Source of the DNA: an uncultured Oscillospiraceae bacterium
Lineage (GTDB): Bacteria > Bacillota > Clostridia > Oscillospirales > Acutalibacteraceae
Length of the DNA stretch: 64,000 nucleotides
Reading direction: 5' to 3'
Assembly (NCBI GenBank): GCA_900541905.1
Contig: UQLQ01000001.1
Location: 19,759 to 83,758, forward strand
The notes under the pieces were generated by a model. It was not told the DNA's origin. It saw only the letters and a list, made by a program, of their open reading frames with translations, and did no database searches. The position numbers and the translations under genes are program-made. This document shows positions 1-64,000 of the stretch, in pieces (positions within the stretch are counted from its first letter, which is position 1; every line of letters starts with the position of its first letter).

Positions 1-350
1 TTAACAGATGATAATACAATCAATTTCACATGATTTTGATAAATGTCAAAGTATATATTTTATAGGTATAGAAAACAGTTATAGGTTTCATGATAGATGA
101 AACCTATTCGTTTTCACATTGAATCATTTTTGTTTGAATACACAGTTGGTCAAATGTTTACTGTGTTTTACAAAGAAGCCTATATTGGCATTAAGATATT
201 TTTGAGAGATGATATTTGGGGTGTTGTCCATTGATTTTAGGAGTACTGTTTTTAAGTCGTATTCCCAACAAATTTGACAACATAAATTAGTTTGCACACA
301 GTAAATTACGGAATTTCACATGTTTTTTTCCATATGGGTTATATTAGTAA

Positions 351-379
351 TTGACACAAAAATAAAATAGTGATATAGT
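351..379 (+). promoter_or_regulatory. Putative sigma-A promoter of copA (TTGACA-17-TATAGT)
   Basis: TTGACA at 351-356, a 17 nt spacer, then TATAGT at 374-379. It lies about 45 nt upstream of the copA ATG. Confidence 0.45.
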
Positions 380-387
380 ATGAATAA

Positions 388-403
388 CACCCCCTGAGGG
401 GTG
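388..403 (+). promoter_or_regulatory. GC-rich palindrome CACCCC-CTGA-GGGGTG, candidate CsoR operator
   Basis: Perfect 6 bp inverted arms in an otherwise AT-rich leader, lying between the -10 box and the RBS of copA. CsoR-family operators are GC-tract pseudo-palindromes. A csoR gene sits just downstream of copA. Confidence 0.45.
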
Positions 404-425
404 GGGTGATAAGAGGTGAAAATAT

Positions 426-3035
426 ATGAAGCAAAAATTTCAAGTAACAGGTATGACTTGCTCTGCATGCTCTTCTACAGTAGAACGAAATGTAAAAAAG
501 CTGGAGGGCGTAAAAGAAGTCACTGTGAATCTTTTGTCAAATTCCATGGTTGTTTCTTATGATGAAGACAAAGTAAATAACCAAACAATTATAGACACAG
601 TGGTAAAAGCCGGGTATCAAGCTGCTTTAGAGCAAAAAAATAGTCAGAAAAAAACATCTGCCACACCGGCAGTTTCACCTGTGGAACAAGATATTAAAAA
701 TATGAAATTCAGATTGATTTTATCTTTTGTGTTTTTAATACCGCTGATGTATATTTCTATGGGGCATATGTTTGGTGCTCCATTACCCAATTTTTTGACA
801 GGTAATGAAAATGCATTGTCATTTGCTTTGACTCAATTTTTGTTAACATTGCCTGTTGTTTATGTAAACCGCAAATACTTTCAAGCAGGTTTTAAAAATT
901 TAGTAAAGCTTCATCCAAATATGGATTCCTTAATTGCAATTGGTTCTTCTGCCGCTTTGATTTACGGTGTATTTGCAATTTATCAAATAGGAATCGGATT
1001 GGGTTATCAAGATATGGAAACGGTTCATCACTATACCATGGATTTGTATTTTGAATCTTCCGCAATGATATTGGCTTTAATTACGCTTGGTAAATTTTTA
1101 GAAACAAAATCAAAAGGCAAAACTTCAGAGGCAATTACAAAGTTATTGCATTTGGCACCAAAAACAGCAACGGTCATTCGTAACGGAGAAGAGCAGGAGA
1201 TTCCTGTGGAAGAAGTTGTGGTAGGGGATCGTATTGTGATTAAACCCGGACAGAGCATTCCCGTTGACGGCGTCATCATAGAGGGCAGTTCTTCCGTTGA
1301 CCAATCTGCCTTAACAGGTGAAAGTATCCCTGTGGAAAAAAATGTTGGAGATAAAGTCATTGCCGCATCTGTCAATAAAATGGGCTCTTTCCATATGGAG
1401 GCCCAAAAGGTTGGAGATGATACCACGTTGGCTCAAATTATCCAATTGGTCGAGGATGCAAATGCATCCAAAGCTCCCATTGCTAAATTAGCAGATAAAA
1501 TCAGCGGTATTTTTGTTCCCGTGGTCATTACCATTGCCGTAATTGCTACCATTGTATGGCTGATTTTGGGGTATCCGTTTGAGTTTGCACTTTCTATCGG
1601 TATTGCCGTATTGGTCATCTCTTGTCCGTGTGCACTTGGTTTGGCTACACCTGTAGCGATTATGGTGGGAACAGGAAAAGGTGCGGAGTATGGTATTTTA
1701 ATTAAATCAGCAGAAGCTTTGGAAGTGGCTCATAGTGTGAAAACGGTTGTACTGGATAAGACGGGTACCATTACAGAAGGAAAACCCAAGGTAACGGACA
1801 TTGTACCTTCAGAGCATATATCCGAACAAGAATTATTGTCTGTGGCGGCTTCTATGGAAAAACCGTCCGAACATCCATTGGCGGATGCAATTGTAGCATA
1901 TGCACAAGAGAAAAAAGTGAGTTTACTCCCAACAGAGCATTTTAAAGCAGTGTCAGGTCAAGGGATTACTGCTTCTATAAATGGAACCGAGTATTATGCA
2001 GGCAATATTTCTTTTATCAGCCAATATGTAGATGTGGAAAACTTTGAAGAACTCAGCAACACATTTGCCGATCAAGGGAAGACGCCGCTTTATTTTGCAG
2101 ACAGCAATCATATCTTAGGTGTAATTGCTGTAGCAGATGTAGTAAAGCCGACCAGTGCAGAGGCGATTTCACAACTGAAAGATATGCACATTGATGTTGT
2201 CATGTTAACAGGCGACCATAAGAAAACCGCGCAGGCCATTCAAAAACAGCTGGGAATTGACCGAGTGGTAGCAGAGGTATTGCCTCAAGATAAGGAACGA
2301 GAAATACGCACATTGCAGGAAGGCGGACACAAAGTTGCCATGGTTGGGGATGGTATCAATGACGCTCCGGCACTTGCAAGAGCAGACGTTGGTATTGCAA
2401 TCGGCGCAGGTACGGATATTGCGATTGAATCGGCTGATATTGTGTTGATGAAAAACAGCTTATTGGATGTAGTAACAGCAATCCGTTTAAGTAAAGCAAC
2501 CATTCGTAATATTAAAGAGAATTTATTCTGGGCCTTTTTCTATAACAGCATTGGAATTCCGTTGGCTGCGGGTGTATTTTTCTCTTTGCTTGGCTGGAAA
2601 TTGAATCCTATGTTTGGGGCTGCGGCAATGAGCTTGAGCTCCGTATGTGTTGTACTAAATGCATTGAGACTGAAATTCTTCAAACCACGCCAGATGGCGA
2701 GCGTACCAGAGAATTTGCAATGCAATACAGAAACATGTCCTATTCAAACGGTGACAGAACAGTCGGATTCTCCGATTGTTTCACAAATAGAAAATAATCA
2801 GAAAAAAGATGAAGGAGAGAAACAAGTTATGACAAAAATTATGAACATTAATGGTATGAGCTGCGGGCATTGTAAAGCAACCGTAGAAAAAATTTTAAAT
2901 GGATTTGACGGTGTACATGCAACTGTAGATTTGGATAAGAAATGCGCAGTGATGGAAGTAAGCGGACCAATTGATGAAAAAGCGATGATGGATGCAGTGA
3001 ATGAGGCTGGTTTTGAGGCCGTTTCTGTGGAATAA
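426..3035 (+). CDS. copA: Copper-translocating P1B-type ATPase with N- and C-terminal heavy-metal-associated domains
   Basis: N-terminal MTCSAC HMA motif, CPC transmembrane motif, DKTGT phosphorylation site, GDGINDAP hinge, and a second C-terminal HMA domain with GMSCGHC. 869 aa. Confidence 0.93.
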   Translation: MKQKFQVTGMTCSACSSTVERNVKKLEGVKEVTVNLLSNSMVVSYDEDKVNNQTIIDTVVKAGYQAALEQKNSQKKTSATPAVSPVEQDIKNMKFRLILSFVFLIPLMYISMGHMFGAPLPNFLTGNENALSFALTQFLLTLPVVYVNRKYFQAGFKNLVKLHPNMDSLIAIGSSAALIYGVFAIYQIGIGLGYQDMETVHHYTMDLYFESSAMILALITLGKFLETKSKGKTSEAITKLLHLAPKTATVIRNGEEQEIPVEEVVVGDRIVIKPGQSIPVDGVIIEGSSSVDQSALTGESIPVEKNVGDKVIAASVNKMGSFHMEAQKVGDDTTLAQIIQLVEDANASKAPIAKLADKISGIFVPVVITIAVIATIVWLILGYPFEFALSIGIAVLVISCPCALGLATPVAIMVGTGKGAEYGILIKSAEALEVAHSVKTVVLDKTGTITEGKPKVTDIVPSEHISEQELLSVAASMEKPSEHPLADAIVAYAQEKKVSLLPTEHFKAVSGQGITASINGTEYYAGNISFISQYVDVENFEELSNTFADQGKTPLYFADSNHILGVIAVADVVKPTSAEAISQLKDMHIDVVMLTGDHKKTAQAIQKQLGIDRVVAEVLPQDKEREIRTLQEGGHKVAMVGDGINDAPALARADVGIAIGAGTDIAIESADIVLMKNSLLDVVTAIRLSKATIRNIKENLFWAFFYNSIGIPLAAGVFFSLLGWKLNPMFGAAAMSLSSVCVVLNALRLKFFKPRQMASVPENLQCNTETCPIQTVTEQSDSPIVSQIENNQKKDEGEKQVMTKIMNINGMSCGHCKATVEKILNGFDGVHATVDLDKKCAVMEVSGPIDEKAMMDAVNEAGFEAVSVE

Positions 3036-3070
3036 ATATAATCGTTATTCATATAAGGCAGGTAAGAAAA

Positions 3071-3334
3071 ATGAAAGCTGATAAAGAAAAGGTAGCTCTT
3101 TTGCTAAAAACAGCAAGAGGACAATTGGACGGTTTATTAAAGATGGTAGAAGATGACCGTTATTGCATGGACATCTCCAATCAATTGTTGGCTACCCAGG
3201 CAATTTTAAAAAAGGCAAACAGAGAAGTGGTGCAGGCGCATTTAGGCAGTTGTGTGCGCGACGCATTTGAGAAAGGGAACGAAGAAGAAAAAATTACAGA
3301 AATTATGGATTTGCTGGATAAAATCGCAAAATAA
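3071..3334 (+). CDS. csoR: CsoR/RcnR-family metal-sensing transcriptional repressor
   Basis: 87 aa, with the DUF156 helical pattern and conserved Cys and His residues (..RYCMD.., ..HLGSC..). It lies directly downstream of copA. Confidence 0.8.
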   Translation: MKADKEKVALLLKTARGQLDGLLKMVEDDRYCMDISNQLLATQAILKKANREVVQAHLGSCVRDAFEKGNEEEKITEIMDLLDKIAK

Positions 3335-3335
3335 A

Positions 3336-3370
3336 CAGCAGGGCTTCTTTTTGAAGCCCTGCTGTTTTTA
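3336..3370 (+). terminator. Rho-independent terminator after csoR
   Basis: 12 bp perfect stem cagcagggcttc / gaagccctgctg with a TTTTT loop, followed by a T-run. Confidence 0.8.
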
Positions 3371-3508
3371 TAGAATAAGGGAGGGAACCTGTATAAGGAA
3401 AAGTTATAAAAATCTCATTCTGTATTTGAAGGAGTTTTCTTTATATAAAGGAAAGTATAGGTATAAAATAAAATGAATTTTTGTTAAAAATTATGAAAAG
3501 AAAAATGT

Positions 3509-3685
3509 TTATTGATACAGCGAAAAATAAATAGTTTCATTTGTTACAATATGGTTTTGAGAAATATGAGAGCCAATTGTTTCATTTCTGTGTTTTGCAG
3601 CATAATAAAAGCTAAGGTAAACTGTAATACTGGTTACTACGACTAATGCGATTAAAATACATAAAAAGACAGCCGGTTTTTTCAT
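3509..3685 (-). CDS. Small hydrophobic membrane peptide (58 aa)
   Basis: Translation from the complement is MKKPAVFLCILIALVVVTSITVYLSFYYAAKHRNETIGSHISQNHIVTNETIYFSLYQ. Its start codon overlaps the stop of the upstream peptide as ATGA. Not in the ORF track because it is under 60 aa. Confidence 0.45.
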   Translation of the reverse strand: MKKPAVFLCILIALVVVTSITVYLSFYYAAKHRNETIGSHISQNHIVTNETIYFSLYQ

Positions 3686-3789
3686 CTTTTTATTTTCCTT
3701 TTTAATCTGTTAAAATCAGTGCATAGTAAAATACTGCTAATAACCAGAATGAAACTGGCAAAGCTAAAATAGATTAAGGTTTTTTTCAT
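3682..3789 (-). CDS. Small hydrophobic peptide (35 aa) with a basic C-terminus
   Basis: Translation from the complement is MKKTLIYFSFASFILVISSILLCTDFNRLKRKIKR. A strong RBS GGGAGGG lies 8 nt upstream of the ATG. One transmembrane helix followed by a KR-rich tail. Confidence 0.45.
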   Translation of the reverse strand: MKKTLIYFSFASFILVISSILLCTDFNRLKRKIKR

Positions 3790-3846
3790 GTTGTATCCCT
3801 CCCTTTGTCTATATTGTATTACATTATGCTGCTATCAGAAATCGAT

Positions 3847-3881
3847 TCATCTTACATTAAACTTACAGTTTTGTAAGATGA
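3847..3881. promoter_or_regulatory. Nested inverted repeat (TCATCTTACA N15 TGTAAGATGA, with an extra internal CTTACA copy)
   Basis: 10 bp perfect inverted arms plus a third half-site in the spacer. It sits in the divergent region between the small-peptide genes (minus) and pdxK (plus). Confidence 0.4.
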
Positions 3882-3987
3882 ACCATAAGTGATAGAGATT
3901 GGCATAGACAAGGGCTTTTCTTGACTTTTCCAAAAAAATATTTTATCATTGACCTCACAAATATGAATCATATAAGGAGTATCAACT

Positions 3988-4839
3988 ATGGAGTTAAAAA
4001 GAGTTGCGGCGATTCACGATATTTCAGGGTTTGGCAAATGCTCATTAACAGTAGCATTGCCTATTATTTCCGCTGCAGGTATTGAAACCAGCGTAATCCC
4101 TACTGCGGTGTTATCTACACATACAGGAGGATTCACGGGTTTTACATACCGTGACTTAACAGAAGACATTATGCCCATTGTAGATCACTGGAAAACGTTG
4201 GACATTACCTTTGACGGTATTTATACCGGATTTTTAGGTTCCTTTGAGCAAGTGCATTTAATAGAGCAAACCATTGATAAACTGAAAACAGAAAAAACCA
4301 TTGTGGTAATTGATCCCGTTATGGCAGATAATGGAGAGCTATATGCAATTTTTTCAGAAGAGTTTCCGAAGGAAATGGCAAAACTTTGTAAAAAGGCAGA
4401 TTTACTGATTCCGAACTTAACAGAAGCATCCTTGCTGCTGGAAGAACCTTATATGGCAGATGGCACCTATACACAAGCAGACATTGAAGGATTACTGAAG
4501 CGTTTATCTGATTTATGCCAAGGTGATGTGGTGCTTACAGGCATTTCTTTTGAACCTGAAAAACTTGGTGCTGCTGTTTACGAGAGAAAAACCGACAAAA
4601 TCGCATATGCATTCACACAAAGAATTGAAGGTTATTATCATGGTACAGGTGATGTGTTTGCCAGTGCAGTGACGTCCGGTGTGTTAAACGGATTCACGCT
4701 TGCCCAATCTGCACAAATAGCGGTAGATTTTACAGCAGCTGCTATTTTACGTACCAAAAATGCAGGAACAGACATTCGTTTTGGCGTAAATTTTGAACAA
4801 GAAATTCCTTCTTTCTTAAAAGCCTTAAAATTAGTATAA
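3988..4839 (+). CDS. pdxK: Pyridoxal/pyridoxine/pyridoxamine kinase (ribokinase superfamily, PdxK/PdxY-like)
   Basis: 283 aa with a GTGD nucleotide-binding C-terminal motif. Collinear with PdxK/PdxY. AAGGAG ribosome-binding site. Confidence 0.7.
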   Translation: MELKRVAAIHDISGFGKCSLTVALPIISAAGIETSVIPTAVLSTHTGGFTGFTYRDLTEDIMPIVDHWKTLDITFDGIYTGFLGSFEQVHLIEQTIDKLKTEKTIVVIDPVMADNGELYAIFSEEFPKEMAKLCKKADLLIPNLTEASLLLEEPYMADGTYTQADIEGLLKRLSDLCQGDVVLTGISFEPEKLGAAVYERKTDKIAYAFTQRIEGYYHGTGDVFASAVTSGVLNGFTLAQSAQIAVDFTAAAILRTKNAGTDIRFGVNFEQEIPSFLKALKLV

Positions 4840-4941
4840 ATCTTCTTTTTCTATTCATAATTATTTTTAATCTGTTATTAAAAATTTCATGATTTTAGTT
4901 CTTTGATTTGTTATAATACTTGTAAACTGATTAAAAGAGGT

Positions 4942-5346
4942 ATGCTAACAACTATGATGGATAGAATCGCAAGATTTTTATACGGGAGATATGGTTCAGA
5001 CCAGCTCAACATTGCACTGATTATTTTTTCTTTGGTGATATCCATAGTCATGCGCTTTACACCTGTTTGGTATTTGGGATATTTATGCTATATCCCGCTT
5101 GGCTTTAGTGTTTTCAGGATGCTTTCCCGAAATATTGAAGCAAGAAGAAAAGAAAATTTAATGTTTTTAAAAATTGTTTGGCCATTTAAAAACTGGACTC
5201 AATATACCAGCAGAAAAGTAAAAGATAAAACCCATAAATATTATAAATGTCCTAAATGTAAAGCTGTTTTGCGTGTTCCAAAAGGACGCGGTAAAATTCA
5301 AATTACCTGCGCAAAATGTAAACACGAGTTTATCAAGAAAACTTAA
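4942..5346 (+). CDS. Membrane protein with a C-terminal zinc ribbon (CPKC...CAKC)
   Basis: A hydrophobic central segment followed by CPKCKAVLRVPKGRGKIQITCAKCKHEF. The start was moved to the RBS-backed ATG (MLTTMMDR). Confidence 0.5.
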   Translation: MLTTMMDRIARFLYGRYGSDQLNIALIIFSLVISIVMRFTPVWYLGYLCYIPLGFSVFRMLSRNIEARRKENLMFLKIVWPFKNWTQYTSRKVKDKTHKYYKCPKCKAVLRVPKGRGKIQITCAKCKHEFIKKT

Positions 5347-5359
5347 GGGAGATTGATTT

Positions 5360-5851
5360 ATGAGATTATCTGATCAAGAGCGCGCGTATTTTAAGGCTTG
5401 TTCTGATGAATTGCTTGAGCATCATTTGGTTCAAAGTATGAGCAGATATGAACAGCATGGCACTACCAATCGACTGGATCATAGTGTTCAGGTAGCACAA
5501 TACAGTTACTGGGTCAGCAAAAAATTAAAGTTAAAATTGGATCAAAAAAGTTTGATTCGAGGCGCTTTGCTCCATGATTTTTTTCTATATGATTGGCGTA
5601 CGGGCACAGACCATGAAGGTGCCCATGCATTTACTCATCCGGAAACTGCCTTGAGTAATGCAATTGAACATTTTGAAATCAATGAAAAAGAAGCAGATAT
5701 TATTTTAAATCATATGTGGCCTTTGACTATTACAAAAATGCCGAGTTGCAAAGAAAGTTTTCTTGTAAGCGCTATAGATAAATATTGTTCGCTGAAGGAA
5801 AACTTTAACCGGGTCAAAAAAGTCAAATGGATTCCGCAATTTGCAAAATAA
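5360..5851 (+). CDS. HD-domain phosphohydrolase
   Basis: 163 aa with an H...HD metal-binding motif (ALLHDFF). It is 14 nt downstream of the zinc-ribbon gene. Confidence 0.65.
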   Translation: MRLSDQERAYFKACSDELLEHHLVQSMSRYEQHGTTNRLDHSVQVAQYSYWVSKKLKLKLDQKSLIRGALLHDFFLYDWRTGTDHEGAHAFTHPETALSNAIEHFEINEKEADIILNHMWPLTITKMPSCKESFLVSAIDKYCSLKENFNRVKKVKWIPQFAK

Positions 5852-5854
5852 CAA

Positions 5855-5886
5855 AAAATCCGTATCGTTTTGATGCGGATTTTTTA
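5855..5886 (+). terminator. Rho-independent terminator after the HD gene
   Basis: 9 bp stem containing one G-U pair, followed by TTTTTT. Confidence 0.6.
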
Positions 5887-5952
5887 TATTTACAAATAAG
5901 TTGCCAATAGCGTATAATGACAGTATCATGTGGGGCAAAGGAGAACCATTCG

Positions 5953-6984
5953 ATGTTAAAAGGAAAGAAACTGCTGATTACAGGAGGGACAGGCTCTTTT
6001 GGAAATGCAGTGTTAAAACGCTTTTTAGATACAGAGGTGGAAGAAATCCGTATTTTTTCCAGAGATGAAAAAAAGCAGGTAGACATGCGCCGTGTATATC
6101 AAAACGATAGAATACAATATTATATTGGCGATGTACGCGATTTAAACAGCATTCGCCAAGCAATGTACGATATTGACTATGTGTTCCATGCTGCAGCGCT
6201 CAAACAAGTGCCAAACTGTGAATTTTTTCCTCTTGAAGCAGTAAAGACAAATGTTTTGGGCACAGATAATGTACTGACTGCCGCAATTGATTCAGGAGTG
6301 AAAAAAGTAATTTGCCTTTCTACGGATAAGGCTGCATATCCCGTCAATGCAATGGGTGCTTCAAAGGCGCTTATGGAAAAGGTCTTCATTGCCAGAGCAA
6401 GAACCGTATCTCCTGACAGAACTTTAATTTGTGGTACACGTTATGGAAATGTTATGTGCTCCAGAGGCTCTGTGATACCATTGTTTATCGAACAAATTAA
6501 AGCAGGTAAACCGTTGACGATTACCAATCCCAATATGACACGCTTTATGATGAGTTTGGAAGAAGCTGTTGATTTGGTATTGTTTACCTTTGCACATGCA
6601 CAATCCGGGGATATTATGGTACAAAAAGCGCCTGCATGCACCATTGGGATATTGGCTCAAGCATTGCAGGAGTTGTTTGGCATAAAAAATGAAATACAGG
6701 TCATAGGCGTACGTCACGGAGAAAAGCTGTATGAAACATTATTGACGAAAGAAGAATGTGTCAATGCGGTAGATATGGGCAATTTTTATCGTGTTCCTAT
6801 GGACAAAAGAAAACTGAATTATACTCGTTATCAGATGGAAGAAAGACAAAAAGAGCCGTTTATATTGGAGGAATTTAATTCCAATAACACAGTACAGCTA
6901 ACAGTAGCGCAGGTAAAGGAACATTTGTTAAAATTATCATTTGTACAGGATGAGTTGAAAAATTGGAGTTCTGACAAAAGATAG
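5953..6984 (+). CDS. NAD-dependent sugar 4,6-dehydratase/epimerase of the PseB/FlaA1/CapD type (UDP-GlcNAc 4,6-dehydratase-like)
   Basis: N-terminal LLITGGTGSFG Rossmann motif typical of PseB/CapD, and a YGASK catalytic Y-x3-K. The start was set at the RBS-backed ATG (MLKGKK). Confidence 0.65.
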   Translation: MLKGKKLLITGGTGSFGNAVLKRFLDTEVEEIRIFSRDEKKQVDMRRVYQNDRIQYYIGDVRDLNSIRQAMYDIDYVFHAAALKQVPNCEFFPLEAVKTNVLGTDNVLTAAIDSGVKKVICLSTDKAAYPVNAMGASKALMEKVFIARARTVSPDRTLICGTRYGNVMCSRGSVIPLFIEQIKAGKPLTITNPNMTRFMMSLEEAVDLVLFTFAHAQSGDIMVQKAPACTIGILAQALQELFGIKNEIQVIGVRHGEKLYETLLTKEECVNAVDMGNFYRVPMDKRKLNYTRYQMEERQKEPFILEEFNSNNTVQLTVAQVKEHLLKLSFVQDELKNWSSDKR

Positions 6985-7027
6985 ATTTTATACATATGGT
7001 ATTAAATAATATAAATATACGAAGTAT

Positions 7028-7075
7028 AAAAATCGCTATGCACAGTAATATCATTGCATAGCGATTTTTATTATT
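7028..7075 (+). terminator. Rho-independent terminator
   Basis: 14 bp perfect stem aaaatcgctatgca / tgcatagcgatttt followed by a T-rich tail. Confidence 0.8.
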
Positions 7076-7193
7076 TTATTGAAACAGTTATGATATGTGA
7101 ATTGGGAATATAATTTCACAAAATATTTCCATAAGGTACTTGCTTGTGACGCGGCGTAATGTTTTATACTATAACAAAGAGGTGATTTCAAAT

Positions 7194-7994
7194 ATGAAGA
7201 AAAATAAGGCGATTCCTCAGGGATACATGACAGTAGGAGAAGTTGCCAAGAAAATGAACGTTTCTGTACGCACCTTGCAGTATTACGATAAAGAAGGTTT
7301 ATTTACGCCATCGGCAGAGAGCGAGGGGGGACGGCGGCTGTATACAGATAAGGATATGATTCAGCTGCACCAAATATTGTCTTTAAAACATTTGGGTTTT
7401 TCATTGGGGGATATTAAAAATCGTTTGATATCTCTTGATACTCCGGATGAAGTTGCGCGAGTCCTCTCAGAACAAGCGGCAGTTGTACGAGATAAAATTG
7501 AATGTTTATCTCAGTCTTTAAAAGAGCTGGAAGCCCTGAAAGAAGAAGTGCTTCAAATGCAATCGGTCAATTTTAAAAAATATGCGGATATTATTGTGAA
7601 TCTGCAAATGAAAAATGATTTTTATTGGCTCATCAAACATTTTGACGATACAATGCTTGACCACATACGCAATCGTTTTGATAAGGAAAGCGGGCTTACA
7701 TTTATCAAACACTTTACAAAATTGCAAGATAAAGTATTGCAGTATCAAAAAGAACAGGTGTCTCCCGAAAGTGAAAAAGGGCAGCAGATTGCAAAAGAAT
7801 TTTGGGGAATGATTGTGGAATTTACAAACGGAGATATGAGTATGCTGCCGCAGTTGATGGATTTTGGAACTGTGGAGGACCCAAATGAACAATGGCAGAA
7901 AAAACAAATGGCTGTGAATGCTTTTATGGAACCTGCTTTAGAGATTTATTTTAAGAATTTGGGTATCAATCCGTTTCAGGGGGAACAGCCGTGA
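7194..7994 (+). CDS. MerR-family transcriptional regulator with a TipAS/Mta-like C-terminal effector domain
   Basis: N-terminal MerR helix-turn-helix (MTVGEVAKKMNVSVRTLQYYDKEGLF). The roughly 190 aa C-terminal domain contains an FTNGD...LPQL motif resembling TipAS/Mta drug-binding domains. Confidence 0.7.
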   Translation: MKKNKAIPQGYMTVGEVAKKMNVSVRTLQYYDKEGLFTPSAESEGGRRLYTDKDMIQLHQILSLKHLGFSLGDIKNRLISLDTPDEVARVLSEQAAVVRDKIECLSQSLKELEALKEEVLQMQSVNFKKYADIIVNLQMKNDFYWLIKHFDDTMLDHIRNRFDKESGLTFIKHFTKLQDKVLQYQKEQVSPESEKGQQIAKEFWGMIVEFTNGDMSMLPQLMDFGTVEDPNEQWQKKQMAVNAFMEPALEIYFKNLGINPFQGEQP

Positions 7995-8806
7995 GCCATG
8001 CAATTGAAATTTGCGGATTACAAAAATCTTACGGGAATCATATTGTCTTACATGATGTCTCTTTCTGTATCTTGCGGGGGGAAATTTTTGGATTATTGGG
8101 TGTAAACGGTTCAGGGAAAACCACAGCATTGGAATGTATCGAAGGATTGCGCAGATATGACAAAGGCTGCATTACAGTAAACGGTAAAATAGGTATTCAA
8201 CTTCAGTCGGCTTCTTTGCCTGCGCATATCAAGACCATGGAAGCACTTCAACTGGCTGCAAAGTGGAATCATGCAGATATAGATGATGAAATAATTGGGG
8301 TACTTGGTATTGAACAATTAGCAAAAAAACAATATATGGAATTATCCACCGGACAAAAACGAAGATTGCATCTTGCACTGGCTTTGGTCGGCCAGCCTGA
8401 AATCCTTTTTTTGGACGAACCAACAGCAGGATTAGATGTGCAAGGAAGAATCTCACTGCATCACCAAATACGAACACTGAAAGAGCAGGGAAAGACAATC
8501 ATATTAGCCAGCCACGATATGGCGGAAGTGGAAAGTTTGTGTGACCGTATTGCTATTTTACATGAAGGAAGGATTGCCTTTTGCGGCACGGTAGAACAAC
8601 TGACAGAAAAAATAGAAAAGCGTTATCATCTTTTCATAAAAACCAGTCAAGGCGACCAAACCTTTGTGGTTGATAATATAGGGGATGCCCTAATCGCCCT
8701 ATTGGAGGAGTACCGTCAAAAAGGTATTACCATACTGGATATTCAAATAGACAGAGGAACATTGGAGCAGCACTTTATCCAATTTGTAAAGGGAGATGGA
8801 AAATGA
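7991..8806 (+). CDS. ABC transporter ATP-binding protein
   Basis: Walker A GVNGSGKTT, signature LSTGQKRR, Walker B ILFLDEP. A GTG start overlaps the merR stop as GTGA. Confidence 0.85.
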   Translation: MSHAIEICGLQKSYGNHIVLHDVSFCILRGEIFGLLGVNGSGKTTALECIEGLRRYDKGCITVNGKIGIQLQSASLPAHIKTMEALQLAAKWNHADIDDEIIGVLGIEQLAKKQYMELSTGQKRRLHLALALVGQPEILFLDEPTAGLDVQGRISLHHQIRTLKEQGKTIILASHDMAEVESLCDRIAILHEGRIAFCGTVEQLTEKIEKRYHLFIKTSQGDQTFVVDNIGDALIALLEEYRQKGITILDIQIDRGTLEQHFIQFVKGDGK

Positions 8807-9525
8807 AAGCATTGCTATATGGAATTGCATTACAGTGGAAATTGGACATAAGAAGTAAGACGCTGCTGATTACCTGCTATATGGTTCCTCTTTTATTTTT
8901 CGCCATCATGGGAGGAATCTTTACTTCAATTATGCCGGAATCGAAAGATACATTAATCCCCGCTATGACAGTGATGGGGGTATCTATGGGCGCACTGATT
9001 GGTTTACCGCCATCTTTGGTAGAACTATATGGCAGTGATATTAAAAAAGTTTATAAAGCAAACGGTATACCTATCTATTTTGGATTTATCACAACCACTT
9101 TCTCTGCAATGATTCACTTATTGCTCATGTCTGTTATAATATACGCAATTGCTCCGTTTGCATTTGAAGCAAAACTGCCGAATCAATCTGTTTTCTATTT
9201 TATATCGCTGATTATTTTTATTATGGTATCACTCAGCATTGGCAGTATTTTAGGTTTGGTGATGAAAAAGCAAGCAAAAGTCACTATGATTTCTCAATTG
9301 GTCTTTTTGCCCTCTATTATGCTGTCAGGAATTATGTTTCCTATTGAGTTTTTGCCGGATGTGTTAAGATGGATTGGAATGATATTTCCTGCTGCATGGG
9401 GTTATCAATTGATGCTGGATTATGGTTTTGGTTTTCAAAATTTGTGGCCTATGATGATTATCTTTGTCGTAGCAGTTGTGGCTATCTTTCTGGTATTGCG
9501 CAAAATAAAAACAGATGAAACCTAA
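8803..9525 (+). CDS. ABC-2 family transporter permease
   Basis: 240 aa with six predicted transmembrane helices. Its start overlaps the ATPase stop as ATGA. Confidence 0.75.
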   Translation: MKALLYGIALQWKLDIRSKTLLITCYMVPLLFFAIMGGIFTSIMPESKDTLIPAMTVMGVSMGALIGLPPSLVELYGSDIKKVYKANGIPIYFGFITTTFSAMIHLLLMSVIIYAIAPFAFEAKLPNQSVFYFISLIIFIMVSLSIGSILGLVMKKQAKVTMISQLVFLPSIMLSGIMFPIEFLPDVLRWIGMIFPAAWGYQLMLDYGFGFQNLWPMMIIFVVAVVAIFLVLRKIKTDET

Positions 9526-9540
9526 TTTCATCTGTTTCGT
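9509..9540 (-). terminator. Terminator shared by the convergent cbiC (minus) and ABC permease (plus) genes
   Basis: 10 bp perfect stem acagatgaaa / tttcatctgt. On the minus strand it is followed by TTTTTATTTT. Confidence 0.75.
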
Positions 9541-9560
9541 TCTGCAAAAGGAAAGTAATA

Positions 9561-10199
9561 TTAGGAATCTCTTTCTGTAATGCTATACAATAATGCATTG
9601 CATATGGCGGCGGCAATATTGCTGCCGCCTTTTCGTCCACGTGCTACAATGTATGGCATCTGTGTACTTAAAATAAGCTCTTTGGATTCTACTACATTGA
9701 CAAACCCAACAGGTACGCCAATGATAAATTCAGGCTGTAACCCCTGCTGTATCAGTTCGTACAAACGAATCAATGCGGTGGGCGCATTGCCGATTGCAAA
9801 TATGGTTGGGCGGTTTAAAGCCACCGCTTTATCCATGCTGGCAACAGCACGGGTTGTACCTTGTTCTTTTGCTGTGTTTGCAACATCTTCATCGGACATA
9901 AAACAGAATACGTCGCAGCCAAGTTTTGCCAGTGCTGCTTTGTTGATTCCTGACTTTCCCATTTGGGTGTCTGTTACAATACAGGCGCCTTTTTTTAAGG
10001 CTTCTTTTGCGTATTGAACTGCATTGGGAGAAAACACAAGATTTTTTGCATAGTCAAAATCCGCAGAAGTATGAATACAGCGTTTGATAATCGGCTCCTG
10101 TTCAGGGTCCAATCTCATATCGCCTAATTCTTTTGATATGATTTCAAAACTGCGTTGTTCAATTTGATTGGGCGATATATGTTCTAATTGTATGTTCAT
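9561..10199 (-). CDS. cbiC: Cobalt-precorrin-8 methylmutase
   Basis: 212 aa, collinear with CbiC/CobH. Confidence 0.85.
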   Translation of the reverse strand: MNIQLEHISPNQIEQRSFEIISKELGDMRLDPEQEPIIKRCIHTSADFDYAKNLVFSPNAVQYAKEALKKGACIVTDTQMGKSGINKAALAKLGCDVFCFMSDEDVANTAKEQGTTRAVASMDKAVALNRPTIFAIGNAPTALIRLYELIQQGLQPEFIIGVPVGFVNVVESKELILSTQMPYIVARGRKGGSNIAAAICNALLYSITERDS

Positions 10200-10206
10200 A
10201 AAGCAC

Positions 10207-10731
10207 CTACCATTCTACTCCCAAACGTGCGGGAATGCCTGCATCAAAAGGATGTTTTATTTTTTTCATTTCTGTTACGTAGTCGGCTGCTTCTATCATA
10301 TAATCAGCAGGATCACGGCCGGTTAATATCAATTCCAATGCTTCTGGTTTATTCAGAATGAATTCTTTTAGCATGTCTTTGTCAATCAAACCCAGATTAT
10401 AGCTTGCCATAATTTCGTCTAAAATCAGCAAATCACATTGGCTGTTTTGAGCATGTAGTATAGCTTGTTTTAATTGCTGTGTTTGATATGCAGTGACCTC
10501 TTTCTTTTGTTCTTCTGTCATATTCCATGTAAAGGGAGTATTCGGTTTTCCCCGCAATATGGTAATATTGGGCTGCGAAAGTAATATTTTTAATTCTCCT
10601 GTAGGACCGCCTTTTAAAAATTGTATGATAAACACTTTTTTGTCGTTGCCCGCCGCACGAATGGCAAGACCCATAGCGGCCGTAGTTTTTCCTTTTCCGT
10701 CTCCGCAGTAAATATGTGTGCAACCTTTCAT
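10207..10731 (-). CDS. cobO: Cob(I)yrinic acid a,c-diamide adenosyltransferase (CobO/BtuR type)
   Basis: 174 aa with P-loop [10 protein letters not shown] and the CobA/CobO fold. Confidence 0.85.
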
Positions 10732-12224
10732 ATCGTTCCCTCCAATATATCATAGATTTGTTTTATGTCCATATTCTGTCTCATGGTATCTGCAAGGAAA
10801 TTATATTGAGTATCTTTATATTCCTTTGTATCTATTGTTTTTATAGTAGTTTCGTTGATTCCTTTCGCTTTTAGCAAACTTTGTATGATTGCATTTACAA
10901 CAGAATTATCATCAAAAATACCGTGTACATATGTACCATATATGTTGTCTTTCTGTGCTCCGTCTGTATTTTTATTTTCCAATAATGTTAGGGAGAGGAC
11001 GGACTGGATACTGTGTGTTTTTCCCATGTGAATCTCGTATCCATGAAAAGGTAAATGAGAAAGGTTGGAAAAGATACCGTTCACCTGTTCAAAACGACCG
11101 CTTATTTGTGTACGAGTTTTCTTTTGGTCAAACACAGTGGTAATGGGTAATAACTCCATGCCGCGAATTTCTCCACCTTCTTCAATATGATGAGGGTCGC
11201 TGACAGATTGTCCCAGCATTTGATAACCGCCGCAAATTCCAAAGATAGGTTTCCCGCACGCAACGTGTTTTTTCAAGCAGGCTTCCAACCCTGTTTCCCG
11301 CAGCCATTTTAAATCTGCCATGGTATTTTTGGTGCCAGGAAGAAAGATACAGTCAGGGGTTCCCAATTGTGTGGGAGAAGAAACATAACGAAGAGAAAGA
11401 CCGTTAATATGCTCAAATGGATAAAAATCTGTAAAGTTAGAAATGCGCGGTAGTTTTATCACTGCCAAATCCAATAAGCTGTGCTCGAATTGTTTGGAAT
11501 GAAAGCGTTCACTTAAACTGTCCTCGTCGTCGATGTCTACATTCATGTAGGGAAGTACACCCAGAACAGGAATATTGGTCAATTTGGTAAGCATGTCCAG
11601 TCCCGGTTCTAAAATAGATTTGTCCCCTCGAAATTTGTTGATGATCAATCCCTTGATTCGGCGGCGTTCCTGTTCCTCCAGAAGCATAACAGTACCGTAA
11701 AGGGAAGCAAATACGCCGCCACGGTCAATGTCACCGGCCAAAAGTACAGGGGCATTTACCATTTCCGCCATACCCATATTGACGATATCTTCTTGTTTTA
11801 AATTGATTTCCGCAGGACTGCCTGCACCTTCTATCACAATGATGTCATATTGCGCTGCAAGTGTATGATAAGCTTCTAAAATATGAGGAACTAATTGTTT
11901 TTTATAGGAGAAGTAGTCTTTTGCACTCATATTTCCTATTACTTCACCGTTGACAATCACTTGAGAACCAACATCATTGGTGGGTTTCAGTAAAATAGGA
12001 TTCATAAGCACAGAAGGGACAACTCCTGCTGCTTCGCATTGCATGACTTGGGCGCGTCCCATTTCCAGTCCTTCTGATGTAATATAGGAGTTCAGTGCCA
12101 TGTTTTGAGATTTAAAAGGCGCAACACGGTATCCGTCCTGTTTGAATATACGGCATAAACCCGCAACAATAAAACTTTTACCCGCATTGGACATGGTGCC
12201 TTGTATCATAATGACTTTTGCCAT
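10728..12224 (-). CDS. cbiP: Cobyric acid synthase
   Basis: 498 aa with an N-terminal CobQ ATPase domain and a C-terminal glutamine amidotransferase domain. Confidence 0.9.
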
Positions 12225-12226
12225 GG

Positions 12227-13303
12227 TTACACCTCCTGAAGTATTTGGTCTATTGTATGCAGCAGTTGCACATTTTCATCATGAGTGCGTACAGCAATGC
12301 GATAATATCCTTTTGTAAGTCCACGATAGTTTTCACAGTTTCGTATGAGAATATTATGTTTTTTGAGTTTGTGCTCCAATGGGATAGGACTATAAAACAA
12401 GATATAGTTGGCTTTGGAAGGTATTACATTCATATTTCTCTTTTTCAGTTCCCTTATAAGGAAAGCACGCTCTGTATGAATTAACGATAAGCTGTGGGCC
12501 CAGTAATCGTTGCATTGCAATGCGGCAATCCCTGCATACTGTGCAGGAATTGATACACTCCAAGGTTGACCGCAATGGAACATTTGCTGTAATAAGGTTT
12601 TATTGGAACATACGCCAAAACCAAGGCGAAGTCCTGCCATGGCATATTGTTTGGTAAAAGCTCTCAATAGAAATAAGTTAGAATATGCTGCACATTCCGG
12701 CAGTAAACTTTGCGTGTCAGTATCAGTTACAAACGGAAGAAAGCATTCGTCTAAAAATAAAATGATACCATGTTGTTTACAAACATTCAATATTTCTTTC
12801 AATAAGCCGGTTGGTATTACTTGTCCTGTGGGGTTATTGGGATTGCATAAAAATAAAACATCCAGATTCGGTGTCAATGCGGAAAGTATTCCTGTATAAA
12901 ACAGTTCTGTAGTTAAGGAAAAGTCTGTTTCTGCTTGCAAGTTCAGATATGTAATATGGCAATCAACAAGAGTTAACGCATGTTCGTACTCTGAAAAAGT
13001 AGGTGCCAATAACAGAGCGCTTTTAGGCTTTTGAGCCAATGCAAATCGTGTAATTAAGTCGGCAGCGCCGTTCCCGCATATGATATGTTCTCGATTGATA
13101 TGATAGTGGTCTGACAAAGCTGCGATTAATTCTCTGCAATACGGGTCAGGGTAATGTGCGCAGACAGTAAGAGAATTGATAACAGCTTGCTTTATTTGTT
13201 CGGGCAGTCCCAAAGGATTTATATTTGCTGAAAAGTCTAAAATAGGCGTTTTGGTGTCTAACAGGCAATCATAAATATTTCCGCCATGGGTATAAAAATC
13301 CAT
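12227..13303 (-). CDS. cobD: L-threonine-O-3-phosphate decarboxylase (aminotransferase class I/II)
   Basis: The ORF-track entry is N-terminally over-extended. The start was set at [10 protein letters not shown], which has a GGAGGA RBS. About 358 aa. Confidence 0.8.
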
Positions 13304-13320
13304 AAAATCCTCCTTTCCGC

Positions 13321-14301
13321 TTAGATAAAACATAGAAATAACAGAGATTTCAAACCTAGTCCCACTACAATGGCAATGCATGATGTGATGTATAATAAAT
13401 GATTTGCTCTGCAAATATCCTTTGCTTCTATGGAACGGTCGGCATTGCCGATGGTCGGCTTTTTGTGCAATTTTCCAAAGTAATATGCATCGCCGGCCAG
13501 TTGAATATGCAGTGCGCCTGCACATACGGCTTCTGTATGTGCGCTGTTGGGACTGGCATGATTGCGTTTGTCCCTACGGTAAACACGAAATGCTTCTTTG
13601 GCATCATACCGTGCAAAAAATGCGGCCAGAATCATCAAATAAGCAGAAATACGAGCAGGAATATAATTTAAAATATCATCCAGTTTTGCAGCGGCTGTGC
13701 CAAAATACTGATAACGTTCATTGCGGTAGCCAATCATGGAATCCATCGTATTGACGGATTTATAGAAAAAACCCAAAGGTGCGCCGCCAATGAGCATAAA
13801 AAACAAAGGAGCAATGACGCCGTCGGATGTATTCTCAGCGACAGTTTCCACTGCCGCTTTTGCAATTTGTTCTTCCGTTAAATTAGAAGTGTCACGGCCA
13901 ACAATCATGGAAACGGCTTTTCGTGCGCCTTCTAAATTGTGTTGTTCCAGTTGAACATATACTTTCATACTCTCTGTTTTTAATGATTTTGCAGCAAGCA
14001 TCTGATAGCAAAAGATTGAAGCAATCACAAAGTGTAATGCAGGATGAATCCGGTGTGCCAGCATTAAAATTCCCAGAGGAATCGCGGTGGAAATCAGGAT
14101 TACAATGATTGCAAGACAAACACCTGCAAATCGCTGGACTGCTTTGGACTTTTGAAAACAGCCCTTCATGGATTTTTCCAGAACAGAAATTAGTGCTCCA
14201 ATCCAACGAACAGGGTGAGGAAGCCAGTGCGGGTCTCCAAAGCATATGTCCAATAAAAATCCTGTGAGCAATGCAAGCATAGAGATAGACAAATATAGCA
14301 T
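13321..14301 (-). CDS. cbiB: Adenosylcobinamide-phosphate synthase
   Basis: CbiB membrane protein. The start was set at MLYLSISML, which has an AAGGAGGA RBS. Confidence 0.85.
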   Translation of the reverse strand: MLYLSISMLALLTGFLLDICFGDPHWLPHPVRWIGALISVLEKSMKGCFQKSKAVQRFAGVCLAIIVILISTAIPLGILMLAHRIHPALHFVIASIFCYQMLAAKSLKTESMKVYVQLEQHNLEGARKAVSMIVGRDTSNLTEEQIAKAAVETVAENTSDGVIAPLFFMLIGGAPLGFFYKSVNTMDSMIGYRNERYQYFGTAAAKLDDILNYIPARISAYLMILAAFFARYDAKEAFRVYRRDKRNHASPNSAHTEAVCAGALHIQLAGDAYYFGKLHKKPTIGNADRSIEAKDICRANHLLYITSCIAIVVGLGLKSLLFLCFI

Positions 14302-14324
14302 AGGTGTCCTCCTTTTCATAACGT

Positions 14325-14714
14325 TTATTTTTTGAGTACAATCGGAATTCCACAGACAATGCGAATCACTTCTTCCGCTTGTTTTGCAATGTTACAGCAA
14401 ATGCGTCCCACCGTTTCGCGATAGCGTCGGTCAAATGCTTCCATTGGTACAACACCGTTTCCCAATTCATTACATACAATGCACATGGAAGGATTGTTTT
14501 TGCAAAGGGTGTCAATTTGTCCTGCAATCTCTTTTTCCGGAATAGATTGTTCCATTAAACGACGAATATATAAATGCAGATGATCTAAAATATCACACTG
14601 AAGAATTTCCTCCTGTGTACAGGTACTGCCGTCTGCAACGATGGGGGAGGGGGAGCAGCACTCTGCCGCATATGCAGATTTTCCTTGAAAACTGCCTCCA
14701 ATGATAAGCTTCAT
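14325..14714 (-). CDS. Truncated CobU-like paralog (adenosylcobinamide kinase/guanylyltransferase family), 129 aa
   Basis: P-loop GGSFQGKS and a CobU-like C-terminus (IVCNELGNGVVP...GIPI), but it lacks the central region that carries the guanylylated His. Confidence 0.6.
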   Translation of the reverse strand: MKLIIGGSFQGKSAYAAECCSPSPIVADGSTCTQEEILQCDILDHLHLYIRRLMEQSIPEKEIAGQIDTLCKNNPSMCIVCNELGNGVVPMEAFDRRYRETVGRICCNIAKQAEEVIRIVCGIPIVLKK

Positions 14715-15533
14715 TTAAAATACCGCCCTTTCTATCAGTAAGCCTGCAGTGATGCCAATGAGGGTAGTCAGTTCACATAGCTGCACCAAATAGCCTGCAA
14801 TATCTCCCGTGATGCCACTAAACTGGCGATAACACATAATGCGTACATACAAAAATGATAGCAGTGCACCTGCCAGAGCAAAGAAAGCAACGAACCAATC
14901 AATGAGAAACAAAAGTGTTGCTGCAACGATAAAATAGCCAATCATTGTATAGGCTACAGTGCGTTTTTGTGCAGCGTCTGTGAATGTGCGCAGCAATCCA
15001 CTGCCTTTGGCGCTGCGAAATGTAACTACGGCAAAACCGCTGATACAGCGGGAAAGCAAAAAGCTGCACATCAGTAATAAGACGCTGTATAAATTTCCTG
15101 CAATTTCTGTTGCAAAACCTGCATACAATAAGAAGTATAAACAACAAAACAGCACCGCAAATGCGCCTGTATGTGGGTCTTTTAAAATTTCCAGCTTTTT
15201 TTCTCTTGGTTGGCGGGAGCTGAGCGCGTCAACTGTATCACAGTAACCGTCTAAATGGATACCGCCTGTTACCAGTACAGGAATGGCGGTAATGACGCAA
15301 GCGAACAGAAAGGAGTGGATATGGAGCCACTGACAGAAATAGAACCAAAGCAGTACAAGCAATGCAATGGGAATGCTAATGAGTGGAAAAAAACACATGG
15401 TGTATCGCATGTCTTTTGGATTCCACTCAAATTTTGGCATAGGAATTTTGGAATACAGCCCGAATGCAATGCAAAAAGAGCGCAATAAACTCACATAACT
15501 CCTCCTTTCCGATGAGAAATTGGAATACCGCAT
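14715..15533 (-). CDS. cobS: Adenosylcobinamide-GDP ribazoletransferase (cobalamin synthase)
   Basis: CobS membrane protein with a GGIHLDGYCD motif. The true start is probably the GTG at 15494 (RBS AGGAGGAG; it overlaps the cobU stop as GTGA), which gives about 259 aa. Confidence 0.85.
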   Translation of the reverse strand: MRYSNFSSERRSYVSLLRSFCIAFGLYSKIPMPKFEWNPKDMRYTMCFFPLISIPIALLVLLWFYFCQWLHIHSFLFACVITAIPVLVTGGIHLDGYCDTVDALSSRQPREKKLEILKDPHTGAFAVLFCCLYFLLYAGFATEIAGNLYSVLLLMCSFLLSRCISGFAVVTFRSAKGSGLLRTFTDAAQKRTVAYTMIGYFIVAATLLFLIDWFVAFFALAGALLSFLYVRIMCYRQFSGITGDIAGYLVQLCELTTLIGITAGLLIERAVF

Positions 15534-16024
15534 ACCACTTCATAAATTTCGTTGGCAGTGCGGCACAACTCTCGGTGTAGATATCCTAAATCGGATAAAT
15601 ATTGTGTGGTAGATAAATCGTAGCAGATACCGTCGCTGAAAATTTCATTGGATACAACAATTAAATGCTGACAGTGTGATTGCAGATGTCTGATTTGCTG
15701 TAATAAAGAGGATACAGAATAGGATGTTGTGTTGCTTGAAAACATCTCGTTTGCCAACAAATTGGACAAGCATTCCAGAAGTACCACGCTGTCAGACTCA
15801 ACAGCAATACTGCCAATTTTTTTGGACACTTCGATGGTTTGAAAGGACTTGTCCGCACGCATTCGTCTATGGCGCTCTATGCGCTGTTTGCTTTCTGTAT
15901 CGTTTGCGCACATAGTGGCAAGATAAAAAAGAGGAGCGTTACAGCTATGTGCCAAAGAAGCAGCATATTGTTCCGCGTATTCTGATTTTCCGCTGGCAGA
16001 GCCGCCAAAAATAAATGTTAACAT
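15491..16024 (-). CDS. cobU: Bifunctional adenosylcobinamide kinase / adenosylcobinamide-phosphate guanylyltransferase
   Basis: 177 aa with P-loop GGSASGKS and an RIERHRR His-containing motif. Confidence 0.88.
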   Translation of the reverse strand: MLTFIFGGSASGKSEYAEQYAASLAHSCNAPLFYLATMCANDTESKQRIERHRRMRADKSFQTIEVSKKIGSIAVESDSVVLLECLSNLLANEMFSSNTTSYSVSSLLQQIRHLQSHCQHLIVVSNEIFSDGICYDLSTTQYLSDLGYLHRELCRTANEIYEVVCGIPISHRKGGVM

Positions 16025-16057
16025 GATATACCGTCTTTCTGTTGTTGCATCAAATCA

Positions 16058-17119
16058 TTAAGTTAGAGGTTGATAGGGTTCCATGTCGAATTGTTCAAAG
16101 GTACTCATAGTCTGGTAGATATTGGCCGCCATTTCCAAAAGAGGAAAAACTGCCACAGCGCCTGTTCCTTCTCCAAGGCATAATTCACAATTGATGAGAG
16201 GCTTTAACCGCAGTGATTCTAAAATCATAGCTGCCGCTGGTTCTTTTGATACATGAGAAGGAATTAGATAAGGCTGTACCTTTGGGCAAATGTTTATTGC
16301 CAGTAAAGCCGCCGCTCCTGAAACAAAACCGTCTATTACTACAGGTACACGGTGAATAGCGCCGCCCAAAAATAAACCGGTCATTCCCGCAATGTCCAAT
16401 CCGCCTACCTTACTGAGAACATCAATTGGATCATTACAATTGGGGTTATGTTTTTTGATTGCCCGCTCAATCACGTCTATTTTATGCCGTAATCCGTCTG
16501 AGGATAAGCCTGCGCCTTTTCCTGTTACTTTCTCCACAGGTACTTTTAGCAGTACACTGGCAATCGCACTGCTGGTGGTCGTATTGCCAATGCCCATTTC
16601 TCCTGTGGCAATCAGACGGTAGCCTTCTTGTTTTAATGCGGCAACAAGATCAATGCCTACTTGTATTGCTTGCAGTGTTTGTTCTTTTGTCATAGCAGGA
16701 GCATGCAGCATATTTTGTGTGCCGTATGCAATTTTTTTGCTGCGCAGCCCTTTTACGGGAATATCAGCCGCAATTCCAATGTCAACGGGAATCACATCTG
16801 CCTTTGCTGCTTTTGCCATAACGGTTACACTGGTTTGAGAGACAGCAAGGCTTTGGGCAACCAATGCGGTAATTTCACTGCCTACCTGAGAAATTCCTTC
16901 TGCAACCACACCGTTGTCAGCACAAAGAATCACAGCGCAGCGTTTTGAAATATCAATGTGATGATTTCCCGTGATTCCTGCAATTTGTATGATAGATTTT
17001 TCTAAAAGACCTAAGCTGTTCAGTGGCTTTGCAATGCTGTTCCAACGGCGGACAGCCATATCCATGGAGGGCTGGTGCAAAGGTTTGATTTGTTCCAGCT
17101 GTACTTGTAATTGATTCAT
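16058..17119 (-). CDS. cobT: Nicotinate-nucleotide--dimethylbenzimidazole phosphoribosyltransferase
   Basis: 353 aa, collinear with CobT. Confidence 0.9.
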   Translation of the reverse strand: MNQLQVQLEQIKPLHQPSMDMAVRRWNSIAKPLNSLGLLEKSIIQIAGITGNHHIDISKRCAVILCADNGVVAEGISQVGSEITALVAQSLAVSQTSVTVMAKAAKADVIPVDIGIAADIPVKGLRSKKIAYGTQNMLHAPAMTKEQTLQAIQVGIDLVAALKQEGYRLIATGEMGIGNTTTSSAIASVLLKVPVEKVTGKGAGLSSDGLRHKIDVIERAIKKHNPNCNDPIDVLSKVGGLDIAGMTGLFLGGAIHRVPVVIDGFVSGAAALLAINICPKVQPYLIPSHVSKEPAAAMILESLRLKPLINCELCLGEGTGAVAVFPLLEMAANIYQTMSTFEQFDMEPYQPLT

Positions 17120-17131
17120 AAAACGATTCCT

Positions 17132-18508
17132 TCACTTAAGTTTCTTTGAATGGTTACGGCAAGCCTGTATAAAACGTTCCGCAATCATTGGGTTTGCATA
17201 AAAATGCAGATGAGGAAATCCCGCCCAAAGCGTGTTGGAAGCATGAATACAGGAGTGCGCTTTTTGGCTGCTTGGTTTTACAGCAAGGCATGCATTGCCG
17301 TCATTGCTGCTGTATTGGTAATGAAATTCGTGGATTGGCAGTTGTTCTCCCTGGTTTAATAAAAGAGTGTTCTCATTTGCCATCAGCATAAAATAACCGA
17401 AGTTTTGTAAACGTTTGGAAGTTTGTATGTGTTCAGGAAAGATACCTACCATTGTTTTGGGACTTCCTTGCTCATCGCTCATGGTTTGATGCAAATAGGA
17501 AAATCCGCTGCCTTCTGCAATACATGGCAGCCCATGTTTTAAAGCATCATAGATACTTTGAAGCATGGTTTGATTTTTTGAAAGCTCGTTGGCATATAAG
17601 TCGGCATACCCGCCTCCCAAAAGCAAACCGTCCAAATCGTTTGGAAGTGAGGTATCGTGTATGGGACTGAAGGGGATTAAATTTGCGCCCAATTCTGTGA
17701 GCAGTTCCAAATTGTCTTCATAATAGAAACAAAAAGCGGTATCTTTGGCAATTCCTATATTAACAGGTTCTTTACTTATTGTCGCAGAAGCAGAACGAGA
17801 ATGAGAGTCTGCGATTTCATTTGCAGTATTTGCCAATGCAAGCAATCCGTCTATGTCAATGGTTTCTTCCGCTTGTTTTGCTAAACGCTGAAGTTGTGCT
17901 TGAATTTGAGGAAGTTCGTCGGCGGGAATCAATCCCAGAGGGCGGCTTTCCAGTATACAATCTTCCATAAAAGGCAAATAGCCATAAACAGTAATAGGAA
18001 GCTGTTCTTCTATCAGCATTTTTAAACGGGGATACATCATAGGGGAAATTTGGTTTAGAATCACACCCTTAATGGCATTGTCTTTTTTATAATGCAAAAA
18101 TCCTTGAATTAAAGGGACTAGGGAAGTGGACATGCCTTTGCCGTTTACAATCAATACAACAGGTGTTTGTGTTGCCTTGGCAACAGAATAGGTGCTGGCG
18201 TCAGTGGTGTTGCCTCCAAGACCATCGTAATAACCCATTACGCCTTCTATGACGGAAATATCTGCATGACGGCTGTTTTTACAAAGCAAATGCTTCATCA
18301 CAGGTTCTGTCATCATAAATGGGTCAAGATTTCTTGCTTTTGTTCCAATGACTTTACTGTGAAACATAGGGTCCACATAGTCAGGTCCGCATTTAAAAGA
18401 AGCAACGGATTGTCCGCGATTGATAAGCGCCTGTAAAATACCACAGGTTACAGTGGTTTTACCGCTTGCACTGCTGGGGGCTGTCAATAACATTCGTGGT
18501 AACTGCAT
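17132..18508 (-). CDS. cbiA: Cobyrinate a,c-diamide synthase
   Basis: The start was set at MQLPRMLLTAPSSASGKTT, which has an AGGAGGGG RBS. The ORF-track N-terminus is over-extended. Confidence 0.88.
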   Translation of the reverse strand: MQLPRMLLTAPSSASGKTTVTCGILQALINRGQSVASFKCGPDYVDPMFHSKVIGTKARNLDPFMMTEPVMKHLLCKNSRHADISVIEGVMGYYDGLGGNTTDASTYSVAKATQTPVVLIVNGKGMSTSLVPLIQGFLHYKKDNAIKGVILNQISPMMYPRLKMLIEEQLPITVYGYLPFMEDCILESRPLGLIPADELPQIQAQLQRLAKQAEETIDIDGLLALANTANEIADSHSRSASATISKEPVNIGIAKDTAFCFYYEDNLELLTELGANLIPFSPIHDTSLPNDLDGLLLGGGYADLYANELSKNQTMLQSIYDALKHGLPCIAEGSGFSYLHQTMSDEQGSPKTMVGIFPEHIQTSKRLQNFGYFMLMANENTLLLNQGEQLPIHEFHYQYSSNDGNACLAVKPSSQKAHSCIHASNTLWAGFPHLHFYANPMIAERFIQACRNHSKKLK

Positions 18509-18519
18509 GACACCCCTCC

Positions 18520-19740
18520 TTATGTACGCTGTGCGGTTATGATGTAAACGGGATTTTGTCCCATCATCATATGGTATCTGCCCATGTGTTTTGCTTTCGA
18601 GATACAGGCTTGCATAATATCTAAAACAGGAAGTTCCAACTCTTTGCAACAGGTAATAAACTCTGTTAATGTTTCAATAGAAATAGCGGTTATGACAATG
18701 CGAACATCAGGATTTTTTTCCAAAAGCAAGGATAGAATCTCTTTCATATTACCCGATGAGCCGCCAATGAATACTTTATTGGGAGCAGGCAGTTCTTTGC
18801 AAATGTTGGGTGCTGTCCCACTGACAATGTTCATACAGTCAGCACCCAATTGAGCTTTATTTTGCTCCAACAGAGAAAGTGCCTCTGGATTCTTTTCAAC
18901 CGCATATACACAGCCGTGTGGAATTTGCAGTGCAATTTCAACCGCAACAGAACCGGTACCTGCGCCAATGTCGTACACAATATCATGAGGTTCCAATTGC
19001 AGTTTGGAAAGAGAAATACTGCGTACTTCACTTTTGGTCATGGGAACATTGCCGCGAATAAAAGATTCGTCAGGCAAACCATGGGTTACAATTTGGGACT
19101 GTGGATTTGTATGTTCGATTAACATCACGCTTAAAGCAGGAAATGACTGTTTTGCCAAAGTTTCAGCAGTACCTTTGACAATGGATTCATTTTCATAGGA
19201 TAAATTGCTTCCTACATAAACGGTAGCATCCTGCATTTGATATGCGCAAAGCTCTTTGCAGATGTTTTCCACAGAATAGGCTCCGCCTGTTAATAAAAAA
19301 GTTTTTTGGTTGGTGCGCACAGTGGAAATCCAGGGAGTTTCTCTTCCGTGCAGGCTGATAATAGTTACATCGTCCCAGGGAATTTGCAGTTTGGCACAGA
19401 AATAAGAAAGACTGCTGATTCCGCAGATATGCTTTATTTCGTATTCTTGCCCTTGTTCCCGATGTTTGAATTGATTGGTAAAACTTTTGGCGCCGCTGTA
19501 AAATCCTGTATCACCTGAAAATAAAAGACCAATGTTTTGATACTCCGGATGCTGTAAAATATAATCGCAAATTTCATTTGTTTTACAGGAAGCAAACGTA
19601 CTGCAAGTCACATGTGAAAAGGAAGACAGCATCCGTGAGGCGCCAATGAGCAAATCGCAGGATTCGATTGCGTGTTTCGCGGCGATAGTAAGGGTATCGG
19701 GATTACCAAGACCAATGCCGATACAAGTAATTTGTTTCAT
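18520..19740 (-). CDS. cbiET: Cobalt-precorrin-6B C5,C15-methyltransferase/decarboxylase (fused CbiE-CbiT, CobL-like)
   Basis: The N-terminal tetrapyrrole methylase (CbiE) is fused to a C-terminal SAM methyltransferase with a DIGAGTGS motif (CbiT). Confidence 0.85.
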   Translation of the reverse strand: MKQITCIGIGLGNPDTLTIAAKHAIESCDLLIGASRMLSSFSHVTCSTFASCKTNEICDYILQHPEYQNIGLLFSGDTGFYSGAKSFTNQFKHREQGQEYEIKHICGISSLSYFCAKLQIPWDDVTIISLHGRETPWISTVRTNQKTFLLTGGAYSVENICKELCAYQMQDATVYVGSNLSYENESIVKGTAETLAKQSFPALSVMLIEHTNPQSQIVTHGLPDESFIRGNVPMTKSEVRSISLSKLQLEPHDIVYDIGAGTGSVAVEIALQIPHGCVYAVEKNPEALSLLEQNKAQLGADCMNIVSGTAPNICKELPAPNKVFIGGSSGNMKEILSLLLEKNPDVRIVITAISIETLTEFITCCKELELPVLDIMQACISKAKHMGRYHMMMGQNPVYIITAQRT

Positions 19741-19764
19741 ACGTGATAACCTCCTGTTTGTGGG

Positions 19765-21048
19765 TTATATCTCATTGCAAAAAAAGTCGTTTGCAATGGA
19801 CAATACAGTATTGATTTCTTGTTCCGTGTGAGCGTTGGAAATAAACATTGCCTCAAATTGAGCGGGAGCAAGATAAATACCATGATTTAACATATATTGA
19901 AAGTATTTGGCATACAGAGAAGTGTCTGCTGTTTTTGCAGATGTATCATCGATAACCGATTGTTTTGTGAAGAACAAACAGTTTAAAGAGCCAATACCAT
20001 TTACTGTAAAGGGAAGCTCGGCTTCTTCTAAAATAGACTGAAAACCGTCTCGCAATTTGGTTCCCAGATGGTTGAGATGTTGATATATTTGAGGGTTTTC
20101 TTTTAATATGGTTAGCTGAGTAATACCTGCCGCCATTGCAACAGGATTGCCGCTTAATGTGCCTGCTTGATAAACAGGGCCAACAGGGGAAACGGTTTCC
20201 ATAATTTCACGTTTTCCTCCGTATGCACCCACAGGCATGCCTGCACCAATAATTTTTCCGTAGGTAGTAAGGTCAGGAGTCACTTGGAACCAGCCTTGAG
20301 CGCCGTCAACTCCCAAACGGAAACCAGTAATCACTTCATCAAAAATCAGCACGGAGTGATATTCGTCACATAGCGCGCGCAGCTGTTGCAAAAAATCAGC
20401 TTGAGGACATACAACGCCCATATTTGCCGCAACAGGTTCTATGATAACAGCGGCGATTTCGCTGGAATATGCTTCAAATAATTCACGAACACTGTCAATA
20501 TTGTTATAAATTGCGGTTAAAGTATCCTGTGCACAGCCTACAGGTACGCCTGCGCTGTCAGGAATCCCTGCTGTCATCACACCCGAACCTGCTTTTACCA
20601 GCATGGCATCTGAATGACCGTGATAACAGCCTGCAAACTTGATAATTTTATCTCTTTTGGTATAACCGCGTGCGGCACGAACAGCGCTCATGACTGCTTC
20701 CGTTCCCGAATTTACCATACGGATCATTTCAATCGACGGGACCATAGAAGTAATCAAATCGGCCATTTGTACTTCCAGTTCTGTTGACGCGCCAAAGCTC
20801 AATCCTTTTTTTGCCGTTTCTATGACAGCGTTGCATATTTCGGGGTGATTGTGTCCCAAAATCATTGGTCCCCATGAGCCGACAAAATCAATGTATTGGT
20901 TTCCGTCCACATCTTTTATGGAAGAGCCCTTTGCTTCCTGAATAAAACGAGGGGTACCGCCCACACTGCCGAATGCACGTACAGGGCTGTTTACACCGCC
21001 GGGAATCAATTGTTGCGCCAAAGCGAATAGTTGTTCTGAACGCATCAT
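19765..21048 (-). CDS. hemL: Glutamate-1-semialdehyde 2,1-aminomutase
   Basis: 427 aa, class III aminotransferase, with the HemL N-terminus ...LIPGGVNSPVRAF. Confidence 0.92.
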   Translation of the reverse strand: MMRSEQLFALAQQLIPGGVNSPVRAFGSVGGTPRFIQEAKGSSIKDVDGNQYIDFVGSWGPMILGHNHPEICNAVIETAKKGLSFGASTELEVQMADLITSMVPSIEMIRMVNSGTEAVMSAVRAARGYTKRDKIIKFAGCYHGHSDAMLVKAGSGVMTAGIPDSAGVPVGCAQDTLTAIYNNIDSVRELFEAYSSEIAAVIIEPVAANMGVVCPQADFLQQLRALCDEYHSVLIFDEVITGFRLGVDGAQGWFQVTPDLTTYGKIIGAGMPVGAYGGKREIMETVSPVGPVYQAGTLSGNPVAMAAGITQLTILKENPQIYQHLNHLGTKLRDGFQSILEEAELPFTVNGIGSLNCLFFTKQSVIDDTSAKTADTSLYAKYFQYMLNHGIYLAPAQFEAMFISNAHTEQEINTVLSIANDFFCNEI

Positions 21049-22031
21049 TATCCAATTCTCCCTTCGTCCATAAATTTTGCCAGTTCTTTTGCATGGTAAG
21101 AAATCAAAATAGTTGCGCCTGCACGATAAATACCAACGGCCGTTTCACAAATCATGGCGTCTCTGTCTACCAGACCTGCACTCGCGGCAGCCTCAATCAT
21201 GGCGTATTCGCCGCTGACGCTGTAAGCGGCAATAGGAACATGAAATTGATTGGCTGTTTCACGTACAATGTCCAAGTAAGACATAGCCGGTTTTACCATA
21301 ATGATGTCAGCTCCATGCGCGATGTCCTGTTCCGCTTTTTTGAGCGCTTCTTTGCGATTATGATAATCCATTTGATAGGTCTTTCTGTCTCCAAATGCAG
21401 GAGCGGAGCCTGCCGCGTCACGGAATGGACCGTAGAAAGCGGAAGCGTATTTTACAGTATAAGACATGATTGGTGTGTAGGTATAGCCATGTTTATCCAG
21501 CTCATGACGCAGTGCTAAAATACGTCCGTCCATCATATCGGAGGGCGCCACCATATCGGCGCCTGCTTGTACATGGGACAACGCCGTTTTTGCCAGTACA
21601 GGTAAGGTGCTGTCGTTATCTACGGTTTCACCGCAGAGCATTCCGCAATGACCGTGAGAAGTATATTCGCATAAGCAGACGTCAGTAATATAATATAAGT
21701 TTGGAAATTCTTTTTTTGCAAGCTGCAAAGCGGTTTGAATGACACCGTCTTGCGCATAAGCGCCGGAAGCATAAGCATCTTTATGATTTGGAATACCAAA
21801 TAGCATGACACTATGAATGCCTATGTTTGAAAGGTGTTCCAGTTCAAACAATAGGGCGTCGGGAGAATAACGATATTGTCCCTGCATGGAAGGAATCTCT
21901 TCTTTGATATTGGTTCCTTCTTTTACAAACATGGGATAAATCAGAGATGATTTGGAACAACGTGTCTCACGCACCATTTCTCTCAATATAGGGGTGCCTC
22001 TCAAACGTCGGCTTCTGTCCAATAAATCCAT
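21048..22031 (-). CDS. hemB: Porphobilinogen synthase (delta-aminolevulinic acid dehydratase)
   Basis: 327 aa, HemB family. Confidence 0.92.
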   Translation of the reverse strand: MDLLDRSRRLRGTPILREMVRETRCSKSSLIYPMFVKEGTNIKEEIPSMQGQYRYSPDALLFELEHLSNIGIHSVMLFGIPNHKDAYASGAYAQDGVIQTALQLAKKEFPNLYYITDVCLCEYTSHGHCGMLCGETVDNDSTLPVLAKTALSHVQAGADMVAPSDMMDGRILALRHELDKHGYTYTPIMSYTVKYASAFYGPFRDAAGSAPAFGDRKTYQMDYHNRKEALKKAEQDIAHGADIIMVKPAMSYLDIVRETANQFHVPIAAYSVSGEYAMIEAAASAGLVDRDAMICETAVGIYRAGATILISYHAKELAKFMDEGRIG

Positions 22032-22032
22032 A

Positions 22033-23535
22033 TCAGATACGCTCCTTTTTTGCTGTTTCGGTTTCTACGATGATTTGTACAAGACTGTCAATGGTAGCTT
22101 CCTTTGCTATGATACAATTTACAAATCCAAGTTTTTTGGCCTCATCGGCGGTTTGATTTCCAATACAATAAGCACGCAGATGTGTAAACGATTGATTTTG
22201 CATGGCATTGCAAAATCCTCTAACCGTAGACGCGCTGGTAAATGCTACTGCATCGACATTCTCTAAAGAACAGGGAACAGGCGTTTCATAAACCGTGCGG
22301 TAGATGGGTAAATCAATATAAGAAATATTGTGACTTTCCAGTATTTCGGTCAAGCAAGGGGTTCCTTCCATGGCTCGGGGCAGCAGTACGGTTTCTCCCT
22401 GTTTTACATGTTGGACAAGTCCCTGTGCAAGCGCCTCTGCATTGTATATCTCAGGTATATAGTCGGTAAAAATGCCGTATGCTTCAATTGCTTTTTGAGT
22501 AGCACGTCCGATAGCGGCAAATTTTAAATGTGCTAATGTGCGGATATCTATGTGTTGCGCTTTTAAGCGCTGAAGAAAGACAGTCACGCCGGAAGCGCTG
22601 GTAAATACCAGCCAGTGTACTTGGTGCAGATGTTGTAGTTGATAGTCCAAAGCAGGATTTTCCACAATTTCTTCTGTGCGGATTGCAGGCAGTTCTATGA
22701 CATCCGCGCCCAAATCGCGCAGTTTTTTGGAAAAGGAGGAAATCAGCTGACGCGGTCTTGTTACAATGATGCGGCTTTGTCCCAAAGGACGTTGCTCTGC
22801 CCATGCAAATTGCTCTGTAAGAGTACAGACATTTCCTATTACAATAATGGCGGGTGCTTGAATATTTGCTTGCTTTGCTTTTTCAGGTAGTGTTTTTAAA
22901 TCTGCAACAACACGTCTTTGATGAGCAGTGGTACCCTGTTCCAAAATTGCGGCAGGTGTGTCAGATGATTTTCCTGCTTGCACCAAACCGCTGCAAATGT
23001 TGTCAAGAGCACTGAGTCCCATGAGAAATACAAGTGTACCTTCCAGTTGGGATAAGACAGTAAAATCCAAAAAATTGTTTTCATCTGCTTTTTTATGTCC
23101 TGTAATGATGTGAACAGAAGAAGCATAATTACGGTGAGTAACTGGAATGCCTGCATAGGCAGGGACAGAAACGGCAGAGGTTACGCCGGGTACTATTTCA
23201 AAGGGAATGTGGTGTTTTTTCAATAATTCCAACTCTTCTCCACCACGGCCGAACAAAAATGGGTCTCCGCCTTTTAGTCGAACCACATGATTTCCTTTTT
23301 GCGCTTCGCTTAACAACAGCAGGTTGATTTCTGTCTGAGGCATGGTATGATTGCCCGCACATTTGCCTACATTCATTTTTTGAGCAGAGTCCGGAATCAT
23401 ATTTAAAATGCCTGTTCCAACCAGTTTATCGTATAACACAACGTCTGCCTGCTCCAATACTTCTTTTCCTTTCAGCGTTAACAGTCCCGTATCTCCGGGA
23501 CCTGCGCCTACCAGCCATACTTTTCCTTGTTTCAT
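22033..23535 (-). CDS. cobA-hemD: Uroporphyrinogen-III C-methyltransferase fused to uroporphyrinogen-III synthase (CobA-HemD)
   Basis: N-terminal SUMT (VWLVGAGPGD) with a C-terminal HemD domain. 500 aa. Confidence 0.88.
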   Translation of the reverse strand: MKQGKVWLVGAGPGDTGLLTLKGKEVLEQADVVLYDKLVGTGILNMIPDSAQKMNVGKCAGNHTMPQTEINLLLLSEAQKGNHVVRLKGGDPFLFGRGGEELELLKKHHIPFEIVPGVTSAVSVPAYAGIPVTHRNYASSVHIITGHKKADENNFLDFTVLSQLEGTLVFLMGLSALDNICSGLVQAGKSSDTPAAILEQGTTAHQRRVVADLKTLPEKAKQANIQAPAIIVIGNVCTLTEQFAWAEQRPLGQSRIIVTRPRQLISSFSKKLRDLGADVIELPAIRTEEIVENPALDYQLQHLHQVHWLVFTSASGVTVFLQRLKAQHIDIRTLAHLKFAAIGRATQKAIEAYGIFTDYIPEIYNAEALAQGLVQHVKQGETVLLPRAMEGTPCLTEILESHNISYIDLPIYRTVYETPVPCSLENVDAVAFTSASTVRGFCNAMQNQSFTHLRAYCIGNQTADEAKKLGFVNCIIAKEATIDSLVQIIVETETAKKERI

Positions 23536-23539
23536 ATGC

Positions 23540-24422
23540 TTAGAGCCTGCCTTTCATTGTTTGTGCCAGCTGTTCTCCAAGCTGCGCAGCGTCTTCTGTA
23601 TTTCCTGTGATAGAATCAGTCACATATTCCCATTGATGTTCCTTTGCATATAATCCCGTTAGTTTTAATTCCGTTCCATGTATCTGTGCATATGCAGCAA
23701 TGGGGGAGGAACAACCTCCGTCTAATGTACGAACAAAAGCACGTTCTGCCAAAGCGGCATATTCGCTTTCTTTATTATGAATACAAGAAAGAAACGAAAC
23801 ATCTTCGTTCTTACGGCTTTGAACAGCCAAAATGCCTTGTCCTGCCGCGGGAATCATTTCGTCTGTGGAAAAATAGCGGCTGATGCGTTCAGACAATCCC
23901 ACGCTGTAATCCTGCGCCTGCCAATACCAAAGAAGAAAATTCTCCACGATCCAGTTTTTGTAATCTTGTAATGATATTGCCACGTACAGGCAGGCAATGG
24001 CAGGAAGGAAACAGCTTTTTTAACTGTATTTGTCTGCGAAAGCTGGAGGAACCCATTTGAGCGGTTATATCTTCAAAGTGTTGTTTTTGAGGTAATACCA
24101 ATACATCTCTGGGGTCGCCTCGTTTTGGAAGTGCGGTAATGGGAAACTCAGGATTTTCATCCATAGGCATATCTTTCAGGCTGTGGACACAGCAGTCAAT
24201 GCGACCTTCTGCTAATGCCATATCAAGTTCTTTTACAAACAGACCTTTGCCGCCGATTTTATCCAGTGTTTGATTTAAAATGACATCTCCTGTTGTTTTC
24301 ATGGTAACTAGTTCAAACTGAATTTCGGGGTGATATTTTGTAACAGCATGCATAATCAATTCTGTTTGCATAACGGCGAGTTTACTGTCACGACTGCCGA
24401 TACGGACAATACGTTTATTCAC
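23540..24422 (-). pseudogene. hemC: Hydroxymethylbilane synthase interrupted by a frameshift; it appears as two ORFs (23889..24422 and 23540..23983)
   Basis: The N-terminal 177 aa and the C-terminal 147 aa are both HemC-collinear. The frames switch between ...AGAGLQR and GLSERI at a GGG run near 23897-23905. Confidence 0.7.
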
Positions 24423-25668
24423 AGCAGGTTCCTTCTTCCTCTAAAAGTTGTGTTTTTATGTGGTCGATACGTTTGGCAATACGTCCGGCTTGTTTATGAT
24501 AAACACCGCTGGATGTAACACCAATGACAACATTGTCCTGTTGGACGACAGCTGGAAAGTAAAAATCACATAATTCTTTGCAATGGCACGCATTGACAGG
24601 AATATGATGTGTTTTGCATTCCATTACAATTGCTTCATTGACGGTGTGGTCGTTGGTAGCAGCCAGTACTATTTCAAAAGAATTACAATCGCCTGCTTGA
24701 TATGTACGGAAATAAGCTGCAATGCGTTTTTGTTCCGCATGTTGTCTTAGTGTATCTGTGCATTCAGGCGCTATCATAGTAATTTGACAGCCAAAGCGCA
24801 GCAGTGTTTGGATACGGCGTTGTGCAATGATACCGCCGCCCACAACCAAAATCCGTTTGTTTTTAATATTGCAGAAAAAAGGAAAATACGGAATCACATG
24901 TTTTTCTTTTTTCTGCAAGGTGAAATCCTGCACCAATTTTTGAATCAACTGTTCAAGTGAATAACCTGTTTCTTTTGTTGGGCGACCAATTACAATGGGG
25001 ATAACATTTGTATTTCTTGCCGCCTCCATTTTTTCGTCCAAACCGCCGTTGCTGCCGGAATCTTTTGTGACCATATATTTAGCGTTAATTTGCTTGAAAA
25101 GAGCCTTATTTAACTCAACCGTAAACGGTCCCTGCATACAAATCAAGTGTTTTCCTTGGAATCCTAATGCAATGCATTGTTCTACAACAGACGCCATAGG
25201 AAGAACGCGAGCGTATAAGCGTTCCTTAAAATGTTCAACAGCTGTGTAAGCAGCCAATTCTTTACTGCCTGTCGTAAGCAGTACAGCTCCGCTTGTTTGG
25301 TTTAAGTAAGAAATACATTCCTGCGTATTGGCTACAAATACGCAGTTTTCATATTCACTGTTTTCTCTCAGTAAGCGTAAATAGGGAACAGATTTATTTG
25401 TACAAGCAGATTGAATATTTTGTGTGACTTCCACCGCATAAGGGTGGGTAGCATCAACGACACAGTCAAATGCATGTGCAGTCAAAAAAGCTTCCATTTG
25501 CGTACCATTCATACGTTGTGCATGAATGGTAATTTGTTTGTTTTGAGGCAGTACTTCTTTTCCGTATTCTGTGGCAACACATGCGTGAATTTGAATGTGA
25601 TATTGGCATAATCGTTCAATCAATTGACGGCCTTCCGTGGTACCAGCAAAGATTAAAATCTGTTTCAT
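24415..25668 (-). CDS. cbiJ: Cobalt-precorrin-6A reductase (CbiJ) fused to a precorrin-2 dehydrogenase-type NAD-binding domain (SirC/CysG-N-like)
   Basis: Residues 1 to about 255 are CbiJ/CobK (IFAGTTEGRQL). Residues from about 270 to 417 carry KRILVVGGGIIAQRRIQTLLRFGCQITMIAPE, typical of the SirC/Met8 Rossmann domain. Confidence 0.75.
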   Translation of the reverse strand: MKQILIFAGTTEGRQLIERLCQYHIQIHACVATEYGKEVLPQNKQITIHAQRMNGTQMEAFLTAHAFDCVVDATHPYAVEVTQNIQSACTNKSVPYLRLLRENSEYENCVFVANTQECISYLNQTSGAVLLTTGSKELAAYTAVEHFKERLYARVLPMASVVEQCIALGFQGKHLICMQGPFTVELNKALFKQINAKYMVTKDSGSNGGLDEKMEAARNTNVIPIVIGRPTKETGYSLEQLIQKLVQDFTLQKKEKHVIPYFPFFCNIKNKRILVVGGGIIAQRRIQTLLRFGCQITMIAPECTDTLRQHAEQKRIAAYFRTYQAGDCNSFEIVLAATNDHTVNEAIVMECKTHHIPVNACHCKELCDFYFPAVVQQDNVVIGVTSSGVYHKQAGRIAKRIDHIKTQLLEEEGTCCE

Positions 25669-25865
25669 AGTTACGCTCCCTTCTGAATATTTTCAATATG
25701 TATATTTAGAAAACACATCTATTGTTTGTACTATCATTTTGTTAAAAATGATGATAGGGGAGAAATAGTGTTTCTGAAGTTTCGATGAATATGATTTGCA
25801 AAGAGCAGCAATAAAAAATACGATTTTTCATCTTTTCCATGCATTTGATTTTGTAAATTAAGAAA

Positions 25866-25992
25866 GTGATAAGAGAAATATGGCTTTGTCATATTTCCAA
25901 TGAACTAAATTTTGCAAAGCAAGAAAAATGATAAGAGAAATATGGCTTTGCCATATTTCCAATGAACTAAATTTTGCGAAGCAAAATTAAGT
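25866..25992. repeat. Two-copy tandem direct repeat of about 63 bp, each copy holding an 8 bp hairpin (GAAATATG-gctttgy-CATATTTC)
   Basis: Two near-identical units (...gataagagaaatatggctttgtcatatttccaatgaactaaattttgcaaagcaag...) lie in the 318 bp gap between cbiH and cbiJ. Confidence 0.85.
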
Positions 25993-26712
25993 TCTATAAC
26001 CGCGAGGAGTAACCATTTTTCTATTGATAACCTTAGTTTGAGAATTGCCGATGTAAACGGTAGTAAACATGTCTACCTTGGTAACGGCCAACTCTTTTAA
26101 AGTTAATAGTTGAGATGTTTGTCCCTCTCTGCCAATGTTTTTTACGTATCCGCACACAGTATCGGGGGATTGGTGTTCCATAATGATGCTGCATGCTTTT
26201 TCTAAATAATCACTTCTTTTTTTACTGGAAGGATTGTATAAACATATGACAAAATCCGCCTTTGCCGCGCTGTGAAGTCTTGTTTCAATTAACTCCCAAG
26301 GGGTAAGTAAGTCGCTGAGAGAGATAATTGCAAAGTCATGAATGAGCGGTGCGCCAAGAACTGCCGCCCCACTGCAAGCGGCTGTAATGCCGGGTATGAC
26401 TTCAATTTCAATGGGGGGATAGTTTGCGCTTAACTCATAGATAAGGCCTGCCATTCCGTAAACACCTGCATCTCCGCTGCATACCATGGAAACGGTTTTT
26501 CCTTTGACCGCTTCTTCAATTGCCATACGGCATCGGTCAACCTCCTGTTTCATGGGAGTAGTAAGAATTTCTTTTTCGTCTGTTAAGTGTTTGATTAATT
26601 CGATGTAAACTGTATATCCTGCAATGACATCGCTATCTGCAATGGCCGCCATTGCTTTTGGTGTTATTTGTGTTTGCTCTCCGGGTCCCAGTCCAATTAC
26701 ATATAATTTCAT
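25987..26712 (-). CDS. cbiH: Cobalt-factor III / precorrin-3B C17-methyltransferase
   Basis: The start was set at MKLYVIGLGPGE, which has an AAGGAGA RBS. Tetrapyrrole methylase family. Confidence 0.85.
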   Translation of the reverse strand: MKLYVIGLGPGEQTQITPKAMAAIADSDVIAGYTVYIELIKHLTDEKEILTTPMKQEVDRCRMAIEEAVKGKTVSMVCSGDAGVYGMAGLIYELSANYPPIEIEVIPGITAACSGAAVLGAPLIHDFAIISLSDLLTPWELIETRLHSAAKADFVICLYNPSSKKRSDYLEKACSIIMEHQSPDTVCGYVKNIGREGQTSQLLTLKELAVTKVDMFTTVYIGNSQTKVINRKMVTPRGYRT

Positions 26713-26722
26713 TACAATCTCC

Positions 26723-27967
26723 TTATGGTTTGGCATCTTCAGCTGATTTAACCAATGCTTCCATACAAACTTGAAAATAGTCCTGTGTTAAATGTTCTCG
26801 CAGTCCATAAAGCAATTTTGCAACAGCCTTGTTTGCGGCAGTATCAATGGTATCCTGCATGGCAATGGATTGTTCCTTCTGCAAACAGCAGTCTCTCAAA
26901 GATTTTGCCGTGCGAATGTGGACATCTTGCGCAACTGTTTTGCTGATAGATTGAATTGTAGGTACCCACTCACGGAACGCATACCAGTGTTCAAATTCTT
27001 GTTGGTGTTCTAACAAAATTTCTTTTGCGTACTGTATTTGTTCGATTGTTACAACAGATGGGGGTAAGGAAAGGTCGTCCATATCAAATAGTGACACGTT
27101 TGGAAGTTGTGTAACAGTATTGTCTATATCTCTCGGCATGGCAAGGTCAATAAAGATATGCGGTTGATGATCCAACACAGAAACCAAATCCTGTTTTTTT
27201 ATGGTTTGGTGAGGACTAAGTGTTGCACTAATCACTACACGAAACTGATTGATTCTTTCAATGCGCTCATCATAGTTCAGGACGCGGCAATTAGCAGGAA
27301 TCATAGCTTCTCGACTATGATGGTTGCGGAGTGTCATGGTCACTTTGCAGCCTTCTTTTTGTAATGCTGCAACAGCCAAGCGTCCCATTTCGCCATTGCC
27401 GATTACCAAGCATGGCAGCTGCTGCATAGGCAAATGGAGTTTATCCTTTAATAAGGCGACAGCTCCCAGTGCAACTGTGTGGTCGGCAGTTGTTAATTTT
27501 ACTTTTGTCTTTACTTCTTTTGCTGCGGTAATTGCAGTGCGAAACAATACTTCCAATACGGTATTTGTAGTACCGTTGATTCGTGCTGTGGAAAGTGCAT
27601 CTTTTACTTGTGATAATATTTGATCTTCGCCAAATATTTGAGAATGCAGTCCGCAGGTCAATTCCAATAAATAAGAAACAGCGATTGCCCCGGAACGCTC
27701 TATAAAAAATGACAGATATTGTTCTACAGGTACTTGCAAAGCATCGCATAATATGGCAGTTGGAGATAGGGAAGAAAGCACTGCTTCGGAAGCAGAAATC
27801 CAAAGTTCGGTTCGATTGCAGGTAGAAAGGATGATACAGCCGTCCAGTTGATAGGTTTGCAGAATGAATTGTTCCAATTCCTGAATTTTGGAGGGAACAA
27901 GAGAAAAAGCTTCGCGTTCTTCCACAGAAGCTTTTGTATAGTCAATACACGTGGTTTTAAGATTCAA
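26723..27967 (-). CDS. hemA: Glutamyl-tRNA reductase
   Basis: HemA signature STCNRTE and an NAD-binding domain. A probable TTG start (GGAGGG RBS) overlaps the cbiG 3' end. The ORF-track entry (26723..28033) also begins with TTG. Confidence 0.8.
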   Translation of the reverse strand: MNLKTTCIDYTKASVEEREAFSLVPSKIQELEQFILQTYQLDGCIILSTCNRTELWISASEAVLSSLSPTAILCDALQVPVEQYLSFFIERSGAIAVSYLLELTCGLHSQIFGEDQILSQVKDALSTARINGTTNTVLEVLFRTAITAAKEVKTKVKLTTADHTVALGAVALLKDKLHLPMQQLPCLVIGNGEMGRLAVAALQKEGCKVTMTLRNHHSREAMIPANCRVLNYDERIERINQFRVVISATLSPHQTIKKQDLVSVLDHQPHIFIDLAMPRDIDNTVTQLPNVSLFDMDDLSLPPSVVTIEQIQYAKEILLEHQQEFEHWYAFREWVPTIQSISKTVAQDVHIRTAKSLRDCCLQKEQSIAMQDTIDTAANKAVAKLLYGLREHLTQDYFQVCMEALVKSAEDAKP

Positions 27968-28988
27968 ATGTAACCCTCCAGTCTTGCAGTGCCGCTGCAA
28001 AAGTAACTCCGTTTTTTGATAATTTTGGGACAATCAATGCTCCCTGCTGAGAACCTAAAACACAAGCTCGTTCACAAACATTGTCCACACCTGTGGTTTG
28101 TTTCACAAATACAGAGGAAGCAAATGTTCCTTTTGCACAGGCAAGCTGCTCGGAGGAATAAAATTGAATTGGCAGTTGATACCGTTTGCAAAATTCTAAC
28201 AGTCCGGGCTCGTCTTGTTTTAAGTCAATAGAACATACTTGCTTTATGCTGTGTAGAGAAATTCCTTCCTGCCGTAAACAGTCTAATACAAATGCTTCAA
28301 TGGTGTCTGCGCAAGTACCGCGTTTGCAGCCAATGCCGATTGATACCAGCTTGGGAATCAAGTGCAGAGTTTGCTGAAATGGAGAGGAATCTTCATATAC
28401 GGAAATCATTGCTCCCACAGGTGCAGAATCTGCTGTAAATCCTTTGGGTAATTGCGGCAAAACAAACCAATCGGCAGTCATTCCCACAGGTTCTCCTCGT
28501 AACAATCGTGCGGAAATTTCTTTTGCAATCTTCATGTTGCTGATGAAAAGGTTATGGCGGGAAGCCCAACTGTCAATGGAAAATAAGTCGTTTATGTCTG
28601 TAGCAGTGGTAATGACAGGGGTGGCGTGTATTGCGTGAGCTACGGACAGCGTTAATTCATTGGCCTTTCCAATGTGACCTGAAACCAGAGAAATGGCAAA
28701 CTGCCCTTTTTCATCTGCTACCACAACAGCGGGGTCGGTGGTTTTACTTTTTAAATTAGGTGCAATGGCACGTACGGCAATGCCGCAGGCACTGATAAAC
28801 ACAATGCCGTCATAGTTTGAAAATGCATTGCCTGTCCATGTGTTTAAGTCAGTTCCATAAGAGGAGACAGTTTCATCTGCCAGCTTATTTGTGGTAAAAA
28901 GCATGCAGGAATCTTGAACAAGCGCCTTAGATAAGCGAATGCTCAAATCTTTTCCTGCCGCGGTAAAACTGATGATTGCCAGCTTCAT
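27957..28988 (-). CDS. cbiG: Cobalt-precorrin 5A hydrolase
   Basis: 343 aa, collinear with CbiG. Confidence 0.85.
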   Translation of the reverse strand: MKLAIISFTAAGKDLSIRLSKALVQDSCMLFTTNKLADETVSSYGTDLNTWTGNAFSNYDGIVFISACGIAVRAIAPNLKSKTTDPAVVVADEKGQFAISLVSGHIGKANELTLSVAHAIHATPVITTATDINDLFSIDSWASRHNLFISNMKIAKEISARLLRGEPVGMTADWFVLPQLPKGFTADSAPVGAMISVYEDSSPFQQTLHLIPKLVSIGIGCKRGTCADTIEAFVLDCLRQEGISLHSIKQVCSIDLKQDEPGLLEFCKRYQLPIQFYSSEQLACAKGTFASSVFVKQTTGVDNVCERACVLGSQQGALIVPKLSKNGVTFAAALQDWRVTFES

Positions 28989-29008
28989 AAAATATCACCT
29001 CTTGTTTG

Positions 29009-29770
29009 TTAAGATTCAGAAGTTCCTTTGCGGAATTCATGGGTAAATGACGGATGATACAGCAAAGAACGGTCATATTCATTTCCCAAACAGTTTCCTA
29101 CAATAATTAAAGCTGTTTTTGTAATATTATGTTCTTTGGCTGTTTGCGCTAAAGTTGCAACGGTACAATGGAAAACTTTTTCATCTTCCCAAGTTGCCTT
29201 ATATACAATTGCCGCAGAGGTATTGGTCTGATAACCGCCTGTCAAAAGACGTTGGCTTAATTGTTCCAGCATACCTGTGCTTAAAAAGATGACCATAGTG
29301 GCCTGATGAGCTGCAAGCAATGCAATTTCTTCTTTTTCGGGTACGGGAGTTCTTCCTGCCATGCGTGTAATGATGACAGACTGGGATACATTCGGCAAAG
29401 TATACTCTGCCTTTAGCGCCGCAGCTGCACCGCAGAACGAACTGACGCCGGGAACAACGTCGTACGTAATGTTGTATGCATCCAATTGGTCCATTTGCTC
29501 CCTGATAGCGCCGTATAAACTGGGGTCTCCCGTATGAAGGCGTACTGTCAATTGATTTTTTTCTTCTGCCTGTTTCATTACGTCTATGACTTCTTCCAGT
29601 GTCATGGAAGCGCTGTTGTAGATGCTGCATGATGCTTTGGCGTACTGCAATAATTCAGGATTGACCAAAGAACCTGCATAGATAATCACATCAGCTTGTG
29701 TTAACAGCTGATGACCTCGCATGGTAATTAAATCTGCTGCGCCAGGTCCTGCGCCAACAAAATGAATCAT
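29009..29770 (-). CDS. cbiF: Cobalt-precorrin-4 C11-methyltransferase
   Basis: 253 aa with MIHFVGAGPGAADLIT, collinear with CbiF/CobM. Confidence 0.88.
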   Translation of the reverse strand: MIHFVGAGPGAADLITMRGHQLLTQADVIIYAGSLVNPELLQYAKASCSIYNSASMTLEEVIDVMKQAEEKNQLTVRLHTGDPSLYGAIREQMDQLDAYNITYDVVPGVSSFCGAAAALKAEYTLPNVSQSVIITRMAGRTPVPEKEEIALLAAHQATMVIFLSTGMLEQLSQRLLTGGYQTNTSAAIVYKATWEDEKVFHCTVATLAQTAKEHNITKTALIIVGNCLGNEYDRSLLYHPSFTHEFRKGTSES

Positions 29771-30468
29771 TGCTTGTCCTCCTCTTTGCAGACAATAATG
29801 GAAAAATAACTTGCTTCATTTGTGGCCTCATCTAAAGACTGAAATATGTGTTCCTGTTCCAACCCACAATTTTGCACCATTTTTGCATTATCGTAATAAC
29901 CGTATTGTTTCAAAAGCTTTTTTACTTGTTCCACAGAACGACCCGTTTTCATAATAACCTTGGTACCTTCTGTTTGCAGCATTTGTTCCGTACATGGGTA
30001 AGAACCGGGAATGATGTGCAGCGGTTGTTCTGCTTCAGAGAGGCTGATACCCAATTTTGCGGCTACAGCACAAAAGGAAGGAACACCGGCAATCATTTGT
30101 GCCTGATATCCTTGTTTTACAACGCGCTGATGAATGTACCAATAGGTAGAATAAACGGAAGGGTCGCCCAATGTTAAAAAGGCAATGTCTTTTCCTTCTT
30201 TTAAAATGTCAATGATTTGTTTGGCAATCTCGTCACGATTGGTATCAATCATACCTTTATCTTTTGTCATTGGAAAGTGCAAGGACAGCACTTCTTTTTC
30301 ATGGATATGCGGTATGGTTTGTTCCGCAATGCTCAGCGCCACGCGGCGGGATTCTCCCGTTTTTGGTACTGCAATCACAGGACTTTGCTCTATGATTCTG
30401 ACTGCTTTCAGTGTAATCAATTCCGGGTCGCCCGGACCAATGCCTACGCCGTATAAAGTTCCGTTCAT
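29767..30468 (-). CDS. cbiL: Cobalt-precorrin-2 C20-methyltransferase
   Basis: 233 aa with LYGVGIGPGDPELIT, collinear with CbiL/CobI. Confidence 0.85.
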   Translation of the reverse strand: MNGTLYGVGIGPGDPELITLKAVRIIEQSPVIAVPKTGESRRVALSIAEQTIPHIHEKEVLSLHFPMTKDKGMIDTNRDEIAKQIIDILKEGKDIAFLTLGDPSVYSTYWYIHQRVVKQGYQAQMIAGVPSFCAVAAKLGISLSEAEQPLHIIPGSYPCTEQMLQTEGTKVIMKTGRSVEQVKKLLKQYGYYDNAKMVQNCGLEQEHIFQSLDEATNEASYFSIIVCKEEDKQ

Positions 30469-30473
30469 ACATT

Positions 30474-31613
30474 TTACTCCTTTGTTTGTATATCATGGGT
30501 ACATATTTCCTGCACTTGCGACGTTTCTCCCAAGTAACCATGCTGATTGGAAAAAAGAATCGCACCTATTTTCACTTGCTCACCCACGCGATGAGTCAAA
30601 TGCATATCAATTTTTTCTAATACGGAAGTCATTACCTGTTTTGTTAGATACCGTTCTTCGAGTAAGTCTAATACTTGGTCCGTGGTGACACAAGTCATAA
30701 TGTTGTGTATCAACCGGCAATCTGCACAGTACATTGCCGTATGAGCCGCAAACAATTCCATACGGCAGTCTGCCATGTTGGAATGGGTATTCATAATTCC
30801 GCCTGCCAGTTTAATGAATTTTCCGATATGCCCGATGAGTAAAATACGTTTAAACCCCAGCTCAACTGCTTTGTCCAAGGTTTGTCCAATATAATTGCTG
30901 CATTTGATACTGCGGCTTAAATTCAAATTGGTGTTCTCCCGTACAAAATGTTCGCCATAATTTCCGGGAGTAATCAAAAGTATTTTTTCTGTGTTGTTGG
31001 CGGCAAGCATATTCAGTTCAATATAAATAGATTCGATTAATGCTTGTTCGCTCATCGGTTCTACAATTCCGCTGGTTCCCAAAACAGAAATACCGCCTTC
31101 AATGCCCAACTTGGGATTAAACGTTTTTTGTGCCAGTTCTACGCCTTTTGGAATGGATATGGTTACACAAAAACCGCCGGCATAATCATAGTCTTCTTTG
31201 ATTTGATCCAATTCCTGTTTTATCATTTGGCGCGGAACGCGGTTAATGGCGGCCTCACCTATAGGCTGTTCCAACCCTGCTTTTGTAACAGTGCCCACTC
31301 CAATGCCGCCTTTTAAAGAAATAGTCGGTTCTGTTTGTTTTTCAACGGTTGCGTATACAAGTACGCCGTTGGTAACATCAGGGTCATCACCGCTGTCTTT
31401 TTTTACTGCACATGTTACACTGCTTGGTGTAATTTGCACATCGTGCAAGTCCAAATGCAGTAAAATGCCTTTTGGCGTCATTAAGTCTATCTTCTTGAAA
31501 GGAGACTGACACAGCAGCATCACAGCGGCAGCCTTTGCAGCTGCCGCAGCACAGGATCCTGTTGTGTATCCACAGCGCAGTTTTTGTTTGTTTTTATATA
31601 CGTAATGCTCCAT
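30474..31613 (-). CDS. cbiD: Cobalt-precorrin-5B C1-methyltransferase
   Basis: 379 aa with the CbiD signature LRCGYTTGSCAAAAAKAA. Confidence 0.9.
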   Translation of the reverse strand: MEHYVYKNKQKLRCGYTTGSCAAAAAKAAAVMLLCQSPFKKIDLMTPKGILLHLDLHDVQITPSSVTCAVKKDSGDDPDVTNGVLVYATVEKQTEPTISLKGGIGVGTVTKAGLEQPIGEAAINRVPRQMIKQELDQIKEDYDYAGGFCVTISIPKGVELAQKTFNPKLGIEGGISVLGTSGIVEPMSEQALIESIYIELNMLAANNTEKILLITPGNYGEHFVRENTNLNLSRSIKCSNYIGQTLDKAVELGFKRILLIGHIGKFIKLAGGIMNTHSNMADCRMELFAAHTAMYCADCRLIHNIMTCVTTDQVLDLLEERYLTKQVMTSVLEKIDMHLTHRVGEQVKIGAILFSNQHGYLGETSQVQEICTHDIQTKE

Positions 31614-31639
31614 GCCGTAACTCCTTTTTTAAAGTAAAA

Positions 31640-31835
31640 ACAAAATGTCATTTTCTTGATACAGAAAATGACATGCAAAAGAAAACTTGAGTGTGCTCAA
31701 GTTTTGTCTTGCATTTCAGTGCCGTAAAATACAAGCAACAGGTCGGTAATCCGGCTGTTACGGTAACGTACTTGCGCGGGATTTTCGCCCAACTTCCCCG
31801 AGAGTTCCTGTTTACAGTATGAAATTGTCTTTTGA
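31640..31835 (-). ncRNA. Cobalamin (adenosylcobalamin) riboswitch with a terminator-type expression platform
   Basis: The minus-strand sequence contains GGGAAGTTGGGCGAAAATCCCGCGCAAG, a core close to the GGGAA..GGTGAAAATCC..GC consensus, and the B12-box-like GGCACTG. Two hairpin plus U-tract terminators follow (plus-strand coordinates 31682-31705 and 31646-31673), then an AAGGAG RBS and the cbiD ATG. Confidence 0.75.
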
Positions 31836-32612
31836 AACGGTTTCCGCTTTGTCCAGATGGGAAGCAAACAATTGTCCCGTCTCAGGGAAAGAGCCCAGAC
31901 CGTCAAGCTGTACCGTAACTTGAAATCCTTCGCTTTCCAAAATGGATTTCCAAGAATTTGGTTCCTCTCCTGCCATGTCGTTTTGTGCGTGGTCGCCTGC
32001 AACAATCATAAATGGCATTAAATGTACACAGGTAATGTTATGTTTTTTTAATCTGCCAATGATATAGTCAAGATTTGGAAATCCTTCTACCGTACCTACA
32101 TAAACATGCTCGTGCCCCAATGCACGAAAGGTATTTTCCAGCTGACAATAGGAGGCGTTTGCGTAATGTGCGGTTCCATGTCCCATAAATACCAAAGCTG
32201 TTTCTTCTTTCGGAGCAGGTGCGTATTTCATCACAATATCGCAGCATGTTTTATAATCATCTTCAAAGGTAAGTAACGGACGGCCAATTTGAATTTTGTC
32301 AAATTTGTCTGTAAATGCGGATAAGGCTTGATACATTTTTTCAAATTCAAACCCATTGATGATATGAAGCGGTTGGCAGAGAACCTCTTTATATCCCTTT
32401 TGATACAATTGTTCCATCAATTCTTCGGGAGTAAGTACGTATTGTCCTTGCTCTCGTTTTAATTTTGCAATTACCATTTTAGAGGTAAATGCACGGAAAC
32501 AATCATATTCTTTTGCATGACAGGACAGCGTAGATTCGATTTGCATAATTGCGTCCTGTGCCAGCGTATATGTGGTGCCAAAACTGATGACAGCCAAAGC
32601 TTTTTGATTCAT
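31812..32612 (-). CDS. cbiK: Sirohydrochlorin cobaltochelatase (anaerobic)
   Basis: 266 aa, CbiK/CbiX-long family. Confidence 0.85.
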   Translation of the reverse strand: MNQKALAVISFGTTYTLAQDAIMQIESTLSCHAKEYDCFRAFTSKMVIAKLKREQGQYVLTPEELMEQLYQKGYKEVLCQPLHIINGFEFEKMYQALSAFTDKFDKIQIGRPLLTFEDDYKTCCDIVMKYAPAPKEETALVFMGHGTAHYANASYCQLENTFRALGHEHVYVGTVEGFPNLDYIIGRLKKHNITCVHLMPFMIVAGDHAQNDMAGEEPNSWKSILESEGFQVTVQLDGLGSFPETGQLFASHLDKAETVSKDNFIL

Positions 32613-32737
32613 AACAGATTCCTTTTGATAGTTCAGTTTGATTCACATGTATGTGTATTCATTATTATACATGACCATAGGGAAAGTATCAAATATATTT
32701 TCCTACTTTTTTTTGTACGGATTTTTATTGGTTCTAT

Positions 32738-32766
32738 TTGATTTTTAACCTGTAACGCAGTATAAT
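32738..32766 (+). promoter_or_regulatory. Sigma-A promoter of the aro operon (TTGATT-17-TATAAT)
   Basis: -35 at 32738-32743 and a perfect -10 at 32761-32766, about 50 nt upstream of aroB. Confidence 0.55.
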
Positions 32767-32817
32767 AAAAATAATTCTCAATTTGTAATAAACGATGATT
32801 TCGATATAGAAACAGAC

Positions 32818-33858
32818 ATGTTGGCAGGAGGAACCGTTTTGCAGTTAAGTGTAAATTTAAAAGAAAAAAGTTATGATATTATCATAGAACACGGTGTATT
32901 AAATCGTATTGGAAATTTTGCGGATTTAAATCGAAAAGTGATGATTATCAGCGATACCGGCGTACCTATGGAGTATGTAAATACAGTCATGAAACAGTGT
33001 CCGCAGGGATATTATCATATTGTTCAGCAGGGAGAGGGTGCAAAATCATTTCCTGTTTATGAAGAACTGTGCCGAAAATTACTGGACCTGAACTTTACAA
33101 GAACAGACTGCATTATTGCACTTGGCGGCGGTGTTATTGGAGATTTGGCCGGCTTTGTAGCGTCTACTTATTTGCGCGGCATCGAATTTATCGGTATTCC
33201 TACCACCACTTTGTCCCAAATCGACAGCAGTATTGGCGGGAAAGTGGCCATTAATTTGGAGCATGTAAAAAATATCATTGGTTGTTTTTATCATCCGTCC
33301 GTTGTATTAATTGACCCTGAAACGTTAAAGACATTGCCGAAACGTCATTTTGTAAACGGTTTGGTGGAAGCGGTGAAAGCAGGCCTGATTTACGACGCTT
33401 CCATTTTGGATTTATTTGAGCATGGCAATCCCGAAACGCAGGTGGATGAAATTATTTATCGTTCTCTGCTGGTGAAAAAAGCGGTAGTGGAACAGGATGA
33501 AAAAGAACAGAATTTACGCAAAATACTGAATTTTGGCCATACGTTAGGTCACGGCATTGAAAGCGTATACGGGCTTTCGGAATTACTGCATGGCGAATGC
33601 GTTGCAATCGGTATGATTCCCATGCTGGAGGAGCAAGTACTGAAAGAACGTGTATTGCGTATTTATGATAAATTAGGTTTAAAAAGCGATGTAGCTTATA
33701 ACGCTGATGAAGTATTTGACGTTATGAAAAAAGATAAAAAAGCACAGGGAGATTCTATTACCGTGGTAAAAGTAAAAGAAGCGGGAAAAGCAACCCTGGA
33801 GAAAATTTCAATGGAGCAATTGTATCAATTTTTAAAAGAAATCAAACCACAATCATAG
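32818..33858 (+). CDS. aroB: 3-dehydroquinate synthase
   Basis: 346 aa, AroB family with a GGGVIGDLAGF motif. An alternative TTG start at 32839 is preceded by GGAGGA. Confidence 0.9.
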   Translation: MLAGGTVLQLSVNLKEKSYDIIIEHGVLNRIGNFADLNRKVMIISDTGVPMEYVNTVMKQCPQGYYHIVQQGEGAKSFPVYEELCRKLLDLNFTRTDCIIALGGGVIGDLAGFVASTYLRGIEFIGIPTTTLSQIDSSIGGKVAINLEHVKNIIGCFYHPSVVLIDPETLKTLPKRHFVNGLVEAVKAGLIYDASILDLFEHGNPETQVDEIIYRSLLVKKAVVEQDEKEQNLRKILNFGHTLGHGIESVYGLSELLHGECVAIGMIPMLEEQVLKERVLRIYDKLGLKSDVAYNADEVFDVMKKDKKAQGDSITVVKVKEAGKATLEKISMEQLYQFLKEIKPQS

Positions 33859-33875
33859 AAGGAACGGGGCAGCAC

Positions 33876-35009
33876 ATGAAAAGTACATTTGGAGAACACA
33901 TTCAAATCAGTTTGTTCGGCGAATCTCACGGGGCAGCCATTGGTGTGAATATCAACGGTTTGGCACCGGGCATAAAGCTGGATTTGGATTTTATACGAGC
34001 ACAACTGAATAAACGAAAACCAAAAGGAAAAATTTCCACACAGCGCAAAGAAGCGGACGAATTTGAAATTGTCAGCGGCTTTTTTAACGGCTATACGACA
34101 GGAACTCCATTGTGTATTTTCATTCGTAATCAAAGTCAGCACAGCAAAGATTACGAAGCCATCAAATACCTTATGCGTCCGTCCCATGCCGATTATACAG
34201 CATTTGAAAAATACGGTGGTTTTCAAGATTACCGCGGCGGCGGACACTTTTCAGGAAGAATTACAGCCCCTCTTGTTGCGGCAGGCGCCATTTGTCTGCA
34301 AATTTTAAAACAGAAAGGTATTACAATCGCTACGCACATTGCTTCCTGTAAAGGGGTTGAAGACGAACCGTTTGGTACTACTGAGGAAGCATTGCTCAAA
34401 CAAGCGGATAAGCTAAATGACAGCTATTTCCCAACCATCAGCAGTCAAGTGGAACAAGAAATGGTACAAGTCATTGAACAAGCGCACAGCAACGGCGATT
34501 CCGTAGGAGGTATTTTGGAAACGGCAATTGTCAATATGCCTGCGGGAATTGGGGAACCGTTTTTTGGTTCGATTGAAAGTGTGCTGGCGCATCTTCTGTT
34601 CAGTGTACCTGCTGTAAAAGGTGTGCAGTTCGGTTTGGGGTTTGGCTTTGCTAACTTGTTCGGCAGTCAGGCGAATGACCCGTTTGTGATGAAAGACAAG
34701 GTTTGTACCACAACCAATCATAACGGCGGTATCAACGGCGGTATCAGCAATGGTATGCCCATTATGATAAAAACGGCAGTAAAGCCTACCCCGTCTATCT
34801 ATCAGCCTCAGCAGACGGTTGATATTCAAAAAAGAGAAAATGCGCAGCTGCAAATTCATGGTCGTCATGACCCTGCTATCATTCACCGTGCAAGAGTTGT
34901 GGTAGACAGTATGGTTGCCATTGGATTGGTGGATTTGTTTGCCGACCGTTACGGCTATATGTGGATGGCTCCCAATGAAGATAATAAGGAAAGGAATGAC
35001 GTGTCATGA
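33876..35009 (+). CDS. aroC: Chorismate synthase
   Basis: 377 aa, collinear with AroC. Confidence 0.92.
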   Translation: MKSTFGEHIQISLFGESHGAAIGVNINGLAPGIKLDLDFIRAQLNKRKPKGKISTQRKEADEFEIVSGFFNGYTTGTPLCIFIRNQSQHSKDYEAIKYLMRPSHADYTAFEKYGGFQDYRGGGHFSGRITAPLVAAGAICLQILKQKGITIATHIASCKGVEDEPFGTTEEALLKQADKLNDSYFPTISSQVEQEMVQVIEQAHSNGDSVGGILETAIVNMPAGIGEPFFGSIESVLAHLLFSVPAVKGVQFGLGFGFANLFGSQANDPFVMKDKVCTTTNHNGGINGGISNGMPIMIKTAVKPTPSIYQPQQTVDIQKRENAQLQIHGRHDPAIIHRARVVVDSMVAIGLVDLFADRYGYMWMAPNEDNKERNDVS

Positions 35010-36286
35010 TGGAATATGGCTTAATCGGAGAAAAATTAGGACATAGCTTTTCAAAAATCATTCATGAGAAGCTGGCGGACTATACCTATGAACTTTGTCC
35101 CCTGACCAAAGATGGACTGGATGCTTTTATGACAGCGAAACAGTTTAAAGCCATTAATGTAACCATTCCGTATAAACAAGACGTCATTCCATATTGTGAT
35201 GTGCTGGACGATTCAGCAAAAAGAATCGGGGTTGTCAATACCATTGTAAACAGAGACGGAAAACTCTTTGGCTATAATACGGATTTTGCCGGTTTTTTAT
35301 ATAACCTGAACGCACACGATATTACATTAAAAGAGAAAAAAGTGATGATATGCGGCAGCGGCGGTACTTGTAAAACGGTAACAGCGGTGGCGGAATATAT
35401 GGGAGCAAAAGAAATTTTGGTGGTAAGCCGTTCCAAAAAAGAAAATACCGTTACATATGAAGAATGTATCCGGCACAAAGATGTAGATGTGATTGTAAAT
35501 GCTTCTCCTAAGGGAATGTATCCCAACAATGGGGAAAGTCCGTTGGATTTATCAAATTTTCCAAACTGTAAGGCGGTTGTGGATGTAATCTATAATCCGT
35601 TGAAAACCAGATTGCTGCAGCAGGCGGAACAGCTTGGCATGAAGGCAGTCAATGGTTTGGAGATGTTGGTAGCGCAAGCAAAATTTGCAGTGGAACATTT
35701 TTTGTCGACAGAAATCGAAAATGATAAAATCGGCCAAATTACGCTGGAATTGCTAAAACAGCTAACCAATATTGTGCTAATCGGAATGCCCAGCAGCGGA
35801 AAAACGTTAACAGGAAAAGCACTTTGCAAGTATATTGATAAAACATTTGTAGATACAGACGCTGTGATTGTAGAGCGTTCAGATATGAGCATCAAAGAGA
35901 TGTTTGCCCAACATGGGGAAGCGTATTTTCGCCAATGGGAACATGATGTCATAGAAGAACTCTCCAAACAAAATGGGTTGATTATTGCAACCGGCGGCGG
36001 TGCGATTAAAAATGAAGAAAATATTCAGAATTTAAAGCAAAACGGCGTTGTTATGTTTATTGACAGAGACTTGGAGCATCTGCTTGTAACAGATGACCGT
36101 CCGTTGTCTAAAGATGCAGATGCGGTTGCCAAACTGTATGAAGAACGTTATCCTCTTTATACAAAATACGGAGATTTGAGGGTTCCAAATAATTATCCTA
36201 TGGAGATTTCTCAGCAGGAACTGGACGAACTCATGAATACGATTTTGGGGGGCTACCATGAAATTCTTTGTCATCAATGGGCCTAA
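35006..36286 (+). CDS. aroE-aroK: Bifunctional shikimate dehydrogenase / shikimate kinase (AroE-AroK fusion)
   Basis: The N-terminal roughly 250 aa is AroE. The C-terminal roughly 170 aa has P-loop GMPSSGKTLTGK and the shikimate-kinase fold. Confidence 0.85.
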   Translation: MMEYGLIGEKLGHSFSKIIHEKLADYTYELCPLTKDGLDAFMTAKQFKAINVTIPYKQDVIPYCDVLDDSAKRIGVVNTIVNRDGKLFGYNTDFAGFLYNLNAHDITLKEKKVMICGSGGTCKTVTAVAEYMGAKEILVVSRSKKENTVTYEECIRHKDVDVIVNASPKGMYPNNGESPLDLSNFPNCKAVVDVIYNPLKTRLLQQAEQLGMKAVNGLEMLVAQAKFAVEHFLSTEIENDKIGQITLELLKQLTNIVLIGMPSSGKTLTGKALCKYIDKTFVDTDAVIVERSDMSIKEMFAQHGEAYFRQWEHDVIEELSKQNGLIIATGGGAIKNEENIQNLKQNGVVMFIDRDLEHLLVTDDRPLSKDADAVAKLYEERYPLYTKYGDLRVPNNYPMEISQQELDELMNTILGGYHEILCHQWA

Positions 36287-36698
36287 TTTGAATATGCTCG
36301 GCATTCGTGAGCCGGCTATTTACGGCAAAACTACATACGCAGACTTGGTGCGTTTGGTGGAACAAGCGGCAAAAGAACTGCAGGTAGAAGTGGAAATCTT
36401 GCAAAGCAATCACGAAGGAACGCTTGTAGATGAAATTCAGCGCGCCTATTATGAAGCGGACGGCATTGTCATCAATCCCGCAGCATACACGCATACAAGC
36501 GTTGCTGTTTTAGATGCTCTGAAGGCAGTGGCCTTGCCCGCGGTGGAAGTACATATCTCCAATGTAAAAGAGAGAGAAGAGTTCCGACAGATTTCTTACG
36601 CAGGTCAAGCTTGCTTTCATACCGTTATGGGAGAAGGCATTGAAGGATACCGCATTGCCATGCGGGTATTAAAAGAAAAATTGACTCAGCAGTCATAA
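36258..36698 (+). CDS. aroQ: Type II 3-dehydroquinate dehydratase
   Basis: 146 aa with FVINGPNLNMLG. It overlaps the aroE-aroK 3' end by 29 nt. Confidence 0.9.
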   Translation: MKFFVINGPNLNMLGIREPAIYGKTTYADLVRLVEQAAKELQVEVEILQSNHEGTLVDEIQRAYYEADGIVINPAAYTHTSVAVLDALKAVALPAVEVHISNVKEREEFRQISYAGQACFHTVMGEGIEGYRIAMRVLKEKLTQQS

Positions 36699-36731
36699 CG
36701 ATAGATTCGGCTTTGAAAGGACAGATAGTAT

Positions 36732-37748
36732 ATGATTATTACCATGAAAAAAGATGCTCCTGAGCAGGAAATTAAAAACCTGATGGAGTCTATTGAAGCA
36801 AAAGGCGTTAAAGTCACCATGATTCAAGGTACCAATTACAACGTATTTGGTCTTGTTGGCGATACCACAGTCATTGACGACAGAATGATTACGGCAAATC
36901 CTTACGTAGATAATGTAAAGAGAATTGCCGCACCGTATAAAAAAGCAAACCGTTTGTTCCATCCATTGGATTCCGTGATTGATGTAGACGGTATCAAAGT
37001 GGGAGGAAAAGAAAAAATAGTCGTGATTGGCGGCCCTTGCTCCGTTGAGGGTGAGGAATCCATCATGCGTATTGCAAAAGAAGTAAAAGAGGCAGGCGGC
37101 TGTATGCTGCGCGGTGGTGCGTACAAACCAAGAACTTCTCCATATTCTTTCCAAGGCATGGGGTTAGAAGGATTAAAATGCATGTATAAAGCAAAACAAG
37201 CATACAACATGCCAATTGTCAGTGAATTGATGAGTGAGAAAAAATTGGATGAATTTGAGGAATATGTTGACCTAATTCAAGTTGGTGCTCGCAATATGCA
37301 AAACTTTGACTTGCTTAAAGCTTTGGGCAAAAGCAAAAAGCCTGTTTTGCTAAAACGCGGTCTTGCCAATACCATGGAAGAGTGGATTATGGCGGCAGAA
37401 TACATTATGGCAGGCGGTAACGAAAATGTCATTATGTGTGAACGCGGTATTCGTACCTTTGAAACTTACACCAGAAATACTTTGGATTTAAGCGTAATTC
37501 CGATTATTAAATCCAAAACACACTTGCCAATTATCATTGACCCATCCCACGCAACGGGTGACAGAAAATTGGTGGAATCCATGTCATTGGCAGCAATTGC
37601 TGCGGGTGCGGACGGCTTGATTATCGAAGTGCATGACAATCCTGAATGTGCATGGTCTGACGGCGCACAATCTGTGACTCCCGATGCATTCAAGACTTTA
37701 ATCGAAAAAGGCAAGAAAATTGCAAATGTAATTGGCAGGGATATGTAA
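36732..37748 (+). CDS. aroF: 3-deoxy-7-phosphoheptulonate (DAHP) synthase, type I-beta, with an N-terminal ferredoxin-like regulatory domain
   Basis: 338 aa. A roughly 70 aa N-terminal ACT/FL-like domain precedes a KDO8PS/DAHPS (beta/alpha)8 barrel, similar to the Thermotoga-type enzyme. Confidence 0.85.
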   Translation: MIITMKKDAPEQEIKNLMESIEAKGVKVTMIQGTNYNVFGLVGDTTVIDDRMITANPYVDNVKRIAAPYKKANRLFHPLDSVIDVDGIKVGGKEKIVVIGGPCSVEGEESIMRIAKEVKEAGGCMLRGGAYKPRTSPYSFQGMGLEGLKCMYKAKQAYNMPIVSELMSEKKLDEFEEYVDLIQVGARNMQNFDLLKALGKSKKPVLLKRGLANTMEEWIMAAEYIMAGGNENVIMCERGIRTFETYTRNTLDLSVIPIIKSKTHLPIIIDPSHATGDRKLVESMSLAAIAAGADGLIIEVHDNPECAWSDGAQSVTPDAFKTLIEKGKKIANVIGRDM

Positions 37749-37818
37749 TCCCTTATTCTAAAAAGCTCATTTCACCAAAAAGAAATGAGCTTTTTGATTC
37801 AAACGGAGTGAACGATTC

Positions 37819-39087
37819 ATGAAAGTAAAAGTATATCCTTCTGTTTGTACAGGAGAAATACAAATACCACCTTCCAAAAGTATGGCGCATCGTGCGATAA
37901 TGTGTGCCTCTTTGGCAAAAGGCAAAAGCGTTATTTCAAATATTGCGTATTCTGACGATATTTTGGCTACCATTGCAGGTATGCGAGCATTGGGTGCATC
38001 CATTATGATGGAGAAAGATACCGTTGTGATAGAAGGCATACAATCTTTGCCGCAAAAACCGTTACAGGTAGATTGCAATGAATCAGGTTCTACCCTGCGC
38101 TTTTTTGTGCCGTTGTTTACGTTATCAGGTCAGCCCATTACTTTTTTGGGCAGAAATCGGTTGTTAAAGCGTCCGCAGGGAGTATATCAAACAATGTTTG
38201 AACAGCAGGGACACCGTTTTGAACAAACGGAACAGCAGCTTATTGTGCAGGGTGCGCTAAAAGCAGGTTCCTATGAAATTGATGGAAGTATCAGCTCCCA
38301 ATTCATCACAGGCCTATTGTTTGCTTTGCCGCTTTTGGAGCAGGATTCCATAATTCATATCAAGCCTCCGTTTGAATCCCGTTCTTACATTGAACTAACC
38401 TTGCAAATGCTCAAAACTTTTGGCGTAACAGCAGAATTTCAAGACAACCATACACTATATATTCCGGGCAATCAGTCCTATCAAGCTTGTGATTACGCCG
38501 TGGAAGGCGACTATTCTCAAATGGCATTCTATGCCGTTTTGGCAGCAATTCAAAATGATTTATATTGTAAGGGTGTCACTTCTTCCTCTAAACAGGGAGA
38601 TAAAGCGATTCTATCCATTCTGGAAGCTTGTAATTGCAAGATAGAGCCCAAACAAGAAGGGTATCTTGTACATAAAAGTGAGCTGACGGCTACGGAGATT
38701 GATTTGGCGGATTGTCCCGATTTGGGGCCTGTTTTAAACGTGCTGGGAATGTACGCAAAGGGTACGACTCGTATTTATCATGCAGCACGTTTGAGATACA
38801 AAGAATCCGACCGTATTGCCGCCATGGAAGAGGAACTGAAAAAATTCCATACGGATATTACCACGACGGAAGATGAAATTTTTATCAAGGGAAAACCGAC
38901 CTATTGTTGTGAACAGGAGCTGTCAGGACATACAGACCATAGAATTGTAATGAGTATGACAGTGGCTGCTTTGTGCAGTGAAACTCCTGTTGTCATCAAT
39001 GGGGCAGAATGTATCAATAAATCTTATCCAAACTTTTTTGAGGATATACAATCCATAGGCGGCAGAATTGAGGTGTTGGAGCCGTGA
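37819..39087 (+). CDS. aroA: 3-phosphoshikimate 1-carboxyvinyltransferase (EPSP synthase)
   Basis: 422 aa, collinear with AroA. Confidence 0.92.
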   Translation: MKVKVYPSVCTGEIQIPPSKSMAHRAIMCASLAKGKSVISNIAYSDDILATIAGMRALGASIMMEKDTVVIEGIQSLPQKPLQVDCNESGSTLRFFVPLFTLSGQPITFLGRNRLLKRPQGVYQTMFEQQGHRFEQTEQQLIVQGALKAGSYEIDGSISSQFITGLLFALPLLEQDSIIHIKPPFESRSYIELTLQMLKTFGVTAEFQDNHTLYIPGNQSYQACDYAVEGDYSQMAFYAVLAAIQNDLYCKGVTSSSKQGDKAILSILEACNCKIEPKQEGYLVHKSELTATEIDLADCPDLGPVLNVLGMYAKGTTRIYHAARLRYKESDRIAAMEEELKKFHTDITTTEDEIFIKGKPTYCCEQELSGHTDHRIVMSMTVAALCSETPVVINGAECINKSYPNFFEDIQSIGGRIEVLEP

Positions 39088-39935
39088 TAGCAAAAAACAG
39101 TGTGATTTTAATTGTAGGCTTAGGCCTCATTGGCGGAAGTTATGCAAAAGGTTTGAAAAAGCATGGTTACACGGTATATGCCATCAGCAGAGGGCAGGGA
39201 ACCATTGACTATGCTTTGGAAAACGGCATCATTGATAAAGGAACCATACAGGAAGATCCTGAAATCATCAGTCAGGCAGACTATATCGTTTTTGGACTAT
39301 ATCCCCATACCATGATTGACTGGATTGCCCGCAATCAGCAGTATTTCAAATCAGGTGCGATTATCACAGATGTATGCGGGGTAAAATGCAACGTGGTTGA
39401 TGTAGTGCAAGATTTTCTGCGCAAAGATGTAGAATTTATTGGTTCCCATCCAATGGCCGGTAAGGAAGTAAGCGGCGTGCAGTACAGTGATGATGCTATT
39501 TTTCACTCTGCAAACTTTATTATAACGCCAACAGAACAAAATACGGAAAAAGGTATCGCGTTTGCAAAAGAATTGGCAGAGTTACTGGAGTTTTATCACG
39601 TTGCAATTATTACTCCACAGGAACACGATAAGATGATTGGTTTTGTATCTCAATTAACCCATGCAGTAGCGGTCAGTTTGATGAACACAAGTGATAATAC
39701 CCATTTAAAAGAATATACGGGAGATTCTTTCAGAGATTTAACCCGTATTGCGAAGATAAATGAGACATTGTGGAGCGAACTGTTCTTTTTGAATAAAAAG
39801 AATTTGGTTCAGGAAATTGATGATTTTGTTGCCGAGTTAGAAAATCTAAAACAAAAAATAGCAGATGAAGATGAAGAAGGCATCAAAAAACTATTTATTC
39901 AGTCTACGGAACGAAGAAAACAATTTGATAAATAA
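39084..39935 (+). CDS. tyrA: Prephenate dehydrogenase
   Basis: 283 aa with Rossmann motif VGLGLIGGS. A GTG start overlaps the aroA stop as GTGA. Confidence 0.85.
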   Translation: MIAKNSVILIVGLGLIGGSYAKGLKKHGYTVYAISRGQGTIDYALENGIIDKGTIQEDPEIISQADYIVFGLYPHTMIDWIARNQQYFKSGAIITDVCGVKCNVVDVVQDFLRKDVEFIGSHPMAGKEVSGVQYSDDAIFHSANFIITPTEQNTEKGIAFAKELAELLEFYHVAIITPQEHDKMIGFVSQLTHAVAVSLMNTSDNTHLKEYTGDSFRDLTRIAKINETLWSELFFLNKKNLVQEIDDFVAELENLKQKIADEDEEGIKKLFIQSTERRKQFDK

Positions 39936-39936
39936 G

Positions 39937-39985
39937 AAAAGACGAAAGGAACGAATCAAACCATTCTTTTCGTCTTTTTCTTTTT
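39937..39985 (+). terminator. Rho-independent terminator of the aro operon
   Basis: Stem aaagacgaaag / ctttt-cgtcttt followed by TTTTCTTTTTT. Confidence 0.7.
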
Positions 39986-40088
39986 TATTTACTAAAAAAT
40001 GGAATGTTTTACGATTCGTTTGCAAATACTATAGGAATATATGTTAAAATAACAGTACAAATCAATCGTAATCATAGGAGGGTCTACG

Positions 40089-41777
40089 ATGAAATTTTCT
40101 CAAATGGAGTATCAGCGTCCTGATGTAGATGGAATGATAGAACAGTATAAACAAATTACAGAACGGTTTCCAAATTGTAAAAATGCCAAAGAGCAAATGA
40201 AATGTATTTTGGAACATGAATCCATTATGAAGGCGTATCAAACAATGAGCACGCTTGCGTACATTCATAACAGTATTAATACCGCAGATGAATTCTATGC
40301 ACAGGAAAAGGCGTTCTACAACGAAAAATCTCCTGTGATACAGGAGTATGAACAAGCCTTTCTGCAAGTTGTGTATGATTCCAGATTCAGAAAAGAACTT
40401 GAGAAAGAAGTGGGCATCTTGTTTTTTGGAAATATTAAAGTTGCACTGCGTTCATTTTCACCTGAAATTATCCCTCTTTTGCAGCAGGAAAATGAGTTGA
40501 CTACAGAATATCAAAAGCTGCTGGCATCTGCCAAAATTGAATTTGACGGCAAAGAATTGAATCTTTCCACCATAACCACTTATCTACAGGATTTAGACAG
40601 AACCGTAAGAAAAGAAGCTTGGAAAAAATGCGCCGCCTTTTTTGAGGAGCATGCGCAAAAATTGGATGAAATTTATGATCAGTTGGTCAAAAACAGAGAT
40701 GAACAAGCGCGTAAATTGGGATATGCCAATTATGTGCAGCTGGGATATGACCGTTTGGGACGAAATTGTTACAGAGCCTCCGACGTCAAAGTGTTCCGAG
40801 ACCAGATTATACGAGATTTGGTTCCCGTGACTGTAACCATACGTAAGATGCAGGCACAGCGAATTGGCGTAGATGAGATAAAATTACACGATACAGGTGT
40901 TTCTTTTACAGACGGCAATCCAAAGCCCAACGGCGAAACACAGGAACTGGTGTCCGCGGCACAAAAAATGTATGATGAAATGAGTCCCAAGACATCAGAG
41001 TTTTTTACCTTTATGAGAGAAAACGAGCTGTTCGATTTGGAGAGTAAACAAAATAAAGCAGGCGGCGGTTACTGTACAGAACTGCCTGATTATCAGTCTC
41101 CGTTCATTTTCTCTAATTTTAACGGTACCTCCGGCGATGTGGATGTGTTGACACATGAAGCAGGTCATGCATTTGCGGCATATCAGGCCCGTAATATGGA
41201 GATTCGTGAAAATGCAAGTACCACAATGGAAACAGCGGAAGTGCATTCTATGACCATGGAACTGATGGCACGCCCTTGGGCAGAGTTGTTTTTTGGAAAT
41301 GACGCTGAAAAATTCCGTGTATTTCAGTTGGAGTCTGCCCTTAACTTTATTCCGTATGGTTGTTTGGTAGATGAGTTTCAACATGAAGTATATGAAAATC
41401 CAAAATTAACGCCGCAGGAACGCAAAAAATTATGGCTGAAATTAGAGAAGAAATATCGTCCGTGGCTGGATTTTGATAATCTGCCATTCTTCAAAGACGG
41501 AGGAGGATTCCAAAAACAGCATCATATTTATTGTTATCCGTTTTATTATATTGATTATTGTTTGGCCCAAACGGTTGCCTTGGAATTCTGGAGTAAATCA
41601 AATAGGGACTGGAAAAAAGCGTTTGATGAATATTTAACATTTGTAAGCGCTGCAGGCACCAAAAGTTTTGTACAATTAATCAAAGATTCTGAGTTGGATT
41701 CTCCTTTTGAAGACGGTTGCGTAAAAGAATTAAGCGCAGAAGTGGTTCAATGGATGGAACAACATCGTATTAAGTAG
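40089..41777 (+). CDS. pepF: Oligoendopeptidase F (M3B family)
   Basis: 562 aa with the HEAGH zinc motif. Confidence 0.88.
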   Translation: MKFSQMEYQRPDVDGMIEQYKQITERFPNCKNAKEQMKCILEHESIMKAYQTMSTLAYIHNSINTADEFYAQEKAFYNEKSPVIQEYEQAFLQVVYDSRFRKELEKEVGILFFGNIKVALRSFSPEIIPLLQQENELTTEYQKLLASAKIEFDGKELNLSTITTYLQDLDRTVRKEAWKKCAAFFEEHAQKLDEIYDQLVKNRDEQARKLGYANYVQLGYDRLGRNCYRASDVKVFRDQIIRDLVPVTVTIRKMQAQRIGVDEIKLHDTGVSFTDGNPKPNGETQELVSAAQKMYDEMSPKTSEFFTFMRENELFDLESKQNKAGGGYCTELPDYQSPFIFSNFNGTSGDVDVLTHEAGHAFAAYQARNMEIRENASTTMETAEVHSMTMELMARPWAELFFGNDAEKFRVFQLESALNFIPYGCLVDEFQHEVYENPKLTPQERKKLWLKLEKKYRPWLDFDNLPFFKDGGGFQKQHHIYCYPFYYIDYCLAQTVALEFWSKSNRDWKKAFDEYLTFVSAAGTKSFVQLIKDSELDSPFEDGCVKELSAEVVQWMEQHRIK

Positions 41778-43329
41778 CAGATTTGGAATGGAAAATCTCT
41801 TTGATACAGGTCACATCTTCTTTTTTAAAGCATTGTGTCACGCGTAATAAAATATAATATCCAATGGCTGATAATGTGAATTCCAGTATCATGCAGCACC
41901 AAACAGGAACCGCGTTCATAAACGGTAAATGTCTTAATAACGAAAAGCAAAGAACCGAAATGCCTCCGCATAAAATCGGCTTTACAATCCAGTCTACAAA
42001 CTGTATCTCCACCTGAGATACTTTCAGAAGACGATGAATGCTCAATGTAGCATTAAAAATCGTGCTGAAAAACAAAATGCCCAGATAGCCGTTTACACCT
42101 GTGAACGGAATTAAAAAATAGACCAGTATGACGCGTAATCCGGAATCTGCAAAATTATATCGCATGGAGGCAATTTGCTGGTCCAACCCTTTTAAAATGC
42201 CGTCTACCACGCTATCAAGGTACAACAAAGGAATCAGCGGTGCCAAAAATCGAATCAGACGTCCCGCTTCTTCGCTTTGATAAAAGGTGCGGCCGAAATC
42301 ATCGGCAAATACAATAAAACAAGCAGTAATAAAGAATGAAAACAGCAGGGTCAATTGCATGGAACGTGCAGTGGTCCTGCTGATTGTTCTTTTATGGCCC
42401 ACTGCATTTGCTTCTGCCATTTCAGGAACCAGTAAAGAAGAAAATGCCATTAAAAATGCGGAAGGAAATAAAATCAGCGGCATTACCATACCGTGAATCA
42501 TACCGTAATTGCTCAATGAGGTTTCCGTACTGGCACCGTGTTTCTTAAATCCAATGGGGATGAGTATGTTTTCAATGGTTACAAGTCCGTTACGCAGGGT
42601 AGAACCAAACATGATGGGCAGTTCTATATGGAACATATCCTGCAATGCTTTCCGAAAGGTGTATTGAAATTGATTGCCGGGGATGTCTTTTGCTTTTATT
42701 TTGTCTTTTATAAAGAAGATAAAAGTATAGGTACAAGAAGCAATCTCGCCTAGGGTAGAGCCTAACATAATTGCGGCACAGGAATACTCTAACCCTTGCG
42801 GCGCCACAAATGTAAACAGACAAACTACTGCCATAATGGTAACAAATTGTTCCAAAAGTTCCCCCGAAGCGGTTTTTGCAACACCACGCATTGCAATAAA
42901 ATATCCTTTTAAACAAGAACATGTTGCCATGAGAGGTAAGCCGGGAGCGAGTATTTTCAGAGAGAGTGCGACACGTTGGTCGCCCAGCCAATGGATTGCT
43001 ACGTAATCAGATGAAAAGTATAAGGCTATCATAGCAAGCAAGCTTAATAAAAGTGCGAAGATAATACACTTGCGAACTGCCCGTTTTGCCTGGGACGGCG
43101 CTCCTTTTGCAATGGTATCTGTTACAATACGCGTAACGGCTAAACTGATTCCTGAAGTGGAAACCGTAATTGCCAATATAAAAACAGACATAACCAGTTG
43201 GTATAATCCCATACCTGCGGTTCCTATTTTAGAAGACAAATAGGTTCGATATCCAATACTGCTGGCCCGCATTACCAGCGAAGATGCCGTAAGAATAATT
43301 GCATTAAAAAAGAATACCCTTTTTTTCAT
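41770..43329 (-). CDS. MOP-superfamily polysaccharide/lipid-II flippase-like membrane protein (SpoVB/MurJ/Wzx-like)
   Basis: About 519 aa, polytopic, with an N-terminus similar to SpoVB-type proteins. The start was set at MKKRVFFF. Confidence 0.65.
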   Translation of the reverse strand: MKKRVFFFNAIILTASSLVMRASSIGYRTYLSSKIGTAGMGLYQLVMSVFILAITVSTSGISLAVTRIVTDTIAKGAPSQAKRAVRKCIIFALLLSLLAMIALYFSSDYVAIHWLGDQRVALSLKILAPGLPLMATCSCLKGYFIAMRGVAKTASGELLEQFVTIMAVVCLFTFVAPQGLEYSCAAIMLGSTLGEIASCTYTFIFFIKDKIKAKDIPGNQFQYTFRKALQDMFHIELPIMFGSTLRNGLVTIENILIPIGFKKHGASTETSLSNYGMIHGMVMPLILFPSAFLMAFSSLLVPEMAEANAVGHKRTISRTTARSMQLTLLFSFFITACFIVFADDFGRTFYQSEEAGRLIRFLAPLIPLLYLDSVVDGILKGLDQQIASMRYNFADSGLRVILVYFLIPFTGVNGYLGILFFSTIFNATLSIHRLLKVSQVEIQFVDWIVKPILCGGISVLCFSLLRHLPFMNAVPVWCCMILEFTLSAIGYYILLRVTQCFKKEDVTCIKEIFHSKSAT

Positions 43330-43504
43330 ACCACAACCCCATTTAGAATTTTGTTCTTTGTTTAATATATGTCCTAAATTGCGGGAAAATGAAACAAGCA
43401 TATATCTCTATTTTTATTTTTTATCATTCGGAATACGAAATGTCTTGAAATACCATTAACATTGTTGCATAATAGGTTTATTACAGGGACAGGAGGAATT
43501 TATC

Positions 43505-43936
43505 ATGTGGATTTCTACAAGAGGAAGATACGCCTTACGTGTTATGGTTGATCTTGCAGAAAATAACAATGGTGAATATATTCCTTTAAAGGATATTGCA
43601 AAACGACAGGAAATTTCAGAGAAATATCTTGAAAGTATTATGGTGACTATGAGCAAAGCGGGAATTATCAAAGGATTGCGGGGAAAAGGCGGAGGGTATA
43701 AGTTAGCACTTGACCCAATGGATATTACGGTAGGGCGTATTTTAAAAGTGACGGAAAAATCTTTGGCACCCGTATCTTGTTTAGAGATGCAGCCCAACCC
43801 GTGCAAGCGGTCTCCTGCTTGTAAAACGGTGCGCGTTTGGCAGGAAATGTACAGAGTGGTAGATGAATATATAGAAAGTGTTACCATTGCTGACTTGGTG
43901 GATGAAATAGACAGCAGCGATTTTTATGTGATATAA
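43505..43936 (+). CDS. Rrf2-family transcriptional regulator with three Cys (probable Fe-S type)
   Basis: N-terminal Rrf2 wHTH (MWISTRGRYALRVMVDLAEN). Cys residues lie in ...SCLEMQPNPCKRSPACK. Confidence 0.8.
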   Translation: MWISTRGRYALRVMVDLAENNNGEYIPLKDIAKRQEISEKYLESIMVTMSKAGIIKGLRGKGGGYKLALDPMDITVGRILKVTEKSLAPVSCLEMQPNPCKRSPACKTVRVWQEMYRVVDEYIESVTIADLVDEIDSSDFYVI

Positions 43937-43937
43937 G

Positions 43938-43985
43938 GTAAAACCATACCGAACATTTTGTTTGGCATGGTTTTTATTTTTTACG
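43938..43985 (+). terminator. Probable rho-independent terminator after rrf2
   Basis: An imperfect hairpin (accatacc...ggcatggt) followed by TTTTTATTTTTT. Confidence 0.55.
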
Positions 43986-44027
43986 TGTATTCGGACATTT
44001 GCATATTGTCAGGCTGATTTTAGGTAA

Positions 44028-44049
44028 AACCTATAACAAGTTATAGGTT
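44028..44049. promoter_or_regulatory. Perfect palindrome AACCTATAAC-aa-GTTATAGGTT abutting the putative -35 of cooS
   Basis: 10 bp perfect inverted arms. The same half-site (GTTATAGGTT / AACCTAT) recurs at 78-107 and at 43472-43478. Confidence 0.5.
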
Positions 44050-44139
44050 ATTGATATTAGACAAATGATGTTTTATGTAGTAAAATATACAACAACCAAT
44101 AAACATACTAACATAGTATGTAAATAGGAGTGAAAATGA

Positions 44140-46131
44140 ATGTCTGATCAACACACACACAGTCATCACCATCATCATGGAGGGATTGATGACTACATGA
44201 AAGCAGTAGCGGAATACAGAAAAACATTCCCGAACAAACAAGATGTCATCGAACAAACACCTGACCCTGCGGTAAGAGAAATGCTTTTACATATGGAAGA
44301 AATGGGTCTTGAAACAACGTTTGACCGTTTTGATGCGCAGCAGCCTCAATGTACGTTTGGTATTGCAGGTACCTGCTGTAAAAACTGCTTTATGGGACCT
44401 TGCAAAATTACAAAAAAATCCCCTCGTGGCGTGTGTGGCGCGGACGCAGATTTAATTGCGGCCAGAAATCTTTTGCGTCATGTGGCAGCAGGTACAGCAG
44501 CCCACGGAGCACGCGGACGTGAAAGTATGCTCGCATTAAAATTTGCAGCACAAGGAAAAGCTCCGATTCCCATTGAAGGAAAAGAAAAAATTTATGCCGT
44601 ATGTAAAAATTTTGGCATTGAGACAGAAGGAAAAACACTCAATGAGCTTGCAGAACAAGTTGCGGATATTTTATTGGAAGATTTATCTCGAACAGTTCCC
44701 GATAAGCACAAAACCATTTATTCCTTCGCGCCGAAAGAAAGGGTGGAAACATGGGAACAATTGGGTATTATTCCAATCAGCCCTTCCCATGAAGTGTTTG
44801 AAAGCTTACACAGAACTACAACAGGCACGGACAGTAACTGGAGAAACGTAATGCAACAGTTTTTAAGAACCGGCGTATCTTTCGCTTGGTCCTCCTGCCT
44901 TGGTTCTTCCATTGCAATGGATAGCTTGTATGGCTTGCCTCACAGAAGTCGTTCCAAGATTAATTTGGGCGCTTTGAAAAAAGGATATGTCAATATTGCG
45001 GTACATGGACATTCTCCCGTACTGGTAAGTGAAATTGTGAAAGTTGGAAGAAGCGAGAAAATGGTGCGGTTGGCCAAAGAAAAAGGCGCTTTGGGTATTC
45101 AGTTTTACGGCATCTGCTGCTCCGGTTTGTCTGCAATGTATCGTTATGATAATGTAATTCCGCTATCCAATGCAGTTGGTTCTGAATTGGTGCTTGGAAC
45201 AGGCGCTTTGGATTTATGGGTTGCAGATGTGCAAGATGTGTTCCCTTCCATAATGGAAGTAGCAAAATGTTTCCGAACAACCGTGGTTACCACCAGTGAT
45301 TCCGGAAGACTGCCTGGTGCAGAACACTACGGACTGGACCATGAGCATTCCAATATAGGAGAAATTCATCAAATTGCAGAAAAAATTGTACAACGTGGTA
45401 TTGAAAGCTTTGTGGAAAGAAGAGACATTCCTGTTAAAATCCCTCAATATGAAGTGGACGCTGAAATGGGATTTTCCGTGGAATGGGCACAGCACTACTT
45501 TGAAAAAGGGCTTGCAACTTTAGCACAGGCATTAAAAGACGGAAAAATATTGGGTATTGTGAACTTGGTAGGCTGCAGCAATCCACGGGTCATTTATGAA
45601 AAGAAAATTGTGGAGACAGCTGAAATACTGTTGAAAAACAATGTGTTGATTTTTACAAATGGTTGTGCGTCATTTGCTTTGCTGAAGCTGGGATTTTGCT
45701 CAGAGAAAGCTTTGGAGTGGACCAGCGAATCACTGCGGGAGTTTTTAAAAGAGATTCCTCCCGTCTGGCATCTCGGCGAATGTTTGGATAATGCAAGAGC
45801 GTCTGCCTTTTTCAACGGAATATCCGCAGCTTTAAATATTCCGATAAAAGAGCTGCCGTATGCCTTTTCCAGTCCTGAGTGGAGCAATGAAAAGGGAATT
45901 TGTGCGGCCTTATCTTTCAGATTATTAGGGATTAATTCTTACCACAATGTTTATGCGCCTGTTATGGGTTCGGAAAAAGTGTCTGAATTTATGGCACATG
46001 GCACAAAGGCGCTATTGGGCTCTGAAATGATTGTAGATGTCGACCATATTAAAATTGCCAACCAACTGGTAGAAGATTTCAAAGAAAAACGCAAAGCGTT
46101 AGGTTGGACTGTATCGTTAGGAGGAGAATGA
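44140..46131 (+). CDS. cooS: Anaerobic Ni-dependent carbon monoxide dehydrogenase catalytic subunit with a His-rich N-terminal tail
   Basis: The cluster-B/D ligand pattern PQC-x7-CC-x2-C-x4-C...CG matches CooS (QCGFGETGLCCRHCLQGPC). The NIAVHGHSPVL motif is present. The N-terminus HTHSHHHHHGG is His-rich. Confidence 0.85.
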   Translation: MSDQHTHSHHHHHGGIDDYMKAVAEYRKTFPNKQDVIEQTPDPAVREMLLHMEEMGLETTFDRFDAQQPQCTFGIAGTCCKNCFMGPCKITKKSPRGVCGADADLIAARNLLRHVAAGTAAHGARGRESMLALKFAAQGKAPIPIEGKEKIYAVCKNFGIETEGKTLNELAEQVADILLEDLSRTVPDKHKTIYSFAPKERVETWEQLGIIPISPSHEVFESLHRTTTGTDSNWRNVMQQFLRTGVSFAWSSCLGSSIAMDSLYGLPHRSRSKINLGALKKGYVNIAVHGHSPVLVSEIVKVGRSEKMVRLAKEKGALGIQFYGICCSGLSAMYRYDNVIPLSNAVGSELVLGTGALDLWVADVQDVFPSIMEVAKCFRTTVVTTSDSGRLPGAEHYGLDHEHSNIGEIHQIAEKIVQRGIESFVERRDIPVKIPQYEVDAEMGFSVEWAQHYFEKGLATLAQALKDGKILGIVNLVGCSNPRVIYEKKIVETAEILLKNNVLIFTNGCASFALLKLGFCSEKALEWTSESLREFLKEIPPVWHLGECLDNARASAFFNGISAALNIPIKELPYAFSSPEWSNEKGICAALSFRLLGINSYHNVYAPVMGSEKVSEFMAHGTKALLGSEMIVDVDHIKIANQLVEDFKEKRKALGWTVSLGGE

Positions 46132-46134
46132 GAA

Positions 46135-47073
46135 ATGAAATTAAAAAAATTTTTCATACCGATTGCGGCGGTGTTGGCTAGTATGACTGTATTATTAACC
46201 GCATGCGGAACATCATCTGGAGGAGGTTCCGACAGTGAAAATGTAAAAACAGTAAAAATAGCATATTTACCTATTACACATGCACTGCCTGTATATGAAC
46301 TTTCCCAGTCAGACAATGTTAAAGTAGAACTTGTCAAATACGGTTCATGGCCGGAGCTGATGGATGCGTTGAATTCCGGTCAGGTAGACGGTGCATCTGT
46401 GCTGATTGAATTGGCAATGCAGGCGCAATCACAAAATATAGGATTAAAAGCAGCTGCACTTGGGCATACAAGCGGCAATGTAATTGTTGTAGGCAATGAC
46501 ATTCAGTCGGCTGCGGATTTAAAAGGAAAAACATTTGCAATTCCGCACAGAAGCTCTTCTCACAATATTTTATTACAGGAGATGCTGGAACAAAATGGTC
46601 TTACCATAGACGATGTTCAGGTAACCGAATTATCTCCTGCGGAAATGCCTTCTGCATTGGTATCCGGTCAGATTCAAGGATATTGTGTGGCAGAACCGTT
46701 TGGTTCTGTAGCGGTAACAGGCGGATATGGTAAAGTGTTATATCAATCGGATGAGTTGTGGGATCATTCCATTTGCTGCGCTCTTGTTTTTAACGATAAA
46801 TTCCTCAATGAAAACAGCGAGTTGGCAAATCAGGTCATCGACGCATATCAACAAGCCGGCTCTGAACTTTCAGATAAAGAAGAGGCGCTTTCTGTGGCGA
46901 AAAATTTCTTGAAACAACCTGATAATGTGCTGCAGCAATCTTTGGAATGGATTGATTTTTCAGATTTGACCATTGAGGAATCTGCTTATCATGATTTGGT
47001 TGCTCGTATGCAAAAATATCACATTTCCGAAAATCCGCCTTCTTATGAAGAGTTTGTATACCAAGCGGAATAG
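46135..47073 (+). CDS. ABC transporter substrate-binding lipoprotein, NitT/TauT (SsuA/NMT1-like) family
   Basis: Signal peptide with lipobox LLTAC. It starts 4 nt after the cooS stop. Confidence 0.75.
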   Translation: MKLKKFFIPIAAVLASMTVLLTACGTSSGGGSDSENVKTVKIAYLPITHALPVYELSQSDNVKVELVKYGSWPELMDALNSGQVDGASVLIELAMQAQSQNIGLKAAALGHTSGNVIVVGNDIQSAADLKGKTFAIPHRSSSHNILLQEMLEQNGLTIDDVQVTELSPAEMPSALVSGQIQGYCVAEPFGSVAVTGGYGKVLYQSDELWDHSICCALVFNDKFLNENSELANQVIDAYQQAGSELSDKEEALSVAKNFLKQPDNVLQQSLEWIDFSDLTIEESAYHDLVARMQKYHISENPPSYEEFVYQAE

Positions 47074-47082
47074 GAGTCAGTT

Positions 47083-47841
47083 ATGAAACGTCTGTTAAAA
47101 TTAAGGTATATTGTGGTTTCGTTTTCAGTGTTAATTTTACTGTGGTATCTTCTTGCCAGTGTGTCGTCTGTTGGAGAAGCACTTTTTCCAAAACCGTTAA
47201 CGGTTGGAAAAGCATTGGTCGATTTATTTGCAGACGGTACTATGGGCGCCAATATAGGAGCCAGCTTATATCGTTTTGCAATTGGTTATGTCACGTCGGT
47301 TGTTTCAGCAGCTATCTTAGGTTTGATAATAGGATGGTTTAAACCGTTATACGGATATATCAGTCCTATTCTACAAATCATTCGTCCGATTGCTCCAGTG
47401 GCTTGGATGCCCTTTATTGTGCTGTTTATTGGCATTGGAGACGTTCCCGCAATTGTTATCATTTTTCTTGCAGGCTTTTTCCCTGTCTTACTTTCTACCA
47501 TTTCTGCTGTACGTAATATAGACCCTGTTTATTTAAAGGTAGCAAAGAATTTTGGAATTAAGCAGCCTGCGGTATTATATAAAATTGTATTTCCCGCGGT
47601 ATTCCCGCAAATTGCAAACAGTTTGCATGTGGCTTTGGGTTCTGCATGGATATTTTTGGTGTCAGGAGAAATGGTCGGAACCCAGTCAGGGCTTGGTTAT
47701 ATGATTATAGATGCCAGAAATAATTTAAGAATGGATTATTTGCTTGCTGCAATGGTGATGATTGGCGTGATAGGATTTATTTTAGATGCACTCATCGGAA
47801 AATTTGAAAAAACCGTGATGAAAGCATGGGGAAAGGCGTGA
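47083..47841 (+). CDS. ABC transporter permease, NitT/TauT family
   Basis: 252 aa with a BPD_transp_1-type fold. Confidence 0.8.
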   Translation: MKRLLKLRYIVVSFSVLILLWYLLASVSSVGEALFPKPLTVGKALVDLFADGTMGANIGASLYRFAIGYVTSVVSAAILGLIIGWFKPLYGYISPILQIIRPIAPVAWMPFIVLFIGIGDVPAIVIIFLAGFFPVLLSTISAVRNIDPVYLKVAKNFGIKQPAVLYKIVFPAVFPQIANSLHVALGSAWIFLVSGEMVGTQSGLGYMIIDARNNLRMDYLLAAMVMIGVIGFILDALIGKFEKTVMKAWGKA

Positions 47842-47845
47842 CAAT

Positions 47846-48634
47846 ATGTATATCGAAATTCAAGACGCTACCAAAATATATGAGAAGCCCGGTGGATTTC
47901 GCTCTTCCAGAGAAAGCTTTACAGCGCTTGACCACATTTCGCTTCAAATAGAAAAAGGTGAATTTATTTGTTTGCTGGGACCTTCCGGCTGCGGAAAGAC
48001 CACCTTAATGAATTCTATTGCGGGTTTTGAAACATTAACAGAAGGAAGCATTACCATTGATGGTCAAAAAGTAAAGGCGCCTTCCGAAAAATATGTCACA
48101 ATTTTTCAAAATTATGGTCTTCTCCCTTGGCGAACGGTTGAAAAAAATGTAGAATTAGGATTGGAAACCTTAAAGGTTCCAAAACAAGAGCGAAAGCAGA
48201 TTGCTATGAAATATTTGCAGCTGGTTGGCTTGGAGAATTTTGCAAAACGACATCCGGCACAGTTGTCCGGTGGACAGCAGCAGAGAGTAGCAATTGCCAG
48301 AGGTCTTGCAGTTGACCCTGAAATTTTATTTATGGATGAACCGTTTGGAGCCTTGGATGCAATTACGCGTTACAAATTGCAGGATGACCTTTTGCATATT
48401 ACAAAATCTCAAAATAAAACAGTGATTTTTGTAACGCATGATATAGATGAGGCTGTGTTTCTGGCAGATAAAATTGTGGTTATGAGTCCGAATCCGGGTA
48501 GAATAAAGTCTGTTATACCAATTGGGCTGGGGAGTCACCGCGACAGGACCGGAGGAGATTTTCTACAGCTGAGAGACAAGGTTTTCCGTATATTTAATAT
48601 GAAGGAAGAAGACAACACCGAGTATTACATTTAA
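47846..48634 (+). CDS. ABC transporter ATP-binding protein, NitT/TauT family
   Basis: Walker A GPSGCGKTT, signature LSGGQQQR, Walker B ILFMDEP. Confidence 0.88.
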   Translation: MYIEIQDATKIYEKPGGFRSSRESFTALDHISLQIEKGEFICLLGPSGCGKTTLMNSIAGFETLTEGSITIDGQKVKAPSEKYVTIFQNYGLLPWRTVEKNVELGLETLKVPKQERKQIAMKYLQLVGLENFAKRHPAQLSGGQQQRVAIARGLAVDPEILFMDEPFGALDAITRYKLQDDLLHITKSQNKTVIFVTHDIDEAVFLADKIVVMSPNPGRIKSVIPIGLGSHRDRTGGDFLQLRDKVFRIFNMKEEDNTEYYI

Positions 48635-48649
48635 TCACTAGAAAGGGAA

Positions 48650-49567
48650 ATGCTCATGACGCTACTACATTTAAAATATGCGGTCAAGGTTGCAGATGTC
48701 GGTTCCATGAATGAAGCTGCCAAACAATTATTGATATCACAGCCAAGTTTATCTGCAGCAATTCGAGCTTTGGAAGAAGAAACCGGAATTGATATCTTCA
48801 AACGTACCAATAAGGGTGTATATGTGACTGCAGAGGGAAGCGCTTTTTTGGAACATGCAAGATTCATTGTTGCGCAATATGATTATATCGAGCATCAGTA
48901 TGTGCGTGCTCATGAAAAAAAGAAGCGGTTTGCTGTATCTACGCAGCATTATGCTTTTGCGGTAAAAGCGTTTATCAATACAGTCAAACAGTTGAATTTA
49001 AGTGAATATCAAACTGCTATTCGTGAAACCAGAACCGGTGAAATTATGAAAGATGTTTGTGCGTCAAGAAGTGAATTGGGTATTATATATTTAAGTAAAT
49101 CCAATGAAGCTTACATGAAAAAAAGACTGAAAAATGATAATTTAGAGTTTCATTATTTATTTGAGTGCAGTATTTACGCCTATTTATGGCATGAACATCA
49201 GCTAGCTCATAAACCTTCCATCAGTTATCAGGAATTACAGCAGTATCCTTACTTGATATTTGAACAAGGGGAAAACAGTGTTTCTTTTTTATCAGAAGAA
49301 ACGGAAAGCAAATATACGTTTCCTGATGTGATACGAACCAACGACCGCGCAACGATGATGGAATTGATTCGTCAAATTCATGCTTTTACCATCTGCTGCG
49401 GTATTATGGATGATGTTTACAAAAAGCAAGGCTTTATCGCCGTACCGATTGATACAGATGAAACTATGAAAATAGGTTATGTCACGTTAAAAAATGCAAA
49501 ATTATCTCCGGTCAGCGAAGAGTATGTAAGGCAGTTGAAAGTGTTCGGCCAGAATTCCAATGTATAA
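48650..49567 (+). CDS. LysR-family transcriptional regulator
   Basis: N-terminal LysR helix-turn-helix with a substrate-binding domain. 305 aa. Confidence 0.85.
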   Translation: MLMTLLHLKYAVKVADVGSMNEAAKQLLISQPSLSAAIRALEEETGIDIFKRTNKGVYVTAEGSAFLEHARFIVAQYDYIEHQYVRAHEKKKRFAVSTQHYAFAVKAFINTVKQLNLSEYQTAIRETRTGEIMKDVCASRSELGIIYLSKSNEAYMKKRLKNDNLEFHYLFECSIYAYLWHEHQLAHKPSISYQELQQYPYLIFEQGENSVSFLSEETESKYTFPDVIRTNDRATMMELIRQIHAFTICCGIMDDVYKKQGFIAVPIDTDETMKIGYVTLKNAKLSPVSEEYVRQLKVFGQNSNV

Positions 49568-49583
49568 TGTTTGATAACATAAA

Positions 49584-49618
49584 AAACTCCCTTTTCATTT
49601 GAAATAGGGAGTTTTTTG
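49584..49618 (+). terminator. Rho-independent terminator
   Basis: 9 bp stem aaactccct / agggagttt followed by TTTTTT. Confidence 0.85.
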
Positions 49619-49750
49619 ACTATAAGTCATAAATCTAAATTTGTTTTCAGAAGTACTTTGTATATCATATAAAAACAGAAAATACAAAATTCTCCATATT
49701 GTATTATGGCAGCATTTATTGTATAATAAAGCATTATAATATCGAAAAAC

Positions 49751-50683
49751 ATGGAGGACAGCATGGATTGGACCGAAATTGCCATTACCGTACCGGCAGA
49801 AGATGTAGACCGTGCAGGAGATATTGCGCAGATGGTGGTACCATATGGTATCTATATTGAAGATTATTCCAATTTGGAGCAGGAAGCGTGGGAAATTGCT
49901 CATATTGATTTAATTGATGAAGAACTGTTAAATAAAGACCGCACAAAAGGTATTATACATGTATATATCAGTCCCGAAGAAAATCCTGCGGAAGCCATTT
50001 CATTTTTGCAGGAGCGTTACACTGCAGAAGGAATTCCTTTTACCATTGATACAGCAGACTGCGTTATGGAGGATTGGTTAAATAATTGGAAAAAGTACTT
50101 TAAGCCTATTCCTGTGGGTCAATCTCTGCTGATTCGTCCTACTTGGGAAGAAGATTATGATGCAGGAAACAGAAAAGTGCTGCATTTGGAACCGGGATTG
50201 GCATTTGGTACAGGTACTCATGAAACAACTCGTTTGTGTATGGAACTGTTAGAGCGATATATCAAATCGGATATGGATGTGCTTGACGTGGGATGCGGAA
50301 GCGGTATTCTATCCGTTGCCGCATTGCTCTTAGGTGCAAATTCTGCAGTAGGTGTGGACATAGATGCGCTCGCAGTAAAAACGGCTGTGGAAAATGCAGA
50401 AATTAATCATGTTGCAGATAAGTTTACTGCAATTGCAGGGAATTTGACGGAACAAATCAATGGGAAATACCATATTGTACTTGCCAACATTGTTGCTGAT
50501 GTCATTATGGTGTTAACAGAAGACATTGAACAATATTTATATCCGGATTCCATTTATATTATGAGTGGTATTATTGATACTCGGGAGCAGGATGTCTTGG
50601 TTGCTGTCAGTGAAAAATTTGAAATCATAGAACGCAAAGAAGAAAAAGGTTGGGTAGCATTGGCTGCTAGGCTGAAACGGTAG
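49751..50683 (+). CDS. prmA: Ribosomal protein L11 methyltransferase
   Basis: 310 aa with SAM-binding motif VLDVGCGSGIL, collinear with PrmA. Confidence 0.88.
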   Translation: MEDSMDWTEIAITVPAEDVDRAGDIAQMVVPYGIYIEDYSNLEQEAWEIAHIDLIDEELLNKDRTKGIIHVYISPEENPAEAISFLQERYTAEGIPFTIDTADCVMEDWLNNWKKYFKPIPVGQSLLIRPTWEEDYDAGNRKVLHLEPGLAFGTGTHETTRLCMELLERYIKSDMDVLDVGCGSGILSVAALLLGANSAVGVDIDALAVKTAVENAEINHVADKFTAIAGNLTEQINGKYHIVLANIVADVIMVLTEDIEQYLYPDSIYIMSGIIDTREQDVLVAVSEKFEIIERKEEKGWVALAARLKR

Positions 50684-50689
50684 GGGGAT

Positions 50690-51277
50690 TTGGACATGAT
50701 ATTATCAGGAAGAGAGATTGAACGTGCAGTAGGCACGGATATTATTATAGAACCGTTTGAACGAAGTAAAGTAAATCCGAACAGTTATAACTTAACACTG
50801 CATAATGAGCTATTGGTATATGAAAATGAAATACTGGACATGAAAAAGCCGAATCCGACCAAAAAATTAGTGATTCCGGAAGAAGGATTATTGCTGGAAC
50901 CAAATAAGTTGTATTTGGGAAGAACTAAAGAATTTACAACTACCAGTAAATATGTACCTATGCTGGAAGGACGTTCTTCTACAGGCCGATTGGGATTGTG
51001 TATACATGTAACCGCCGGTTTCGGAGATATTGGCTTTGCAGGTTACTGGACATTGGAAATTTATTGTATTCATCCACTCATTATTTATCCTGATATTGAA
51101 GTATGCCAAATCTATTATCACACCATAAAAGGTGACTATGACTTATACAGCAGCGGAAAGTACCAGAATAACACAGGAATTCAACCTAGCCTTATGTATA
51201 AAGACTTTGAGAAAAAACAAGCTTTAAAACGTGAAACAATGGGTCTGGAAATTCCATCAGATTTGAAAAATAAATAA
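50690..51277 (+). CDS. dcd: dCTP deaminase (dUTPase superfamily)
   Basis: 195 aa with LEGRSSTGRLGL...TAGFGDIGFAG, typical of Dcd. Confidence 0.8.
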   Translation: MDMILSGREIERAVGTDIIIEPFERSKVNPNSYNLTLHNELLVYENEILDMKKPNPTKKLVIPEEGLLLEPNKLYLGRTKEFTTTSKYVPMLEGRSSTGRLGLCIHVTAGFGDIGFAGYWTLEIYCIHPLIIYPDIEVCQIYYHTIKGDYDLYSSGKYQNNTGIQPSLMYKDFEKKQALKRETMGLEIPSDLKNK

Positions 51278-51294
51278 GTGCGAACTTTACTTTT

Positions 51295-51330
51295 AAACGC
51301 AGCTGCAACATTTTCAGCTGCGTTTTTGTT
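51295..51330. terminator. Bidirectional rho-independent terminator (serving dcd on plus and the 92 aa ORF on minus)
   Basis: 11 bp stem aaacgcagctg / cagctgcgttt, with T-runs on both flanks. Confidence 0.8.
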
Positions 51331-51333
51331 ATA

Positions 51334-51612
51334 TTATAAATTATATAATTTATATTTTTGATGAATATAAATGTAAAATGACTGAATCATAAAGATTGAC
51401 ATATCATTTTTTTCTAATACATTTCCATCTGTAAAGTATTCCAGTAAGGGGCAATCGTTGGTTAATAAATGATTGCGTATCCATAGTCCAAGTTCGTCAT
51501 AATACTCTGACAAGTTTTGATAAGGGCAGTCTAAAAATTTCTCAAGGGAATGTGTATCAAACCGTTTTTCTATTTCCAGAAAAGCTTTTTCCATTTCATT
51601 GTATAACTTCAT
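51334..51612 (-). CDS. Hypothetical protein (92 aa), divergent from an XRE regulator
   Basis: An ORF with an acidic N-terminal half and no recognisable motif. It is paired with an XRE helix-turn-helix gene across a palindromic operator. Confidence 0.4.
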   Translation of the reverse strand: MKLYNEMEKAFLEIEKRFDTHSLEKFLDCPYQNLSEYYDELGLWIRNHLLTNDCPLLEYFTDGNVLEKNDMSIFMIQSFYIYIHQKYKLYNL

Positions 51613-51625
51613 GTTATCACCTCAA

Positions 51626-51642
51626 ACTACATTATATCTGAA
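51626..51642. promoter_or_regulatory. Palindromic operator TATCTGAA-t-TTCAGATA (plus a TTTCAGATA half-site repeat at about 51657-51667)
   Basis: Perfect 8 bp inverted arms in the 72 bp divergent intergenic region. A -10 box TATAAT lies at 51670-51675. Confidence 0.55.
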
Positions 51643-51699
51643 TTTCAGATAAAAACCAATATCTTATTTTCAGATATTTATAATGTGGTTGGTGATAAT

Positions 51700-51945
51700 A
51701 TGAAAACAGAGATTCTGAAATATGAGAGAATCAGAGATATGCGAATTGACAGAGGGTTAACGCAAAAAGAAGTAGCCAAAGTAATTAATGTAAAACAGAA
51801 TACATATTCTCAATATGAGATAGGTGTTCTGAACTATCCGTTAGATGTAGTCATTAAGTTAGCTGAGTTTTATGGAACCAGTGTGGATTATTTAGTGGGT
51901 CTGACGGATTGCCCGGTTCCGTATGAGCGAAGAGAACCCAAATAA
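51700..51945 (+). CDS. XRE-family (Cro/C1-type) helix-turn-helix transcriptional regulator
   Basis: HTH motif LTQKEVAKVINVKQNTYSQYE with a short C-terminal tail. The ORF-track start at 51685 is also possible. Confidence 0.75.
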   Translation: MKTEILKYERIRDMRIDRGLTQKEVAKVINVKQNTYSQYEIGVLNYPLDVVIKLAEFYGTSVDYLVGLTDCPVPYERREPK

Positions 51946-51985
51946 AGCGAGTATCATTTGTGATACTCGCTTTATTTAATATATT
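51944..51985. terminator. Bidirectional terminator
   Basis: 13 bp stem aaagcgagtatca / tgatactcgcttt with a T-rich flank. Confidence 0.75.
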
Positions 51986-52030
51986 ATTTTTATTTTTACA
52001 AATATTGTACAAGAAATTTAGTGAAAAATA

Positions 52031-53209
52031 TTAATTTTCATCATTGGGATCATATTCTACATAGTTGCCCAAAAACGAGAAATTAGGAAGTTCTTGAGAC
52101 AAGGAACAAAGTAAGTCCAATGTATCGCAATGATGTACATTTCCGGTAAAATCCAAATAGAAATTATATTTAAATTCTCCGTTATTTCCTTCTTTTAAGG
52201 GACGTGACTCTATTTTGGTCAGGTTTAAGCCTGTCATTGCAAAACGTGCCAGAACGCTGTATAAGGAACCTGTTGTATGAGGCAAAGAAAAGCACAGACT
52301 GATTTTTTCCGCATTCTTTGGAATAATCATTTCTTTGCTTAATGCAGCAAAACGAGTTCTGTTTTGGTTATTGTTTTGAATATCTTCTTGTAAAATGTTC
52401 AGTCCATACATGTTAGCAGCAATGGTGGAACAAATTGCGGCTGCATCAGTTACTCCGTTTTCTTTATCCATTTTGGCCAGCATTTTGGCGGCAACTGCTG
52501 TATTGCTATGCTGAATTGATTTCCAGTTGTGTGAGGAAATCATATCCGAACATTGTGCCAAAGCCTGTGGATGAGAGTATACGGTTCGAATATTCTCAAT
52601 GGTTACTCCTTGCGGTGCTGCTAAGCAATGGTGCACATGTAGAGTGGTGGAACCTACAATGCTAAAGCGATAATTTAAGATAAGGTCATATACTTCAACC
52701 ACAGAACCTGCGGAAGAATTCTCAACCGGCAACAGTCCGAAATCAACGGTTCCGTTTTTGAGAGCTTCAAATACATCTTTAAAACTCTCGTATGGATAAA
52801 CATCGCAGTCAGGGAACAAAAATGTTGCGGCTGCATGGGAAAAAGAGCCGGGAACACCTTGAAATGCAATTTTTTTTCCGGAAGAAACCTCTTTTAAGGA
52901 AGTTTCTTTTTGCAATGCAGTTTGAATTTCGTCGCGAATATCGGTTCCGCTGTTTAACAATTTGTGTTGTCGTGAACGGTTTAATGCCATCAAAGTAGTA
53001 TATAACATTTTTGCTTCCGGTGCAAAATCACCTGCGTCCGCAGCGACACGGGCTAAAATTTCGTTTTCGCGCTGTGCATTAAAAATAGGCAAGCTTAATT
53101 CACGTTTTGCCTGCGCTACATCTTGGGCGCATTTCATACGTTCAATGAATAACGGAAGCAGTTGTTCATCAATTGCGTCTATACGTTTTCTGATTTCGTC
53201 TAAAGTCAT
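52031..53209 (-). CDS. pheA: Bifunctional chorismate mutase / prephenate dehydratase (P-protein)
   Basis: N-terminal AroQ-type chorismate mutase (LDEIRKRIDAIDEQLL), a prephenate dehydratase domain, and a C-terminal ACT domain. The start was set at MTLDEIRK. The ORF-track N-terminal extension is unlikely to be real. Confidence 0.8.
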   Translation of the reverse strand: MTLDEIRKRIDAIDEQLLPLFIERMKCAQDVAQAKRELSLPIFNAQRENEILARVAADAGDFAPEAKMLYTTLMALNRSRQHKLLNSGTDIRDEIQTALQKETSLKEVSSGKKIAFQGVPGSFSHAAATFLFPDCDVYPYESFKDVFEALKNGTVDFGLLPVENSSAGSVVEVYDLILNYRFSIVGSTTLHVHHCLAAPQGVTIENIRTVYSHPQALAQCSDMISSHNWKSIQHSNTAVAAKMLAKMDKENGVTDAAAICSTIAANMYGLNILQEDIQNNNQNRTRFAALSKEMIIPKNAEKISLCFSLPHTTGSLYSVLARFAMTGLNLTKIESRPLKEGNNGEFKYNFYLDFTGNVHHCDTLDLLCSLSQELPNFSFLGNYVEYDPNDEN

Positions 53210-53303
53210 GGAAAACACTCTTTTCTTGTAAAAGTTGGAATATGTAAAAGAATTTGTTTTTATAAAAGAAACCGTCTTTTTTAAAATAAATTCTATTTTC
53301 GTA

Positions 53304-53332
53304 TTGACAAACTGAGTATTTGCTAATAATAT
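53304..53332 (+). promoter_or_regulatory. Sigma-A promoter for acpP (TTGACA-17-TAATAT)
   Basis: Consensus -35 box, 17 nt spacer, and a near-consensus -10 box. It lies 130 nt upstream of acpP. Confidence 0.5.
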
Positions 53333-53464
53333 GTGCATATGGGAGAACGACCGGAATGGATACGGACGTTCTCGACTTGGAAATTGTAACATATTTTATG
53401 TTACTTTGTCCATATTGCGAGATAGCTTGATACGAAAACAAATTTTCTAGGAGGAGAATGTATA

Positions 53465-53695
53465 ATGGTATTTGAGAAAGTAAAAGCCATTCTAAGCGAA
53501 CAATTTGATGTTGAAGAGGATACAATCACAATGGAATCCAACATTGCTGAAGATCTTGGTGCTGACTCTTTAGACGTAGTTGACTTGCTAATGTCTATCG
53601 AAGATGAATTTGAGATTGAAATTCCGGATTCTGAAATTGAGAATGTAAAAACAGTTGGCGATCTTGTAAAATACATTGAGGCTAACAAAGCCTAA
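53465..53695 (+). CDS. acpP: Acyl carrier protein
   Basis: 76 aa with the LGADSLD phosphopantetheine attachment motif. Confidence 0.93.
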   Translation: MVFEKVKAILSEQFDVEEDTITMESNIAEDLGADSLDVVDLLMSIEDEFEIEIPDSEIENVKTVGDLVKYIEANKA

Positions 53696-53726
53696 TTTAC
53701 GCTGATTTTGGCATAAATTTTGAGCA

Positions 53727-53765
53727 AAAGGCACACCGTGAAAATATGGTGTGCCTTTTTTGTAT
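53727..53765 (+). terminator. Rho-independent terminator after acpP
   Basis: 10 bp stem aaggcacacc / ggtgtgcctt followed by TTTTTT. Confidence 0.85.
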
Positions 53766-53887
53766 ACAAAAAAGAAAAAATGCTGAAATTTTTTCATTGA
53801 AATATAATGGTGTAGCCGATATAATATATATTAAGTATGCAAAATCACTGATTGCAATATCAAAGTGAGTTTAGGAGATTAAGGATT

Positions 53888-55333
53888 ATGTCAGAACAAA
53901 AAGGAAATAAAAAAATGGTAGATGCCATTACCCCTATGGAAGAAGACTTTGCCAAGTGGTATACAGACATTGTAAAAAAAGCGGAGCTTATGGATTATAC
54001 AAATGTACGCGGCTGCATGGTCATTCAACCGTATGGATTTGCTATTTGGGAAAACATTCAGCGTATTCTGGATACGGAATTTAAAGAATTGGGACATGAG
54101 AATATTTCTTTGCCAATGTTTATTCCGGAAAGCTTGCTGCAGAAGGAGAAAGACCACGTAGAGGGGTTTGCTCCCGAAGTTGCTTGGGTTACTCAATGTG
54201 GTGACGAAGTATTGCAAGAAAGAATGTGTGTTCGTCCAACTTCTGAAACGTTATTCTGCGACTATTATGCGAAAGTGATTCACTCTTACAGAGATTTGCC
54301 AATGCTTTATAACCAATGGTGTTCTGTGGTGCGCTGGGAAAAAACAACCCGTCCGTTCTTGCGTTCTGTTGAATTCCATTGGCAGGAAGGTCATACCATG
54401 CATGAAACTGCACAAGACGCCATGGCGGAAACAGAGCAGATGCTGAACGTATATGCTGATTTCTGTGAAAATCAACTGGCAATCCCGGTGATTAAAGGGC
54501 GTAAAACCGATAAAGAGAAGTTTTCAGGTGCAGAAGCAACCTATACCATTGAAGCTATGATGCATGACGGAAAAGCGCTGCAGTCAGGTACCAGCCACTA
54601 TTTTGGCGACGGTTTTGCCAAAGCGTTTGATATTACATTCCAAGACAGAGACAATAAACCAAGCCATCCGTTTCAAACTTCTTGGGGCATGTCCACAAGA
54701 ATTATCGGTGGTATTATCATGACGCACGGCGATAACAACGGCTTAGTGCTGCCGCCTGCAATTGCTCCGATTCAAGTTATGATATTGCCGATTGCCCAGC
54801 ATAAAGAAGGTGTATTGGATAAAGCATATGAGCTGAGAGACAGACTGAAGAAAACATTCCGTGTAAAGATTGATGATTCTGAACAAAGTCCCGGCTGGAA
54901 ATTTGCTCAATATGAGATGAAAGGTGTTCCGCTGCGCTTGGAAATTGGTCCGAAAGATATTGAAAAGAATCAATGCGTATTGGTCAGAAGACATGACCGT
55001 GAAAAAATCTTTGTAAGTTTGGAACATTTGGAAGAAGCCATCGCAGAACAATTGGAAGCAGTACGTAAAGGCATTTACGAAAAAGCGTTAAATCGCCGTC
55101 AAGAGATGACCTATACTGCTTCAACATTCGATGAAATGAAAGATATTGCTGAACATAAACCCGGCTTTGTCAAAGCAATGTGGTGTGGAGATTTGGCATG
55201 CGAAGAAAAAATTAAGGAAGAAGCGGGATTGTCTTCCCGTTGCATTCCGTTCGAGCAGGAACAAATTGCAGAAACTTGTGTATGCTGCGGTAAACCTGCA
55301 AAATCCATGGTGTATTGGGGTAAATCTTATTAA
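53888..55333 (+). CDS. proS: Prolyl-tRNA synthetase, archaeal/eukaryotic-type (no INS editing domain, C-terminal Tyr)
   Basis: About 481 aa, class II aminoacyl-tRNA synthetase motifs, a C-terminal zinc-binding domain, and a terminal ...WGKSY. The start was set at MSEQKG. Confidence 0.85.
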
Positions 55334-55414
55334 TCAGCAAATGAATCCATAATGACACAGATACAATAAAATAAGCACTCCATCTATACACTCTGACAGA
55401 ATGGAGGAATTTAC

Positions 55415-56827
55415 TTGGTACAAATAATAATTGCATGTGCAATGGTGGTTATCCTTTGTATTGTTTCAAGTAATGTGCTATATAAGCTGGGTGTTCCAAC
55501 TTTGCTTATTTTCTTAGCACTTGGTATGCTATGTGGTTCTGATGCCATTGGCGGAATCTATTTTGATAACTATGAAATAGCAAAAAATGTATGTTCCGTA
55601 GGACTGGTTTTTATTATGTTTTTCGGTGGATTTGGTACCAGCTGGAAAACAGCAAAACCTGTTATTGCACCGTCTATTTTAATGTCAACGGTGGGCACAT
55701 TAATCACCGCAGGTTTGGTAGGTGTATTTTGCAGCCTTGTGTTTGGCATTGGCTGGATAGAAGGTATGTTAATCGGCTCCGTTGTAGCTTCTACGGATGC
55801 TGCATCAGTTTTCGCGATTTTACGTTCTCGTAAGTTGAACTTAAAAGGCGGTCTGGCACCTATTTTGGAAATTGAAAGCGGCAGTAATGACCCGGTTGCA
55901 TATATGATGACCATTATATTTATGTCGCTTTTGTCGGGCAGCGGAGATGTTTCCATTCCGGTGATGTTGGCAAAACAATTAATCTTCGGTCTTGGAATAG
56001 GCGCTTTACTTGGCAAAATTACAGCGTTTATTCTGCGGAAAGTCGATTTTAAAATTGAAGGTTTATATCCTATTTTTGTTGTAGCAGTGGGCTTGCTTTC
56101 TTACGGTTTGACCGAATGGGTAGGAGGCAACGGATACCTGAGCGTATACTTAACAGGTATTATTGTTGGTAACAGCAAAATCAAACATAAGAAAAGTCTG
56201 GTGCATTTTCTTGACGGTATCTCATGGTTAATGCAAATTATGATTTTCTTCTGTTTAGGTTTGCTTTCTTTCCCTTCAAAATTCGGTACGGTGATACTGC
56301 CTGCATTGGCAATCTCTGCATTTTTAATTTTTATTGCAAGACCAATTGCAACTTTCAGCATTCTGAGCTGGTTTAAATTTCCTGTAAAACAGCAAATATT
56401 TATTTCGTGGGTCGGATTGCGAGGGGCAGCTTCTATCGTATTTGCAATTTTTGCTATGACAGGAGATGCTGTCCTACAGTATGATATTTTCCATATTATC
56501 TTCATAGTGGCACTGATTTCCGTGTCTTTGCAAGGTACATTGCTGCCAACTGTAGCGAAAAAGCTGGATTTGGTGGACGACAGTACATCTGTTTTGAGTA
56601 CGTTTACAGACTATGAAGATTATGGAAGCAAATTATTGGAATACGAAGTAAAGGAAGACAGTCGTTTTTTAAATCAAACATTATTAGAAGCGGATATACC
56701 GGACGGTATTTTAATTGTTATGATAAAACGAAACGGTGAGGTTGTAGTTCCGAACGGTTCTACCAAAATTTTGCTGGGAGATATTTTGGTAATCAGCGGA
56801 ATTGATGCGGAAGATCTAAATATGTAA
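55415..56827 (+). CDS. Monovalent cation/proton antiporter (CPA1, NhaP-type K+/H+) with a C-terminal RCK_C (TrkA-C) domain
   Basis: 470 aa. Twelve or more transmembrane helices followed by a soluble TrkA-C-like domain. TTG start with a GGAGGA RBS. Confidence 0.8.
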   Translation: MVQIIIACAMVVILCIVSSNVLYKLGVPTLLIFLALGMLCGSDAIGGIYFDNYEIAKNVCSVGLVFIMFFGGFGTSWKTAKPVIAPSILMSTVGTLITAGLVGVFCSLVFGIGWIEGMLIGSVVASTDAASVFAILRSRKLNLKGGLAPILEIESGSNDPVAYMMTIIFMSLLSGSGDVSIPVMLAKQLIFGLGIGALLGKITAFILRKVDFKIEGLYPIFVVAVGLLSYGLTEWVGGNGYLSVYLTGIIVGNSKIKHKKSLVHFLDGISWLMQIMIFFCLGLLSFPSKFGTVILPALAISAFLIFIARPIATFSILSWFKFPVKQQIFISWVGLRGAASIVFAIFAMTGDAVLQYDIFHIIFIVALISVSLQGTLLPTVAKKLDLVDDSTSVLSTFTDYEDYGSKLLEYEVKEDSRFLNQTLLEADIPDGILIVMIKRNGEVVVPNGSTKILLGDILVISGIDAEDLNM

Positions 56828-56968
56828 AAAACGATATTTGTCATAAAGCAGTTTTGAGGCGTGTCTGCTAATAAAAACGCCATCCCAAAGCAGAATCTAC
56901 GTATAAATATGTTTGTTACTATGTACTGAAAAAAGTTCTGAATTTTTTGCAAAAAAGCGAAAAAACGC

Positions 56969-56997
56969 TTGCTTTTCAGTGCGTGGTGTGGTATTAT
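56969..56997 (+). promoter_or_regulatory. Promoter of the S10 ribosomal protein operon (TTGCTT-17-TATTAT)
   Basis: -35 box, 17 nt spacer and -10 box about 325 nt upstream of rpsJ. It implies a long 5' leader. Confidence 0.5.
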
Positions 56998-57207
56998 ATA
57001 CGAGCAAGACTGCACTAGATATGCGTTGAAGCGGGAGGTTGCGGCATTTTATGCTGGTTTTTCCGTGGAGTATGTCCGATTTTAAACCGGGCGAAAGAAT
57101 ATTTGATGTTATGGTAAAGGACCAAAGCGCTCTTTGCGTAAATTGTGTCCTGACGGTTATTACGGCCGATTGTATTTGCCATACTCAGACGCTTTTGTGG
57201 ATCTAAC

Positions 57208-57238
57208 CCGGATTAATTGAAAAGTTAATCCGGTTTTT
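57208..57238 (+). promoter_or_regulatory. Terminator-like hairpin inside the S10 leader (candidate attenuator)
   Basis: 9 bp perfect stem ccggattaa / ttaatccgg, an 8 nt loop, then TTTTT. It lies about 85 nt upstream of the rpsJ ATG. Confidence 0.55.
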
Positions 57239-57321
57239 AAATGTTGAGTGATGAAACACCCGGCACAGTGTTAGAAAAACAAACAGCGCCGCCCGCCAAC
57301 TACAATAAGGAGGCGATGACA

Positions 57322-57633
57322 ATGGCAGTCAAAGAAAAAATCAGGATAAGAATTAAGGGTTACGATCATCAATTGGTTGATCAATCAGCTGAGAAGATTG
57401 TACAAACTGCAAAGCGTACAGGTGCCAGAGTATCCGGCCCTGTTCCGCTACCAACAGAAAAGCAAGTTATCACTATCTTGCGTGCTGTGCATAAGTACAA
57501 AGACAGCCGTGAGCAATTCGAGATGAGAACTCACAAAAGACTTATCGACATTCTAAAACCATCTAACAAAACCGTTGAGGCTTTGATGGGATTAGAACTC
57601 CCTGCTGGTGTTGATATCGAGATTAAACTTTAA
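57322..57633 (+). CDS. rpsJ: 30S ribosomal protein S10
   Basis: [16 protein letters not shown]... The start was set at the RBS-backed ATG (AAGGAGG). The ORF-track entry is N-extended. Confidence 0.95.
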
Positions 57634-57711
57634 TCTTTGGTATTAACCAACAAGCAGCCGGGGTCATGTTGGCCTAGAGTCAACCAATAACCTGCATAGG
57701 AGGAAACAAAC

Positions 57712-58344
57712 ATGCAAAAATGTATTATCGGCAAGAAGATTGGTATGACACAAATCTTCGACGAAACAGGAAAAGTAATTCCTGTAACAGTTGTTGAAGC
57801 TGGTCCTTGCGTGGTATCACAAAAGAAAACAGTGGAAAACGACGGTTATGCTTCCATTCAAATCGGCTTTGGTGATTTGAAAGCACACAAAGTAAATAAA
57901 CCAATGAAAGGTCACTTTGCAAAAGCAGATGTTGCTCCAAAGAGATACTTAAGAGAGTTTAGAGTGGAAGATACTGATGCTTATAACGTTGGCGATTTAA
58001 TCAAAGCAGACGTATTTGCTGCCGGCGATAAAATCGACGTTACAGGCACAAGTAAAGGTAAAGGTTGGGCCGGCGTTATCAAACGTTGGAACTTCGGCAG
58101 ATTAAAAGAAACACACGGCAGCGGTCCAGTTGCTCGTAAAGGTGGTTCTATCGGTGCTTGCTCTGACCCTTCAAGAGTATTTAAGGGCAAAAAAATGGCA
58201 GGTCACCTGGGTGCTGAAAAAGTAACCGTACAAAATTTAGCAGTTGTCAAGGTAGATGCAGAGAACAATCTCATCGCTGTGAAGGGCGCTATTCCAGGTC
58301 CAAACGGCGGCGTTGTTATCATCCGTGACAGCGTTAAGGCGTAA
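57712..58344 (+). CDS. rplC: 50S ribosomal protein L3
   Basis: 210 aa, collinear with uL3. Confidence 0.96.
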
Positions 58345-58361
58345 GGGAAGGAGGATTTGAC

Positions 58362-58985
58362 ATGCCTAAAGTAACAGTACTTGATATGGCCGGTAAAGAG
58401 GTTTCTAAAATCGATTTATCCGATGCTGTATTTGGAATTGAGCCAAACAAAGCTGTTATGCACGATATGGTGAAAAACTATCTTGCAAATCAGCGTCAAG
58501 GCACACAATCGGCCCTAACCCGCGCCGAGGTTTCCGGTGGTGGTAAAAAACCATGGAGACAAAAAGGTACAGGTCATGCTAGACAAGGTTCTACAAGAGC
58601 TCCTCAATGGACACATGGCGGTATTGTATTTGCTCCAAAGCCACGCAGCTACAGATATACTTTAAATAAAAAAGTAAGACGTCTTGCAATGAAATCCGCA
58701 CTTTCCAGCAAAGTGTTAGACAACGAATTGGTTGTACTTGATAAAATTGCAATGGATGAATACAAAACAAAAACAATTGCAGCTATGTTAAAGGCAGTTG
58801 GCTCTGAGAAAAAGGCACTTATCGTTCTTCCAGAGAAGAATGAAAAAGTGATTGCTTCCGCAGCTAACATTCCTGGCGTTAAAACTGCATTGGTTAACAC
58901 CTTAAACGTATACGACATTTTGAATGCAGACAAATTTATCGTGCTTCAAGATGCAATTGCACAAATTGAGGAGGTGTATGCATAA
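58362..58985 (+). CDS. rplD: 50S ribosomal protein L4
   Basis: 207 aa, uL4. Confidence 0.96.
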   Translation: MPKVTVLDMAGKEVSKIDLSDAVFGIEPNKAVMHDMVKNYLANQRQGTQSALTRAEVSGGGKKPWRQKGTGHARQGSTRAPQWTHGGIVFAPKPRSYRYTLNKKVRRLAMKSALSSKVLDNELVVLDKIAMDEYKTKTIAAMLKAVGSEKKALIVLPEKNEKVIASAANIPGVKTALVNTLNVYDILNADKFIVLQDAIAQIEEVYA

Positions 58986-59275
58986 TGGCAGCACAAGACA
59001 TCATCATTCGTCCAGTTATTACTGAGAGAAGTATGGCTGGCATTGGCATGAAGAAGTACACCTTCGAAGTAGCCAAAGATGCAAACAAAATTGAGATTGC
59101 TAAAGCAGTTGAAGAACTTTTTGACGTTAAGGTTTCCAAAGTGAACACCATGCACGTTAGAGGTCATTTACGCCGTCAAGGTAGAAGCGAAGGCTATACT
59201 CCAGCGTGGAAAAAAGCAATCGTTTCTTTAACAGAAGACAGCAAGACAATTGAATTCTTTGACAGTATGATGTAA
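58985..59275 (+). CDS. rplW: 50S ribosomal protein L23
   Basis: 96 aa, uL23. TAATG overlap with rplD. Confidence 0.95.
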   Translation: MAAQDIIIRPVITERSMAGIGMKKYTFEVAKDANKIEIAKAVEELFDVKVSKVNTMHVRGHLRRQGRSEGYTPAWKKAIVSLTEDSKTIEFFDSMM

Positions 59276-59348
59276 TCCGCTTCTTTATTATAGAGGCAAA
59301 GTATGGGGAGAAACCCCGCAAAGCCATCATGAAGGAGAGTGAAACCGA

Positions 59349-60182
59349 ATGGCAATTATTAACTATAAACCGACCACTCCATCAAGACGTAACATGTCTT
59401 GCACGGATTATTCTGGTCTTTCAAAAGTTGCACCGGAAAAGAGCCTTCTGGCTCCTTTGAATAAAAAATCCGGTCGTAATAGCTACGGTAGAATCACAGT
59501 ACGTCACAGAGGCGGCGGAAACAGAAGAAAATACCGTATCATCGATTTTAAACGTACAAAACACGGCATTCCAGCTACTGTACAAACATTAGAGTACGAT
59601 CCAAACCGTTCTGCTTTCATTGCACTTGTGCAATACGAAGACGGCGAGAAAAGATATATCTTGGCTCCAAACGGTTTGAAAGTTGGAGATATTGTTGTAT
59701 CCGGTCCTGATGCAGATATTAAACCTGGTAATGCTTTACCACTAACCAATATCCCAACCGGTACATTTATTCATAACGTTGAGCTATATCCTGGTAAAGG
59801 CGGCCAATTGGCACGTTCTGCCGGTAACATGGCTCAATTAATGGCAAAAGAAAACGGCATGGCTCTGTTGAGACTACCTTCCGGCGAACTTAGAAATGTA
59901 TCTGCATTGTGCATGGCTACTGTTGGTCAGGTAAGTAATACAGACCATGAGAACGTAAAAATTGGTAAGGCTGGCCGTAAACGTCACCTTGGCTTTAGAC
60001 CAACCGTTCGTGGTTCCGTTATGAACCCATGCGATCACCCACACGGTGGTGGTGAAGGTAAATCTCCAGTTGGTCGTCCAGGTCCTGTTACACCATGGGG
60101 CAAACCTGCTCTTGGTTACAAGACACGTTCTAAGAAACACCGTTCCGATAAATTTATCGTGAAACGCAGAAACGGCAAATAA
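59349..60182 (+). CDS. rplB: 50S ribosomal protein L2
   Basis: 277 aa, uL2. Confidence 0.97.
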
Positions 60183-60209
60183 GGCATACAGAAAGGAGCT
60201 TATTGAACA

Positions 60210-60485
60210 ATGGGCAGAAGCGTAAAAAAAGGTCCTTACGTACAGCCTGTGCTGTTGAAAAGGATTCAACAAATGAATGAAGCCGGCGAAAAGAACATTG
60301 TGAAAACATGGAGCAGAGCATCCATTATTTTCCCAGATTTCGTTGGTCATACAATTGCAGTACACGATGGCCGTAAACATGTTCCAGTGTATGTAACCGA
60401 AGATATGGTAGGTCACAAACTAGGTGAGTTTGCACCAACCAGAACTTACAAAGGTCATGCTGGTTCTAAAACAGGCGGTAAATAA
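60210..60485 (+). CDS. rpsS: 30S ribosomal protein S19
   Basis: 91 aa, uS19. Confidence 0.96.
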
Positions 60486-60509
60486 TTTAGGCCGAAAGGA
60501 GTGTTTTAA

Positions 60510-60845
60510 ATGGAAGCAAGGGCTTATCTGAAATATGCCCGCATTTCACCACGTAAAGTACAAATCGTGCTTGACTTAATCAGAAACAAGCCGGTTGATA
60601 TGGCTATGGCTATCCTTAAGCATACACCTAAGGCCGCATGCGAAGACTTGCAAAAATTATTGAAGTCTGCAATGGCTAATGCTGAGAATAACCATGACAT
60701 GGACGTATCCAGACTTTACGTAGCGGAATGCTTCGTATGTCCGGGCCCGATCCTCAAGCGTATTCGTCCAAGAGCTCAGGGTCGCGCATATAGAGTATTA
60801 AAAAGAACTTCGCACGTAACCCTCGTGCTAAAAGAAAAAGAATAA
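60510..60845 (+). CDS. rplV: 50S ribosomal protein L22
   Basis: 111 aa, uL22. Confidence 0.96.
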
Positions 60846-60864
60846 GCAATAGAGGAGGTAAACT

Positions 60865-61527
60865 ATGGGCCAGAAAGTTAACCCACATGGCATTCGTGTG
60901 GGCGTTATCAAAGATTGGGATTCCCGCTGGTTCGCGAAGGACAACGTTTTTGGCGATACATTGGTAGAAGATTATAACCTACGTAAAGTATTGAAAAAAC
61001 AACTTGCAGCAGCTGGTGTTCCTAAAATTGAAATTGAGCGCGATGCTTCTAAGGTTCGTGTTCACATTCACTGCGCAAAGCCTGGTATGGTAATCGGTAA
61101 AGGCGGCGCAGAAATCGAAAAATTGCGTTTGCAATGCGAAAAAATGTTGAAAAAACCTGTTGTGATTAATATCGTTGAAGTGAAAACTCCTGATACAAAT
61201 GCACAATTGGTTGCTGAAAATATTGCACAACAACTAGAGAAAAGAATTTCATTCCGCCGTGCTATGAAACAATGCATCGGTCGTGCAATGAAAATGGGTG
61301 TAAAAGGTATCAAAACTCAAGTTTCCGGTCGTTTAGGCGGCGCTGAAATTGCTAGAGCAGAACGTTACCATGATGGCACCATTCCGCTACAGACATTAAG
61401 AGCTGACATTGACTATGGTTTTGCAGAGGCTATGACCACATACGGTCTAATCGGCGTTAAAGTCTGGATTTACAGAGGCGAGGTACTACAAGATACTAAG
61501 GCTCGTAAGGAAGGAGGCAGTAAATAA
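60865..61527 (+). CDS. rpsC: 30S ribosomal protein S3
   Basis: 220 aa, uS3 with a KH domain. Confidence 0.97.
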
Positions 61528-61952
61528 TGCTGTTGCCTAAACGCGTTAAATATCGTAGAGTTCACCGTGGCCGTTTGACAGGTAAAGCTTACCGCGGAAA
61601 CAAAGTAACCAACGGTGATTTTGGTATTCAAGCGACTGAACCGGCTTGGATTACTTCCAACCAAATCGAGGCAGCCCGTATCGCTATGACACGTTACTGC
61701 AAAAGATTCGGTAAAGTTTGGATTAAAATTTTCCCAGATAAACCAATTACAGAGAAACCTGCTGAAACTCGAATGGGTTCCGGTAAAGGTTCTCCGGAGT
61801 ACTGGGTTGCAGTGGTAAAACCAGGCAGAGTTATGTTTGAAATTGCTGGTGTTCCTGAAGAAACAGCAAGAGAAGCATTGCGTTTGGCTGCCAACAAATT
61901 ACCAATCAAGTGTAAATTTGTAAAAAGGGAAGAAACGGGGGGTGAGCAGTAA
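61527..61952 (+). CDS. rplP: 50S ribosomal protein L16
   Basis: 141 aa, uL16. Confidence 0.97.
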
Positions 61953-62158
61953 TGAAGGCCTCAGAGATGAAAAAATTATCTACAGCAGAGTTAGAAACTA
62001 AGCTTAAAGACCTTAAGGCCGAACTTTTCAACCTGCGTTTCCAGCTTGCCATTAACCAGCTCGATAACCCGATGCGTGTTTCCGCTGTGAAGAAAGATAT
62101 TGCTCGTGTAAAAACTGTTTTACGTGAGAATGAAATCAATAACAGCAAGAATGCGTAA
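61952..62158 (+). CDS. rpmC: 50S ribosomal protein L29
   Basis: 68 aa, uL29. Confidence 0.95.
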
Positions 62159-62175
62159 CGGAAGGAGGTTTAGCT

Positions 62176-62433
62176 GTGAGCGATAGAAACATGAGAAAAA
62201 CCTTGGTTGGCAAGGTGAAAAGCAACAAAATGGAAAAAACCATTGTTGTAGCAATCGAAGACAGCGTAAAGCATCCGCTTTACAATAAAATTATTAAACG
62301 TACCATCAACGTAAAAGCACACGATGAGAAAAATGAGTGCAACATTGGTGACGTAGTACGTGTTATGGAGACTCGTCCTCTTTCTAAAGATAAGAGATGG
62401 AGACTCGTTGAGATTATTGAGAAAGCTAAATAA
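62176..62433 (+). CDS. rpsQ: 30S ribosomal protein S17
   Basis: 85 aa. GTG start with a GGAGG RBS. Confidence 0.95.
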
Positions 62434-62463
62434 TTTTAGCTTGTAAAGAAGGAGGAACGCACT

Positions 62464-62832
62464 GTGATACAACAGCAAAGTTACCTTAAAGTTGCCGACA
62501 ACACCGGCGCGAAAGAGATTATGTGCATCCGCGTTCTAGGTGGTACCGGCAGAAGGTATGCCAATATTGGCGACGTTGTGGTTGCTTCCGTTAAAAAAGC
62601 AGCACCCGGCGGCGTTGTTAAAAAAGGCGACGTTGTAAAAGCAGTTATTGTAAGAACTGCTTTTGGTGTTCGCCGTGAGGACGGCACATACATTCGTTTT
62701 GACGAAAATGCAGCCGTTATCATCAGAGACGATAAAAATCCAAGGGGAACACGTATCTTTGGCCCAGTAGCCAGAGAATTGCGTGACAAAGACTATTTGA
62801 AAATTCTAAGTCTTGCCCCTGAAGTACTATAA
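62464..62832 (+). CDS. rplN: 50S ribosomal protein L14
   Basis: 122 aa. GTG start with an AAGGAGGA RBS. Confidence 0.96.
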
Positions 62833-62848
62833 TGGGAGGTGCTCACTA

Positions 62849-63166
62849 ATGAACAAAATTCATGTTAAAACTGGTGACACCGTCATCATTTTAAGCGGCA
62901 AGGACCGCGGCAAAGAAGGCAAAGTCTTAGCAGTTAGCCCAAAAGAGGGTAAAGTGATTGTAGAAGGCCGTAACATGGTTACAAAACATGTGAAACCTCG
63001 CAAAATGGGTGAGCAAGGCGGTATTGCAAAAGCAGAAGGTGCTATGTATGCATGTAAAGTTCAGCTAGTTTGCTCTGCTTGCGGTAAACCTACACGTGTT
63101 GCACATAAAATTTCTGAAGACGGTAAAAAAGCACGCATTTGCAAAAAATGCGGTGCAACGCTGTAA
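62849..63166 (+). CDS. rplX: 50S ribosomal protein L24, a Cys4-containing variant
   Basis: About 105 aa, collinear with uL24 (KOW domain), but the C-terminal half carries C-x6-C-x2-C ... C-x2-C. The start was set at MNKIHVKTGD (GGGAGG RBS). Confidence 0.93.
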   Translation: MNKIHVKTGDTVIILSGKDRGKEGKVLAVSPKEGKVIVEGRNMVTKHVKPRKMGEQGGIAKAEGAMYACKVQLVCSACGKPTRVAHKISEDGKKARICKKCGATL

Positions 63167-63178
63167 GGAGGATAAAAC

Positions 63179-63718
63179 ATGGCTAGACTTAAGGATTACT
63201 ACAAGCAAGACATTGCTCCTGCATTGATGAAAAAATTCTCTTACAAAAGCGTAATGCAAATTCCTAAGCTAGAGAAAGTAGTTATCAATGTTGGCGCAGG
63301 CGAAGCAAAAGATAACGCAAAAGCAATTGAAGCTATCATGACAGATATTGCTGCAATTACAGGTCAGAAACCAATGACATGTAAAGCAAAAAAATCAGTT
63401 GCTAACTTTAAATTGCGCGAAGGCATGAATATCGGCGTTAAAGTTACACTAAGAGGCGAGAACATGTATGAGTTTGTTGACAAACTATTCAATGTTGCTC
63501 TACCTCGCGTAAGAGACTTCAGAGGAATTAATCCAAACTCTTTTGACGGCCGTGGCAACTACAACATGGGTCTAAAAGAACAATTGATTTTCCCAGAAAT
63601 CGATTACGATAAAATTGATAAGGTTCGCGGAATGGACATCTGTTTCGTAACAACTGCAAACACCGACGAAGAGTCTAAAGAGTTGCTAACTCTAATGGGC
63701 GCTCCGTTTGCGAAATAA
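63179..63718 (+). CDS. rplE: 50S ribosomal protein L5
   Basis: 179 aa, uL5. Confidence 0.97.
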
Positions 63719-63730
63719 GGAGGGAATATT

Positions 63731-63916
63731 GTGGCCAAAACTTCTATGAAAGTAAAACAACAAAGAGGTTCCAAATACTCTACTCGCGAATACAACAGAT
63801 GCAAAATCTGTGGCAGGCCGCACGCCTATCTTCGTAAGTTCGGTATTTGCCGTATATGCTTTAGAGAATTAGCCCACAAAGGTCAAATTCCAGGCGTTAA
63901 AAAGGCAAGCTGGTAA
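63731..63916 (+). CDS. rpsN: 30S ribosomal protein S14 type Z (zinc-binding C+ form)
   Basis: 61 aa with [26 protein letters not shown] start. Confidence 0.95.
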
Positions 63917-63939
63917 GCTTAGCAAAGGAGGTAAACGGT

Positions 63940-64000
63940 ATGCAAATTACAGATCCAATTGCAGATTTGCTTACACGTATCCGCAACGCGAGTGCTGCGA
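63940..64000 (+). CDS. rpsH: 30S ribosomal protein S8 (5' partial, continues beyond the window)
   Basis: MQITDPIADLLTRIRNASAA... matches the uS8 N-terminus. Confidence 0.9.
   Translation, partial: MQITDPIADLLTRIRNASAA

Follow-up and report, generated by a model that had tools for sequence, protein, structure and literature searches.

A predicted clade-B, group B-1 Ni-CODH operon with a NitT/TauT-type ABC importer that may deliver the substrate of its CODH-like enzyme

Ni-CODHs of clade B, structural group B-1, are distinguished by a His-rich N-terminal tail, a C-x7-C D-cluster, Asp in place of Cys333, and an adjacent NitT/TauT ABC transporter, whereas the His tail is missing from groups B-2 and B-4, which still have the transporter (Inoue 2019, PMC6344411). 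Katayama 2024 and Böhm 2026 (eLife and Angew. Chem.) also deal with this class. Its one characterized member, RfCODH from Ruminococcus flavefaciens, oxidizes CO at 13 mU/mg, a rate approximately 10^4-10^5-fold below that of ChCODH-II, and reduces neither CO2 nor bicarbonate nor nitrate (Böhm et al. 2026, PMC13592312). RfCODH binds CO and cyanide at a C-cluster, reduces NH2OH weakly, and has blocked gas channels (Böhm 2026). Because the protein made in E. coli was only 20-50% Ni-loaded (Böhm 2026), incomplete maturation could account for part of its low activity. The mirror-tree correlation published for the CODH and the substrate-binding protein (SBP) of this class is 0.49, versus 0.14-0.18 for marker genes, and Böhm et al. 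judged that the SBP differs too much from known Ni-binding SBPs.

We analyzed a window of 64,000 nucleotides from a gut bacterium, to which all coordinates refer; genes, promoter-like sites, and terminators described below lie on the + strand. The six ORFs of the original prediction were all recovered at the same positions, and Pfam confirmed their families: rrf2 (43505..43936), cooS (44140..46131), an SBP gene (46135..47073), an ABC permease gene (47083..47841), an ABC ATPase gene (47846..48634), and lysR (48650..49567; gene callers place its start at 48656). Because the residue pattern of CooS matches Table 2 of Inoue 2019 (PMC6344411) and the clade-B logos of Böhm 2026, the locus is assigned to the published group B-1 Ni-CODH/NitT-TauT ABC-transporter operon. 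The arrangement is not new: the combination, originally called not a textbook arrangement, had been discussed by Inoue 2019, Katayama 2024, and the two Böhm 2026 papers. Taken as a whole, the original interpretation was partly supported.

The cooS, SBP, permease, ATPase, and lysR genes were shown to form a single tightly packed unit that runs from a predicted, conserved promoter to a strong terminator. Gaps within this unit were 3 to 15 nt, and terminators were detected only 3' of rrf2 and 3' of lysR. The promoter-like site TAGACA-17-TAAAAT (44058..44086; 10/12 matches) had both hexamers conserved in two related species (L002 and L003). The terminator hairpin, followed by a U-run (49580..49618; -17.9 kcal/mol, z = -5.4), was matched in stability by 0/200 shuffles. 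The cooS stop codon ended at 46131 and the SBP ATG lay at 46135, leaving a 3 nt spacer, and the SBP ribosome-binding site GGAGGAG was located inside the 3' end of cooS; this arrangement supports translational coupling and bears out the tight junction claimed for these genes. At the other end, lysR, the last gene, started 15 nt past the ATPase stop with no hairpin in between. The rrf2 gene is a separate transcription unit, with a promoter-like site of its own, TTGAAA-17-CATAAT (43445..43473; 10/12 matches in a consensus scan, a prediction only), and an intrinsic terminator consisting of a hairpin and U-run (43935..43980; inverted repeat I1; -16.4 kcal/mol, z = -3.9; 0/200 shuffles as stable).

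CooS, of 663 aa, matched Pfam Prismane at 462 bits and narrowly passed the NCBIfam equivalog TIGR01702 (500.1 vs a cut-off of 478), and the profile search gave no HCP match, so that the protein belongs to the CooS rather than the HCP family, as predicted. Its N-terminus, MSDQHTHSHHHHHGG, carries a His-rich tail (residues 5-13), and the N-terminal tail counts 7 His. Because AGGAG precedes the ATG by 9 nt and a His-rich N-terminus was found in 17/17 aligned homologues, the His tract is almost certainly translated. The proposal that it acquires nickel agrees with a hypothesis that Inoue et al. 2019 (PMC6344411) had put forward before. The cysteines of the D-cluster (C71/C79, C-x7-C) and B-cluster (C80/C83/C88/C99) were all present, as had been noted, but because only this B/D pattern had been considered, a change in the C-cluster was overlooked. 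The C-cluster comprised H289, C327, D366, C479, C509, and C548, with H122 and K585 present; Asp366 thus replaces the ligand Cys333 (ChCODH-II numbering), whereas the other five of six ligands are kept. This substitution marks the predicted enzyme as non-canonical. The proton relay was also altered (His96 to Arg, His99 to Glu, His102 to Leu, and Asn262 to Ser).

The canonical monofunctional enzymes compared, C. hydrogenoformans CODH-II and CODH-IV, R. rubrum CooS, and Thermococcus AM4 CODH (1SU8, 6ELQ, 1JQK, 6T7J), shared the fold and family with CooS (full-length E-values of 1e-131 to 1e-101); their ligands were identical to those of CooS at the D- and B-clusters and agreed at five of six C-cluster positions. 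They differed in Cys333, in the proton-relay histidines, in the absence of the N-terminal extension, in their CooC, CooF, ECH, or FNOR context, and in a CO oxidation faster than that of the characterized clade-B member by the factor given above. With RfCODH and group B-1, the C-cluster series H-C-D-C-C-C with His93 and Lys563 kept, the His-rich tail, the type II (C-x7-C) D-cluster, Glu, Leu, and Ser at the His99, His102, and Asn262 positions, a three-His loop (H396, H401, H403), and the adjacent lipoprotein SBP, permease, and ATPase without maturase genes were all shared. CooS was 68% identical to proteins of Ruminiclostridium and Caldicoprobacter, genera that Inoue names for B-1. In R. flavefaciens, however, the transporter lies upstream of cooS rather than downstream, and the His-rich region spans 35 residues instead of forming a short 7-His tail.

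The SBP (Pfam NMT1_2) is a predicted lipoprotein with the lipobox LTAC and Cys24. It had been expected to fall among the CmpA, NrtA, SsuA, or TauA subfamilies, but no threshold was reached on HMM classification: its best named NCBIfam family was SsuA_fam (123.5 bits vs a cut-off of 163.5), TauA scored 49.6 bits (cut-off 304), none of the NrtA or CmpA models gave a match, and the PDB NrtA 2G29 gave only E = 4e-4. Thus, although SsuABC, TauABC, NrtABCD, and CmpABCD share its transporter superfamily and SBP fold, the protein lies below every family cut-off and instead groups with S. aureus 3UN6, its closest solved relative (E = 3e-63), as a NitT/TauT-fold, 3UN6-like SBP. H49, H111, C214, and C215, together with C184, form a putative metal site, of which the His2Cys2 set was invariant in 73 SBPs, 3UN6 included. 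N2S2 coordination is classical for Ni(II), and the SBPs of the SsuABC, TauABC, NrtABCD, and CmpABCD systems are not known to carry the His2Cys2 site. 3UN6 itself was crystallized with Zn. The permease (Pfam BPD_transp_1) matched SaoP best among NCBIfam families (161 bits, below the cut-off of 295), and the TauB-, NtrCD-, and SaoA-like matches of the ATPase (Pfam ABC_tran) were all below their cut-offs.

Two other systems resemble this transporter. The S. aureus locus SAUSA300_0174-0177 (SBP, 3UN6) and its Bacillales orthologues share the lipoprotein SBP, the His, His, and Cys-Cys positions, and permease and ATPase of the same types; however, their order is ATPase-SBP-permease, their SBPs lack Cys184 and some have Asp-Cys in place of Cys-Cys, and, in place of a CODH, they are accompanied by an ACAD-like protein (~350 aa) and a PF14026 protein, in most cases along with a regulator of the HxlR type. 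The SAO system (SaoX/SaoP/SaoA), also found in anaerobes, combines a NitT/TauT-like lipoprotein SBP, permease, and ATPase and is predicted to act with an efflux pump in the transport of metals or organometals (Haft 2022 preprint, 10.1101/2022.07.06.499078). SaoX has a CC motif and a further cleft Cys at apparently corresponding positions: by matching motifs, its Cys50, Cys192, and Cys224-225 fall at H49, C184, and C214-215 of the present family. In contrast, our SBP, permease, and ATPase were far below the Sao cut-offs (89 vs 300, 161 vs 295, and 236 vs 360), and selenocysteine, the MerB-like SaoL, SaoB, SaoC, SaoT, and SaoE are lacking from the locus.

Relatives were carried by 549 species genomes. 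A genome-neighbourhood check upheld the predicted conservation of the CODH/NitT-TauT pairing: cooS, SBP, permease, and ATPase genes were co-directional in ~70/80 genome loci from at least six phyla, most of the remaining loci being contigs that end too early. These loci span Bacillota, Bacteroidota, Lentisphaerota, Eggerthellaceae, Fibrobacterota, Spirochaetia, and Succinivibrio. The predicted absence of the usual CODH partners also held, since no cooC, cooF, or acsB was found in the annotated parts of the window (most of the 64 kb), and no CooC, CooF, AcsB, or FNOR family occurred among the 120 immediately flanking genes. Leads on the cargo were provided by the alternative ACAD-like/SCO4226-like pairing, by Cys/Met and NikM-like genes and a NiCo riboswitch near some cassettes, and by a cassette within a skin element. 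In Bacillales-type loci, the alternative conserved cytoplasmic partner of this SBP family was an ACAD-like protein (~355 aa) plus a PF14026 protein; among 80 metagenome loci, this pair was found in ~45, cooS in ~21, and both in none. Cys/Met PLP enzymes, a PatB-type lyase, RidA, or MetK lay no more than two genes from the cassette in 10/80 loci, a modest enrichment (odds ratio 2.8, p = 0.015, statistics ignoring phylogeny). One locus (L090) carried a PALP enzyme, a Cys_Met_Meta_PP enzyme, and a divergent Rrf2, and CysK has been reported adjoining cooS in Megasphaera. Four Bacteroidales loci with the ABC system kept had a CbiM/NikM-like gene immediately 3' of the ATPase gene, and in a fifth locus (L005) it followed cooS without ABC genes. 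The Ruminiclostridium cassette was located within a mobile sigK "skin" element.

We favor, with a probability of about 0.5, the interpretation that this is a published group B-1 operon whose importer delivers the real solute substrate of a CODH-like enzyme that is poor at CO. The enzyme would be a cytoplasmic Ni-Fe-S redox enzyme, loaded with nickel through its own His tail and, by analogy with RfCODH, a very poor CO oxidizer. The lipoprotein SBP would capture the solute through its conserved, metal-containing His2Cys2 (+Cys184) site, and the importer would hand it to the enzyme. The cargo would not be CO, bicarbonate, or nitrate; our leading guess is a soft ligand that may contain sulfur or be bound to a metal, the hint of sulfur coming from the Cys/Met genes, L090, and Megasphaera CysK. 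The mirror-tree values speak for this interpretation, although co-transfer of the cassette as one unit could explain this signal, and the cassette was found in a mobile skin-like element. In contrast, the original model of a functional CODH linking CO/CO2 interconversion to import of bicarbonate, another oxyanion, or a sulfonate now seems very improbable. CooS passes its equivalog, the transporter does belong to the NitT/TauT superfamily with SsuA_fam as the best SBP match, and RfCODH does bind CO and cyanide; however, the failure of RfCODH to reduce CO2, bicarbonate, or nitrate and its feeble CO oxidation contradict such a module, the Cys333-to-Asp change and altered proton relay recur in our CooS, the SBP misses every named subfamily, and CO, as has been argued in print, diffuses freely and needs no importer. 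That the CODH-like protein is instead a transporter-associated redox, CO, or metal sensor, or a storage protein, without catalysis, is also improbable. This possibility fits the very low activities of RfCODH on all substrates tested and its poorly defined C-cluster density, but mean column identity was 74% across 18 aligned homologues from several phyla, with all cluster ligands, His122, and Lys585 invariant. Conservation this extreme points to a catalytic site under strong selection, and the position of cooS as first gene, translationally coupled with the transporter, likewise speaks against a degenerate protein.

A metal-supply module (Inoue 2019) is a possible, if doubtful, alternative. Here, the ABC system would import Ni2+ or another thiophilic metal via the His2Cys2 site, and the His tail would receive the metal and load the C-cluster in place of CooC, CooJ, and CooT, the enzyme reaction, CO oxidation or other, being independent of the cargo. 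The invariant SBP site, which holds Zn in 3UN6, fits a cargo that is itself a metal ion and so counts against the substrate interpretation, as do the naming of the Bacillales PF14026 partner family as "nickel responsive protein SCO4226-like" and the NiCo riboswitch (54 bits) and CDF exporter directly upstream of cooS in Anaeromicropila (L088). The relationship to SaoX, the His-rich tails of all aligned homologues, the absence of nearby maturase genes, a CDF gene near the S. aureus non-CODH orthologue, and HMA-domain neighbours at 2 loci are also consistent with metal supply. However, the NikM/CbiM-like nickel/cobalt uptake gene beside the ABC genes in four Bacteroidales loci would duplicate the function of a nickel-importing ABC system, and in Bacillales the same SBP family serves the ACAD-like/PF14026 pair rather than a CODH; both observations argue for a substrate rather than nickel. 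Against the genuine SCO4226 equivalog, the PF14026 proteins reached just 20 bits (cut-off 125), groups B-2 and B-4 keep the transporter without a His tail, and Böhm et al. found the SBP unlike known Ni-binding proteins. The adjacent regulators (LysR, two-component, AraC, and Rrf2 types) include no classical metal sensor, which again favors a substrate: no NikR, Fur, or ArsR-type regulator recurred among the flanking genes. On the other side, a scan of the window and 26 relatives' loci found no riboswitch upstream of cooS, which counts against the substrate interpretation.

If the importer does deliver the enzyme's substrate, the operon-encoded LysR would probably sense the solute or its product, and the Fe-S-type Rrf2 may add a second input in this lineage. 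Both genes bracket the cassette as originally described, but they fall outside the conserved unit and, unlike the B-1 features, are confined to the present lineage, accompanying cooS only in the three closest relatives (L001-L003). LysR contained Pfam HTH_1 and LysR_substrate. Rrf2 (143 aa; Pfam Rrf2, 129 bits) has C92, C100, and C106 at the position of the IscR-type Fe-S ligands and scored 112 bits on the IscR and 104 bits on the CymR equivalog, both below cut-off. Inverted repeat 1, AACCTATAAC-AA-GTTATAGGTT (44028..44049, no strand assigned), is a candidate operator centred ~55 nt upstream of the inferred transcription start. It had been described as a perfect 22 bp palindrome abutting a -35 box, TTGATA; the 10-nt arms are indeed perfect, but they flank a 2-nt spacer and so are not strictly a palindrome, and the repeat lies 8 nt upstream of the TAGACA-17-TAAAAT site, which is the one conserved in relatives. 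Inverted repeat 1 occurred nowhere else in the window, where chance would give 0.01 matches, and its core CTATAA-N4-TTATAG was kept in L002 and L003. Inverted repeat 2, ACATACTA-ACA-TAGTATGT (44103..44121, no strand assigned), lies in the 5' leader and was weak as an RNA hairpin (z = -1.6). It includes ATAC-N7-GTAT, a T-N11-A pattern typical of LysR-type boxes, and was conserved in the same two species.

The locus comprises six genes, all of which were found where the original prediction had placed them. An Rrf2 regulator gene (43505-43936; family by Pfam) is followed by cooS (44140-46131), which encodes a 663 aa Prismane/CooS protein according to Pfam and NCBIfam, and by four genes assigned by Pfam to a substrate-binding lipoprotein (SBP) of the NMT1_2 type (46135-47073), a BPD_transp_1 permease (47083-47841), an ABC ATPase (47846-48634), and a LysR-type regulator (48650-49567). 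Between the stop codon of cooS and the start of the SBP gene lie 3 nt, with GGAGGAG lying within the 3' end of cooS, and the other gaps of the operon are, in order, 9, 4, and 15 nt. Folding analysis placed a stable hairpin with a U-run after rrf2 (z = -3.9) and a second one after lysR (z = -5.4), and no stable hairpin was detected in the interval between the ATPase gene and lysR. Because the gaps are small and hairpins follow only rrf2 and lysR, rrf2 is most likely transcribed alone and cooS-SBP-permease-ATPase-lysR as a second unit.

When the sequence 5' of cooS was compared by alignment with that of the two closest species, L002 and L003 (proteins 86-89% identical), three elements proved to be retained in both: a promoter-like TAGACA-17-TAAAAT (44058-44086), an inverted repeat with 10-nt arms, a 2-nt spacer, and the core CTATAA-N4-TTATAG (44028-44049), and a second dyad (44103-44121) containing ATAC-N7-GTAT, which we take to be a LysR-box-like pattern and a candidate site. 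The inverted repeat occurs once in the window, where 0.01 matches are expected by chance. The 10-mer AGGTAAAACC is present twice (43927-43942 and 44021-44036), its first copy opening the rrf2 terminator hairpin and its second overlapping the left arm of the inverted repeat; this doubling may be due to chance. No riboswitch was detected 5' of cooS in the window or in the loci of 26 relatives with Rfam at the gathering threshold. The Rrf2 protein has three Cys at the IscR-like position, scored 111.7 against the IscR equivalog (cut-off 207.55) and 103.5 against CymR (cut-off 195), and passed only the Rrf2 superfamily model.

The CooS protein matched PF03063 with 462 bits and narrowly cleared TIGR01702, the anaerobic CODH catalytic subunit (500.1 vs a cut-off of 478). 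Since this equivalog was passed and no hybrid-cluster-protein model matched in the profile search, the identity that the original prediction had named as its own refutation was ruled out. Residues were mapped via PDB alignments to ChCODH-II, the canonical reference from C. hydrogenoformans (chain 7ERR carries a 20-residue tag, and the native number is the chain position minus 20). C71 and C79 form a type II D-cluster (C-x7-C) aligned to C39/C47, and C80, C83, C88, and C99 form the B-cluster aligned to C48/51/56/70. The C-cluster ligands H289, C327, C479, C509, and C548 are present; Asp366 occupies the position of Cys333, and the C-cluster is thus not the all-Cys type of the canonical clades E/F. 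The acid-base residues are kept as H122 and K585 (His93 and Lys563 in ChCODH-II), and the proton relay is changed from His96 to Arg, His99 to Glu (E128), His102 to Leu (L131), and Asn262 to Ser (S292). Asp366 and every cluster ligand were invariant when 18 homologues (73-89% identity) were aligned, and each sequence had a His-rich N-terminus of variable length. The window protein has seven His in residues 5-13, and an AGGAG 9 nt 5' of the cooS ATG supports translation of the MSDQHTHSHHHHHGG tail.

These features match a published class. Clade-B group B-1 was defined by a type II D-cluster, an H-C-(D/E)-C-C-C C-cluster, retained His and Lys, and an N-terminal His-rich region (Inoue 2019, PMC6344411). 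The same study associated NitT/TauT ABC transporter components with all clade-B groups and proposed Ni import followed by insertion by the His tail. An "ABC transporter" context is one of eight for cooS in human gut genomes (Katayama 2024), and 64% of clade-B operons carry ABC-transporter genes, with maturases almost absent (Böhm, eLife 2026). The window protein belongs to the CooS family and has the type II D-cluster, the B-cluster, Asp in place of Cys333, and the His-rich N-terminus; the SBP, permease, and ATPase genes that define the adjacent transporter of B-1 (COG0715, COG0600, COG1116) lie directly downstream. It is 68% identical to Ruminiclostridium and Caldicoprobacter proteins encoded in an operon of the same kind, and Inoue named both genera as B-1. 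Judged from these signatures, the window locus is a new example of a class documented since 2019. The observation made in the original prediction is real and well above chance, and its interpretation is partly right; the arrangement itself had already been described.

One clade-B enzyme, RfCODH from Ruminococcus flavefaciens, has been characterised, as the first of its clade (Böhm, Angew. Chem. July 2026, PMC13592312). It oxidised CO at 13 mU/mg, vs 280-900 U/mg for ChCODH-II, did not reduce CO2, bicarbonate, or nitrate, reduced NH2OH weakly, and carried 0.2-0.5 Ni per monomer. In this enzyme, Asp415 replaces Cys333, the gas channels are blocked, Glu/Leu and Ser/Leu substitutions change the proton path, and the His-rich N-terminus is disordered (PMC13592312). 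Every clade-B sequence signature reported in that study is carried by the window protein, including the proton-path residues (Glu at His99, Leu at His102, and Ser or Leu at Asn262).

To examine the pairing, one genome of each species was scanned, and at least 549 species genomes contained a relative; the closest, a human-gut MAG named "uncultured Ruminococcaceae UMGS454", was 99% identical. In about 70 of the 80 best loci, cooS-SBP-permease-ATPase formed a contiguous and co-directional cassette; the transporter lay upstream of cooS in two, and most others were contigs ending too early. The link between cooS and the importer is thus conserved elsewhere. Its hosts include Bacillota, Bacteroidota, Lentisphaerota/Victivallales, Eggerthellaceae, Fibrobacterota, Spirochaetia, and Succinivibrio. 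The orphan status ascribed to cooS was likewise borne out: cooC, cooF, FNOR, and ECH genes were absent within 10 kb on either side of cooS and from the remaining annotated window, and a Pfam census of 120 immediately flanking genes of relatives contained no CooC, CooF, AcsB, or FNOR-type family. The bracketing of the unit by Rrf2 and LysR did not extend as far. Among the best 80 loci, both regulators stood beside the cassette only in the closest relatives of the window lineage (L001-L003). Beyond these, LysR genes were scattered and L090 had an Rrf2 that is unrelated, so that the two were rejected as conserved parts of the module. The lysR inside the operon, the upstream Fe-S-type Rrf2, and the two conserved dyads are lineage-specific peculiarities, valuable chiefly as experimental handles.

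The SBP has the lipobox LTAC with Cys24. Its scores were 123.5 against SsuA_fam (cut-off 163.5), 83.6 against PRK11553 (cut-off 299), and 49.6 against TauA (cut-off 304), and the NrtA and CmpA models gave no match in the profile search. The Sao models were not reached either: SaoX scored 88.9 (cut-off 300), SaoP, the best named NCBIfam match of the permease, 161.5 (cut-off 295), and SaoA 235.8 (cut-off 360), and no MerB-like or other Sao genes were found near the cassette in the window. Identity as SsuA, TauA, NrtA, CmpA, or SaoX was rejected on this basis, and the classification among CmpA, NrtA, SsuA, and TauA proposed in the original prediction ended without a named subfamily. The closest solved relative is 3UN6, an S. 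aureus SBP structure (E = 3.4e-63, residues 27-309), followed in the PDB by SsuA (E = 8e-15) and NrtA (E = 4e-4). Full-length similarity and the cleft residues (two His and a Cys-Cys pair) place the SBP in an unnamed 3UN6-like subfamily. H49, H111, C214, and C215 were invariant in 71 or 70 of 73 SBP sequences, the rest being gaps; E187 was conserved at 97%, S141 at 99%, and H143 in 65 of the 73. An extra Cys184 (motif GYCVAEPFG) is found in most CODH-linked SBPs, and relatives without a CODH have Val, Ser, or Ala at this position and in some cases Asp-Cys for Cys-Cys. A modelled clade-B SBP showed a Zn-like site of 2Cys + 1-2His resembling 3UN6 (PMC13592312). SaoX, from the SAO system, is a lipoprotein of NitT/TauT type whose cleft holds cysteines 50, 192, and 224-225, and a metal or organometal cargo was predicted for that system (Haft preprint, 10.1101/2022.07.06.499078). 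Judged by a comparison of surrounding motifs alone, SaoX Cys50, Cys192, and Cys224-225 seem to be the counterparts of H49, C184, and C214-215 in the window SBP.

The orthologous transporter was also found in a second setting. In S. aureus, Lederbergia, and Parageobacillus, its neighbours are an ACAD-like protein of ~350 aa and a "nickel responsive SCO4226-like" protein of family PF14026; an HxlR regulator is present in both Bacillaceae loci and absent from the S. aureus locus (SAUSA300_0174-0177). When metagenomes were scanned with the SBP family as the seed, 80 loci (L092-L171) were obtained, about 45 of which contained ATPase-SBP-permease-(HxlR, divergent)-PF14026-ACAD-like (~355 aa) and about 21 cooS-SBP-permease-ATPase; both partner sets occurred together in none. 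Given these counts, the transporter family has two alternative cytoplasmic partner sets. Across these loci and L084-L086, the two contexts of the 3UN6-like SBP family were mutually exclusive. The ACAD-like partner had only distant, generic acyl-CoA dehydrogenase matches in the PDB and NCBIfam, its SfnB or desulfinase matches were very weak and uninterpretable, and the PF14026 partner had no PDB relative by sequence. In the literature, SAUSA300_0175 was named nowhere but in inventories of lipoproteins, where it is listed as a "putative nitrate" transporter.

Genes around the cassette in other genomes point in two directions. In four Bacteroidales loci a CbiM/NikM-like gene (N-terminus MHIPSE) directly follows the ATPase gene, as in Prevotella/Bacteroidaceae (L004, 6528-7415; L042, 12244-13131; L009, 14442-15155; Pfam CbiM 132 bits), and in Tannerella such a gene directly follows cooS, with the ABC genes absent (L005, 2899-3795). 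No CbiQ or CbiO gene adjoins these solitary genes. In Anaeromicropila herbilytica (L088, 4660-5698), a NiCo riboswitch (RF02683, 54.2 bits vs a gathering score of 37), the only relevant Rfam match in the scanned loci, precedes a Cation_efflux (CDF) gene located immediately upstream of cooS in the same direction. Sulfur amino-acid genes are the other recurrent neighbours. In 10 of 80 loci, at most two genes away from the cassette, there are Cys_Met_Meta_PP enzymes, a PatB-type aminotransferase, RidA, or MetK. A further locus, L090, combines a PALP enzyme with a Cys_Met_Meta_PP enzyme and also has a divergent Rrf2, and CysK is reported to adjoin cooS in Megasphaera (Katayama 2024). Such genes stand immediately next to the cassette, mostly co-directional, in several unrelated lineages (L057, 7019-9747; L076, 7027-9795; L054, 7958-10297; L078, 2332-3492; L008, 2613-4016; L090, 2984-5903; L029, 8305-9567). 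The near-vs-far enrichment of sulfur genes had an odds ratio of 2.8 (p = 0.015, uncorrected for relatedness); it is real but modest, a lead rather than a finding. Among the nickel-related neighbours, seven Prevotellaceae loci (L006-L008, L010, L012-L014) contain an ECF-S-component-like membrane protein of ~170 aa by the cassette, and all of these except L014 also an FmdE-domain protein of ~180 aa; clade-B operons have been said to have "conserved hypothetical" neighbours, to which these genes may correspond.

We consider import of a substrate to a repurposed Ni-Fe-S enzyme the leading explanation, with a probability of roughly one half. The coupling of CO/CO2 interconversion to bicarbonate suggested in the original prediction is now very improbable, being contradicted both by RfCODH biochemistry, in which neither CO2 nor bicarbonate was reduced, and by the position of the SBP outside every named subfamily. 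Supply of metal to the enzyme by the transporter is a possible, if doubtful, explanation. It would account for the His2Cys2 site of the SBP, the SaoX parallel, the "nickel responsive" domain of the PF14026 partner, and the NiCo riboswitch-CDF neighbour; however, a NikM-like gene occurs alongside the ABC system, and the CODH-free partner set is built around a flavoprotein-like enzyme, which together argue that the cargo is not simply nickel for the CODH. The mirror-tree correlation of 0.49 between CODH and SBP (PMC13592312) has no power to separate substrate from metal import, because the four genes travel together.

A more specific form of substrate import is tentative, and as a whole we rate it as rather unlikely: the 3UN6-like importer would carry one soft ligand (for example a thiol, a sulfide-type, or a metal-bound small molecule) via its His2Cys2 metal site, and this ligand would be processed by the clade-B "CODH" in anaerobes and by the ACAD-like flavoprotein and the PF14026 protein in aerobic Bacillales. 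If so, non-homologous enzymes would have displaced each other around a shared transporter, the clade-B enzyme would not be a CO enzyme but a lyase or reductase that supplies sulfur (Cys/Met) or organometal metabolism, and the operon-encoded LysR of the window would be a ready-made ligand sensor.

Clade-B CODHs are widespread, with many of the at least 549 species genomes coming from human gut, rumen, and termite gut, and their genes are annotated everywhere as "anaerobic carbon-monoxide dehydrogenase", although hardly any CO is oxidised by the one member that has been characterised. Reading them as CO utilisation in metabolic reconstructions is probably an error. The window adds no new class; it offers three handles on the real substrate, namely a LysR in the operon, which probably has the cargo or a product of it as co-inducer, the CODH-free partner set of the transporter family in genetically tractable Staphylococcus and Bacillus, and context hints toward nickel handling and Cys/Met metabolism.

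In Ruminiclostridium, the cassette appears to be mobile cargo. A Sigma70_r2 gene flanks it in eight Ruminiclostridium-type loci, and in at least four inspected loci (L023, L045, L049, and L050) the two halves of a split sigK, on the opposite strand, enclose the cassette together with a large serine recombinase (540-556 aa), as in Ruminiclostridium papyrosolvens C7 (L049, 7542-14856). The N-terminal half ends in ...ARCIENAILT and the C-terminal half starts with ...ANEILMQIRASKK, and L026, L027, L040, and L047 showed a partial or similar layout. By its gene content, this element of ~6.5 kb looks like a skin-like sigK-intervening element with the clade-B CODH operon as its only cargo; a literature search linking such elements with CODH returned no match. 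A group II intron domain (RF00029, 51.9 bits) was observed in the long intergenic region 5' of cooS in a soil Bacillota MAG (L075, 3137-3221).

The neighbours of cooS in the window are housekeeping genes (shikimate pathway, PepF, SpoVB-like flippase, PrmA, Dcd, PheA, and ProRS). A large cobalamin biosynthesis cluster of the anaerobic type occupies 9561-32612 on the - strand and contains cbiK, cbiD, cbiG, cbiJ, cbiC, methylases, hemA/B/C/D/L-type genes, cobU/S/T/D, and cbiA/cbiP-like genes; an AdoCbl-II riboswitch lies ahead of it (31737-31812; 36.7 bits vs a gathering score of 36.5). The PF01656 (CbiA) matches in this cluster are amidotransferases and were rejected as CooC. A P-type ATPase with two HMA domains (426-3035, +) is likely a CopA-like heavy-metal exporter, and a pair of ABC-2 type exporter genes comes after a MerR-family regulator gene at 7140-9525 (+). 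An S10-Clostridia ribosomal-protein leader (57018-57094, +; 51.9 bits) precedes the apparent S10 ribosomal protein operon.
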